The notes under the pieces: model-generated
What the model was told of the DNA's origin: nothing
Database searches by the model: none
Seen by the model: the letters and a program-made list of their open reading frames with translations, nothing else
Made by a program: the position numbers and the translations under genes
Shown: in pieces, positions 1 to 64,000 of the stretch
Layout of the letters: every line of letters begins with the position of its first letter
How positions within the stretch are numbered: position 1 is the stretch's first letter
Source: Balanoglossus misakiensis
Taxonomy: Eukaryota > Animalia > Hemichordata
Assembly: GCA_040954595.2 (NCBI GenBank)
Contig: CM082581.2
Location: 8,082,059 to 8,146,058, forward strand
DNA: 64,000 nt
Direction: 5' to 3'

Positions 1-142
1 CGGGCCCAAGCCTGGCTTGGCTTGGGCCCGTAAAAAACTCCAACGAAACCAATACGGGCCCAAGCCTGGCTTGGCTTGGGCCCGTAAAAATTCCAACAAT
101 ACCAATGGGGGCACAAGCCGCCTGAGGGCGCTTGTGCCCCCA
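1..142. repeat. ~54-bp tandem minisatellite with GC-rich hairpins, truncated by the window edge
   Basis: Two units (1-54, 55-~105) each contain CGGGCCCAAGC..GCTTGGGCCCG. They are followed by a 13-bp stem TGGGGGCACAAGC/GCTTGTGCCCCCA (106-118/130-142). Confidence 0.85.
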
Positions 143-3100
143 ATTACTCAGGCCAAATAGATTGGTATTAACATCCCCCATTCAGCTTCTAAACAGAATG
201 ATCACAAGTTGTACCGTCAACATAACTCCATTAACAAACATTCACAGTTTTTTTTTTACCGCAGCAAATCAAAATTCTGACGCCATGGCATTTTCAGTGT
301 ATCTATACTCGATTAAACAAACAATAAACTTGAATAACAGTCACTCAGAAATACATATTCCGCAGAATCCGCGCGCGCTCACCGGCATATACCCGGCTGT
401 GGGGAGCCCTAATTAGGTACAATTTCAGGCAATTGGGCATTTAAATACTATTTTGTTGCAGGAAAATCGCCGTGATCAGCCGCCTATTGGAAACAATCCC
501 GTTTGATTAATGTATCTTGAAAGCTGAGGAAAATACCGCTTTGACTGCACAATGTGGCAATTATCCTGAATGCAACCGCTGCTTATTTCTGCCGGTGTAA
601 TTTTAAAGTAGCGTTTTGCCATTCCAAAAAGTCCCACGACTCGCGCTAAATATCCCCCATTCACGGCGTTACTTCGTTTCGCCAGTCAGAAAGAGCAGTC
701 AAGCTGCGTAGTTAACAAGATGGCAGAAAAAAAACAGCAGTCAATTTGTCATCTTTTTTTATGACGGGGGATTGTACTCTCAATTTAGTTGTGATTGTGC
801 ACGCAGCGTGGCTTGTTGGGAGAAATCCGTACAATCACCTTTTCCCTCTGCTTTCTTGGTTGGTCTGCAAACGAAGTGTAATTGCCCGGGTTGATTAGAT
901 ATTTGACGCGTCATAATAAATTGTGACATTTTGACGAGCCAGATATGACTTGTCATTATTTTTTTCGGTGGTTGTGCTCATGGAAGTCGGCAGTAAACCC
1001 GATTCTTTTGCCAATTAAGAGAGTATTCGTGAAGTATACAAACAGTTTTGTTGGTGCGAAGACGGGTCCATCCGATCAGAATGGCTGTTGATGACCTAGC
1101 AGACGCGTATTTTCAGAAAGTTATCTGACATCGCTTCGTGCCCACCACACGTTTTCCAAAGACGTAACTGTGAACGCTCATAATTTTTTTCCTGGGGCTA
1201 CTTTTCATACCACGAAGTTTGTCAAAGAAAAATATCGAAATCCAAGTGTGAAAGTCTTGAAAGCTATATACACCAAATCTGCCAACTCTTAGCAAACTGC
1301 GTCGAGGGTGGGCATATTCACTGTAAGATATTTTAGCTCAGCATTCCGCGCTAACTTCCTTGATAAGAAATCAAGGTCCGTTCTTTAAGTTTAAAAATTC
1401 AAATATACAGTCTTACGAAAACACTCTTACTTCGCTGCACATAAACACAGTTCTCCGATAATTATCGGCTTGGCTTTTTCTCTCTGCCCGCTTCACCTTT
1501 TATGCTTTTCCTGAAAGGAATTTTCCTCCAAACAACTGTATTTTATCCACTCGGACAGGCACGGTGAAAGTGTTGCCTTGGCAACACCACACGTGATGAG
1601 CCGCGATTGTTGTCGCCGCGAAGTCGAACAATCTCCCTCCGCAGAGGCGGAAAATACTCGGGCAAAACCGAACTGAGCTCTGAAAGCTCCGCAAATTCCC
1701 CTGATCGGATATAGATGGAGTCCTTCAAGCAGTCACTGAAGGGATTTCTCCGCTCCCCTTTCTTGCGTCTGCATAGATTATTGTTTTGCTTGATGAATGG
1801 CCATTGAGACCCCGCTTCTCAGTCCTGTTAAGTGCGATCGACACCCTCTCAATGGGGGTAATTAAGTACACTGCCAACAACAGAGCCCCCCAAAAGAACC
1901 CTCCGCGTTCAGCTTTCCCCGGGTTACAGCAAATAACCCCCCTAATTAACAAAGTGTTCTCCATGCAGCCCTTTGTTTAACTACAAACTTTTTTAGGGGT
2001 TAGCGCGAGCTGAAACTATAGCGCTTCGCAATCAAGGGCCCATTGTTGGCCAGGTTGAACTTAACACGACGGATTAACGGAGAGTTGTGGCCTTTACAAA
2101 GTCTCCTCACAGGAAGAAAGGTGGGCATAAAAGAGATGGATAGACTTACACTTTGGGGCAATTTGAAGACAAATACGGCAACTTGTTGACAAATTAGACG
2201 CCCTGCAGCAAAACAATCCCTCTGTCTGTCTCTCCCTGTTTATGTCTGAATGTATCTCCACTACTATCTGCATCTTTTCATCTTTCCTGGCCTGTCTCAT
2301 TCCCAACACCGTTTCTCCGTCCCCTGTCAACACAACAGAAAGACAGAAGAAATAATTAAGAATTCGACCGAGAGCGAAGTAATGATATGTTATTTCCATC
2401 TTTAGGTTAAAAAATCGCACACATTGTATAGATGCCTTCAAGTTTCGGATCTGGAACGATGGGATCTTACAAGTGTCTGATTGGACAGATTTTTCTTGAT
2501 CGTCAACATTTTCTCATTGCCCCCCCCCCCCTGACACTCCACTCCCACCAACCCACCAACTGCAATCTGTTTCCATGCCTACTCGTCTATTGTCAACCTG
2601 TCTTGCCCCCGAGGGAATAAAAACAATTCTCACTGGACAGGCAACCGAGGACTGGAACTTAAACTACCCACCAAACTTATTTTTCCTGAAGGAAGAGGCA
2701 ATGGTCGCGGAAAGAGAACAAATAAACAATAACACAAAAACGACCAGAGAGGATGCATGAGCGATCGTATTGTCAATTTTAACTAACAGCCGTAACATGG
2801 ATTAAAACAACGCGAAAAGCTGGGAAGAATTTAAGACTTTATCCGCTGTGAGGCTTTCAATGGATAAGAAAAGGGATCGGATTCCTGTTCAAATTCTTTG
2901 TGCTGATTGACAACAATTATTGTTAGGTTTACATTCATTTATTTTATCTAACCGCCGTAAATTTTTAAGTGGCAAAACATTTATTTCACGAGGGGGCTCC
3001 ATTTCAAGAGTTTGCACACTTTTCGCTCTCAAGTGGTGTTTCTGTGTTGTCGGATGAAGAACTTCTGCCAGATCAGCCGAAGGGACCGAGGAAAGGAGAG

Positions 3101-4601
3101 AAAATCGGCCGCTCTACGGTGACGTTTGTTTGTTTTGCTTTGAGCTGTGTTGTTGTTTTTGATTATTTCGGACTGGTGGCTATCGGGTCAGTAAGTCTCC
3201 GGGACCCACAAAGGACGAGCCTTTTAAGAAGGACGACTGCAAGAATCTGAAAATGAACTGATCCCTAGTTCCCCCGGCTCCGTCTTAATTTGAACAGGCA
3301 ATCTTATTCCACCATAAGCCCATTCGAGGGAGCGCGAAAAACCTACACCTGCTTCTAATGAAATATTGCAGCGGGTTTTTATTACGGCGCCCTCAACATG
3401 CGATTTCGTCACAATCATATGGGGGGGGGGGGGGCTCGGCCTCTCTTTTCTATGTTAGTTGCATGGAGATATTTCATTGTGTTGCTTTGCGGCAACTTGG
3501 TGACTCTTTAACTCGACAGAGATATTTTCTTAGCCTCCTTGTACACATACCGTATATCCGTATATATAATTTGATAACATAATACGTGTAGTATGTTATC
3601 AAGACATTCACATTTACATATCGAAGACGAAGTAACGCCGGCACTGTGCAGAGTCGCATCGTGTTCAGCTTCCTACAGGGCGCCACCAATGTCAGGACTC
3701 ACCTTAACGTTTATTTGGAACTCGGCGATGCTCTGGGTGCCCGACACGTCACGTGAGACTGTGAGGATTTGACTGAGTGGTCTGTAGATGGCGCTACAAG
3801 CACGAAACAGAATGCAAATTTAGGGTATCCATTGACGGTTCAATTTCAATTTCTCCCACAAATCAGAAGATTTTTCCCCAATATATCTTGATCAGCTGCA
3901 GCCGAATATATTTTTCTGTAGTCGGGCTTAAAACATAACATTGTAAAACCGAAGAGAAGAAATGATTTAGTCATGCGCGCAAGTGTCGTGTGTGTGTTTT
4001 GGTTAATGCCTGTGTGTGCTACTCGAGTTTGTCCTGGTCACGTCTTTCATTGTCTGAGCGCAGGAAATGTGTAAAAGCTACATAGTCTAACAAGCATAGT
4101 TACCCAGACACAGGGAAAATTCAGCAGATGAATGAAACTGAGGCGGGGAAAAATGGGAAAATCCAAAGTAAAAGCAAGTTATCGTCTGTTCTGAACAGAC
4201 GGGCCATCGGGGAGAGTTCAAAAGCACTCGACATATTGCCACCCCAAGGGACGAATCATTCTGCTATTTTGTGTCCGTTCAGAACTACCCCGAGAGTTGT
4301 GCCACCTTAATGTGATTTATGCGCTCGTTTAAGTCTTGAAACAGGATAATGGTGCGCGGAATACAGTGAATCGAAAAGTCGTTAATAGGCAAATTCCACG
4401 CGAAATTCGCAAGGGACGATTGAATCTTCACAGCCGAGCAGACGATCCAAAGATTTACAAGGGAAAATAGAGGTTACGTGATTAGAGAAAAATGCTTAGA
4501 TGATGAAGCACTTTACATGCGAGATAATTTTTTTTCCGAAATAGACTCATTCGTTTGACGGAGATTATACGTCTTCTTCCGCGTCTTGATAATCCCAGAT
4601 G

Positions 4602-4614
4602 AGGTCAAAGGTCA
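4602..4614 (+). promoter_or_regulatory. Perfect DR1 nuclear-receptor element AGGTCA-A-AGGTCA
   Basis: Exact consensus direct repeat (COUP-TF/HNF4/RXR type). Function untested; the motif is also common in marine-invertebrate repeats. Confidence 0.4.
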
Positions 4615-5735
4615 AATGAGATACATGTCTCATTTGTCAAACTCTTATAAACTTGACAAAGGGATTTTATTCCCAACATGATGAGATTTCACTTTCTTGG
4701 TTTCTATTTTTCACGCTGATGTGTATGGATCGCTGTTACGTACAATAGGTGAACACACAGGTAGATTTTAAAGGGCACCCACGGGGCAAGAAAGGGCTTG
4801 GACGTGATAAATGGCCTCTTCTTTCTGCGAAAACACTTTATCGAAGGCAATTACTTTGTGACAATTACGTTTACATCCAGCCCCGGCGAGTCATACAGCT
4901 GTTTTGAAATGGCTTGAATTAAGTCGTTCGTTTAATAGACTCTAATCTGAATTGAAGATCTGTAATTGCTATATTGAATATTCGCAGATATCTGTGTGGC
5001 GAATTTGCCCTTTTTTACGGCGGCTCTAGTGTCGCATAGCGTATCACGTTTTGCAATCGATACATTCTTGAAGAGTTAATCCGCTGTCGTAAAACAGTCA
5101 GAATCGATGCTATTACGGTTCTAGTCTGACTCCTGGGGCCGACAACCTTTGTGGATGTCAGATCGTCTGCCCCCTCCCCCCTCTCCTCCCCGGATACTGA
5201 CAACACATTTATGCGTGGGAACATTTCTGGAAATGAAAGGGGAGATCGTCACATCAGACTGGAATGGAAATCACTCTCATGCCGGCTAAACTTTATCAAG
5301 AACTTTTTAAGTCACTTTGTGCCAAACGTTGGTAATTTTTTAAATGTATAAAATACGCCACAGCGGAGGATATGCATTGCAGTGCATAGATGAAACCATG
5401 TTTACAGTTCCTATATGCACCGCGTTAAACTTTTTTTGTGTGCATTCGCATGACGGTGGCCATATTTGAGTGGGACATCCATTTATTATCTTTTTTTTCA
5501 AAGTTGCATATTGGATCACAGTTGGTTCTGATAATTATAGCATTACGCCCGCAATAAATGCATTTTACATTAACGCATTTTAGTTCGGAGGTAAAAGCCA
5601 TGAAAATAATACAAAGGTCTAGGCTCGTGGGCCTTTAATATCACACATACGGATCTAGCTCCGTAGTCTGCCCCGCGCGGACGGAGAAAGCGAGGAATAT
5701 TCACTTGACGAATACAGAACTAATAAAAATTCTCG

Positions 5736-5864
5736 TCCCATCCGTGCATTCAAACAGGAATTAAATACCTATCAGTCGTCAAATGAAAAAGTCGTCTGTC
5801 GTTGATTGGTGATCAAACGAGCGATAAACATATCGTCTTGTTCTTTCATTTTCGCCATTCGCCG
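5736..5864 (+). repeat. Duplicated non-coding block D (direct copy at 45191-45322)
   Basis: Shared TGCATTCAAACA..ATTAAA, an identical 28-mer TGATTGGTGATCAAACGAGCGATAAACA, and TTTTCGCC..TCGCCG. Confidence 0.85.
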
Positions 5865-7097
5865 TATCTTCTGTAATATCCAGCCGTCTTAGCAACGTGT
5901 TTCTACGCGGCGTCAGAAGCAATTAGAGCCACTTTACTCTGATTATTTTGGACGTTTTCCAATAATTGTCAGCGATTTTATGTGACAGTTAAAATCTTCA
6001 TCCGTCTCCATGTCATTGCTATGTCAACAACACATTGTGCGTCTAATCCGCGCCGATTGCGCAGTTATGATCCGTGTTTGGGAGAATGCTTAGCGGACTG
6101 ATGAAGAGCGAAATTAAAGGAATCTGATGTCGGGGAGAGGAAATCTTCGGAACCGTTGGATGGTTGGTCGATGGGTGGATGAACGTGTAGTGTATATGTG
6201 TTGATAAGAAGGTTTGACAGTGGAGGGCTCGGTGGATGCGTGGATGGATGGTCAGAGGTGACATACTGACTGGTACTGGTATTACCAGGTTGGCATGTTC
6301 ACGCCTTCGCCCGCAAGGTCTTGCTCTTCGAAAAATAGACGAAATCGTTAGGGAGACTGTGGTCGAGCAAATTCAGGGATGATGAGATGGTATGGGTGGG
6401 ATGGAAGGAGGCAGATTGGTTGGAGGATGGTGGATTGGAGCGAGCGTGCGTGCGTGGGAGGATTAAAGTGAATGGGGTTCAGACATTTGGTCGTCAGTTA
6501 AGAGAGCTTAGCGTGCTTCGTTAGAGAATAGTGGGAAGTGAGATATCTCTTCTCACGTGATCCAAGCCACAGGTCACAGAAGCAACTGTAAAAGTTTATC
6601 ACTTGCAGTTCATTAATAAATACTAAAGTTTTTCTTTTACGTTCATGAACTCGCTTTGGTACCGTGGTGACAAAGAGACGAACCGATAGATAAGAAAGAT
6701 TTTTCAACCGATCGTGTGACCTTTTTAGTACAGCGGCCACAATGCAATATTCAGTATGTGACGGATATATCTCTTTAGAAGTGAATAAAATTGTTTGATA
6801 ACGTGATTTATAATCCATAAGACGTTGATCAAAAATGAACCGATAGATAGCAGTTCTGATATATTTATGTGATGTCATGCGCTTCTCAAACTTTCCATTG
6901 TGCCCGGGTCTCAGGAGATGAAAGAACATATCCATAGTTGTATACTAAGCTCTGAAGCGAACCACTCTGAATGGCACAAAATAATCGTCTTTTTTGCTAA
7001 AGGATACTTTATCGCTAACATATCAGCAAACATCCGCTCCTGAATTGATACCCCACTTCGGTTTCCATGCCGACGGAAAATACCGGCAAAGCAATAC

Positions 7098-7435
7098 TTC
7101 GTGGATTTGTTAAATAATCTGCGCTCGTTATCGGAGTCATTTAATTTGTTGTCAATTGTAAATCATTGACAGTAACGATTCGTATGCGTGCCATGAAATC
7201 TCATTACCGCTGCACCGTGAAACCGTCTCAATTTTTATGACAAATGGAGAGGAGAATAATTATCATAGAAATAATGTCGGCCGTCCCCCGATGCGACTGA
7301 TAAGCAGGGAAACTAAGGGCGACACGCGTTTGTAATAAACACGTCAGAATGGCGCAGATAAGGAGATAAGAGAATTGATTTGTTTTCAAGTTATTACTGA
7401 TATGGTTTTATTAGGAATATGAAAAGAACACGCGG
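7098..7435 (+). repeat. Duplicated non-coding block A (inverted copy at 43674-44024; diverged partial copy at 44488-44666)
   Basis: Long identical tracts, e.g. ATGCGTGCCATGAAATCTCATTACCGCTGCACCGTGAAACCGTCTCAATTTTTATG and AGAATTGATTTGTTTTCAAGTTATTACTGATATGGTTTTAT, are exact reverse complements of sequence at 43.7-43.95 kb. Confidence 0.95.
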
Positions 7436-10400
7436 TGGTGACGCGGAGAGTTTGATCAGAGAGCGCCCTTCCACGAATTTATCACATAGGTCAACTTGAA
7501 CACGGGTTTGATACGATCACAAAGAGAATACATACATCACTGAACTGAATTACAATTAAATTAATTTCAGCTTAGAAACCGTGGAAAACTATCCGGTTTT
7601 ATTTAATTTTAGACAAGCGAATGACGCTGCTGTTTTCTACAGCTAATTTTGTTCAACCCGGCTTTCAGCTCACAGACTGCCTTTCATTTTAATGCATATA
7701 CCAAAAATAAACTCGAATGTGGCAAAATTTCATATTCCCGTTATTATAATTTAAGATATTATTAGCTTTCGCTTCTCCGCTATTTTTGTCGATCGCATGG
7801 ACCGGGGTTTTTTTCCATTCACGATAATTTTGTAATACTTTTTATTGAGTTGTTTTGTGTTTTCGGGCCAAAAGTCTGACATTGTTATTCAGCGGTTGCT
7901 GCTAAATGATTTTTTTAGTAGGATAGTTTCGCACTCCATGGCAATTATTATATTTGTACTGAAATGACAAAACTATAAGTTGTGCATTTTCATTTATTGA
8001 GCTGGGGAAAACAGAATTTGTCAGAATTTATTCATACTCAATCTATTTTCGTCAGCTGATTTTAACACGGTAGTAGAGACTTTTCACACTAATATGGGTT
8101 GATGCGACAGAGTCCGCACCAGCCGATTGGCGGCCTCTGACACTGAAAATGCGTGACGTCACCGTTGGACGCTCGAAGTATATGCACCGCGGCGAGGGGG
8201 GGGGGGAGGGTATGGCTGCACTTCAACCCTAGATAGATAGCAGATAGCAGATATAGTTGGTCTCGATTAAAAATTGATGCGTTTCCCCCTTCAAAATATG
8301 CGTGTCCTGCATCACGGCCCTTACAAGTACGTGCGTCCAGTGCAAGCTGTGTTGGTTGGCATTTCGAGTAGCGCCCCCTATGAAAGCCTTATACGCATGG
8401 CGGACGGCGGAAAGAAAACTTAATACGGGTCACCTTTAGTCGCCAACGAGCCGAAAGACGTCGCTTAAGGAAAGTGGTTTGGCATTGTTTTATTTTAGCG
8501 ACTTCCGAAATGAAAGCGGAAAGAATTGCTTTTAATTTTGACTTGTTTTTCAAGCATTTACTTTGATATGGGACATTTTGTCAAAACGCAATCCAAAGTT
8601 AATCCAATAATAAATAAGTTATTTTATTTTCTTGTTTTGAATTCCGTCCACGTCAATGAGGTCAGTGTATCTTTAGCCGTTGGAGTATGCAACAGAAATA
8701 GTTTTGTTGGTTCTCGCTGGTACAGGACGCCCATTGTTCGACAACATGGTACACTCCATCGCACCCACCTGCCGCGGCTCAACGATTGCTGACTGCAGTG
8801 AAAGGATATGTCCGCATAAACCTTTTTTTACGTTCGCAAGTTGCGGTCCCTTTCTCAGTGTGTTGTTGGTGCGATTTGAATCGAGGTGAATGTGTGTGTC
8901 TCTTTTTGTCTGGGATTTTTTGCGTTAATTCTGCAACTTCGGTTCACGTTCGCGCTCCACAATGCAAAAATGAGTTGCTCACTCTCAGACCACGGGCTCT
9001 AGTGTGTTTGACACCCGGGGCTGGACAGCCTCGCTCGCTATACTCTAACGCTCATAAGTTAGGCGGGGGGGGGGGGGCGGAAGGTACGGCACTGTTCACA
9101 AAGTTCATGCACGTATAGAGCAGCCTGTGTCAGGGCTCTGCCTGCCCACAGTCGCTCTACTACACAGAGCATGGCCCACCAAGAAAAGGGGACTGCGCAT
9201 AGAGGAACTGTGGCATGCCGACCGCTGAAGCATCCTCGTTCAAGACACCATTCTCTCCGATTCTCGCCCTGACACAAAAGAAAGTTCATTACTGGTGGAG
9301 TAACATCTACCACCCGGCTCGACACTTCAAACGAGGCCGCTATCAAAACTTTGTTTTGTATATCAGCGAGCCGTATGATTTGTATGCATAGTTCGATCCC
9401 TGGCCTTCAGACACTACGTACGTGCAATTAACTTCTAATTGATTTCACGGTCGTAAAAATTACCAGCTTAAGTTTCAGAGAAAATGGCGGGCGACGCCAG
9501 GATAAGGACGCTGAAATAAGCAACTGTTACGGCCCGACTGATGGGTTTTACAGTGACCGGGACCATGTGTACATTTTAAACCGTGGAGTGAATATTGATG
9601 AGCTCCCTGTTGCAAACAACGATGATGGATAGACCGGCAGGCCACTTCAAAACGTTAAATACTGAATTCGTGCTCATAGACTGTGAATTCTGACACATTT
9701 CGTTCGCTCAGGTAGCCATTACAGACGCTCTGGTGTACGGTAGGCTATCGTCCACATACCGTGACAATAAAAACTACTCCTCCTATATTTTGTTTGAAGG
9801 TCGAGCGTATTGTCATCGGTGTCTCTGTCGACCGTTGAGAAATGGCCCGATATCTCCGCCCTCGGATCCCTCTTCTTTACCGAAGACAGACAGGTTATGA
9901 CTTTTAAAATAAATACGCGCTATGATGCTTACTTGTAAACAACAAATGTTTATTTCTATGCCGCCGAAAGGTGTTTTGGATGTCGGTCATATCTAACTAG
10001 TAATTTCAAATCGTGGAGAAATGTGTGTAGGGGGGAGGGGGGGGGCTGTCCCGATTTTAATGTAGGCGTCATGAAAACGACGATGAAAAATTTCAGACTT
10101 ATTTTGAATAAAAACGGAGTCCCTGAGAATCTCAGCCGACTCTGGCGCGGCTACTGCGAATTAGTTTTGATGCGGGAAACATGATCAACACAAGTTTTGA
10201 AGGAAAAACCTTTTAGGCAGGACCTGTTTGGGCTCAGATGTGCAAATTTCTCCTCGATTGGCGGTCGATTGTCAAATATCCCGATGTAAACAACGGACTT
10301 ATGTTGGATTGCATTTCAAAATAGTAAACCTAAGGTTACTTGGGTTGGAGTAACAACTTCAGCAAGGAATCTGGGGAAATATGCTGCCAAGGAAAACATT

Positions 10401-10482
10401 TATACAATTAACAGTAAATTGGAGCAACTCTGCAAAGACATGACTCTTGATTGACATCTCGATATGCACAGATGCACTAACT

Positions 10483-10538
10483 TCTCTCTCCTTTCTCTCT
10501 CTCTCTCTAGCCCTCTCTCTCTCTCTCAGTCTCTCTCT
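10483..10538. repeat. (CT)n microsatellite, interrupted
   Basis: Direct reading. Confidence 0.9.
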
Positions 10539-13500
10539 GAACATTTTTTCACAAACTATTATCTCTAAACATAATCAACAACTGTCTGTGTGTCTGTCTT
10601 TCATCTATCGAGATATGCAGCATTTGAAAAACATATTTGTGGGTTTGTGACAACTTTCGTGTAGAAATGACGAACTCAGTCTAAGATCGGTAAAAGACGA
10701 TCAGCTGAGCCAAGCCCTTCGAAGTTTTTTGTAAAACCAACAAATGAAAAACAGCCAATCCACGAACGTATGAATCCGAAGTTTCTAGTGAAACCTTGTA
10801 CCGAGGAGATTTCAGAATCATCACAGACTCGCGAAGAATTCGGCAGAGAATATTCACGGCGTCAGTAGTGTTTAGAACACGACAGCATACAGCCCGGGGC
10901 GACCTCTGCTCGGAACACCAACAGCGGTAGCCACTCTACGGTTACAGCGAGTGGACAATATCATCGACTCGCCACCGGGCGTCATGATAAACTCAGAAAC
11001 CGATATGACCACTTAAGACCCCGTGATTAAGGCAACAAATGTGACGGTCGGTATATAGCCACCACTTTTTTGGGGGGGGGGGGGGTACACGCTTGTTTCT
11101 TCTCCTCTCTCGGATGTCTCTACTCTAGACTATGGGCGAAGTGAGTCGGGCGCTGCTTGTTGTGTCTCCCACGCACGCATTTATGTACACCCAATAAAAT
11201 ACAATATACACAGTTTAAAACAACTTCAGAGACCCCAATCTACGGGGATTCGACGATTCCAACCCGGCATGCAAGCTTTGTCTGCAGCGATCTGTACAGA
11301 GGAGACGCGTCCGTAGGCAAGGTTACATTCCCTGGAAGAATTGCCGTCATTGGCCTATTTGATGAAGAAATGTTTTGCATCATAAACAACGGATGCCAAG
11401 ACGCGAGGCAACAAGGAGCGTTCCGAAATTCGCTGGTGATCGTCGACGGATATTGGAAACCGTTTGGCTTCCTTGGTAACGCGTTTAAATAAATTGTGAT
11501 TGTAGGAACCGGCAAACCGTTCAAGTGGGGGATCGGATTATTAGAAAGCCGATAGGTCAATTTGACTCTGTATTAGATTCTCACGTTGTTTGGGTGCCGA
11601 TTGATCAAGAAGGGAGCCCTTATCTCTTCCCTGCCGTCATAATACTCCACACCCTGGTCTGCGCGCCGTCTCCCGGTTTTTCTCCAATTCCGACGTGACA
11701 ACGCCTGTCCCTGATTAGTTACACGGAGAATCCTACCACTGGTTGCCTTTCCGCCCTTGTCTATTTCTCAGTGTATTTTTTTCAATTTCATATGTCCCAT
11801 GTACTGTGTACATGATGATGTCTCTTTCTACGTCATGGTCTCACCATCATGTGCTTATGTGTGTGTATCGGCCCGCCCGCCGCCTGTCTCTTTGCCCTTT
11901 CGGGACTCTGTCATTCATAGGAACGATTAGCAATATATATAGCAAGTAATATTACATCGCTGAACGCAAAGGAAAAAAATTAAACGATCTATTTAAGCGC
12001 GTATCGGTTAATCAAATTATCTAATCATTCTCCATTACAGAACTATCAAAATTGATTGTGAACGATATTGAACTAACTGTTGTATAGTGTTCCTTTAGCT
12101 GTCAGATCAGTGGAATTCATAACAGCATACATGTAGACATCGCAGCGACAATCTTTCGTTCACGTGACTTGGGTACGCAATTTCGTAAATCAGCTTTGGG
12201 AACTTGAACACATTCATCTATGATGACGTCGAGTTCCGCGACAGCCATATTATACAACACATCCCACAATGCAATTCGACTTTTACTGATACATTTCTTG
12301 TATACTTGGTGCAATATCGGGCGGATTCATTTATGAGTACAATGCGCACGAGTTGTCCCTAGTTTTAAACTCGCACCATCAATAATAATGCACAAAGACA
12401 GACAGTCTTTTTTCGTTTTGCCTATTCTCGGACACTGACGCGAATCTGCCTGACTTGGCGCTGAAACCCAATACCCAGAACCGGCTGCAGACGTCGGCTG
12501 CACGGGACAGGATCAGTCGAGTCCACTTGTACAGTAGACCCTTGCCGCTAATTGACTCCAATAATTGTAGGGACACTCGGAAATATCGAAAAGCAATTAA
12601 ACTTCATCAAACGGCGATCGAAACCAGCAATTTGCCGCAAAATTTCATCCGCCCACTTTAATTTGATCAAATTAAATACACCCGTCTTCCTCTATGCTTT
12701 TATTTTCCTGCAGTCCAATCTAATCAGCCCAATCGACCATTCAATGGTGTCCTCATTTACATAAACCATTACCGGAACAAAGTGGTCGGCAGTACTTGCT
12801 TTTGCGCGGGTTTCCCTGTCGGTCCCATACAACGGCGCCAAGCCGGAGCCAGAAAGTTGGTCAGTGGGTTCCCTGTGCCGCTCCACCGGCCCGGTGATTG
12901 TACTTAAACGAACCCTGAAAGCTCGATTTAAATTCCACCATTTTAAATGTAAAACGCTTGTATTTGTTTTCCATTCTCTGATCGCTAGGTCAAAGTAGCC
13001 GACACCGTCCGAAGTAAAGACGCACAGGTGAAATCAGGCGGAAGGACGATGGAGATTGGCTGCTTTTATCGTTACGTTTCATGATAAACTGTTCTTATAG
13101 TTTACAATAATCCAAATTTGAAAATGCATGTATCCGAAAGTACTTTTTCCGGAGGCGCTCAAAGCTTGCTCAGAAGTGCGGACCTATTGAGTAGGGTAAC
13201 TGAAAATTTCTGAGATGAACTTTGGTCAACTACTTCCGTTTCGTCGTAAACATTTCATTCATTCTTTCAATGGTTCATTCATTCTACTTTATTTATGCTG
13301 TTCTGACCGGAATACCCATCAAATTTACGCTTTTTTGTTCCAAATTACTTATTATTCTTATCTTAGTATACAACCGTACGGTATTCCACCAGCATAGTGT
13401 GCCGTTTTGGGGACGACAAAAAATGGCGCCGAGCAAAATTATAACAAAGGTCAAACGGGGAACAGATTCCGACAAAGCATGTTTTATTTTAGTTTATGAT

Positions 13501-14883
13501 ACCCCGTTTTGTGTTAAACTTGTTTTCTTTTCTGCACATTTTACAAGGCGTTCAATTCGACTTTGCCGAAAGGCATTATAACAACCCCATACACAATGCT
13601 CTCTTTTCTGCGCTGCAAAGAAGAGACAGCGACTCTCATACCGACCAGATGCCGAGGTTATTTTCTATTTTGAACGCAATTTACCCCAGGGCAGGTTTGC
13701 ATGAAACTAACGCGGCAAACCTGGGCACAACAATCGGTTTTGGAAATCGTGCGCCGAAGGGCGAGTCTGGGCCTCGGGATGCGGACCATTGTGTCTGTCA
13801 TATTTCTGTGTTGGCGGTCGCATATTTCTCGTTTCCTACGTTTCACCAAGGTGAACCGAGCCGCATATTTCTGCACCATTGAAATTCTACCACGGAGAGA
13901 GAGAGAGAAAAAAAAAGTGGGTTGCATTTCTGACCTCTGCTGACGTGACCAGGTTTGCCGTTTTGTCACAGAAATCTCGCCTCGACGCGTCCAAGCATAC
14001 AAGAGCAGTTGCAGCCTACATACGTGACGTCATCGGGATAACTTATCTGCGGACAATATAGTTCTTGACAAATTTGTTGCAGACTTTACATATATAACAC
14101 AATGCATAAGTCTAGCGGGGTTCGTATGTAGTGTTTGTCTTCAGTATGTACTCGGCTATTTTATTCTGAATAAAGCCTTCTGATATCGATTCAAATATTA
14201 ACGTCTGTCGATATAAAAAAAAAGGATCAAACGATTGAGGTCACAACGCCCTGGGATATAGGAAACTTATTTATTGACAACCAAACTATCTATAGGGAGC
14301 AACCTACCATCCGATAACTAAACAACCTTAAAAATAAAGCATTAATTCCTAGTTGCACCAAATGTGTTCCTCTATATACATTGTAATAGCATAAAATCAT
14401 ATCCCCAAACACAGTCCGTCCATTGCGCCCCTAAATAGCCATCTTACAAAGTTTTGCCATGAACAGGGCATTATTTAGATATTGCCCATCCCGCGGGGCC
14501 ATTATCTGGATATTTCCCTGCGCAAGGGCAAATGCCGAACAAAGGACGCAAAAACTGGACTCAATTACAATTTAACATTCCCCTGGACAATACATAGATC
14601 TTCTCCACCGGTTTTATATGTATAGGCCCGAATGTCGTTCAATATCTGAACGATTGCACGACACGAGTACATTATCCGGCTTACAATACGTCGCAACATC
14701 TGTGATCTTGATATATGCTAAACAACTTCTCAATCACATCAACCAATCACAAGCGTCGCAAAATACACCTGGTGTAAGACTCATTTCGATTGAATACTTG
14801 TCAGCCAGGGCATTTATCACGTGGTCAGTGAGGTGCAACGTTTCCATCATCATTCGGAACTCAACCTTCGACAGACAAACGCC

Positions 14884-15111
14884 ATGGCCGAAAGTAGCGA
14901 CGAGCACGAGCTTTTCATTACCCAGAGCACGTTCCGACACCCAAGCGAAAGCGAAGGGCGTAGCTTTTACGATATGGACTGGATTTTCCAAGATTCTGGT
15001 AGCTTCATTGAAGAGAATGTACACAAACCATCGGTCATGGAAAGTGTCCTGCAGAAAATCAAGGGTGCCTTTCTTCTGGCCTGCAGCCGCCATTGCGCAC
15101 ATCCTCTGTAA
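14884..15111 (+). mobile_element. Possible degenerate 5' fragment of a Crypton-like (DUF3504/tyrosine recombinase) element ORF
   Basis: The ORF begins MAESSDEHELFITQSTF, an acidic+FITQS N-terminus I recall from invertebrate Crypton-derived proteins. It is flanked by CCAATCA/TGATTGG motifs. No recombinase domain is visible. Confidence 0.25.
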
Positions 15112-15696
15112 GTACCATTTTTCTGTCATTTTCCTCGGAACTTGTAAATTTGTAGTTTTATATTGATCAGGAATGTTCGATTGTACGTCAGCGTAGGCAC
15201 TTCAGGGAAGTTTTGGTACGTCAAAAAAAATCAAGCTTTCAGGTGAATCCGCGTGTGAGGTAGAAACGAACCCCCAACCAAAGGTTGAGCCCTGCAGCGC
15301 AGAGATCACGACAAAGAAAGATGGACGAACCAAGTGTGTGCACCTGGAAGCAGTACTTCCCGCACGTGGTCACTCTGAACCAATGGAAATCTCTGGTCAC
15401 AGCTGTACACTTTCCGATGGAGGCTGACAGGAAAGCAGTCTTTGCTTCGTGATTGGTCATGCTCTACACCAGGCGTTGTTGTACGTACATGTAACAATTC
15501 CTTCCATTGTTTTCCCCTATAGAAACGCCCTCGGCATTGTACACAGTGAAAAGTAATCAATATCCATGAGACACCAGATTTCGAAAAAGTGTTGAATGCA
15601 TTTACTTAGTATACTTTTAATATTGGTCTGTGCGATGACGTATAGTTATACACACACGCTTTATATAGTGTTCTGCTGTGTACTCTGGGAATATTT

Positions 15697-15970
15697 AATG
15701 AATGAATGAATGAATGAATGAATGAATGAATGAATGAATGAATGAATGAATGAATGAATGAATGAATGAATGAATGAATGAATGAATGAATGAATGAATG
15801 AATGAATGAATGAATGAATGAATGAATGAATGGATGGATGGATGGATGGATGGATGGATGAATGAATGAATGAATGAATGAATGAATGAATGAATGAATG
15901 AATGAATGAATGAATGAATGAATGAATGAATGAATGAATGAATGAATGAATGAATGAATGAATGAATGAA
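15697..15970. repeat. (AATG)n microsatellite with internal (GATG)n block
   Basis: Direct reading; explains the FIHS-repeat ORF. Confidence 0.98.
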
Positions 15971-18900
15971 ACCTTTCCCAGCGACAAAAGAGTGAAGAAA
16001 ATCTGGAACTTCGATAAAACCAGGACTTCGTTACGACTGCAGCCGCTCCACAATAAAATGCAAACTATCGTTTCATCATGATGGGGAAGATAACCGAGGC
16101 GACAGGCGACCCCGAGATCCGACGTCTGCGTGGCGGGGTGGGCCGGCGCTTGATTGACGAAAATGGAAAACACTGCCTCCAAATTCCAAGATGTCTCTGT
16201 AGTCTCGGATGGTTCAGATCAGAAACCTCACCAACGTGTCGCCAGCAGGAGGAAATCGAAAAACGATAAAAACGGTTTATGAGAATTATAAAGACCAGTA
16301 TTTGTGTTCTTAATTCGATTCATTGTCAAAATGAACCGCAACTTAGGCAAACAGTTGTTCTTTCTCAGCATAAAAGCGGCGTGTAAAACTTTTATAACCC
16401 CGGTATTAGTTTGTAAAAGGGGCAGAGCATTAAGCCGTTTACCGGCCAAAAAAGGAGCAGGCAGTTCGTTGATGGTGGAAAGTAATTTAACGGTCTTCAA
16501 TAATCTGTAGTTGTTTCTTGGCGGTGTCAAATGTCACGCAATCCCCTTTCCGTTTACAAATGTCCATTCCATTTGGTTTATGGTTATAGAAATAGACGCC
16601 ATGTCGATTTTCTTACTGTGGAATTATATGAATGTTTGGGAGATATGTTTCGAGTGGTATGGGCAAGGTGGATTTTTAATCCATGTGACGTTATAATCGA
16701 ACGGGACATCTTAAAAGTCTGAGGATCGACCGTAACGGAATGGCGACCTGTTCCTGTCAAAACCGCGCGGGTGCATGGGAAGCTTAGATAAACCAGATGG
16801 CGGCTCGATTTAATCGGAACTGTTCGACAACTTCCGTTTTTTTCACATTCAATACTGGTAATCATCACAACAACAGACCAAATTAACCACAATGGCAACG
16901 ACAGATATTTCGAGGACATCTACCTAAAGGAGTGGACCACTGTCTAGATATTAACAAGAGCCATCTTCTGAGCTACATTACGGGGGGTGTCGTCCTCATA
17001 CTACTCTCACTACACTGTCCATCAGACAGACAGGAGCATAAACCAAGGGCATTATGGGGGGAAAGAACACTGCAATGCCAGTCCCCCTAGCTCTGTAAAA
17101 ATAATAACGAATCGAACTCCCTACCTGGGACTAACAGACGCCATGGTAAACAGCTGACAGAGATATAATGATCTCAAATGGGCTAATGAATACAAATCAG
17201 ATTTGGAACAGACAATTTAATAGGTCAGTTTATATCTTGATGAATTTTCAGTTTTTATAATTTCATCCATCAAAGATTAAGCTGACTCCAACGTGACCAA
17301 CGGACTCGATGCGCATTCATCAAAACTCGATCGCCGACCAAACTGGCATCCGAGGCTTGTACACCCCTTAATCCCGAATACGCGTTAATTTTCATTAGTC
17401 CTTCTAAATGTTAGGGGGCATCATCCTTTATAAGTTTTTGTCCATTATGTTCTTAATTCGCAATTTACGCACCCATTATGAATAAGGCGACCCCATTTGA
17501 CTGGAGAGCGCTTAATCAAACGCAGATCTGTTTCAAATGTACCTCTTTTTGTACTGTATGCGTATGCTCGGGACGCGCGTGCGTAATTAACGCACAAGCG
17601 TGGGAAATTGTCAATTTCATTGTAACTATGGCAGTAGAGTTTTAAATTGTCCAACACTGAAAATTATTTTTCTACTTTCGCCGTGTTGATTGTGGTGTTG
17701 ATTGTTTTGTTACTGTTACCCAAAATAGTTCAGGGTTAGATTCCACCGGTGAAAATAATAGCATTACAGTGGGCCGAATTGAATACTGATATTCAGTAAC
17801 GATTTTGAATTGACGTGTCGCGGAACGGTGGAGACAATTTTACTCGGAACTGTAGCTGATTGGTCGAAATCGAATTATGATCCGAATAATTATGTTAATC
17901 CCAGGCGAGATAGAATTTTGTGGCTTAACTTTGTGTATCAGGAAAAAATAATTTTGGGAACGGAAACAGAAAATTGTTCAGGAATTTTCAAACTGATATT
18001 ATGAATAAATACTCCATTTCCTCCTCTATGTATATGACCCGGTGTAGAAACAGTGCTTCAGACATTCATTTCGCGGCAGTATCGTCCCCTCTCAGGAACT
18101 TGCTGGTTTTCTATCCCCCAAAATGACGTCATGACACAACCATCATCCTCTCTGGTACAAAATGTGAGAGGCCGAATCTGAGGTCAACATAATGTTTTAA
18201 CGATGTCATTTTTTTTCATTTCGTTATTTCAGTGAACTTTCTCACAAGCAGCGCCAGCAAAAAAGCCACGTTTAAGTCTCCAACTTGCGTGCCAGTCCCG
18301 ATTTTATTATTTTGAATAATAAATTTTAAAAGCGGTTTAATGTCTGTGAGACATTAAATGTTGTTTTCCACGCCAAACATCGCTTTATCACACTATCCCA
18401 CAACGCATGCGCGTTGAAGTCATCTTTTAGGTGACGTACTTTTTTCAATGAATTATTTGTATCCTAAATTTTTGCTCTAAGTGTGTTTAAATGCATCTTT
18501 GATAGCTGTTGCAAGAAATGGTGGTGTTAAATACAGCTTCGGGTGTTTTAAGAGTGAAAATGATTGGGATGTACGACATATATATCGAGGCAGCTCCTTG
18601 GTAACCATTTCCTTGGCCACGTTGCGCACGGCCTTTCTCTTAACATTCATGTATTTGCTCACTTATGCGTAAAATAACGGCAATAACTTTTCTTTTCTCT
18701 CGTCGGCGTTCGAAATTCAAAACAACCTGCAACGGAATTAGAAGGCGATGCCAATGCACCGCCACATTTTGGGCCTGTCCGCGTGAAAGGAAATTATACG
18801 CTTGGAATGGGCTCGAAAATGGACGGCCAACCACTGCGCGCGAAATTGCTTACCTTCAAACGTGATGTCTCTGTCGTTTCTTCATTTCGCATTTTATCAA

Positions 18901-21900
18901 ATATATATTCTTGGGGATTGATTAATAAAGTGCGTAGTTGCCTCAGATCCGCTCTCGTCGTAAAACACCACGGGACCGGGCGTGCACAACTCCATTTGAT
19001 CGCGTACAAACTTCATTACCGTACTTATTTCAAATTAGTGCGTGTTATGACGTCTCTTTGTGTGTTTCGAAAAAGTCAAATTTGAGAGCCAATTTGCCGG
19101 TTTATTACGGTTTTATGAACATAGTGTTATATTATAGTCAGAATTCATCAAAACCTTTAAAACTCCATATATTATTCGCTGGCGGAAAGGAAATTCGGCT
19201 GATATGTACACTGCATTACTGCATATTACCAAAGACAAACAAGTTGTACTAGGGGACGTCGGCCTGAACGAATGAAGCCCCGCAGGCCGCGAAATTATTT
19301 CTAATTAATCCTCGGTCGAAATATTAGCGAGTGGATATTGCAGTCAGCGGTAGTCGAAAGATCCCCATCGGGGGGACGCTGGGTTGCCATGGAAACTCAT
19401 TAAAGAATAAAGTCGTAAAAAAGCGATGTTATTTCTCGATGATTTGATGCGTGAGAGAACTCCAATAGTGTTCATTTCGAGGTTTATGGAGTTCTGCGGC
19501 GGTCTTCCGGAAAATAAGCCCGAGTGATGCATTACACCAGATTGCTATTGATACCTCTCCCCCCCCCCCTCCCTAAAAAAAAAACGAGCAGCGACAATCT
19601 CGTATATATACGAGCCATTCTTTCGCCGCCGATCTCGCGCATGAAGGCCGGGGCGCTAGCTCTCTCTCCTCCCCCCTGCCGAGGGGGTACACCGCCGCGC
19701 TTTTGTGTGCCCCGGCGATGCCGTGACTCCGGCGTTAATATCAGAATCACTCGCGTGACGCTTTCAATTTTCATAATAGGCCTATATACACGGTACAATC
19801 GCTGCATTAGTTCAGTCGCACCGGGAATGTTCGTAATACAGGCCCTCAAGTGGTGCCTTAAAATAGCCATTACCAGGTGATTTATTATCTCTTTCCACTT
19901 TATCCCCAGTGTCGAGATACACAGAATCAATCCCAGCTCCGAACACCAATCAATTCAATTGATTTAGATGTCATTAAGCAAATAGAATTTTTTTTATGAT
20001 ATGGGGGTCAGACAAAAGTATTAATATGATATTATGAAATAGAAATTTATTGAGACACGGAGAGCGTGCAAATGCCCCTAGTGAGCCGTAATTCATAAAC
20101 AGGCCGACGTCGTGTGACAGAGAATTTCCAATCTAACGGCGATTTACTATCGGAAATTGTGTTTCTGGACTGAGTCAGTATTAATCAACGGAAAGGAGTC
20201 GGTCAATACACCAGTCCATTTACAAATACTTACATTAATCAGAGAACACTACAGTGACGCCTTGCAAACAAACCGCTGACGAATATATGAGAGTTTTTTT
20301 TCAGAAGTCCCGGGGAGGCGAGACTGAGTACGCGCCGAGCTCGAGCCCAAGCCTGCTTGACTCTTGTGTTCATTGCCAGAACGTGTACTTCGACTTCAGT
20401 ACAGACAGTAAGCCGCGCGTTCGCCTTAAAGCGATGTCCCGTCCTCTCTAGTTGAGTTTGTTGCCGTATTTTCCCCTCAAAGTTTCAGTATATGCGACGT
20501 TCGATAAATTTTGGCTGAGGAAAATCACAGGGCTCACACGGTTTTCCGAGAGGACTTAGACGGGGTAGCCGTGAGCTCTCGCCAATAGATGGCCACAATA
20601 TTCAAACCGTGTGTTACGTGCGTGTAAAACAGCCTCTTTCTCCTCGTAAAAAGCAAGTTGGCTTGCTTGGCCTTATCACACCCAAAGCGTGGAACGAGAC
20701 CACTTCCAACTTGTCTCCGGCAGAAAACCAACTTGTCTCCGGCAGAAAAATCTCCCTCTCTGCGCTTGAAACCTCACTTCGAGCGGAGGGAACAGGTCGG
20801 CCAGAAACAACATAACTTTTCAGGCTGAGTGAACAAGCAAAATCCAGCATTGTCCTCCCCCAACGCTTTTAAACGAGCGAACTGATGCTGAAATTTCCGA
20901 TAAATCATGCAGTTATCACTCATTTTCGTGTTAACCCCGTCACCTGTGCAGGAACTCTCATCGGCTTTCTCAAGTGCAGTGCTAGCTACCCATCCCTACC
21001 AACATCACCGCAAAAAGGCGACGTGTCAGGGCACTCGACATTATAGACTGCACCTACTCCGTCTTCTTCAAGCGTGAAAAGTAAATATTGTTGTTTTCGT
21101 GTTTACGGATTTCTTGTTGTTGAAACGTCACCTAAAGGTCTCAGAACACTAAATGTAAATGCTATAACTTTCACAATTCGACCGATAAAGTTTGCCTACC
21201 GGGTATGAAGATCGTAAAAGCCACAACAGTGGAGATGAACGCACTTTCAAAACATAACAACAAATTCGCCTCCGTTTTCCCCCTTTCGCACACGGATAAC
21301 AAAACCCTGTATCAGGATAACCAATTATTGTTCTGTTAAACATATATACTGTGCCAATTATTGTTTTTCTTTATTCCCCTCGGTCGCGCCACATTCATTG
21401 GGAAATCTTAGTTCAAGCAAAGATCTATTGTACCTATTCATGTGTTTATTGAATCTGCGGGTAAAGTCCATAGCCCAAGGGCCAGGCCTATAATTCGGGA
21501 ACCCGAACCAGTGTGCGTGCGGACTGCTGACCCCCTCGTCGCCATTCACCGTCAGGCCCGTCACTCGATAAATCACTGTATTATATTCATATTTGCTTAT
21601 GTGTAATGGATACAAATTATACGAGTGAAAAATGACTTCCAAGTTGTTACAATTCGGCATCTATAGCACGCAGCCGTGTTGTTCCAATCAATCTTGCAGT
21701 AATTTTAAACCGCTGTCATTATTACGGTAGAAAAGAGACTTTCGAGCGGTTGGCAGGGAGGCACAACGCGATCATAACTCACCGTTTAAGGAATTAATAC
21801 AAAACAATTACTAAAGCCCTGTAGAATTTAACTAGTGTATTATTAAGATGACGAAATATACATCTATTTTCACTAACAAAAGCTAGTGTCCGGAGGGCAC

Positions 21901-24900
21901 GCGCGTTTATCTTCCCTATTTCATTTTTACTGATCGATGCCATTGTTCGGGTTGGGTTTCTGCCCTGCAAGAAGTGTGAATATGGGGAAATGTCATACAA
22001 AGTGATCATATTTTAGCGCAGACATTCATCATAACAGAGGCCGCGTCGCATTACTTATTTCGGAGTCGTTTGATTCCCTGGTTCACCCGGACTTTGCCGG
22101 TTTCGGAATTCGTCGGAGATCCTTGGTATTGTACACGAGACTGGGTCCAATATTATTTGTAGATCCAATTCGACTTTTGGAGGTGCTGTTGTTGTTATTG
22201 TAATTTTGTTTACTGTCATGCATCATTTGCCAGGCGTACTCGTGGCAATATCGTTGATCCCGTGGGCGAATCACACCGCCGCGTCGAGCGCAAATGCTAC
22301 ACGCTCGGGTACAGGTAAAATAAAGCAAATATTGCTCGCAATGAGCGTGCACAAAAAATCCCCAAATATGTCACCGCTCCAAAAAAGAGGCGGAGGGTGA
22401 GTAACGTGTAAATTCATCATGTTTATTTTTAATGACTAAGGGGGTCAATCCACACACATCCGCCGATGAATAAGCAGAAATTTTAATCTAGTTCCTACAA
22501 AGGCCAAGGCTATTATGGCTGAATTAAATTAATGTTTCTTGTCATACCCCAAACCCAATAACTCCGCCACTAAATTATACATTCGCGTTGAGGGCAAAGC
22601 TTTCGCGCCGTTGTTGTTGTTGTTGTTGATTTTCAATTCAAGTTGGACATTCTTGAAACTAGCGGATACGATTTTTCGCGAGGTTGTTTCGGTCTCTCGT
22701 TTCGGATGAAAAGGTTCGAACTCAGCCATGACAAGACGACTTTTATGTCAAAGGTCACATGGACGTCATTTTGTACTTGCTGTTATTAGGACACCAGATG
22801 GACGCTAATGACAGTAACTTATATTAAGATTTTTTGAAGATCGCACCAATAAAATTTACCGAGCGGTAAACAGCTCTGTCGTAAACCGTCAACACAAAGC
22901 CCGGGCGTCCTTAACAGAGGCCGCTACGCATCTTTCACGGACAAAGAAATAACGCCCGTTGCCGCGTTTGTTGTCCGCCGGCCTCGAAGGCCTCGCCGCG
23001 CAGTATACTTCGGGTGTGCCAGTCACTCACTCGGTCCTTGGCACACAGTCAGTGTTGTCATGGAAACCGGTGACACATCCCATGCATGCACGTGTGACTG
23101 TCCTCTGAAGAAGTCACAGAATTTCTTCATTTATGTCTGTCGTCTTCGTTGTCGCGAATGAAGATATGCACAATGACGTTATTTCTACTAAGACGTGGCT
23201 TTGTCGTATGCACACGAAAGTGAACTGACAGCGAACAAATTTCAAGTCAATATTTTTTGCGGGCTTCGGCGTGTCTTGCCTTCATACCTGGACGTGTCAA
23301 AACATCTTGAGGGGGGAAACAAACAGCGCGTGAATATATGAAGAAAAATCTCGTCTAAACGACTTGTTGATGCACCGCAGGTCAACACTGACATCGTTTT
23401 ATTTTCCGCCATTAAGCTCTTGAAACCGCCGTTTACTAATTTCTTTACCATCCAATATCCACAAAAGCCAACAAAAGAACTTTTTATTGACTTTGTGTGA
23501 ATTTCTGTTTTCTGGAGCGAGGATGCCCAGATTTTTTAAAATTGTTCCAAAACAATGCCAAAATGGCTCTTTCAGCTTCGTCGTGTGGACAGGCGCCATC
23601 CATTTAAAGATACCAAATTGACAGTTATAGAACTAGGCCACTTTGGTCGACAACCGCCGGAGAGAGATAATTTAAGAGAAGTTTGCAGAGTCGGCTCAAA
23701 TTTTGAGCCGTTTCCTAAGAACCTAATGTTAGGGAAGGATTGAATGTTGAACCACCGTGAAATGTGGCATGACCGAACCAGTTAGCATGGCGTGCAAAGC
23801 ACTAGCCGATTTATGCGCCGAGGATTCAAAGCTATCGTTTAGTGTGAGACCTTTCTATTCATTATAGCTTATGATTTATGTTATATGATATTTTATTGCT
23901 CCCTAGTCTTTTGTGCGCTGATATCTGCATCGATATTCGCAATCTTTTCCGCTACATTAGCGTTAATTATCGCATTATCTTTTTCGCATTGCGCTCGTTT
24001 GATCAGATAAATTTCAACGAGATTTTTTGGTCAAGCGCTGTTGCACATATAATTTCGGCGGGTTAATTTTCCGATCCCTTTTTTGCTGTAAATTAATTTC
24101 GCATCTAATTTCGTCGGATGTGCAACGCAGTGTTGTCTGCGCGATGCCAACAGATAATCTCGAGATTTATTGCTTTGAACGCTTCTCCCTTATAAGGCAA
24201 GGCTCCATACGTAGAACTGGTTAACGTCAAGAGTTGGCAATTGTCAAGTTTACGATGGGACGAATCACGGTTATTCAGCGTCATAACGACTTGTACCAAT
24301 TTGAAATAACCGGTGGCAGAGCATGCGCAGCTTAACCTATTTTTCACACGGCAGCGTGCGATTGAAACAACGAAACAAGAAGTCACGCAAATATGGCTGC
24401 CTGGCCTTCTATTATCAAAGTCCGGGTATTTTTAGGAATGTTAAATTCCGAAAAAAAGGGCAACCACAGCTGCTTCGCGAGAAAGACAGAAAATACAGTC
24501 TTTCCCAACTAAATTAGTACATGAACATATTTAGCTTGCCGAAAACAGTATGTTATTAAAATTCAATTTAGTTTTTTTTATTGCTTATACACACTCACTG
24601 ATACCACCAAGCAACGGATTGAAGTGTGTATGCATGTGTGTGAAGGGGTGCCTTGTGTATGTGTTAGTATACAAAGATGGTGAATTTGGGGTCTGTATTA
24701 AAGTCAGACTATACCGTATTATTCAAAAATTCCATGCGGTGCGCCATCAGTCTTATAATTATATCATCGTGGTGTCGCTCGTGTAACCTGACTTATCTAA
24801 AAATACATAAAATATATATTTGTTTCCATACACATGCAAATTAGCACATGTTGCATCACTGGGGTTAGCCCGAGAGTTCTACCTATTATATCACGTGTAC

Positions 24901-25349
24901 ACCAACGTTTAAAGGTGTACAGTTGCATATACGAATTTAAGCCACAGTTACCATGGAAATTTGAGATATAGCCAACTTCAGATTTTAATTGGGTGGCCAC
25001 GCGAAAAAAGTGCCCTTTTGATCATAAATGGGCATGAGTACAAGTTTTCACGCGGAGAGTTGAGAAAAAAAAATCGTGATAACATATGATATTTGGACTG
25101 GGAAAAGTCAAAATTAGAAAAAAATAAGTAGACCTGTAAATCCAACATCATCAAAATGAAACGTATGCAGTGACATATGGAGAGACAAAAATAAGTAATC
25201 GCGTTATAGTTGTGTCAGAATCGGAGAAGGTTGTCATTTTAAGCATAAAAATGGCGTAGTTTCCTTGGTCGGAGTCTGAGCAAATTTTCTATCATCAGAT
25301 CAGTTGGTTTCTACGTAGGTACTGTCCGCCTCTGTCTCACTTATAACCT

Positions 25350-25525
25350 CTGTACAGACGGACGGACAGACAGACACACAGACAGACAGACAGAAAGTCA
25401 GAAAGACACACAGATAGATAGATAGATAGATAGACAGACACACACACACAGTCACATGCACACAAAGAGACAGACACACAGACAGACAGACATACAGTGT
25501 CACACACACCTCATTCGCAGGATAA
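25350..25525. repeat. Compound (GACA/GACG/GATA/CA)n microsatellite, possibly the end of a Helentron-associated (HINE/DINE-1-like) element
   Basis: The minus strand reads TTATCCTGC..(GTCT/GTCC)n..AGGTTATAA, the subterminal-repeat plus GTCY-microsatellite layout of HINEs. The element assignment is inference. Confidence 0.6.
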
Positions 25526-28500
25526 TTTAATCCCCTTCTGGCCGTGTGAGTCGGACGTTGCCTCCTCTCCTTCGCTCTCGTATATTTTCCAATCAAACGA
25601 GGCATTAAAATTAAATTGATTAATTGTGTCGCCCCTTCGAAATATTGTCCTTCGCAGATCATCGATCAAAGAAGTGACTTTAGAAAAAGAGCCGATAAAG
25701 GTTTTGATTGAGTGTGAAAGCTTATATAGCGCTATTACATAAAGCAAATTTTCCCCGTTTATGTACCATCCACCCACCATCTTATCCCCACCCACCATAT
25801 CCCATTTTTCACCGACTGTATATGCCCATCGATGCATGAACGGCCGCCCGATGCCTCCACCATTTCCCGCGCGGTCTATTTTAGGAGACGGTGTCCCAGT
25901 CCGAAGCTTCGGACAATAAATTACATCTTTATTTTTGTCACCCGGGTTATATGTATGTGCCGCGACCTCTGACCCAGCCCACCACCTGGCAGATGGTAAC
26001 GTAAAGCGTGTGCTCTGAAATCTAATCCCCCGGTCATGACGGCTTTGTGTGTACCGTATTTTCACGTAGGAAATCTCCCCGCTCTATTAGAGAGAGTTAA
26101 ATACATGGGTGAATAAATATCGACGATAATTGTGAAAATAACACTTATTCAAATTGGCTAACCAAATATGACATCGAAAGATATTATTTCACAATGTTGA
26201 CACCTATCGTAGCTCGTTTTCACCACCGAAGAATTTTGTTGGTTTCTGTTTGTGTTTTATTTTATAGTTTTGCTTTGCCCCCCCCCCCCCCACATTCAGC
26301 ATTTCTTTGACGAAGCACCTCGAGAACTTAAATAACAAACATGGCGAAACAAAACGCACCAACATCAGACACGCACGACAAAACAAGGCGTGGGGGAAAC
26401 AATATGGACGGCAACTGCAGAGACTAAACAGAACTACGAGTACTCCATGCTCGTGCTGCGTGCAGATTTATCGACGACGCGAGGAGGTTCAGTCTGCACC
26501 AGTGTAACATGTCCACTGCCCCCGCTTAAGCAGCACCTGTTCGGTCGGACCACATCCACGTTTTTCCCCGAAGTTATTCATTTTTTTGCAAAAAGTCACA
26601 GTGGTGTGTTCGGCGTGAAAACAACTGATGCTTTGTTCTTTTTCCCCAAATTTCCATGATGTTTAACAAAGCGGGTGTTCGCATTATAAAATACCTCCAT
26701 CGCTATTATTAAAAAGTTTCAACTATTATTACATTGTACATACACAGCTACGGGTCTGGTATTTCGACACTGGTCACGTTCTTGTTTCGTTTAGACGAAA
26801 TTTTGTTTGGAAAAGCTTTTCTAGGAATAGGTCACAGATTCTTCACGTAGACAATTCAGAAGCAATGTTCAGAACACATCAATTGATTGCTTGTCGATGA
26901 CTTACACTGGTTAGCATAAATGAAAAAAAACACAAATGGTTACGTAAACATCTACTAGTCAAATGAAGCTAACCGGAAAAAAGTATTTGAAAGTCAAGAT
27001 GTGTGAAATCTATTTTGAAATAATTACCACTTTGGAAAGATCTATGTCATCTGCACTGAGTAAATATTAAGTGTCGCCTCAGTTTCGCTGATTGATAAGT
27101 TGCAATTATCTTGGGACGTGCACTTGATGTCTACACGCATGTTCAAATTCAATCGTTTGCAGCAAAAATTAAACCACTGGCGCGGGTCGTCATTTCGTGT
27201 AACTTTAGACAAGCGTTCTACGTGAACCCAATCGCGACGTTGCACCGACGCCGCCATTGGGTACGGGGTTGTTACTGTTCTCGTGCAACGCGAGATGTGA
27301 CCAAAGTCGCGGCCAGGAAATGGCGACTGTTTGTGCGCTTGCGTTTTCCCAGGGGGGGGGGGGTCAGCGATGGTCCACGTGAACAATGAAAAAACGTATC
27401 CCGTTTTCCACAGATACTTGAGTCATCACCTGAACATTGTTCGCCGAATGTCGTCATAACTGGGCAAGTACTTATACAAATCAATTGAGTACTGGGATTT
27501 TTTTTTTCAAATTCAAGCATTTATCAATAAATCAATCTAAATTGCGATGAGGCATAAAACCTTGTTTGAAATACTGCAAAGATCGGCTGACATGAAGACT
27601 TATAAACTGACCCGTTGTGGATCAGAAGGGCAAATCTTTAATAAAGTAAATCGGTCCGTATATATTGTTAAACAATATGTGTATATTAAAATATAGATTG
27701 TCTGGTATTGATTGTCAAAAGCGTGGAAACGCGCGTTTCATATTGATAAGCGTTAATAGAGTTCCGTTGTCAGGGTTGAACGTGCGACAACCTTGCTCCC
27801 CGAAGTTGCACAATACCCGCGTATGCAAGAGAACTGGGAGCCACCATCAATCTCGTTGGTAGTCACCCGCCTGACACTTTTGGCATGCCATTTCTTTTTT
27901 AAACTTCCCGTGATTGCATTTTAAGTCATATAGTAGAGAAGGAAATGGTTAGTTTGGTACAAATGCCCCGCGATCGATGAATCATAGATGGTTATCATAG
28001 TTTCCGCTTTGTCAGTACTTGGATGCGTGAGGGACTCTTTTAAAAACTGGAGAGAGTGTTACCGGTAATTTGGATGTCTATTGTGCCCCGGTATCAGCAA
28101 GTCCAAAGCGACACGTGTGACCCATTTGGTGCATCATTTAGGGGAAAAAATGATCTGTCAAAATTATCGTTTTTTCACATTAATTAACGGGAGTCCGATG
28201 AGAGCCGAACGGGACACCGGAGAACGGGGCGGTGGGCGGCGAGCAACGATTCCCCGGTGACTTCATCAACGCATGTTCATTTTCAGAGAGGAGCGCTCGG
28301 GCGATAAATCAAACCCGTTAGTCAGAATTTTATCTGTTAATCTATAACGTCGTTAATGAACAATGGAAATCTATAAGTAATTTGTTAAAAGGTGCCCGGG
28401 TTACTATTAATTTGCTGCGTCGAGCTGTCCTTGCCATCTGAGAGACCGGTTTGGAGTTGAAGAGCGTAGCAGCGCCAAAGGTCTCAGTCCGGGACGCGTT

Positions 28501-31500
28501 TTTTACCCGCGAGCGCTGAGGCGGCCCAGCCCGTCCTCTACACGTATTAGCATTCAAGTATTCTCCACCCAGTATATGTTACTTTCAGAAAAGACAAGAG
28601 GAATCGAAAACCGGGCAAACTCTGGCTTCGTCTCGCGCTCTCGTACACGGCCAGTGTCTTTGTGGCAACGATAGGTGTTATTGAATGAATGACTCTATTC
28701 AAAACAAAACAAAGCAAAACAAAACAGAGTAAACGTTTTAGGCCTGCGTCAATGTAATTTCTGTGACTCAAACGTGCATAAACCGTAGACCGCAGTCTAT
28801 GATTAAACTATCGAAGCCATTTTCAAGCGCATTGAGCCAAAGTTACTAAACGCTCTGGTATCCCAAACGGATATGCTTCCAAATCCCTCGAAATCCACAA
28901 ACTTAAAAATCGGCCACAATATCACAGTATGGCCTGACAGTCTTGAATTCACACCACAGTACTTATTTTAGAATCGCCCTACAACTAATGTGGCATTATT
29001 TTTTTGTGTCTGGATATTTAATACAATATGAAAATTGCTGTCTGAGTGCCGGTTATGCAACAACTCCAATAACAGGCGTTCACCCATTCCAGAAAATCTC
29101 ATTTTATTTTAGAATACACACACACACAAATAAACCTCGCTCTATTAAGCAAATTCATTTTCCTTTACGACAATAAGCGGCACTAGCGTGTCAGGCAGAA
29201 GGTGATAATCGTTTATGGAGTGACATTCGAAATAACGTGACAGAGACCCGTGCAGCGATAGTCCTCATAAAAACGGATGGATAATATAAAAAAAACGCAG
29301 TAATCAAACTGCAATAATTTGTTACTCCCGTATGTTATTGTCAAGCGGTCAAGATGCTGACAATCACACGAATGAGAGCGGCTCCGCTGCGACGTGTCAA
29401 AGTTAAAGTTTTGTCGTTTTTGATGCGCACGACACAGCAGCCGCATTTTTGCCGAGAAGCAACCGTCCCCGTCATCATTCAGAAGTTCAAATGCATAATT
29501 AGTGAAAGGGCGATGTTTATTTCGACATTTCAATTCCCTATCTGCGATTTTGGAGCGCGCATTCTGGGCATTAAAAACCGTCGCGACACGACGCTGAGCT
29601 GACTGAGATGCGCGATGCTCCCCAGTTGCGGTTTTCAAATGGAAGCCCCCGTTCAACTATCAATTTAATTTGCGATATAACTCACTCTGTCTGAAGTGGC
29701 GTTGTTTGGCCACGCTGTTGACTTCGTGATTTCCCCGTCCCTTAGCAAACTGTCACTCCGTCAAAATTAGCCCGCAGTCGCGCGGTCTCCATAGACTCAT
29801 CGCTATAAATTCGATACCATAAACGACCAAATGCGCAAAAAGGACCAAAAGGACATTTCAGAGGTCTAAGCATTGACTTCAATTGAAATGAATAATTACT
29901 CGTATCCGATGACACAACAAACAAACATATTTTGAAGTGGTTGCGGGCAACTCGAGTATTTCTGTCGCGTGGAGTGTCGTTATTGGGGACGCCAAACGGT
30001 GTCTTGACTCAATTCTCAAGTAGTTTACTTTGTTCTTGAAATTTATGAAATCCCCAAAAAATACAATCGACACTGAGCATAAGTTTTTTTTCCTTCTTGT
30101 TGGCGCCGGGTGAATCCAATCATCAGAATACACATTTTGGAAATCTGAATTTAGGATTTCCACATTTTTCCGAATATTACTTGTTAAATCAAGATTCAAC
30201 TGACTTCTTGAATAGAAAGCTTTTACTCCGTGCTTATCAATTCAACACTATACTGAGGCGTGTCAAGTATTTTATGGAAACATGCCCGATTCTGAATTAC
30301 AGCAGTTAATTTGCATCGTGAAATGCACGCTGCTTGTAGACAGCTAACGGCTTGTGTATGATATAAATAGAAGTTTAAATAAAAAAACATTCGTACTCGT
30401 AAAATTCAACAATGGGCGCAATTTACTGAATATGACCGATCACTAATTAATACAAATTAAGAACAGGTTGTGTATAATAATTTGCAAATTAATCAGACTT
30501 TTTAAAAACAACTTTTGTGGCGCATAACTTTGGGTCCAGCAAATGTTCAATCGACGAGTTCGCTCTCTCGCTGATGGTGTTGAACCGGGGCACAGCATTC
30601 CGAACACGCATAGACGCTTACATTAACTTTTCTCATTTGTCAAGAGTACCACTCGAATGTTTCGTTTCAGTTTGTCCATTTGAGTCGCCTGCACCACTTG
30701 GCCCGATCCCAAACACAAAGCAATACATGTACTTGTGTGTCCGTTTTAAAGAAACCAACCGAGTTCTCAGCAACCTGTTGCAAACGCAGTGAAACGGGCG
30801 CTAATCGGTCAAAGTGGGGAGTCTTTTGCGCGCTGGCGCACTGTCATGGATATCAAAGAGCGCAAATAAGCACGCACAGCCGGTCGCTGCTGCTTGTTTT
30901 TTGAGGTGCTCCCCAATTAGGGTGTTTGAAATCGACACAAATGTTGCAAACTGATTAGCCGGTGTTGTTCGCTAATTAAGCAAAGCACAATAGCAATAGA
31001 CGAGAGGATGGACCGGCTCGTTTACCTGTCGCCCCCAAACAGCCACAAGCTGACGGGCAAGTGATCAGCACTAACCGTACCTCAAATAGAAAGTAATAAT
31101 CGCCTTGAGTTTATGCTGTTACGGGCTGTTACACTTTCAAAGCAATTAATAAGATTCTTTGGGTTTTAGTCTTGTTTCTGTTTTAAATAAATTTGTAATT
31201 CACCATTTCTCCGGTAACAGTGTGCATGACGGGGAATGTGTGACACGCGGTGCTGCCACTTGCAACCTGCAATTTCAAAATTATTGATCTCCCAAAGATT
31301 ATCATGTCATCATTTTAAATTATTAAAACTGCAGATCTTGATGACTCGTGTATAATTACAAAGCTAAATACATTAACTGGTCTTCGTAGTTCACTCTTTG
31401 CGGACACTTGAGCAATTCACCCGTTCCCGGCGTCATCGCCAATGGGGATAGTATTCAAGCGAGTTTTGGATAAGCGAGATTAAGTTTTCAATAGTTTTGA

Positions 31501-32184
31501 CTTCGTTTTCATCGAATTCAAAAGTAACATTGACATTCTGAGTGTTGTGACCACCACCACCCTCCCCATTCATCCACACACACACACCTTTTAGATGCCT
31601 ACTACTTACACTAGCGTAGGACCAATTTATAGAACAGTGGCCAATGGGTACAGTATTGCGCATTAAACGACATACGGTGTACAATATGGGTATCAAGTCG
31701 GATTGTTGTTACATTTCGCCTTTTCACAAGGGGGTCAACAAATTAAAACTACAGTGTTCCCACCAATCATTGAAAACTGCAAAATGTGACTGTGTGTATC
31801 CCGAAACGACGTGACCATGTCAGGCTCCTCGGGAGCTATGTTTAAAGCCACCGGTCGATACTCCGAGCCATACCGCTGTGTGCATTCGGTGAAACTTTCC
31901 TGCAGCCCGTTCATTCGAAGCGGTCGCACCCGAAGCATAGACCGACGAATAAAAAGAGCCTTTGTCGAGGTAACCATAATTTTTCGCCGTCTAAAGATAG
32001 CGCAGGGGCAGCGTGTGCTATTTTCCGTGTCGTTGTGTTCACCAAAGCGTCCCGTGAAAACAAGCCTAGCGCCTGAGCCAGGGGAAATCGACATGGTGCT
32101 TAACCGGGAAAAGAACACACCGCCCATGAATCAGAAACTCCACCACGCGTTTTTTTTCCAATGATCAACATATATTCTCAATAT

Positions 32185-32190
32185 TTTAAT
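32185..32190 (-). terminator. Candidate Msx polyadenylation signal (ATTAAA)
   Basis: ATTAAA on the minus strand about 1 kb after the stop, with CA about 20 nt downstream and a GT-rich tract (GTGTGTTCTTTT) beyond. Confidence 0.3.
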
Positions 32191-33156
32191 CAGAATGAAG
32201 TGAATAAAAACCTCTGGTAACAAACTGTTTACATTTTTCGGAGAGAGAGAGAGAAAAGACTGACTCGGGCAGAAGAGTGAGATGGGTACGGGTTATGAAC
32301 AGAGAAAATAAACTACAGTCCACTCACAGAGCCTGAGGAACGCAAAGATATAAATTCACAGGATCTGATATCCCGGGAAACAAACAAAATGTTACCAGAA
32401 ATAGTTCTGCGTGCAATATGGCAAGAATAAAGCTATATTTATGACAGATTAAAACCTTGAATACTTCCAAAAGGATAGAAAACAGCATTCTCTCTTTTGT
32501 TTGTTTTTCTGTCTGTTTTTACATGAAGATTCTTTTTCGACGCAAAAGCGATACGCGCCTTTGCTCGTCAATAACTCGAGCTTCTTTTTTTCTCTCTCAA
32601 TTTTGCGATTTAACCATAAAGACGTCGTCCAGAGTACACCCAGTAAACTATGCGAGGCTGATTATATCTGACCCGGCACAGAAGACATGTTTTGGTGTCT
32701 TATAAGGTGTTCAAAATTCAAAAAGAAAAGTTCCGTAAAATGACCATTATTTATACAAGTATCTTTGGAATACCCCCATCACTAATTAAAGTTCTTACCG
32801 CCTTACAGCAACCGTCGCTTTCTCGTCTCTCAGCGATTCGTTTTGATATAGAGCAGTGCTTAAATATATATATACTATATCATTGAGTTCTCATTGTTCG
32901 CTAGCCATCATGACAGCTAGTCCATGCAACACTAGATACAATTTCTGTGCCAGTTGATTCCGTCGTTCAAACAAAAAAAGGTTTTGTGGTCCTAAGTGTC
33001 AGATTTGTCTTGGCGTAACTCCGCAGAATGATTCCGACTTCACAGAGTTCTTTATCATCTTCTTTGGAAGTTACAAGGGGATTGGTAAATCCGGCGTCTT
33101 TCGGTTTCTCAGTGGCGAGTTTCCTCGATTTCAGTTTTTTTTTTAATTTCGTTAAA

Positions 33157-33633
<477 letters not shown>

Positions 33634-34088
33634 CTAGTGGTATCATTACTGCCGAAATGTTTCTTAAAGCTAAACACACTCTTTGGTTTGGAGACAGATG
33701 AAAGCCTATCATGGTGTAATTTTAATTGGAAGGGCATCTGGTCCACAAAAAATGACATATCAAATCGGTGGAGTGCTTTTGGACAGAGAGCAGACTCGCC
33801 AGAGTAATGGCTGGTTCCCACCACTAAAACTATTCGCGGGGTCAGGACAGTGTCACATGCAAAGTTTTTGACAAATAATCCCAGTCCACCCGTCCCCCAG
33901 ATAGTAATATAAAACTTGTTTTAAAAAGTCAATATGATTATTAAAGGAAATGTTGAATGGGAGTATGTTAATTGGAATATTGACGTTTGGCATTTGTTGT
34001 TTACATTGCTGATTGGTGTCAATACCATCATGGCTTTGGGAATTTTTCATATTACATTCGGGGATATAGTATTATAGTCAATACTTAC

Positions 34089-34695
34089 GTCCGCTCGCTG
34101 ACGGTGAAAATCTTGATGAGTCCAACCAAGGGAAAGTTGCCGTCGACCACGCTGAGGTTGTTTTATTGGCCGAAGACGATAGAGGAATTTCAGTGTCCTT
34201 CGCTCTGCAGTTGTCTTTGGCCGGACTCGGGTTGGGTTTGCTGAGGATGCCCTCCACGCTGAACGACGACGGGATGGAGGTGGAAGACAGCGGACGGTGA
34301 CTGTCCTTGTGGTGGTCCATCCTCGGGTGCTCCGGGCCCCGGTGGCAGATCATGGAGGCCACGCTGAAGGCGATGCTCTCCGGCGCCGTCGTCGCCTTGG
34401 CGTGCAGCGACGGCGGCGGCTTCAGGCTGGTCGGGGTCGCTGCTGTTGCTGTCGTTGTTGTTGTTGGCGATGATGATGAGACCGTCGCCGCTGTGGTAGC
34501 CGCAGCGGCAGCTGTGTTCATTGTAACCGGAGCGCTCTCCACGGGATCGTAGCTCGGCGTCTGTCTCCCCGAACTGCCACTACTACAACTGCCCGTGCTC
34601 AGGCTCTCGGCGGCGGCGACCGATGAATGTGAGGGTGACTCGAGTTTACAGAAAGCCGAAGTAGCGCTACTGAAAGTCAGAGATGTCTGCGACAT
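34089..34695 (-). CDS. Msx: Msx homeobox protein, exon 1
   Basis: ATG at 34695; Ala/Thr/Ser-rich, eh1 motif FSVEGIL, hexapeptide-like FPWL, RFSP; donor C|GTAAGT. With exon 2 it gives 1035 nt = 344 aa. Confidence 0.93.
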
Positions 34696-34844
34696 GACGA
34701 CACAGGCTCAACAAGTTTGGAGTGAAACGCAGGAAACATCCAAGCGTTGTTTGTCTACTTTCGTTGTTCCTCTCGGCTTGCTTAGGGGAAAAGTGACCAT
34801 CAATAAGTCGAATATAAAATATGGAGGTGACTCTGCCAGGCAAG

Positions 34845-35130
34845 GTTAGACTGTCCGAGACCGCCTACATTTACATAATTGTATAGTTAAACTCCCAAGC
34901 GTTGCGCCCAATCACAAGTTGGGTTGTGTATGACGCGGCTAATCGACAGACTTAATAATTCCTAAGTGCTGTATAAATAGGACTAATATATAATATGAAT
35001 AGATGTTGTGCTGGGGATTGGAGTGGCCGGCTCGTTTACACAAGATTAGGCAGGTCATAAACAACGGTGTCGATTGGCCAATCTAAATGCAATTATATGC
35101 GGTGTAAGTAAAAGTATGGGCGGGTGACTG
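34845..35130 (-). promoter_or_regulatory. Candidate Msx core/proximal promoter
   Basis: TATA-like TATGTAAAT (minus, ~34870-34878), CCAAT boxes (~34908; palindromic GATTGGCCAATC ~35072-35083) and a GC box GGGCGG ~35118, just upstream of exon 1. Confidence 0.45.
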
Positions 35131-35269
35131 AACAGCTATTGTCCGCCGATCATTTGCCCGCAAGCATCCCTCGCCATGAAAGGACTTAGCTGCGCTTAAG
35201 CTGCATGTGAATAGGCTTATAAAATTTTATTCATGAAGATAAAGGACTTATTTGCAGTGAGTACACTCC

Positions 35270-35465
35270 CCCTTTGGTGATCAATTACCCACGGACCAAG
35301 CTGGAGCTAATTGGCCAGACAAATAATCTATCAAAGTTTGGCATCCTTTAGCTATTGAACAGACTACCTCGGCTACTATTGAGGCGCCACGAACACAGTG
35401 TTTACGGCGGGATCAAAGGCAGGGATACTTCTTAGCATATGGAACAGTTACAGAGCCTTTGAATC
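35270..35465. promoter_or_regulatory. Candidate Wnt/BMP/homeodomain-responsive Msx proximal enhancer
   Basis: CTAATTG (35307-35313), CAGAC Smad elements (35316, 35360), GGCGCC (35383-35388), and three TCF/LEF sites: ATCAAAG (35330, 35412) and CTTTGAA (35457). Confidence 0.45.
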
Positions 35466-38400
35466 GCTTCAATAAAGCCCCTCTTCTTTGTAGAACTGGT
35501 CCTCTACCCCGCCGTACCCTACGGATATAATTTTGGGTGTCCCTATGTAAAAAAATATATATTTATACATGAAGTTTTCCCGTAGACAGTGGGTGCATAT
35601 TACATGGTTAAATGTACAATGCGTTACGCATAACTGACCCTACTCTGGATGTAGCGAGGTGCTGCGTAATTCAGTGGCAGCTTGTCTTTTTTTTTCGTCG
35701 GCGGTGGTGTCATTACCCAAAAGCGATTGAAATCCGCGGGTTTGTTTTCTTCGTAGGTGTTTGTGAGGCGAGGACAAGCTCCCCTGAAGTGGTCAAAGTA
35801 CGGGTCGTGTTTTCACGCCATAATGGCTGTTTGCGCCACAAAGGGGACGATTCTTTCGACACCCCCTAAATCCGTCGACAATGACAGTTCAAGAAGATTT
35901 CGGCAAAAATATTACAAATCGAACTGCGTGGGTCTTTGGAGGATTTGAAAGAGGACACAGGAAAAGGGTTTGGTCATATTTGTTCAGATGAGTCCATTGT
36001 TTACCTAGAGCAGCCCATGCGGTTGGTGAAAATCGAAATTTATTTTTTTGTCTATGTTATCAAACAGCCGTTGCCAAAGAATCGGTGTGGATGAAACATA
36101 TTCTCCCGATTCAGAAATTTCCCGTTTCCATCACTTCCGGCAGAACACACTGCCTCGGCAGTGGTGGTTTTCCTTCCCGTCGTTCCATTCGGCTGAAGTC
36201 AGCCGACTTCCTTGCATCATTTGTTGGTAGTTTACCCTCAAGTATCCGATAATTTGATTGGAAAAATATGAGACTACTGTTTCGATAAGAACACTGTCTC
36301 CAAAAAGTATATGGCCACAATCACAGGCAATTATATCCAATTTCACCCCTAATCTCGACGATTTCTTCTCCAGTAACGAGTAGTGAACAGTACTAAGCGA
36401 TCGTTTTAATGATGCCAGGCAGCGAAAAAGAGGATGTCCATTGACCGAGTCGCCGAGTCTCGGCGGTTGACAGAGCGCATCGCCGTTTCTTTCAAGTCCA
36501 ATAAAATATCGAGATAAAGCAGGAATCACACGGCAGCAACTGCTCTTATCCGAGAGACGCCCCACAAGTCTCAATTGTGCGCCTCAAAAAAAAAAAACAG
36601 AACCGTGTACACGGTCGACGGTTTGGGAGACACGACACTTCTCCTTGGAAAACGCGACAGATGTGGCGGGCGCAAACTCGTCAAATTTTGACGGGAGTTT
36701 TTCTTCTCCCGTTTCAAACGGCCGGTTGGTGCGGAGGTGGGCCGTAGGTTCGATTCTTTCTCTCCATAAAAGAGGGGTGGACGCAAACAAAACAAGACCC
36801 CGTTGCTTTTGAAAAAAAAAACAGAGTTTGGATATTATTCTTAAAAGTAGTGAACCACTACAAGTTTGCATTTTGAGTATCCATCACATGCACGCCAGAT
36901 ACAAAAAATAACCCTAGACTGACTTTTACCCCCTGACGCAGCAAGCATGACCCGGCGCGGAAGGCAGTAGGCTGTGCGCGCGGGACGCCGGCCTCTGGGA
37001 AATCTGCGCCGAATTGTGCCCGCGACGGGGCTAAACAAAATACAGCCACTCACCGAAGGAGAGGCACTTAAATTTTCCAAGGCATTGCCTTTACAGGCCA
37101 CTCAATGAGATATAAATGGGAAGTGGAGCCAAAGAATGGCCGCTGAACAATTGAAACAAAAACATGCTTTTCTAGCAAGAGATAATAGCCGCTCATTTTC
37201 GGATTATTTGTTCGTACCGTGTAGACTTTCTTAAACACTATTAAATCGATACCCTGCCCGGACCAACGTTTTCCTCGCCGTAGGATGCCGCTTTCGGTGA
37301 GTGCAATTAAACGCCGATGGAATCGACGTCGGCCCCGCGCATTTCACCATCTTGAGATATATGGCGGCCCTGAGCGGGTGAAAGTCTTTTAAGAAAGCGA
37401 GTTAAATAGAAATGGCATCGTTTAACAGATTTGCCGGATTTTAATACAACTAAATACCCCTCTTTGTATAGAAAAGTAATAGCTGAGTAATTCTGGCTTC
37501 TCCCATCCATCACTGTTTCGTACCACCCCCTCGTAATTATGCCGACCGCCGGCCTTTCAAATCGCGGCGGATCGGTGACTCTTGCCCGGGGCGGACTTTT
37601 TGCAGTTCTTTCAAAACTTGGGGATGGTCTCAGACAGAAATAACCGTTTAATGCCCCGATAGTTTTTGATCTCGGGGTAAAAAACACGGCCGTCCTCTGG
37701 GGAGCGTCTTCCCCGCACTCTACTGCGGAGGTCAATTAGTTCTAGCGAATCGTTAATTAGTTTGCAGACAATGCGATCACAGCCGTGAAGAAGAGAACCC
37801 GGTGCTGTGATTCGGCCTCCCCGTCCCGCTTTCAGACCGAGCTTCTGTCCGTTGGCGGGCTTTACGACCAAAGAGCGAGAAACTCCCAAACACTGTGTAC
37901 TTTTTTTATCAAGACCTATTTTTATCGGCGATTTTCAAGCCTCTCCAGACAATTCCTAGGCAGCGTGCACAACGTTAAACTGACATACCGTTTTGTGTGT
38001 TCCAGTTTCGCAAAAAATAAAACCCTTAGGCATGGGTTTCATTTCAGTCCATACCTACAGGTCGACGGGAACATATCACTCATCGAAGTTTCATTAAACA
38101 TCGCACTTCACACAAATATTAGTCTTTTTAATACCGGAAAATTTCCTTGTTTAAGTACATATTGCACCGCCCGGGAAGGTTTTTGGTATGCAGGGCGCAC
38201 TGTAGAGGTACACATTATGGTGTATTGCATCTTCGTTTCCATTAACTTTCAAATTAAGTTGTTTTTAGTGGGAGATCATTACGCGCAAATGAAATTAACA
38301 ACCGTCTTCAATCACAATTCATTCCGCTGGCGTATACATCATCGGGGCCGATTTTCCAGATTTTCAGAGGGGATTTTAGGGAAGTTACATCCGATATTAA

Positions 38401-39030
38401 CTGATAATGAAGATAAATGGGGGCGCTAATCGGAAGTTGATATACTCGCATCAGAGGCAATTGGTCGCCCTGGCAGCAGAGGCGATCCTCTTAAAAAAAG
38501 ATCTACAGCCAGCCCTTGTACATTTCCGTTTTTAAGTGCGCGGTATGTTCATTTCAGGTAAATGATATTTACATCTCTTGATATTTCTCCTTTTTACACC
38601 GCATTTTACAGGGTTTTTTTTAAATACGAGGGGACATTTCCGACAATAAAACCTCGCGCCACGGCCCCGCTTTCCCTATTCTAATTTAGATTAAACTCAA
38701 GAGATGTAACATATATTAAATGATAATACACGACGGCCGAACTAATTTCAGTCCATACTTTTATTCAGTGTGTAATTACCTATATCTAGTGCGATGTGCT
38801 CAGTTAAATTTTACGGTTAATGTGTTGTTTTTTATAAAGACCAAACTCAGAGCTTTTTGACCTTTAATATTTGCCATTAAAATGCACAATGGGCATATTT
38901 TTTTATATTTTTACGAATATCACGATTTTGCTCACGCGTTGGGTTTTCTTTTGTTTGTCTCGTCAGCTCAGTTGCAAGATTTTCGGGTTAGTTTACAGAA
39001 AAATAATCTGATTCTTGAAATTGCCAAAAT

Positions 39031-39222
<192 letters not shown>

Positions 39223-42200
39223 GTGGTTCCATAGTGATAAAAAGCACAAGCAACTGACTTCCTATCTACGTGAGTTGGTACAGTAGGTTTGGAGTTCGAA
39301 TCCCATAAAGTACAAGTACTCTCTCTCTCTCTCACCATCCACCTATCTATTCCCTGTGCTGCCATCGTTAACTTTCTCCGCCATTTTGCGACCCCCTTCT
39401 TATTTCCGGTATTACAATACGTCAAATCTGCACGTCACTCGGCCATATTTGCCGGGAATAGCTTGGCCGTCAACTTCTTCCGCAATCCGCAAGCGTGACG
39501 ACGACATACATCAAATTGCTTCTGATGTCAAAGATTTTTTAACACTCCCTCTTTCTTCGGTTAATTTTTAGTTTCTTGCCGAAATTTGTAGGAATTAACT
39601 TCGAATTTTCGTGAACATACCATCAATCATGGCAGACCCCCGCTGTTATGTTCATAGATATTTATAATCTGTTAAAGCGACGAGCGGAGGCGGCATTTGT
39701 AGCGTCTTTTTCAAAATCACTCTCAGAGCCCATCCCCCGAAGGCAGACAGTTTATTAACTCTGAAAGCTGTCAACTGGATATTGTCTGTGCCCAACTCTA
39801 AACACCTACTTCTTCCGGGGTAATATCTCTCCTTGCGGTCGTAATCGGTTTTTATCGCGGCGCAAATATATATAAATAAAATATTTGTAAGGCGACAAAG
39901 GTGATGGTTAGTGGAAATGAAACGCGTTCCCTTGACAGAACATCAAATCATGCATTCCGAATAACGACGAAAAATGAAGCTTGTAAATATTCCTTTGTCG
40001 CCGTCAAATGGTGGCTGACAGGTGCTATCGTTTTCAATATATAAACAAATTTGCAAATTGGGGTTAAATGGTCGGCGAAACGGTGTACTCCGGAACGCGG
40101 CATTTTAACTTCTACTGCAAGGAAGCGCAAAGCCGGATTCGGCGCTCGCGTCTCCAAATCTTCGCCAATAAAAATACTCGTGAAGTCTGGTGATATTTTT
40201 GTCCACTTAAAATAATCCTTCCAGGGTAATGTTAAGACAACTGAGCGCACAGTTATACAAAACATGTATCAAAAATCAGAGTGTGGTGCCGACACTGGTA
40301 GATACGGGCAGTGCACGGCCTCTAGGTGAGCGCGATGCTCGTATCCGATTCTGGCATACTGCATGCAAGTGATACTCTGTGCACCTGGCACGTATAGTTG
40401 ACGGTTTGGAGTGTTTAAACAGACATTATTGTCTGTGTGTTTTTACCAATTCGGAGCTTGACTCACCTCGACAGGGGTGAATCAAGCGCTATCACGTTCT
40501 ATTTGATACTTCATCAGCTCGGTGTCTTGGCTGGAAGCCGGGGGTGATTAATGCAATTTCACTCGAGAGGCAAATGTTTGCTTTAAAAAATTCGTCAAAT
40601 TGATGCTTCGTTCGCTGCCTGTAACCATACCCGTTCGTCTTCTTCTCCTCAGCTAGCTGAGCTGTGGCGACGCACTCTCATCGCAGAGCCGGTAAAATTG
40701 TCAACCCTCTGTAAAGCTCATGTTTCTTTCATGAAGCTGAAGATAAGGATCGAATTTATCTAACAATTTGGTAATAATTTCATTTCACTGGACATCACTC
40801 GCGGATCGTTAAGAGTAAAAAAATATCTAATCGCGTTTCTTGTCATTTCCCGGCATTTTCGATGAAACAATTGAGATAGACACGTTGTCAAATCGCTTAC
40901 TGACGAGCATTACGTGCGATGTTATCGACAAACAGGCCTAGGACGACTTTCGTCTTCATGGATAGTAGAACCCGCACAAGATGGCGTCAAGCGAGATGCT
41001 GAGATTCTGCCGTTACGAAACTTTGAAAGTCTACGTCAGAATTTCTGCCACATTGTTCAGGCAGAAACTGAACGACTCGTCAACTATTGATTCCCACAGT
41101 TAGCGTAATTATTCCGAGGAATAAAATGTTAATCAAAGCAATTAACAAGCGGAGAATCAAACTATTGCACACTTGTCTTAATTGTGATCTTTACGAGATA
41201 AGCAAATGCTGTTAATATGTTAACCTTCTCGGGATATTGAAAAGCGAACTACTATATTTGAAACTTATCAATAATTTATTTTCCCAATTAATTTTTAAGC
41301 GATCAGAACCATTAATATTTAGCCATAATTTCAACATTTGTATAAGTATATCCTACATGAAGGATATTAACAAAATAGAAAATAGATTTCTATTAAAATT
41401 CCCCAAGGATTTAAAATTCTTATCATGTCGATAATTAATATGCTTTACATGAAGAAGACAGAGCAGCTATGGCTATTGTTCGTTGGTATGCACAACAAAA
41501 CTAATGAAGTTGTTTTTCCCAACACCAGTGTAAACATGTCTGTATGTACAAATGTACATGTATGTATGTGTTTATGTGTGTATTTGTATATGTATGTACA
41601 TATGTATGTTTGTGTATGTATTTGGCATACTGACGGGAAGTTCTTAAGTCGTTCTTTCCACCATGAGCGTTCACGAATTTTACTGAAAGTCTAGTCGAGT
41701 AGTGAAAGTTGGTTTGTTCTTAGCCGACAGCCAGTTATAAATGTGCTATAGATATCCGTTCAAGCCTAACACACAGTCAGAGAATACGGCGATCAACCAT
41801 TTTATCACGGCATACATAAATCTTTCGGTGTACGGTTTTGGACCTGTTGTTGGAAGCCTCTATTCAGAGTCTATCTGACAGGCTACAATTAAGGCGAAGC
41901 GTTTCAATAGGACATTGTCGCGTTACAAATCAACACTAAAGCCCGTTTGGAATTCGTACAATAAGACAATCGACATTTTCGCATTAAAATTGGTGGTTTT
42001 GTTTGGGCAGTGCCTTGTTGTCTTTTTTTTCTTTCTTCCTGTTGGCTATCCCGAGAGACTTAAGACCTATCATTTCATTTAAAAGGCCGTTTGTCATGCA
42101 GTAATTAATTAGGAACGAATGAGTTTGACCAGGTCGTAAAATCTTTTCATGATCTGACAGAGCTCTTCTGGGTCGTGACAAAGTCGAGGAATCTGTAAAG

Positions 42201-43286
42201 GGTGGATATTTGAACGCTCCGGGCAGCGGAACTGGTAATTTAGAAAATGAAGAACAGTCGACAGCGATCGGACATTTGTTATCCAGTGAATCTTCCAGTT
42301 GCTTTTTTCTTTCGGTTTAGTTTGAGGGCGCTGTTACCTAGGGTCGTTATTCAAAGGGATGGACAAACCGATATAGTCTCTCCGAGCAGCAAGATTTTGC
42401 CAGTGAGGTGATTTGATTAATCGAACAAAAGACTACTGGTGGTCAAATAAACTCAAGGTTCGCTCAAAAATGGTATGAACAACTTCGCCACCGGTCGCGC
42501 TCCGTGACCTTAATACCGAATCACCAGCACTGACTGTTCCACGCCTTGAGCGTTAGAGAAGGCCCCCCTTCACGACTGGATAGCTCGCATTCACGCGTCC
42601 GTACCGACAATTACTAACATTTGGGCGCAGTAATGCGCCGATTATGAGGCTCCAAGACAATGCGAACAGCTATGCGCTGGTGTCGAACAAAAAGGGAGCG
42701 ACACACTGAAACCAAACAGCATTTCCATCAATAGAACATTTGGCCAGGTCAAGGAAACGCCGGACAGTCCTCCCCCCATTCAAAACTGTTTACACCCAGA
42801 CCAGGTATATTACATTTATGGAGGCATAAACCCATGCAGGGAGCGAATACTTTGCTAAACGCCCCTAACAAACAATCGTGGTTACGGGCAGTGAGGTGTG
42901 TGTGTGTGTTCATTTCATTTGAAATGGACAGCGTGGCATTTTCGGTGTGGATTCCTGGCGATTAATGAGGCAAGTGTCCAAGTGTCGGGACAGTTCGTCT
43001 TTCAAGAGGTGTAACAGCCTGTGAAATTCGTGAATATATTTCTCTCCGGTTTGTTGGTGCGCTTTGCTTTGAAGTTCCCGATTCAGCAGATGTCACGACA
43101 GGGGAACAAGAACCGGAGGGGGTGGTTTGTGCAGAGGAGGGGGGGGGGCGCGATGGCGCACGATGCTAATAATTCAGAAATGGAAGGGCAGGCTTGAATT
43201 AATCGCCCACCTGTTGAACACGTGTGACTGCACGGTGGCGACGTGGCAACTGTCGTGTGTTTTGTCCGCTGTATTTTTTTGGATCC

Positions 43287-43454
43287 GTGTTGTGTTGTGT
43301 TGTGTTGTGTTGTGTTGTGTTGTGTTGTGTTGTGTTGTGTTGTGTTGTGTTGTGTTGTGTTGTGTTGTGTTGTGTTGTGTTGTGTTGTGTTGTGTTGTGT
43401 TGTGTTGTGTTGTGTTGTGTTGTGTTGTGTTGCGTTGTGTTACGGTGTTGTGTT
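43287..43454. repeat. (GTGTT)n pentanucleotide microsatellite
   Basis: Direct reading. Confidence 0.98.
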
Positions 43455-43673
43455 CTAAACTTGACAGATATACCAGTATGCGACAAAATGACAACAATCA
43501 TGCTACCGTACGGGGGATCTCGCTTGGAACGTACTATTAGTCTGGGTGATCACGTCAAGCGACAAAACTGAAATGAATTGAAATGAACAAACCCTACCCC
43601 CGATGATTCAGAAGTCAACGGTCTCATAATCCCACACGAAAGCACTCGTTAAAGATCGTTATCAGTAAATTAA

Positions 43674-44024
43674 CACGGCGTGTTCATTTCATATTCTCCA
43701 TAAAACCATATCAGTAATAACTTGAAAACAAATCAATTCTGTTATCTCCTCATCTGGGCTACTCTGACGTGTTTATTACAAACGCGTGTAAGGCTCCCCT
43801 GTTTTGTTTTTAGTTTCCGTGCTTATCAGTACCATCGAAGGATACTGACATAATTTCTATGATAATTATGCTTCTCTCCATCTGACATAAAAATTGAGAC
43901 GGTTTCACGGTGCAGCGGTAATGAGATTTCATGGCACGCATAAGAATCATTATTGTCAATGATTTACAGTGACAACAAATTAAATGACTCTGATAACGAG
44001 CACAGCTTGTAACCGGTTCACGAA
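43674..44024 (-). repeat. Duplicated non-coding block B (inverted copy of 7098-7435)
   Basis: Reverse complement aligns to block A along its length. Confidence 0.95.
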
Positions 44025-44487
44025 ATCCAGTGTTTTATTAACTGTATGTATTTTTTGTACATGTTGTTAGAGCTCCTTTTCCTGTAGAAAAAAAGGAACT
44101 TACATGGCCTATTACATTTCCAGTTTGTCCATTATTTTTACGTCTGACAGTATACAGCTTTCGCTCAAGGACTATCGTGCTACAAACGCGACATCCATCG
44201 GCCAAGGAAAGCGATCGCCAGAGTGAGACTTGGTTCAGAGCAGTTCTTGATTGTCTTAATTAGGTTAATTATGATTAATTTGCATTTCGGCGCTGTGAAA
44301 TGGCACAAGTTTGGCGCTACTCCGGCTGTATTATAGTCGTACAGTTTACGTAGTTAGTTGTACGGATGCATTCGAAGACTTCGACACACTCTTTTTAATC
44401 ATATATGGGCACTTGTAAATTAAGGGTGATTTTATTCTTTGTATTCCGTGTGATGTTTTTTTTCTTAGTTAATTAGCTTCGAATCTG

Positions 44488-44666
44488 CGCTTATCAGTTT
44501 CATCGCAAACCTGACGCGGCTATTTCCATGGTAATTATTCAGCTTTCACTGCTGTTATAGATTTGCGTGTTACAGTGGTAATGAGATCTGATGGCACATG
44601 TATGGATCATTAACGGCCATGATTTACAATTATAACAAATTTAACTTCCTCTGATGACGAGCTCAG
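44488..44666 (-). repeat. Third, diverged partial copy (C) of block A/B core
   Basis: GCTTATCAGT..TTTCCATGGTAATTAT..GGTAATGAGATCTGATGGCAC..ATCATT..ATGATTTACA..AACAAATT..CTCTGATGACGAGC is collinear with 43820-44004. Confidence 0.85.
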
Positions 44667-45190
44667 ATAGAGACAAGATAGTGAAATACTACTCTCCTCC
44701 TAAAACTCCATACCATGCATGCACACGATTTTGCGTGATTTCACCCCTTGTTTCTTTAATTCACATCTTAGTAAAAAATAGTTCCACGCTTGAAGGGTTA
44801 ATAACAAAATAGTCATAAAAAGTTAAAGATTCAATTATCTGATTTTGGTTCACCAACCTGGTAATTATGGGCTCTTACTGACAAACCAGTATCATTTTAT
44901 TGTTGTTTTGTATTCGCACCCACAGATACCAGTCGAAAAATCCACTGTACTAACATCTAACACGGGAATGAAACCAGTGTTTTCTGTGTGATTACTGGAC
45001 AGGAAATAAGAAATATTAGTCCAGTACCAGAATTAATGGCTGTCCAGGGAAGAAGCGTGCAAAGAAGCTGAACATGCACCAGGATTACTGTAGCGAACAC
45101 ATAATTGTAAAACGGTATACAGCAAAGTGTTGTACTTAACGCAGCTGATCTGATAAGGTGCAAGGCGCGATTACATATTCTACCATTGTA

Positions 45191-45322
45191 TCCCACCGTT
45201 GCATTCAAACATGCATTAAAGTCCCATCACCCGCCTGATGAAAATGTCGCTTCTGGCTGATTGGTGATCAAACGAGCGATAAACAAGGCTCTCGTCCCTT
45301 CCTCCCTTTTCGCCGCTCGCCG
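45191..45322 (+). repeat. Duplicated non-coding block E (direct copy of 5736-5864)
   Basis: Identical 28-mer plus collinear flanks. Confidence 0.85.
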
Positions 45323-47892
45323 GCGACACTTCACATTAAGCTCGCTTTTCGTTGATTGATGCGACGCCCCGGCCTATACTGTAGCCGGTAATTTCGTCCG
45401 AACGCTCCACAACCCCAGCCTGGTCAACTGCATATCCACGCTAATCGAGCCACAGTGGAAAATTTGCGCCTGATGACTTCGGCGAGTTTGTTGCGATGAT
45501 CTGGTATTTATTTTTATTTATTTTATTTACACTTTTAAAGAGAGTCCGATTTTAAAATACTTAATATTGAGTAATATTCATCGGGGCTAGTACCATACAA
45601 GAGAAAACACAGGGGAAAAATGAAAACCCACTCTCAGAGTTTTAATTTGCATAAAGACAAAAAATTGGCAATCACATCCATCTCACAACTCATCCCGGCA
45701 ACGTTAATGCAACGTCATCACACTGATCACCAAACTTACGACAACCGTCGCCAAATGTCGTTTCTTCGACGCCTGTGTGACATGTGAAACTTTTCTTCTT
45801 GCTTTCCAAGGCCCCGACCAGTCGCCACCTGTACCGCGCGCATGCGTGAGTTTTATCGGGGGAGATAATTTCCGAACCCTGTGTATAAAGTGGTAAAATG
45901 CTGATTTAGGAACGACTTGGGAATATTTACTGTAACAATTACTGATTTTCGATAGAGATAGGGGTCTATAAAACGGACGGCTTAATGCAAGTCATTTCCA
46001 AACACCATAGCCTGTACTTTGGCAAGGATTTGCGAGTAATTGCCTTAAAGTAATTGCATCCCGATAAATAGCGTGGCTGTAGTAGCACAGTCGTCCATCA
46101 CTGGAGAGAATATCCCCCATGGGTACGCTTCGGAAACTACCTGTGTACTCCAATTGTGCAGAGAACAATTCGTACTCTATACCTCTAAAAAGAAGCCCCA
46201 CTGAAATCCCATTAAACGAGAGTACCCGAGGCGCGGCAGTGTCAACTGTTGTCAAAACTTTTACAGGAAAAAATGGCGTGTCTCGTTTAACCCTTGCCCC
46301 GAAGTCAGTGCCGTAGAGCGATGCGTCTTGTCGGTTTCCGACGGCTTGCTATTAATTAGCGTCGGCGAGTGACGAATTCGGGAGAAATATGGGGACGCCG
46401 GTGTAAAGTTTAGCACGACTGTTGACATGTACGATTAATCATTTAAGCCATCGTTATGGTTAGCGCCTTAATGAGGACATAAATTACAGATTTTACAACC
46501 GTCCAATTTGCATTCATTTGCTATATTCGTCCGGTCCCAGCGCTGAGTCGGTCCGGACACCGTGACGGTTTGTCCCGTCTCAGGGTAGGCGACCGACTTA
46601 GCGCATGGCTATGGGTGTGGTCGGAATCGATGTTGACAGAAAACTGGAATAATATGGATGAGGGCTTTTGAATAGAACTGCGTGTCGCTTCTGGGGAACA
46701 GTTCTTTGGAAGAGATTTATAAATTAAAAGTCGTTCATCAAAGTTGCGACAAGTTTTACGTGTTCGCGCACAGAAATGTTAATTTTGAGCAACTCTCTTT
46801 CTAATTCTTCGTCGCAGGCTGTGGTGTGAATGCGTGTGATTTGAAGGACTCGGGCAAGACTCGTGGGAGAAGTGGGGTGGGGGCTTTCGATTTCAAAAAT
46901 CAGAGTGGATCACCCTGGCTTTCTTTGTCTCATCGTGTATTTCCACCTGCGGGACAATACACAACGTACATTTTAATCTTTGTTCTCCGTAGACACAGGC
47001 TACAATAATTATTGTTCTGGAATCAAGACCGCGGCATTTGGAAAACTTTAAGAGCAACCTAAAGTCAATTGAAAATAGGTCACATTCACATGCGCGCATA
47101 TGGTATTGACGATTGTTTTTTTGCGGATTTCCCTTCCAACAGGTACATGTCAACAACACTGCCATGCACTTTCACCTGGTTCAGTTGCTTCGTCTAATTC
47201 AAACAGTGGCAAGCGAAGGACAAAAGAACTATGAATAGCTGATCAATGTTCCATAAATCTAATCCAGAACAAACAACTTAAAACGATAAATCAAACTCTC
47301 GTAAAGCCTAATCCAGAGGTAATAGCTGTAAAGTATTTCTGGAGGCACGGAAAGGCACTTAACAATGGTACCTGACACACACACAAAAACAGGTACTTGT
47401 ACGCCCTATACTGAACAAAAACGAAATCGTGCATTAGCCCAGTGCTAGAGGGCGGTAGTGATATTCTAGCTTCAGTAGGAGCCAACACTGCGTTACACCG
47501 TGACTATGGATACTTGAGAAAAACGAGTGTCTATGGTTACTTTACAGCTGGTGTTAGTCGTCGCTTATACATAGCGCAGCCACCGATAGACTAGGAGCCG
47601 GACGTTGCCTGGTCACTTTTTCACTGACTTCTGAAACAGAACTTTTTCATCGTTACATGTACAGTTCTTCGTGCAATTAAATAGCAATGACCATACAATT
47701 ATTTTTATTTAGCCCTACATTCGTAATTTCTCTATTGTCTCATCAATCATGGGCTGTTATCGTCGACAACGAAGAGCGCGCTAGGAGTTTTACTTGTACT
47801 TCGGGCCATCTTTGGACCCAGCTTGGATGAGTACGTGCCTGGGCCGTCATTTGCAAACGCCCCCACGCGCATGCCCATTGAATGTGATCAAA

Positions 47893-48029
47893 ATGGCGGA
47901 CAGTTGGAAGAAATTATCAAATGTTGTCTCTTTCACAGCGATTGTGAGCGAAGAGACTCTGAAAAGTCAACGCGAGAACATTCTGAGCGAAATAGAATCA
48001 TCAAGCGATCCACTGGGACCCACAGTCAG
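47893..48029 (+). CDS. EXOC6: Exocyst Sec15/EXOC6, alternative first exon 1a
   Basis: aaaATGGCGG start; MADSWKKLSNVVSFTAIVSEETLKSQRENILSEIESSSDPLGPTVR; donor AG|GTAACA phase 2, compatible with exon 2. Confidence 0.75.
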
Positions 48030-48345
48030 GTAACACTGCCCTCAAACTGTACCCTTTCAAGTGGGACAATGATCAACAGTTGAAATAGATAAGTGAATGG
48101 TGTGAACTGTTTCACTAAACTTCCTCATCAGTCGAGGTCATAAACAAACGTGTATTAATCATATTTGCTTGCGTTTGGTGCGACGGTGACGGGGTCGGGA
48201 CAGGTGAGCCCTCTCGACCAATCAAACAAACTCAAAAAGTTACTTGCAATGCACAGAGTATTGTAATATTATAAGCAGGGCTCATGGATAGGTATTCATT
48301 CTAACGGATCTGACGTCGACTGCCTGAATGAAGGCAGTTTTCAAG

Positions 48346-48443
48346 ATGGCGGACGTTGTAGATGTCATAGCTGTACGTGATCACGAAAGGCTAGTGTTGG
48401 AGATCGAAGAGTCTGATCCAGCTTGTATTGGGCTCACGTTCAG
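48346..48443 (+). CDS. EXOC6: Exocyst Sec15/EXOC6, alternative first exon 1b (canonical type)
   Basis: CAAGATGGCGG start (YY1-like); MADVVDVIAVRDHERLVLEIEESDPACIGLTFR resembles the vertebrate EHERILxEIESTDTACxGPTLR; donor AG|GTATAT phase 2. Confidence 0.85.
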
Positions 48444-49822
48444 GTATATAGTGATCAATAGGTTATTTTAGCCAGAAATTCCACCATTGCCTTCCCGTGT
48501 GTCGCAGAGATGCCCTCGTTTTTAGCATAAACGTCCAGTTATGATTGACATGTACATGATGTAGTGTACACTAACATATTGATTGACTTGAAACAAATGC
48601 ATTATAGTCTATCGTCAATCGGCGATCGGCCTGCAGTATCAATCTATGTGGTCCAGTATATTCCACACCGAACCTTGGGTTTAGTGACTGTTAATTTGCG
48701 TTTTCATGCCAAGGCAGATGTTTATCCCTAGTGTATGTGTTCTGCTGTCATGTTCTGTATACATGTACATGTATTGTATTGCTATGTCTGATGGGTGCGG
48801 TACAGTACATGTAGTGGCTGCAATAACACACGGATCATATTCTGTAGTTGTTGTTGTTGTTGTTATTATTATTATTATTATACATGTCACAGAATAGAAA
48901 TGTGTACAAGCGTTGGGTACTGAACTCACTGTAATTAACAATCGCCACTGATGCCCGGGTGCCCTAAGAGGCAGTGTTTTGCATTGGCTTGAGTATGTGA
49001 CATTTTACCTGTATATGAGTCATACATAACGGCCATGACCCCAGTTCATTAATCAAATGTTGAATATACATGTAGTCAGTTACAGTCTGCTGTAGCCAGC
49101 AAAAGTACTTATGTGTTATGTATTCATCATGCAATGAATGTGTATTCTGTAGCCAGAACATGTAGGAAATCACAATTAAGATGTCTGTGAAAGAATAGAC
49201 TCAGACTTCATAAGTGTTGTTGCATCATTAATCTCACAGACCGTGTTAATATTTCACTCACTACAGGCTGTTGTTTTAAAATTGCTTCTGAAATTGGATA
49301 TGTGCATTGTACATGTATGTGAAGCTGATTTCTTGATAGGAGGAATGCCTACATTGTATGTTTAGATAGGAAGTTCGGTATCTGGCAGTAATATCAAACT
49401 ATTGATATTTGTGTGAATATTTCTTTAACTAAGTGAGTATGGTATTCGTGAGAGCCAGCAGGTGAACATTTTCAGTGGTTGCAGTCAACAGCTTTTATTT
49501 CACATTTGTAGTTTTGCGGCACCCACCATTATGTTTGCTCATTGTCTCGAGAGAAAATGTGCATTGAGAGAATTGCACAATCATAAATCATAATCATAAT
49601 AATTAATATTTGATTCAATAGATGATAGATTACCGTGCAATGTGTATCCCAAAGCGAACTTTTAAACAAACTATATGCTCCCTGTTGAATAAATCCAGAA
49701 TGATTTTGCCTGGGAAAACGGGTGGAAAAATACCTGTACTTGATAAAAGTCTGCTGCAAGAACCAAAGGACCACTCTTGGACAGCCATTAACATTGCTTA
49801 TAATTTTGATTTGGCTCCCCAG

Positions 49823-49988
49823 AGCGATATATGATGGCAATGAACATGAGAAGTTTCTGGAACAGCTGGATGTCAGAATTCGAAGCCATGACAAGGACAT
49901 TGAGAGGATGTGTAACTTTCACTACCACGGCTTCACAGACAGCATTGCTGAGTTACTGAAAGTCAGAGGGGAATGTGAAAAACTCAAG
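49823..49988 (+). CDS. EXOC6: EXOC6 exon 2
   Basis: AIYDGNEHEKFLEQLDVRIRSHDKDIERMCNFHYHGFTDSIAELLKVRGECEKLK; AG/GT sites. Confidence 0.95.
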
Positions 49989-50167
49989 GTATGTACTCGT
50001 CAATTTTTCTGTCCACTCATTTTCAATTGCATCAAATTCTGCAATGTTTGCTGTTTGATTATTATGTGTTGTACATGTAGAATACAGTGAGTTATTATGT
50101 GCTTTTCCCTCAGGTAAAGAAGTTGTCTATCAGATTTCTATTAACTTGCACAATTCTTCTCGAACAG

Positions 50168-50306
50168 GGTCATGTCCTTGGCGCAAACAGAGAACTCCAG
50201 GACTCGGGAAGAGAACTGGTTGCCAAGGCAACTGAGTTGGAGCAACAAAGGATAATACAGAGAAACATTGTTGCAGCCGTGGAGCATTTACAGTTATGTT
50301 TACCAG
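50168..50306 (+). CDS. EXOC6: EXOC6 exon 3
   Basis: GHVLGANRELQDSGRELV..QRNIVAAVEHLQLCLP; AG/GT sites, phase 0 to 1. Confidence 0.93.
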
Positions 50307-50495
50307 GTGAGAATTCTGTTCAGTTGTTTGCCACATCTTTCGTTTGTGAACACTGTATTTTCATTGCGTGTATTGCTTACAAGAAGTATCTCAGAATTCC
50401 TGAGCAGAAAATAAAGATGACATCTTGGTCACACTTTCATCTGTACTACACAACTATCAATTTTTCATAATGATCTGTATGTCTTTTACCCCCAG

Positions 50496-50541
50496 TTTTA
50501 GAAATGTACACAAAGCTGAACGAACAGATGAAAAATGAAAG
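50496..50541 (+). CDS. EXOC6: EXOC6 exon 4
   Basis: VLEMYTKLNEQMKNER; phases 1 to 2 fit the neighbours. Confidence 0.92.
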
Positions 50542-50627
50542 GTGAGAAACAATAAAGCTCTGAGTAATCACATGATAAGCACAGTCAGTGTGTTTGCATG
50601 ACATTTCTATGATTGAAAAGTAAACAG

Positions 50628-50768
50628 TTGAATGCCACCTACTGCTAGATGCAGCATGTTTTCCATGGTGTTGGATCCGGCAAAGTGGCAGAGAGAAAAA
50701 AGCCAGAAAAACTATCCTTGTCTTTCTCTGCTCACCATCGGAGTCAGACTGGGCAAATTCTGGCGACA
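50628..50768 (+). repeat. 141-bp intronic repeat, copy 1 (copy 2 at 51550-51690)
   Basis: TTGAATGCCACCTACTGCTAGATGCAGC..GGGCAAATTCTGGCGACA, only a few substitutions between copies. Confidence 0.95.
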
Positions 50769-51100
50769 GATTTTATTCGCAACCAGGTATGATGAAATTT
50801 TGGGGCAAGCATCATATTGAATATTGAACAGAAGTATATGTCTACAACTTATTTGACATCCCAAATGTATTATGTACAAAGTGTTCTTTGTATTTCAAAT
50901 TCATATCCACGTATTGTATGTTGCTGGTAATCTATGATTTTATGGAATGTGGATGGGTATGATTGAAAGGAAAAATATTTTAGACTCGAGGAGAGTAAAC
51001 TGCACAGTGGACAGCACTCCATATGTTCTAAGAATGAAAAAGTCATGTCAACCCTTTAGCATATGCAATTGGGAGTTCAACATTAAATCTTTTTCTTCAG

Positions 51101-51305
51101 GTACTATCCGGCACTGAAAACTTTAGAACAGCTAGAACACACATACCTGCCAAGGGTCAAGGAATACAGGTTTTCCCAGATAATGAGAGAGAATATTCCT
51201 AAACTGAGAGAAAACATCAAAGAAGCTTCCAAGTCAGAGTTTGTCGACTTCCTGGAGAACATCCGGAAGCATTCGGACAGAATTGGGCAAGTTGCAATGC
51301 AGCAG
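51101..51305 (+). CDS. EXOC6: EXOC6 exon 5
   Basis: YYPALKTLEQLEHTYLPRV..DFLENIRKHSDRIGQVAMQQ. Confidence 0.95.
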
Positions 51306-51549
51306 GTTTGTTGGTTATATTTCAAGTATCCCATGGCTAAGTTGAAATTAGTTCCCTTGTCTAGATCTTAACACATGTACAAGACCTATAGTTTTGTTGT
51401 CACAAGTTTTACTGTACATTTCTATCTCAAAGGAGATTAGGATTATTAAGTAATAGTGAAAACAGACTTACACATATGTATATCCTACCCAGTATGCATG
51501 AGAGAGTGTATAATTTCCATGCGCTCATATACTGATGATGGAATACCCA

Positions 51550-51690
51550 TTGAATGCCACCTACTGCTAGATGCAGCATGTTTTCCATGGTGCTGGATCC
51601 GGCAAAGTGGCAGAGAGAAAAAAGCCAGAAAAACTATCCTCGTCTCGCTCTGCTCACCATCGGAGCCAGGCTGGGCAAATTCTGGCGACA
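51550..51690 (+). repeat. 141-bp intronic repeat, copy 2
   Basis: Direct repeat of 50628-50768. Confidence 0.95.
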
Positions 51691-51813
51691 TACCTCCAAC
51701 TGAAAATATAACATTGATTGTCAGATAATACTTCAATGTAATATATGACACATGGTGTACATGTACACTGGTTAATTTAAGGCTGTACTTAGTTCTGCGA
51801 TTGTTTTCGGCAG

Positions 51814-51978
51814 GCACAGAAGCAGAAGAGTGCCGAAGAAGACCTTCTGAAAAAGGGCAGGGCAGTGACTGGTCACGACAGAGGCAGCCCTATCAGTCCC
51901 CCAGAATCAGAAAGTCAGGACTCCAACCCATTTGCCGAAGATATGGATGAGATGTTAGATGAGGATGAAGATGAGGAG
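51814..51978 (+). CDS. EXOC6: EXOC6 exon 6 (acidic linker with NPF)
   Basis: AQKQKSAEEDLLKK..SNPFAEDMDEMLDEDEDEE; CAG|..|GTAAGT, 165 nt, phase 0. Confidence 0.9.
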
Positions 51979-52171
51979 GTAAGTATTTGCGCTCATTACC
52001 AGACGAAAACTTGAGGTGGTGATTGTCTGCTCTGTGATCTGATATGAAGCAATGTTAAATCAGAATATACCCAGTGCAACAAACAACTTGGTGTGTGTAC
52101 ATCTGATATGTACTTGTAGGTAATGTGCGTATTAAAAATGAAAATTGACTCCTCTAATGTGTTTTGTGCAG

Positions 52172-52324
52172 GAAACCAGTGCCCAGGACATGGTGGATTT
52201 TGCACCAGTGTACAGGTGTCTCCACATCTACTCAGTGCTGGGATCAAGGGAACAATTTGAAACATATTACAGATCGCAGCGAAAAAAACAAGCTAGATTA
52301 GCATCACAGCCACCTAATAACATG
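52172..52324 (+). CDS. EXOC6: EXOC6 exon 7
   Basis: ETSAQDMVDFAPVYRCLHIYSVLGSREQFETYYRSQRKKQARLASQPPNNM, a Sec15 hallmark segment. Confidence 0.96.
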
Positions 52325-52468
52325 GTGAGTTTTATCCATGGTGGATATTCTCGTGCATGCATGTCTATATCTGTGTGTGTAAGCACATGCATCAGAGAAA
52401 TATTTCAGGACTGCAGCAATGTGAAATTGCATCCCAGTGTTTCTCATTCTCTGCTCTCTTTTTTGCAG

Positions 52469-52515
52469 TATGAATCTCTCAATGGCTATTTGAAGTATTT
52501 CCACCAAATTTTAGG
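52469..52515 (+). CDS. EXOC6: EXOC6 exon 8
   Basis: YESLNGYLKYFHQILG; AG/GT sites. Confidence 0.93.
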
Positions 52516-52677
52516 GTGAGTTATTCACTGTTTTTGAGTAATTCTGGGAATACTTTTTCTTGACTTATGTCACGTATGCAGACCAGGGTCAGCGTGCAGT
52601 GTTACCACAAACATTGTTTGACATTATGACAATACATGATGCATTGTTCTTAATGATTGTTATTTGCAATCTTTCAG

Positions 52678-52798
52678 GTTCTTTGTTGTGGAAGATCACA
52701 TCCTCAGCACAACACAGGGTTTAGTTACAAGGGAATACCTGAACGAACTGTGGGATATAGCGTTACATAAGATAGTGGCCATACTTAGAACTCACTCG
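52678..52798 (+). CDS. EXOC6: EXOC6 exon 9
   Basis: FFVVEDHILSTTQGLVTREYLNELWDIALHKIVAILRTHS. Confidence 0.95.
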
Positions 52799-52984
52799 GT
52801 AAGTTCAGAAGCCACTGCGCTTTCCGCACACAAAACTGTGTAATATTGAAAAAAATAAATGAGGAATTATACTTCCATCATATTCCTTGTATTGAACCAA
52901 CAGATTTTGTGATGATCTTAGAAATGACAACTTTGGTTTTCTGAACTGCTGTTAATGCTGATGTATGCCTTTGATGTTCCACAG

Positions 52985-53056
52985 GCCTACTGTACAGACG
53001 CGACACTTCTACTGGAAATCAAGAATCAAATCGTGCTGTTCTGTCACACTATTACA
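52985..53056 (+). CDS. EXOC6: EXOC6 exon 10
   Basis: AYCTDATLLLEIKNQIVLFCHTIT; AG/GTAAGT. Confidence 0.93.
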
Positions 53057-53215
53057 GTAAGTACGCCTATCAGATCAGCTGCCCCTTTTATCACTCATCA
53101 ACTCCACTCGGCTGGTATGGTTTTGACTGATGTTACTGTTATATTTATTAGACTGTCACACAATACTTGTACCATACTGAACCCATATCACGTTGATTCT
53201 AAATTCTGTTCTCAG

Positions 53216-53419
53216 AGCTATGGTTACCAAGCATCCAAACTTCTTGAACTCCTAGTCGAAATCAAGGACCAGTACAACGAAATCCTGATGAAAAAGTGGG
53301 TGCAGGTATTCCGGGATATCTTTGACGAGGATAACTACACATCCATGTACGTGGAGTGGGAAGAGGAGTATAACCGAGTGACGGATCAGTTTCCCTATCA
53401 CGATGGAGAGCTTGAAAAG
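53216..53419 (+). CDS. EXOC6: EXOC6 exon 11
   Basis: SYGYQASKLLELLVEIKDQYNEILMKKWVQVFRDIFDEDNYTSM..FPYHDGELEK. Confidence 0.95.
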
Positions 53420-53528
53420 GTGAGGAGCTCAAAGAAGTTTCCATGTCCATGGAGTTTGAAACACTGAGTATCTGCATATCATCTCAGACAGTGATGTTAA
53501 TGATCAATTAAATATTTTTGGTTTTCAG

Positions 53529-53638
53529 CAATCCTATCCCAAAAGGCTGCCATTTTCGGAATTTGTGCCAATGACCTACCACCAAATAAAGGAGTTCATC
53601 TATGCATGCTTGAAATTCTCGGAAGATCTTAATCTAAG
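53529..53638 (+). CDS. EXOC6: EXOC6 exon 12
   Basis: QSYPKRLPFSEFVPMTYHQIKEFIYACLKFSEDLNLS. Confidence 0.95.
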
Positions 53639-53768
53639 GTGAGCTTTATTCTGCCAGCTGTAATGATTGAATATACTTGTTGATAAAGATATTAAAATTC
53701 TGTGAAAATTAGAGATCCAAGCTTTCGTTAACATGCTCTTACACTGTACTGAATTTTTTTACTTTCAG

Positions 53769-53880
53769 TCACACAGAAGTAGATGATATGGTTAGAAAAT
53801 CAGCCAATCTGTTGTTGTCACGGACACTTAGTGGCTGCCTGTCAGCTCTCATCAAAAAAGAACACCTAGGATTAGCAGAG
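53769..53880 (+). CDS. EXOC6: EXOC6 exon 13
   Basis: HTEVDDMVRKSANLLLSRTLSGCLSALIKKEHLGLAE. Confidence 0.95.
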
Positions 53881-54014
53881 GTCAGTTTCTCAATTTCATA
53901 TTATTTGATCAGCCATTCTCTCTCACCCTAGGCCTTCATTAACCCTTTCAGTTTGGTAGGAAGTATTGTTGATTGAACTCGTAAACAAGTGTATGATTCT
54001 TTTTTTATCTCCAG

Positions 54015-54094
54015 CTGATTCAGATTACAATTAATACCACCCACCTGGAAAAATCATGTGTTTATCTCGAAGAATTCATATCCAATATAACTGG
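54015..54094 (+). CDS. EXOC6: EXOC6 exon 14
   Basis: LIQITINTTHLEKSCVYLEEFISNITG. Confidence 0.95.
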
Positions 54095-54324
54095 GTAAGT
54101 AGCAAATGTAACACAATATGCATCTACTCCTTAACTAACTTATAATTTTCATCACATATTTGTGTGTTGAAGTTTTGTATGTTTTCTCCAGACTTGGCCA
54201 TGATTTCAATTGAAATTTACAGGTGACCTGAATATATTTGTTTAACCTCGGAAATGCCTGAAGAAATGAATAACTAATAATAACCACAGTAATTAGTCAC
54301 CTCTGTTGTTCCAACCACAAATAG

Positions 54325-54559
54325 TGCTCCAGCTGACAGTAAACACGCCACAAGTCTCCAAGGCGTCACCATCTTCAAAGACGCGCGGAACGAGGCGGAA
54401 CAACAGATTTACAGATCGCTCAACGCCAAGATGGACGACTTCCTGGAGCTGGCGTCTTACAACTGGAAATTGGAAGAGTCCAAGGGTCATTCCAGTGGCT
54501 ACCTCATGGACCTGATCGCCTTCCTGGAAAGTAATTTCATCGCCTTCAATCATCTTCCT
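54325..54559 (+). CDS. EXOC6: EXOC6 exon 15
   Basis: APADSKHATSLQGVTIFKDARNEAEQQIY..DDFLELASYNW..SGYLMDLIAFLESNFIAFNHLP; donor GTAAGT phase 0. Confidence 0.94.
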
Positions 54560-56155
54560 GTAAGTTGACATTTTATTTTATTTCTCTCTCTCTCTCTCTA
54601 GTCACCCTGAACAGTCTCACCAGAAAATGTATAATCTGACATTACTTTGATGTCCAGGGTGTGGTTAACAAAAAATTCAAATAAACACATTCTCTGTATT
54701 GATAAAAAGAGATATGGATTCATGAAGAAGAAAATTAAAATTAATTTATTTCTCAGTGTTTTTTTTTTTAAAGTAATAACATTAAGGAATGATTTGCCAC
54801 ATTATTACAATAATACAAACTCACCATAACATTCTGGCAATCAGTTTGAAATATCGACGTGTATGGTTACTGAACTATTTGCATCATCATTTTACAACAT
54901 AATCAGATATGCAGATGCTAGCTAACTTTTCCTGGAATCATGTACACTGACATTCCACAATATATGGACAGAGAGAGGTGAAGTCCACTTCCCTCTGCTG
55001 TCCTGGAATTTGAAGTTATTTCTGGAAAGTCTGTTAACATCCTGGAAAAAATGTGATTCACATATAAATGCAGTTGTATAGTGGCAGTTTTTTGTTAACA
55101 AATTATGACACAATTTGTATATCATCAGTCTTGGAAAGTTGCATTTTTTTTATACCGGAAAGCTGTGCAATCCCTGTTCAAGTCCTTGACGTGAGGTTAA
55201 ATTTCAATTAGCATACAATCCATGGTTTTATTATTGACACACCTCTTGCACTGATCTCACCAGCCATGACTTGGAGTGAAATTACAAGTACACACTTTAA
55301 AGCACAGACATGACATGCACTTGTGAGCATTCTCCACCAATAGCAGATTTACAATCCACACAGTGGCACTGTGATTTTTCAGCAGCAGATGAGTGATTCC
55401 ATTGCTAATTCCTGAACCCCACCAACCCCCTCATCACCCCCTCCCCCACCCCAACTTCACTCCCACAGTTCTCCAAAATCTACACTTTCCAAACTTGAAT
55501 ATACCGGTATACTATTATGCATATATATATGTATGTTAAGACAGGTGGATGTGGTTAGCATTGATTTGTAATGTCCTTTGCTGAGAACCAGTTCATTTGC
55601 ATGGCCTTGACTGTTTCGGTTGCTTGCATGGAATCACCAGCGCACTTGCAAAACCATTCCCCATTTTGCCAAACACTTAAGAATAAACTGAGACCACTTT
55701 CAAATACGGAGCAGTTGGCAAAATTTGTTTGACACTACACAAACATTGCCATCATCACACGTCCATACACATGTACATGTACATACATATCCTATTCGTG
55801 AATTACCATTGCTTTGCTGGTGTTCATGTTCAGGTCATTACTGTAGTCTGTTTAAGTCTTTGTGCTCACCAGAAATAAAAAGAATCCATATTGTTTTGCC
55901 AAGTCGTATTTATATACTATGAGCGCTTTATAAATAGTAACTACATGTATACCCAACCCCATTAAAAACCAGAAAAATGCAATCTTTAAATACAGCCATG
56001 ACTTCCTACAAAGACAAAAGAGAAGTGGAATAAAAATATCAACCATACTCACCTTTACCACTTCTTCAACCAGAAAGGGGATCCATTCTATTATTATTTG
56101 ATATTTTATTTTGTCGTTTTTTGAAGTCCTTTTTATTTTTCACCCAATTTTCTAG

Positions 56156-56179
56156 GGTTTCACAGCGCTTGATTTCAGC
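56156..56179 (+). CDS. EXOC6: Candidate 24-nt alternative microexon of EXOC6 (GFTALDFS)
   Basis: Long U-rich tract ending TTTTCTAG, 24 nt open in phase 0, perfect GTAAGT donor. Confidence 0.6.
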
Positions 56180-56702
56180 GTAAGTAAACCAAGATACCCT
56201 GTTCTTGTAGTTTTGCCATGACATGCTCATGTGAGGTCCCTCTTTTAACCATAAAACACAAACTTCTCTCTTTCAGTTATAACCCACTTCTGAACATCAT
56301 TCATGTACTGTACATTGCATGAGTATATAACCTCCATTTCCCATTTCAACAAGGGCTGGACAGATCAGTGGGTCTTTCACTATATGTGGACATTTTTTTC
56401 TAAATGTACAAACAAAAAAAAGTATTCAAAATGTATGTTTCATATAGCATTCAGTGTGCCTATCTTGGTTCGTGAATAGGAACAGAAAAGATTCCGGTTT
56501 ATAGATACAAAGTTCCCTCTAGACCATCTTCAAGCCAAAATCCTACGTGCGTCTTTGGTCAGCATAGTCAAGATTCATTACTGATCTGTTTCACCTTCAT
56601 CATAGGTCATCGTTCAGAGGCAACTCTGATTTGCATGTTGTAGCAATACTTTTCATTTTTATTTCTAATTGGACTGGTGCTAAATGACTTTGATTATTGT
56701 AG

Positions 56703-56759
56703 AGTTTGGGTTCTTACCCCTATTCTTTGAAAAAAGTGGAACAATTCAATTATATCTTG
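56703..56759 (+). CDS. EXOC6: Candidate 57-nt alternative cassette exon of EXOC6 (SLGSYPYSLKKVEQFNYIL)
   Basis: TTGTAG acceptor, stop-free in phase 0, TG|GTAAGG donor. Confidence 0.35.
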
Positions 56760-57904
56760 GTAAGGATCATACCAACCGTGTTGGGAAGGTGGATGGACAC
56801 TTAATATTTTTGTTGTCTTTCTAATATTTTGTTTTATATGGGGACTCTCACAGCATGCTTCTGGCAAACTACATTATCACTAACAATCCAGATTTTCCCC
56901 CCATGTGTCAACCAAATTAACTCATCAAGTGAGGTGGATCATAGACATGCCAGTTATATTAACCTCGTCAAATTAGGAGCATCCTAGATACACCAGTCAA
57001 AAGAATTAGTGTAGGAAGTGCTTTCTGTATGTATAAATTTTGAGAGACTGACAGAGCCAGTCAGATGGACAGATGGATAGATGATGGCCAGACATAATCA
57101 GATATACACTACTCTATCAAATGTCAGTCATCCTGGATCACACTGTCCATCAGAATAATTCACTTTTACATAGTGAGGGTCATATTATGATTTTTACAAC
57201 TGCATGAATCATATGAATCATATCACCCATCTTTAGTGTTGTTCACTGATATGAGAATTTACAACAATGAGAGTGACTGCCACATGGAACTTGATGTGTG
57301 TTCTTCAGCACCTTGTGATGTAGTGGTTAGTGAGTGTGGCATTTGAGTGTCTTTGGATGGGAAGATATACCAGCACACTGTAACATGGGGTACTTCAGTA
57401 TTAGGAAAGTCACACACTTACTGCTACCATGTCCCTAATCTGAGCCCTAAATGGTAGGGGATATACAGGGGGTGGGGAGGGGATGGGGTAACTGTCCTAG
57501 AACCCAAAAGGCTGAATGTACCCAGACAGAGCTGTTGATGGCATGGCTGAGATGTGCTTGTACATTGCTGGTTTTCGTATTAAACTTGGATGTATTTCCC
57601 AGAGCGGTGAATTTGCATCTGATGCATTATATTTTACTGTAGTAGTATGTAGTGATGGCATGGCGGTGCATATTTTTTTTCACAGTCTTGCATTTGATTA
57701 TACATGTTTAATTCAAATCCTAACAAATAATTGTTTTCTTTTTCTTTTTTTTTAGCATAATTACCCTAGCTAACCGGTCACTTCCATATTTTACCCATAG
57801 ATTGACTAACCTGGTTATAGTAAAGAACTATACTAATAGGTGGAAGAGAAGTAAGGTTGCACATGGCATGCTTGTAAGAGAAAATCTGTTATCTTCATTT
57901 TCAG

Positions 57905-58046
57905 GGTAAAGTTGCACAGACTGCGTGTATGTGTGCCTGCAAACATCTGGCTAACTCGTTAATGCAGTTTCTGATCGACCCGGACGTGAAAAGTATCTCC
58001 ATGGGTGCCCTTCAACAGTTTAATTTAGATGTTATTCAGTGTGAGC
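57905..58046 (+). CDS. EXOC6: EXOC6 exon 16
   Basis: GKVAQTACMCACKHLANSLMQFLIDPDVKSISMGALQQFNLDVIQCE. Confidence 0.96.
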
Positions 58047-58189
58047 GTAAGTACATCCATCAGATTCTGAATACGATTTGACTGATAAATTGCTTGGTTT
58101 GTTTGTTTGTCCGTGCAGCTACATCAGTTAAAAATCAATAGACCAACATCTCAGATCACAATTTTTCCACAATTTTTTTTTTCATGCAG

Positions 58190-58376
58190 AATTTGCAAAC
58201 TCAGAGCCCGTACCAGGGTTCCGCGATGGTGCACTACAGATGACGTTTCTAGAACTACGGCAGCTGCTTGACCTCTTCATGACCTGGGATTGGTCCTCCT
58301 ACTTTGCCGACCACGGTCAGCCGAACAGCAAATACCTGAGGGTCAGTCCGCAGCGGGCCCTGACCCTGCTTGAGAA
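58190..58376 (+). CDS. EXOC6: EXOC6 exon 17
   Basis: QFANSEPVPGFRDGALQMTFLELRQLLDLFMTWDWSSYFADHGQPNSKYLRVSPQRALTLLEK. Confidence 0.96.
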
Positions 58377-58512
58377 GTAAGTGTATGTCTGTGCGCGTAT
58401 GTACACCTGGGGAATGGCCAATGAGAGTGCAGAACAATAACTGCAGTGAGTGACATGGCATGAATGATTCTGATACTTTTCTTACCTTTCACTTCCCCTT
58501 CATGTTTTTCAG

Positions 58513-58636
58513 GATGAAAGATGCGGACAAGAAGAAGAATTTACTGTCAACGTTCAAGAAGAATGAGAGGGACAAGAAGAAACTGATGGATACAGTGCAT
58601 AAACAGCTTCGGGCTCTAGCCTACGGTACAAGCTAG
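58513..58636 (+). CDS. EXOC6: EXOC6 exon 18 (last coding exon)
   Basis: MKDADKKKNLLSTFKKNERDKKKLMDTVHKQLRALAYGTS-TAG. Assembled CDS is 801 aa with exon 1b or 814 aa with exon 1a. Confidence 0.95.
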
Positions 58637-60441
58637 GAGCGAAAACAACCTGTCACTGTGGCTTTATAAAAAAATATTATCGAGAACATCAAACAGAAAC
58701 AGCTTCGCGGCATGGCCTTGTGCAAAGAGACTGTTGCAGCAAACTGTTGTGCTGAGATGTTGGAAATCAGTGGCTTCTTGACGCAGCATGCCAGGCGCTA
58801 ACAGCAGAAAAACACTCAAGCTGTACTCTGCGTGTCCATCCTTTGCGATGGCATCGATACAAAGAAGCAAATGCGAATCTTGTCTCATCTGAAGAGACAA
58901 AGTATTTTTTGTTGTTGCTAAAATTGCCCTCCAATTTTTTTTAAAGTCTGGATTTTCAAATGATTCAGTGATTTTTTAAAGGCAGTGAAACCATGCCAAA
59001 AATGAGCTGTCTTTTGGAGCAGTCAGATTTTATCTGTGAGATCTGTTGTCTTGGAGTGTGTCATGTCTCAAACTCAGAGGGAGAGAGTGCAGGAGAGTGA
59101 GTATGTGTGTGTGTCAGTATGTGTGTGTATCTCTGTGTGTCTGTGTACAACCCATACACGTCTTTTACAATGGGCATCTTATGTGTGTGTAAAATCTGCT
59201 TGATGCAGAAATTTCGCAAATCATGAATCTAACATTACTGTATTTGTGAATGCTAATTGTATTAAGGTTATTACTGGTCTTTGTTAATCACTCTGTCAAC
59301 CCAATACACGGCATTCAAAGAAAAATGGTACAAGATTTTACCATGAATCATGTGTAGTCATTGAAATAAGCGGAAGGGAGGATAAGAGAAAAGACCTACG
59401 TTTTGCAATATGGTAGCTTGGCGTAAGAGGAAGGACACCACTCAACATTTATCTGTAGTTGTCAAAACACTTTTTTTGAAATTTACAATGCACTTTGTAG
59501 AGGTAATTTGCAAAATACCCCAAAAGTAAGTTTGACAGATGTATTTTTCATTTTTGGCTGACTATTTTGTCCTTCCCCCGGTGCAAATGTTACTTTTATT
59601 TGCTTCATGTTCATTCCAAGTGTTATTTTCCCCCAGAATATTATTCCTGTCAGTTACTCTGGTTCGATAATCATAAGTTGCTGTTTACATATTATGAGAT
59701 TTTCACTTCAGTGTTCAACAGTAGCGTTTATGCCCCCCTTCAGCAGATGTAAACATGAAGATGAATGAAATGGTGCTGTAGCGATATCAAAGTTATGTGT
59801 ACAACTGATATGATATTTTGTGCAATATTGCTAGTCCTTAGCAGCAAGACAGGCTGAAACTTGCTACCACATGCACCGTCTCCCTCCTTGAATCATATCA
59901 CAAGTTATCTTGTTGCTAAAAATCACAGACCCTCAAGGGTCTACGATAAAAATCAAGTTGAACTTGTGTCATAAAGGAGGTGGTTTTGGGTTTTATTGAT
60001 GGCAGTGCCTGTCACCTGCACACTGTGTGCCCCAGCCAATAGAAGTGCAGCCAAACACAGTATACAATACAGGTCAGTTGACTGCACATTTGACCTAAAT
60101 TCTGCCCTGTTATCCGGTCAGGTAACAACGACCAGAAACCATGATTATGCATTTGTTATGCATATCAGTGCAAAAATAATGCACATCATGTGACTATGAT
60201 TTGGCCAATCACAGCACAGAAAATACACCGAGTGTATTGTTACAATACCAAATTGTTTGTCTGCACAGTGCTACCAGTGTCCGTGATGTGTGAAGGAGAG
60301 GGCACTGCTGATTGTGTCTTCCAGTGTCAAGTTAAATAGACCAAGTATTCAGCCTGTCTTGCAGTAGTCTTAGTCTGAAAAATCTCTGTAAGTGTACATA
60401 GTACTCTTTTTGTATTTCAGCGTATATCTCCTGCCACAATG

Positions 60442-60473
60442 AATAAAAATAATAAGCTTTTGAGTAAAATAAA
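60442..60473 (+). terminator. Candidate EXOC6 polyadenylation signals
   Basis: Two AATAAA (60442, 60468) followed by GT-rich sequence, at the point where CpG depletion ends; implies a ~1.8-kb 3'UTR. Confidence 0.6.
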
Positions 60474-62339
60474 ATTTGGCAGTGTGTGTCAGTTACAATA
60501 TGTGCTTCCTTGGTATTCAAAAATTAAACCCATCGAAAGAAAAATCTGCTGGAAAGGTGTTGCATCCGGAAGTGATGCGTGCTGAACACCTCTGACGAAT
60601 AGTTGTGGCCTAATTAGCATAGCCAAACATAAGCCAATGAACGACGGGGAGAAGCGACGGTCGCTGGAACTTATCCAATCGGATACCATAAATGTGGTTA
60701 CGTCACCCCCTCATTTCGCACTTTTGTATTCAAGCATAATTCCGTCTCGTTTCTGGTCACCAAGTGCACGAATAGTTTATTCTTACGCCAGGCACTAGGC
60801 GTCTCATTTCGTTACAAATAGTCTCGTTAACTGGTACGCTGACAAAGGATGAATTCCGAGCAAGTTCCTCCGTGTGTGGGGCTGAACACCCCTCCATCGA
60901 ATGTTTCTGTCCGACTTTGCGCGTCCAAAAAGCGCCGAACTTTCAGCCAATCGGAAGGCGCGACCGCTCTTGCATCATTTGTTGTTGATGTAGTCGTAGC
61001 AACAATGGAACACTCGAAGTGCTTTTGGTATTCATGTATTCGGATGCTTGACGGAGCTATCGGAACGCCCACTTTTTTCGCCAGAAAAAGTGCTTAAAAG
61101 CTGCTGGAAGTTCTCGGCTGATATCAAGCAATTTTAAAACAGTTATCTACATGTTGATTGTCGGAATATGGCAAACAACTTTACACAAGAAGTGAATTTG
61201 GACAATGTATGTCCACTTTTTGAGCGTAAGTGCCAATAAATGGTGAGATTGTTAGAAGTGAACTATAGAGTAGCTTGGAAGTATTAGGGCGAACGGTGCA
61301 CGTGGTATTTTCAAATTATCCGACCAGAATTAAATTCCAAAGACCCACAAAAAATTAGGCGTAATAGGATCCGCAAAAACACACAATTTCCGCTCAGTCC
61401 GCGTTCAATATAAACATACGTGTGTTACAAGAATAGTATATAGGTCATTAATTTTAGAATAAACTGTAAAATTACCAAGGAGCGTGGAAAGTTATCGAAG
61501 CAGCGTTGGACCTCTAAACAAACTTTTGGCATTCATGTTTCTATAAATGGTGTTGTCATCGACACCGTGACAGACAAAAGACACTAGGAGCGCCATTCAC
61601 CCGTTGTCAAGATTGCCGTTTCTCTTCGTCTGTGCATGCGCACTATACGGATTTCCGGTCGCTGACGTAGACAATGACACGCCCATCGGAAGATCCTATA
61701 TCATGTCACGGTCTCTCCCAGACTGTGATCATGTGTATATTTAATTACACGTGACGTTTATCAATGTTTTACACGCTAGTCGTCACGGTGGTCATGGAGA
61801 CAACTAATTTTTCGTCCGCTCTTTGCTTTTCCGGGAAACTTGCGAAGCGGACTTGATGTGGAACACGTCTCCGCGCAAGACTGATAGATCGACGAAAGGG
61901 ATCCGAGAATGGACTCTCTTAAATTATGTCAAATCTTGGGTCTGTGAAAGCTCCATGGCCAATTATAATAAAATGCAGTATGTGCACAAATATTTCACCA
62001 GGAAGACAGGCCATTATAAAACAAGGTTCCTCAAATATCTCCAAAATGAGTACATAACTTCACAATAACCCGTCAGAATATCGATCATTCATGTCTTAAA
62101 TGGTGTCCATATTTTCAAGTGTAATTTCAAATGATTGCGATTGCGTATGTATACACACGGCACATCTCACAGCACTTACGCATGGTAAATAAATGTAGCT
62201 AGTACGTGTACACAGTAGTTCTCATATGCTAAATTTAGATAATTACAAAACTATGGAAAATGGCCGAAACAGCTTGTTAAATTGGAGAAATGGGCCGTCG
62301 TAAACGAGGTTCCGCCGGAATGCCGCCCCCGACAGCAGC

Positions 62340-62570
62340 TACTGACGTAAATTGCCAACACGCTCTCTTTTCAAAGATATCCTGTGTAAGCCCTAACCGC
62401 CACACACACACGGTACCGGTGTATGCAAAAGTTCCTGTCTATTCGCGGAATTGGCCGAAGTGAGCTCGGCTATTTTCGGCTCAAGTGGGGATTCCCTGCG
62501 CCGGGTCTACCGTAACCATTGAATGTGTTTCGCGTCATCGACCGGACGTTGAGGACACAATATAAAGAGC
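62340..62570 (+). promoter_or_regulatory. Inducible-type promoter: CRE-like, STAT/GAS, NF-kB and TATA
   Basis: TGACGTAA 62343-62350, TTCGCGGAA 62442-62450, GGGGATTCCC 62487-62496, TATAAA 62561-62566; also TTCCGGGAA at 61829-61837. Confidence 0.65.
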
Positions 62571-62686
62571 GCTTGTTCACTGGTGAAAGTAACAGAATTA
62601 CTAGCAAGCAAGCAAGAACGATCGAACACATCGCAATAGTCCTGCAACCAGAAAACTTCTTCACGACAACTTACCCACGAGAAAAA

Positions 62687-62726
62687 ATGACAACTTCAAG
62701 GAAAATCTACAATTTTGCTGAAATCG
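62687..62726 (+). CDS. Secreted cytokine-like protein, exon 1 (start of signal peptide)
   Basis: aaaATG MTTSRKIYNFAEI+G; donor G|GTTAGT phase 1, ~120 nt downstream of TATA. Confidence 0.7.
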
Positions 62727-62860
62727 GTTAGTTGCAAATAATGTCTGATTATAATCAACTTTGCTCTCAATTTTTTCCCTCTTCGTCGTGGAAATTCTGG
62801 TTTGCACTATTTCTTATTATTTTCCAGCCTAACGATAACATAATCTTTCTTCTCCAACAG

Positions 62861-63012
62861 CGGTTGCAGTGGCCTTAATGTTGGCAACGTTTATCAATGG
62901 AGCACCAACTGTTGCCGCCCCAAGTGAAGACACGGTGGCAGATTCCTACACAACTTTGTACCAGAAGACAGTCGCTTTCTATTCGGAACATCAAGAAATC
63001 TACAAAAAATTT
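62861..63012 (+). CDS. Secreted cytokine-like protein, exon 2 (signal peptide + helix A)
   Basis: Branch point CCTAAC and TCTTTCTTCTCCAACAG acceptor; AVAVALMLATFINGAPTVAAPSEDTVADSYTTLYQKTVAFYSEHQEIYKKF; GTAAGT donor phase 0. Confidence 0.85.
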
Positions 63013-63905
63013 GTAAGTATAGTGATCTCATCACTCAGCCGATTACATAATGTGGTTTTAAAAATAGCTGATTTTTTCATTACCGCATAATTAATTGTTG
63101 GATCCGGGAAATACGGGCTGGATTTAGGCTTATAGGTTCTCTTGTATTTATGTTTCAATGTAGTATTTTATTCCACTCTGGACCCGCTCTGATTCAACAA
63201 CATGTGTGTATGTCTGCACAGTTGAGAAACTGGATCACGCGACCGTGTAATGAGGCCACGGACCACGTTGACTGACCCAAATCATAATATTATCCGAGTA
63301 CACAACATGTGGTTGTCCGCTCCCGCGGCTATTCCACTCAGTAGCAGGTTAAAGGCCAAACAAGCGAGACTATTAAATACGCGCGCTGAAGCCAACTTCG
63401 CTTATATTATGAAACACTGTACAGTTTGCATTTACTTGTACATGTATTCATGTTACGGAGATCTGTTGGTGAAGCCGGAAAAAACTTCAAAGGTGTTTGA
63501 TTTTTTCACTTAAAAGAAGCTCCAAATAATGTCACATTTTACACTGAGGGTCCATGAGTTGTTGCGCACTTTACGGAAATCCAGACGTGCAAACTTAAAC
63601 ATTGGGCTTGTTCTGTGGTGTGAAGTCAAGGAGGAAGTCAATTTAGTATTTACTCGCTGTCAGTGGTCGCGAGGAGACACGCCCAGGCACTTTGATACCC
63701 CGTGAGGCCTTGTAGATACACATACGTTCGAATGTTCGGTTGATTTGTCATCAATTTGCCATTTGTGAAAAAGTACACCCGCACGAAACCCAAAAGTGCG
63801 TGGTGATGACGCGATAGTCAACCGCCTTTACAATGAGGAAATCACAGAGCTATTTTTAGCCCAGACTAATACTTAAATTGTCTCCTCCTTTTTTGGTGTT
63901 TACAG

Positions 63906-64000
63906 AAAAGCATCCGCCTTGACAACGAAGACATCATGGACGATATCCACAGTTTCAATTTCGAAGGTTTGCCAACTCCAGTCTCAAGATTCTTGGCATT
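63906..64000 (+). CDS. Secreted cytokine-like protein, exon 3 (partial, runs off window)
   Basis: Pyrimidine tract plus TTTACAG acceptor; in-frame KSIRLDNEDIMDDIHSFNFEGLPTPVSRFLA.. Confidence 0.75.

Follow-up and report, generated by a model that had tools for sequence, protein, structure and literature searches.

A candidate long-chain helical cytokine gene beside EXOC6 in the acorn worm Balanoglossus misakiensis

The end of a 64,000-nucleotide stretch of the genome of Balanoglossus misakiensis, which we call the window, raises the question of whether acorn worms possess a ligand of the IL-6 family. According to a 2026 BLAST survey that included hemichordates, such ligands occur in vertebrates only, besides the Upd proteins of insects, and the IL6R-like receptor, JAK and STAT are older than the ligands (PMC13203501). 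A 2025 paper states that the ligands were not found outside jawed vertebrates, and gives the same result for tunicates, amphioxus and cyclostomes (PMC12284397). IL-6 has since been extended to lamprey and hagfish, the lamprey protein requiring a structure-guided search (PMC13081863). Searches guided by structure are also reported to have found an invertebrate IL-1 (PMC13736523) and a lancelet interferon (bioRxiv 10.64898/2026.05.30.728932), and finds of this kind therefore appear plausible and timely. Among the papers that we surveyed, judged mostly by title and the start of the abstract and including few subscription journals, none describes a hemichordate or echinoderm ligand of the class I helical cytokine type.

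The initial annotation of the window read its end as the beginning of a gp130/IL-6-family gene: three spliced exons encoding a signal peptide, an amphipathic helix of about 28 residues, and a loop ending in EGLP. The candidate gene runs off the end of the window, and its visible part consists of the last 1.7 kb and the first 95 codons. By analogy with known genes, we consider it somewhat better than an even bet that the candidate encodes a long-chain four-helix cytokine of the IL-6/LIF/CNTF/IL-27/G-CSF type. The more precise proposal, namely that acorn worms have here a ligand of the IL-6/LIF family, the first in any ambulacrarian, and that it is a gp130-type cytokine inducible by NF-kB and STAT, is put forward tentatively, at slightly less than even chances. 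Table 1 collects the features on which the argument is built.

Table 1. Features of the candidate gene, of its upstream region and of the neighbouring genes (positions in the window)
Feature	Positions	Strand	Description
Msx homeobox gene	33157..34707	-	context; homeodomain and first-exon matches
EXOC6/Sec15, upstream neighbour	47893..58636	+	Pfam PF20651, PF04091; spliced frames of 801/814 residues
Distal motif cluster	61663..61837	+	two CRE half-sites (61663, 61752) and a perfect GAS TTCCGGGAA (61829); candidate enhancer, putative function
CRE/ATF-like site TGACGTAA	62343..62350	+	consensus match only
STAT (GAS)-like site TTCGCGGAA	62442..62450	+	one mismatch against TTCCNGGAA; consensus match only
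NF-kB consensus site GGGGATTCCC	62487..62496	+	one of 2 in the 64-kb window
TATA box TATAAAG	62561..62567	+	126 nt above the ATG
Coding exon 1	62687-62726	+	40 nt = 13 codons + 1 base; ATG to phase-1 GT donor; start of likely signal peptide
Intron 1	62727..62860	+	134 nt, GT-AG, phase 1
Coding exon 2	62861-63012	+	152 nt; encodes the hydrophobic stretch of the likely signal peptide, with its probable cut behind Gly27, and the predicted helix 36-63
Intron 2	63013..63905	+	893 nt, GT-AG, phase 0; GAS site at 63102 (one mismatch)
Coding exon 3, 5' part	63906..64000	+	61 nt or more, no stop up to the window end (95 nt); acidic loop, short predicted helix, 'EGLP'; candidate AB loop

The joined frame of the three exons is free of stops over 95 residues, and the second intron falls after exactly 64 codons, the last residue before it being Phe64. 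The codon count and the joined sequence had been given in the initial annotation, and they came out identical when recomputed; the frame contains no Cys. If intron 1 is left unspliced, the read-through meets a stop within two codons. Splice-site matrices were trained on the 18 donors and 17 acceptors of the neighbouring gene EXOC6, annotated by hand, whose two alternative first exons lead to stop-free products of 801 and 814 residues. With these matrices, the acceptors at 62861 and 63906 are equalled or exceeded by 10 and 23, respectively, of the 3377 AG sites of the + strand, and the corresponding numbers for the donors, among 3895 GT sites, are 48 (62726) and 296 (63012); the intronic part of the donor at 63012 is the commonest version found among EXOC6 donors (7/18). 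Between positions 62600 and 64000, the model uses the best donor and two of the three top-scoring acceptors.

The codon-position score of the exons is 0.118 in frame, against -0.08 in the other two frames. It was reached by 2 of 5000 random segments taken from positions 1-32,500, a rarity that is somewhat generous because the exons had been chosen as open; exon 2 of Msx, a held-out control, scores 0.223. The ATG at 62687 is the first one that follows the TATA box. Two variants of the model were rejected: an alternative acceptor near 62828, which leads into an in-frame stop (judged by eye), and a GT at 63980 as the donor of exon 3 (phase 0, 75 nt), which scores -1.7. At the thresholds applied, intron 2 contains no open phase-0 cassette exon, and the 64-kb window contains no paralogue of the candidate. 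Since the splice-site and codon statistics trained on EXOC6 support the exons, the predicted structure is very likely the front end of a genuine spliced gene.

What does this gene encode? Its product has a hydropathy peak of 2.72 at residues 15-25, behind a basic N-terminus, and Gly27 is a small residue that precedes Ala-Pro. Hydropathy thus predicts the N-terminal signal peptide that had been proposed, and makes its cleavage after Gly27 likely. An AlphaFold model of exon 2 alone, computed with no alignment, places helix at residues 36-56 and 58-63, with a pLDDT of 86-91 in the core block: this is a predicted helix of 28 residues, whose onset lies 8 residues past the likely cleavage site and whose end lies one residue ahead of the phase-0 intron. 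The hydrophobic moment at 100 degrees is equalled by 45 of 10,000 shuffles on the Fauchere scale and by 397 of 10,000 on the Eisenberg scale, and the helix carries two heptad stripes, V39-L46-F53-I60 and Y43-T50-H57-F64. Both the length of the helix and its amphipathic character, as first described, are borne out by these predictions. A model of exon 3 alone, of low confidence (pLDDT 68.5), consists of a short helix at residues 71-78, a coil, and the start of a new helix at 88-94, a pattern that, at this low confidence, fits a loop. Residues 1-95 contain neither a cysteine nor an N-glycosylation site. The visible mature part has 68 residues only, and a single amphipathic helix is compatible with many folds.

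The far end of exon 3 deserves a closer look. A rival phase-1 donor, with its GT at 63966/63967, lies inside 'EGLP' and scores 4.9 bits. The first 60 nt of the exon are strongly coding-like, and the final 33 nt, past 63966, are intron-like: their exon-to-intron likelihood ratio is 0.22-0.40 in four cross-validated models, and equally low scores are rare among held-out exon blocks (2-3 of 72, or 3-6 of 102), for a coding model that was trained on two genes and may penalise a loop rich in Pro, Ser and Thr. On the other side, the intronic part of the donor at 63966 is weak, at 1.6 bits versus 9.3 for the donor at 63012, and decoy donors of equal strength are common, the exons of EXOC6 having 7 of them in 2406 nt. 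The frame also stays open past 63966, something that chance brings about at 26 of 51 intron starts in EXOC6. We put the odds that exon 3 continues past this site at roughly two to one, and the chance that 'EGLP' is non-coding at about one in three. Splicing at 63966 would remove 'EGLP' and yield phases 1,0,1, a misfit to the cytokine layout. Of the loop ending in EGLP, then, the loop itself is supported by the low-confidence model of exon 3, and its last four residues may belong to an intron.

The case for a cytokine had been argued in part from exon phases. Taken alone, phases 1 and 0 say little, since animal genes with a signal peptide are reported to be generally enriched in phase-1 introns around position 20 (PMC1626468), and phase 0 prevails among the introns of EXOC6 (9/17): the phases are indeed present, but the argument drawn from them is weaker than was stated. 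More specific than the phases is the succession of a cleavage site, a long amphipathic helix that stops at a phase-0 intron on an aromatic residue, and a loop.

The likeness of the junction and the loop to those of LIF, OSM and CNTF, on which the initial annotation drew, is a lead. LIF, OSM, CNTF, CLCF1, CT-1 and IL-27p28 are like the candidate in having a short phase-1 first exon, a phase-0 intron after the aromatic residue that ends helix A, and a Leu-Pro in the following loop; they are unlike it in that no sequence or structure match joins them to the candidate, whose 'EGLP' may be intronic, and CNTF differs further by the lack of a signal peptide. In the CLCF1/IL-27/CNTF group, the AB loop has a Leu-Pro at roughly its twentieth residue. 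The likeness to LIF, CNTF, CLCF1 and IL-27 is shared by G-CSF, and lies in exon sizes (40 nt, then about 150 nt), in an aromatic residue just ahead of the second intron, and in a Leu-Pro at that place of the AB loop; in human G-CSF, the first coding exon is 40 nt long, exactly as in the candidate. The AB loop is itself reported to be poorly conserved (PMC9601804). Mammalian IL-11 is reported to have no cysteines, a trait that the candidate shares across its visible 95 residues, and to have its first intron 7 bp past the start (PMC3271213). Neither G-CSF nor IL-11, both long-chain cytokines with five exons, has detectable similarity to the candidate. Two further traits of the family concern the complete protein: the aromatic residue of site III at the start of helix D, reported to be Trp, or part of FXXK in LIFR binders (PMC7378365, PMC9601804), and a length criterion of 150-280 residues (PMC13081863). 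None of the defining traits of the gp130 family is contradicted by the visible part.

IL-6, including that of lamprey and hagfish, resembles the candidate in having one intron inside the signal-peptide region, the next one within the domain, and a sequence invisible to BLAST (PMC13081863). Induction by pathogens and wounds is a further likeness, for the candidate expected only from its promoter motifs. On the other hand, IL-6 keeps two to four cysteines (two in hagfish and in some fish), and the candidate has none in 95 residues. Vertebrate IL-6 also adjoins TOMM7, whereas the upstream side of the candidate shows EXOC6 and Msx instead, in a scan of 298 of 320 frames. Because the N-terminal cysteine pair is missing, the candidate is unlikely, as judged from its sequence, to be IL-6 proper. 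The Unpaired proteins of Drosophila (Upd1-3), ligands of Domeless, provide a functional precedent for a secreted JAK-STAT ligand in an invertebrate (PMC7378365, PMC13203501); unlike the candidate they belong to another phylum, no sequence shared with it is apparent, and the candidate has no Pfam match at E<=10. The gp130/IL-6-family reading of the initial annotation thus stands as regards a spliced gene, likely secretion, and a helix that ends at a phase-0 intron, and has found no match in sequence or structure.

To that annotation, which is silent on the promoter, we add the motifs of Table 1. When the window is cut into 159 tiles of 400 bp, kB, GAS and CRE motifs occur together in the tile directly upstream of the candidate's ATG and in no other; tile counts for the single motifs (kB 2, GAS 22, CRE 30) lead one to expect about 0.05 triple tiles. 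The motifs having been picked after reading the sequence, and the tiling being anchored on the ATG, the triple is suggestive and no clean test. The window has three perfect TTCCNGGAA sites, one of which is carried by the distal cluster. NF-kB and CRE sites are in use in promoters of the IL-6 type. As a reading of motifs, the NF-kB/GAS/CRE promoter suggests an inducible immune or wound gene and would suit an inducible cytokine, and promoters with NF-kB and STAT sites are also typical of many non-cytokine immune genes. The predicted product is probably a secreted protein, and its gene is probably inducible.

These elements can be assembled into a scenario. NF-kB, CREB/ATF and STAT would become active upon infection or wounding and may bind the clustered promoter sites, of which the motifs are seen. 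The transcript would be spliced from three or more exons, as the computed sites and coding statistics indicate, and cutting of the signal peptide after Gly27 would leave an Ala-Pro N-terminus. Residues 36-63 are predicted to form helix A, exon 3 would begin the AB loop, and the DNA past the window would code for helices B-D. As in the rest of the family, the secreted bundle would bind a class I receptor like gp130 or Domeless and signal through JAK-STAT, and the GAS sites could provide positive feedback. On the receptor side, an IL6R-like protein is reported in Saccoglossus (PMC13203501), and NF-kB and IRF signalling are reported to be present in acorn worms (PMC10210618).

The same observations can be read otherwise. 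The strongest competitor, though we consider it unlikely, is a secreted protein, inducible in immunity or wounding, other than a helical cytokine: the helix would then be a coiled-coil neck or a prodomain, placed before a C-terminal domain past the window, or part of a lineage-specific effector. The C-terminal domain might be a C-type lectin, a fibrinogen-like domain, a cystine knot of the IL-17/TGF-beta type, or a TNF-like domain. A signal peptide, a phase-1 intron and a promoter with kB, GAS and CRE motifs are generic to secreted immune genes; the heptad repeat of the helix is compatible with a coiled coil; and the earliest response of Saccoglossus to poly(I:C) is reported to be enriched for unannotated genes (PMC10210618). 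The similarity among IL-17 proteins is described as sitting C-terminally (PMC4517768), which here would be past the visible part. The choice of the end of exon 3 matters in this respect: a phase-1 donor at 63966 would suit a phase-1 domain exon, extracellular modules being reportedly often bounded by phase-1 introns (PMC1626468), but the open frame past that site, with the reserve on chance openness given above, and the abundance of decoy donors speak for an exon that continues. A helix that extends from 8 residues past the cleavage site to a phase-0 intron, and is followed by a loop, has the layout of helix A, and no prodomain of Pfam matches the candidate.

The long-chain reading must also be weighed against helical cytokines of other classes: an interferon or IL-10-like protein (class II), a short-chain cytokine (IL-2/IL-4/GM-CSF/CYTL1-like), or a hormone-type one (GH/prolactin/EPO/leptin-like). 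We regard this as improbable. The genes of GH, prolactin and EPO also have a short phase-1 first exon, which counts in its favour, as does the neighbourhood: we take vertebrate MSX1 to adjoin CYTL1, and paralogues of EXOC6 and MSX presumably lie on chromosomes that carry clusters of short-chain cytokines. In the short-chain genes, CYTL1 included, a single first exon of phase 0 encodes both the signal peptide and helix A, which is shorter; the candidate has instead a 40-nt phase-1 exon, and its helix of 28 residues is long-chain-sized. As for interferons, homologues are reported in lancelets, and the same preprint gives the phases of interferon genes as 0-0-0-0 and mentions a Foldseek screen in which no IFN fold was found in other invertebrates (bioRxiv 10.64898/2026.05.30.728932). 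Where all coding introns of interferon and IL-10 genes are in phase 0, intron 1 of the candidate is in phase 1, and no GAAANNGAAA site is present upstream of it.

Searches for relatives of the candidate came back empty. A word search with exon 2 against longer proteins, in a collection that includes three acorn-worm species, produced 38 candidates, none of which was confirmed; with exons 2 and 3 pooled in one alignment, none of 95 candidates was retained, this profile being weak because its two rows are non-homologous. A phmmer search of 1.84 billion representatives matched two proteins, both repeat-rich and rejected. At E<=10, Pfam gave no family for any of the three pieces, and with pieces of 31-50 residues such a blank carries no weight. 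Among PDB sequences, exon 2 has no match, and exon 3 matched two RyR2 chains at chance level (E 0.2 and 1.6), which we rejected. In the ESM Atlas, exon 2 retrieved short hypothetical clusters only, at <0.9, and exon 3 none. Checking the fold with AlphaFold and Foldseek had been proposed from the outset: applied to single exons, it gave one long helix and then a loop, and Foldseek returned no match for the exon-2 model, again too short for a negative to count. Peptide patterns of exon 2 picked out 597 metagenome stretches, none confirmed by tblastn, and a 23-base pattern of exon 3 hit four metagenome loci, near-copies of one another that resemble the window nowhere but in the pattern, hence a chance hit. 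Since the queries are single exons of 31-50 residues, these blanks exclude close relatives only, and missing sequence matches are to be expected for the IL-6 family, because BLAST missed even lamprey IL-6 (PMC13081863). The blank in a collection that includes proteins of three acorn-worm species is also what one could hold in favour of there being no functional gene as modelled, whether the exons are due to chance or belong to a pseudogene or to a non-coding transcript, but this is very improbable, given the rank of the splice sites, the rarity of the coding score, and the agreement among the TATA box, the single ATG, the signal peptide and the confidently predicted helix.

If the long-chain cytokine reading is true, then a gene of this type, its intron positions and its inflammatory promoter logic would predate the split between chordates and the hemichordate/echinoderm lineage. 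With a ligand in hemichordates, the JAK-STAT pathway of invertebrate deuterostomes would gain the input that it lacks, and the question of origin would become directly testable, with one gene, a predicted pattern of induction, a candidate class of receptor and a syntenic address. That address, which could serve to find orthologues in other deuterostomes, would be the Msx-EXOC6 neighbourhood: the gene order in the window is Msx (-), EXOC6 (+, with its stop at 58636), and the candidate (+). The neighbours were identified by a Pfam scan of 298 of the 320 stop-to-stop frames of at least 62 residues, the 22 omitted ones being all beyond 58,300, which detected a homeodomain on the - strand (33160-33633) and exons of EXOC6/Sec15 on the + strand (49,700-58,400). 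The scan also gave three sub-threshold matches to PTS_EIIC near 15,600-16,200, and Rfam has no family across the 64-kb window. The first exon of Msx is divergent and by itself makes the source likely an enteropneust, distinct from the three species matched: it matches three proteins only, all of them Msx of acorn worms, with identities of 63% in Ptychodera flava (XP_070540892.1), 50% in Glandiceps talaboti (XP_077992674.1) and 49% in Saccoglossus kowalevskii (NP_001158403.1).

Between positions 33157 and 64000, the adjoining genes are the homeobox gene Msx, EXOC6 (Sec15) and the candidate, a putative gene for an IL-6/LIF-like secreted protein. In the human genome, MSX1 adjoins the cytokine-like gene CYTL1. 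The exon layout of the candidate does not fit that of CYTL1, but the coincidence between the human adjacency and the order Msx, EXOC6, candidate is notable as possible synteny.

The interval between EXOC6 and the candidate contains two stretches of interest. The first, at about 59920-60445 (+), lies 3' of the EXOC6 stop: short segments bounded by AG and GT form a chain, with AATAAA near 60440 at its end. By eye, these look like non-coding exons, belonging either to an extended 3' UTR or to the host gene of a non-coding RNA. A search against Rfam gave no match in the window at gathering thresholds. The second, at about 60560-61000, is CpG-rich, with several CCAAT boxes, one ETS-like site (CCGGAAG) and one CRE half-site, and from its sequence looks like a further promoter, one to which no gene is assigned.

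On the other side of Msx, a Pfam search of the adjoining 33 kb (1-33100) yielded no credible match, and this region is possibly a regulatory gene desert. Three overlapping frames at 15609-16218 (-) matched PTS_EIIC weakly, below the Pfam threshold; they probably reflect a simple repeat.

EXOC6 has two alternative first exons, whose ends are related to one another. Both splice in frame to a shared exon at 49823, and the product is 814 or 801 residues long, depending on which first exon is used.

Alternative first exons of EXOC6
Feature	Coordinates	Strand	Basis
ATG-bearing first exon	47893-48029	+	hand annotation, in-frame splicing
ATG-bearing first exon	48346-48443	+	hand annotation, in-frame splicing

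Inspection by eye of the EXOC6 introns revealed two near-identical copies of an element of roughly 150 bases, at about 50620-50780 and 51550-51690 in separate introns, probably a small interspersed repeat. The long intron 54560-57904 (+) may hold a 24-nt micro-exon at about 56155-56180, where, again by eye, the acceptor is good and the donor is GTAAGT.
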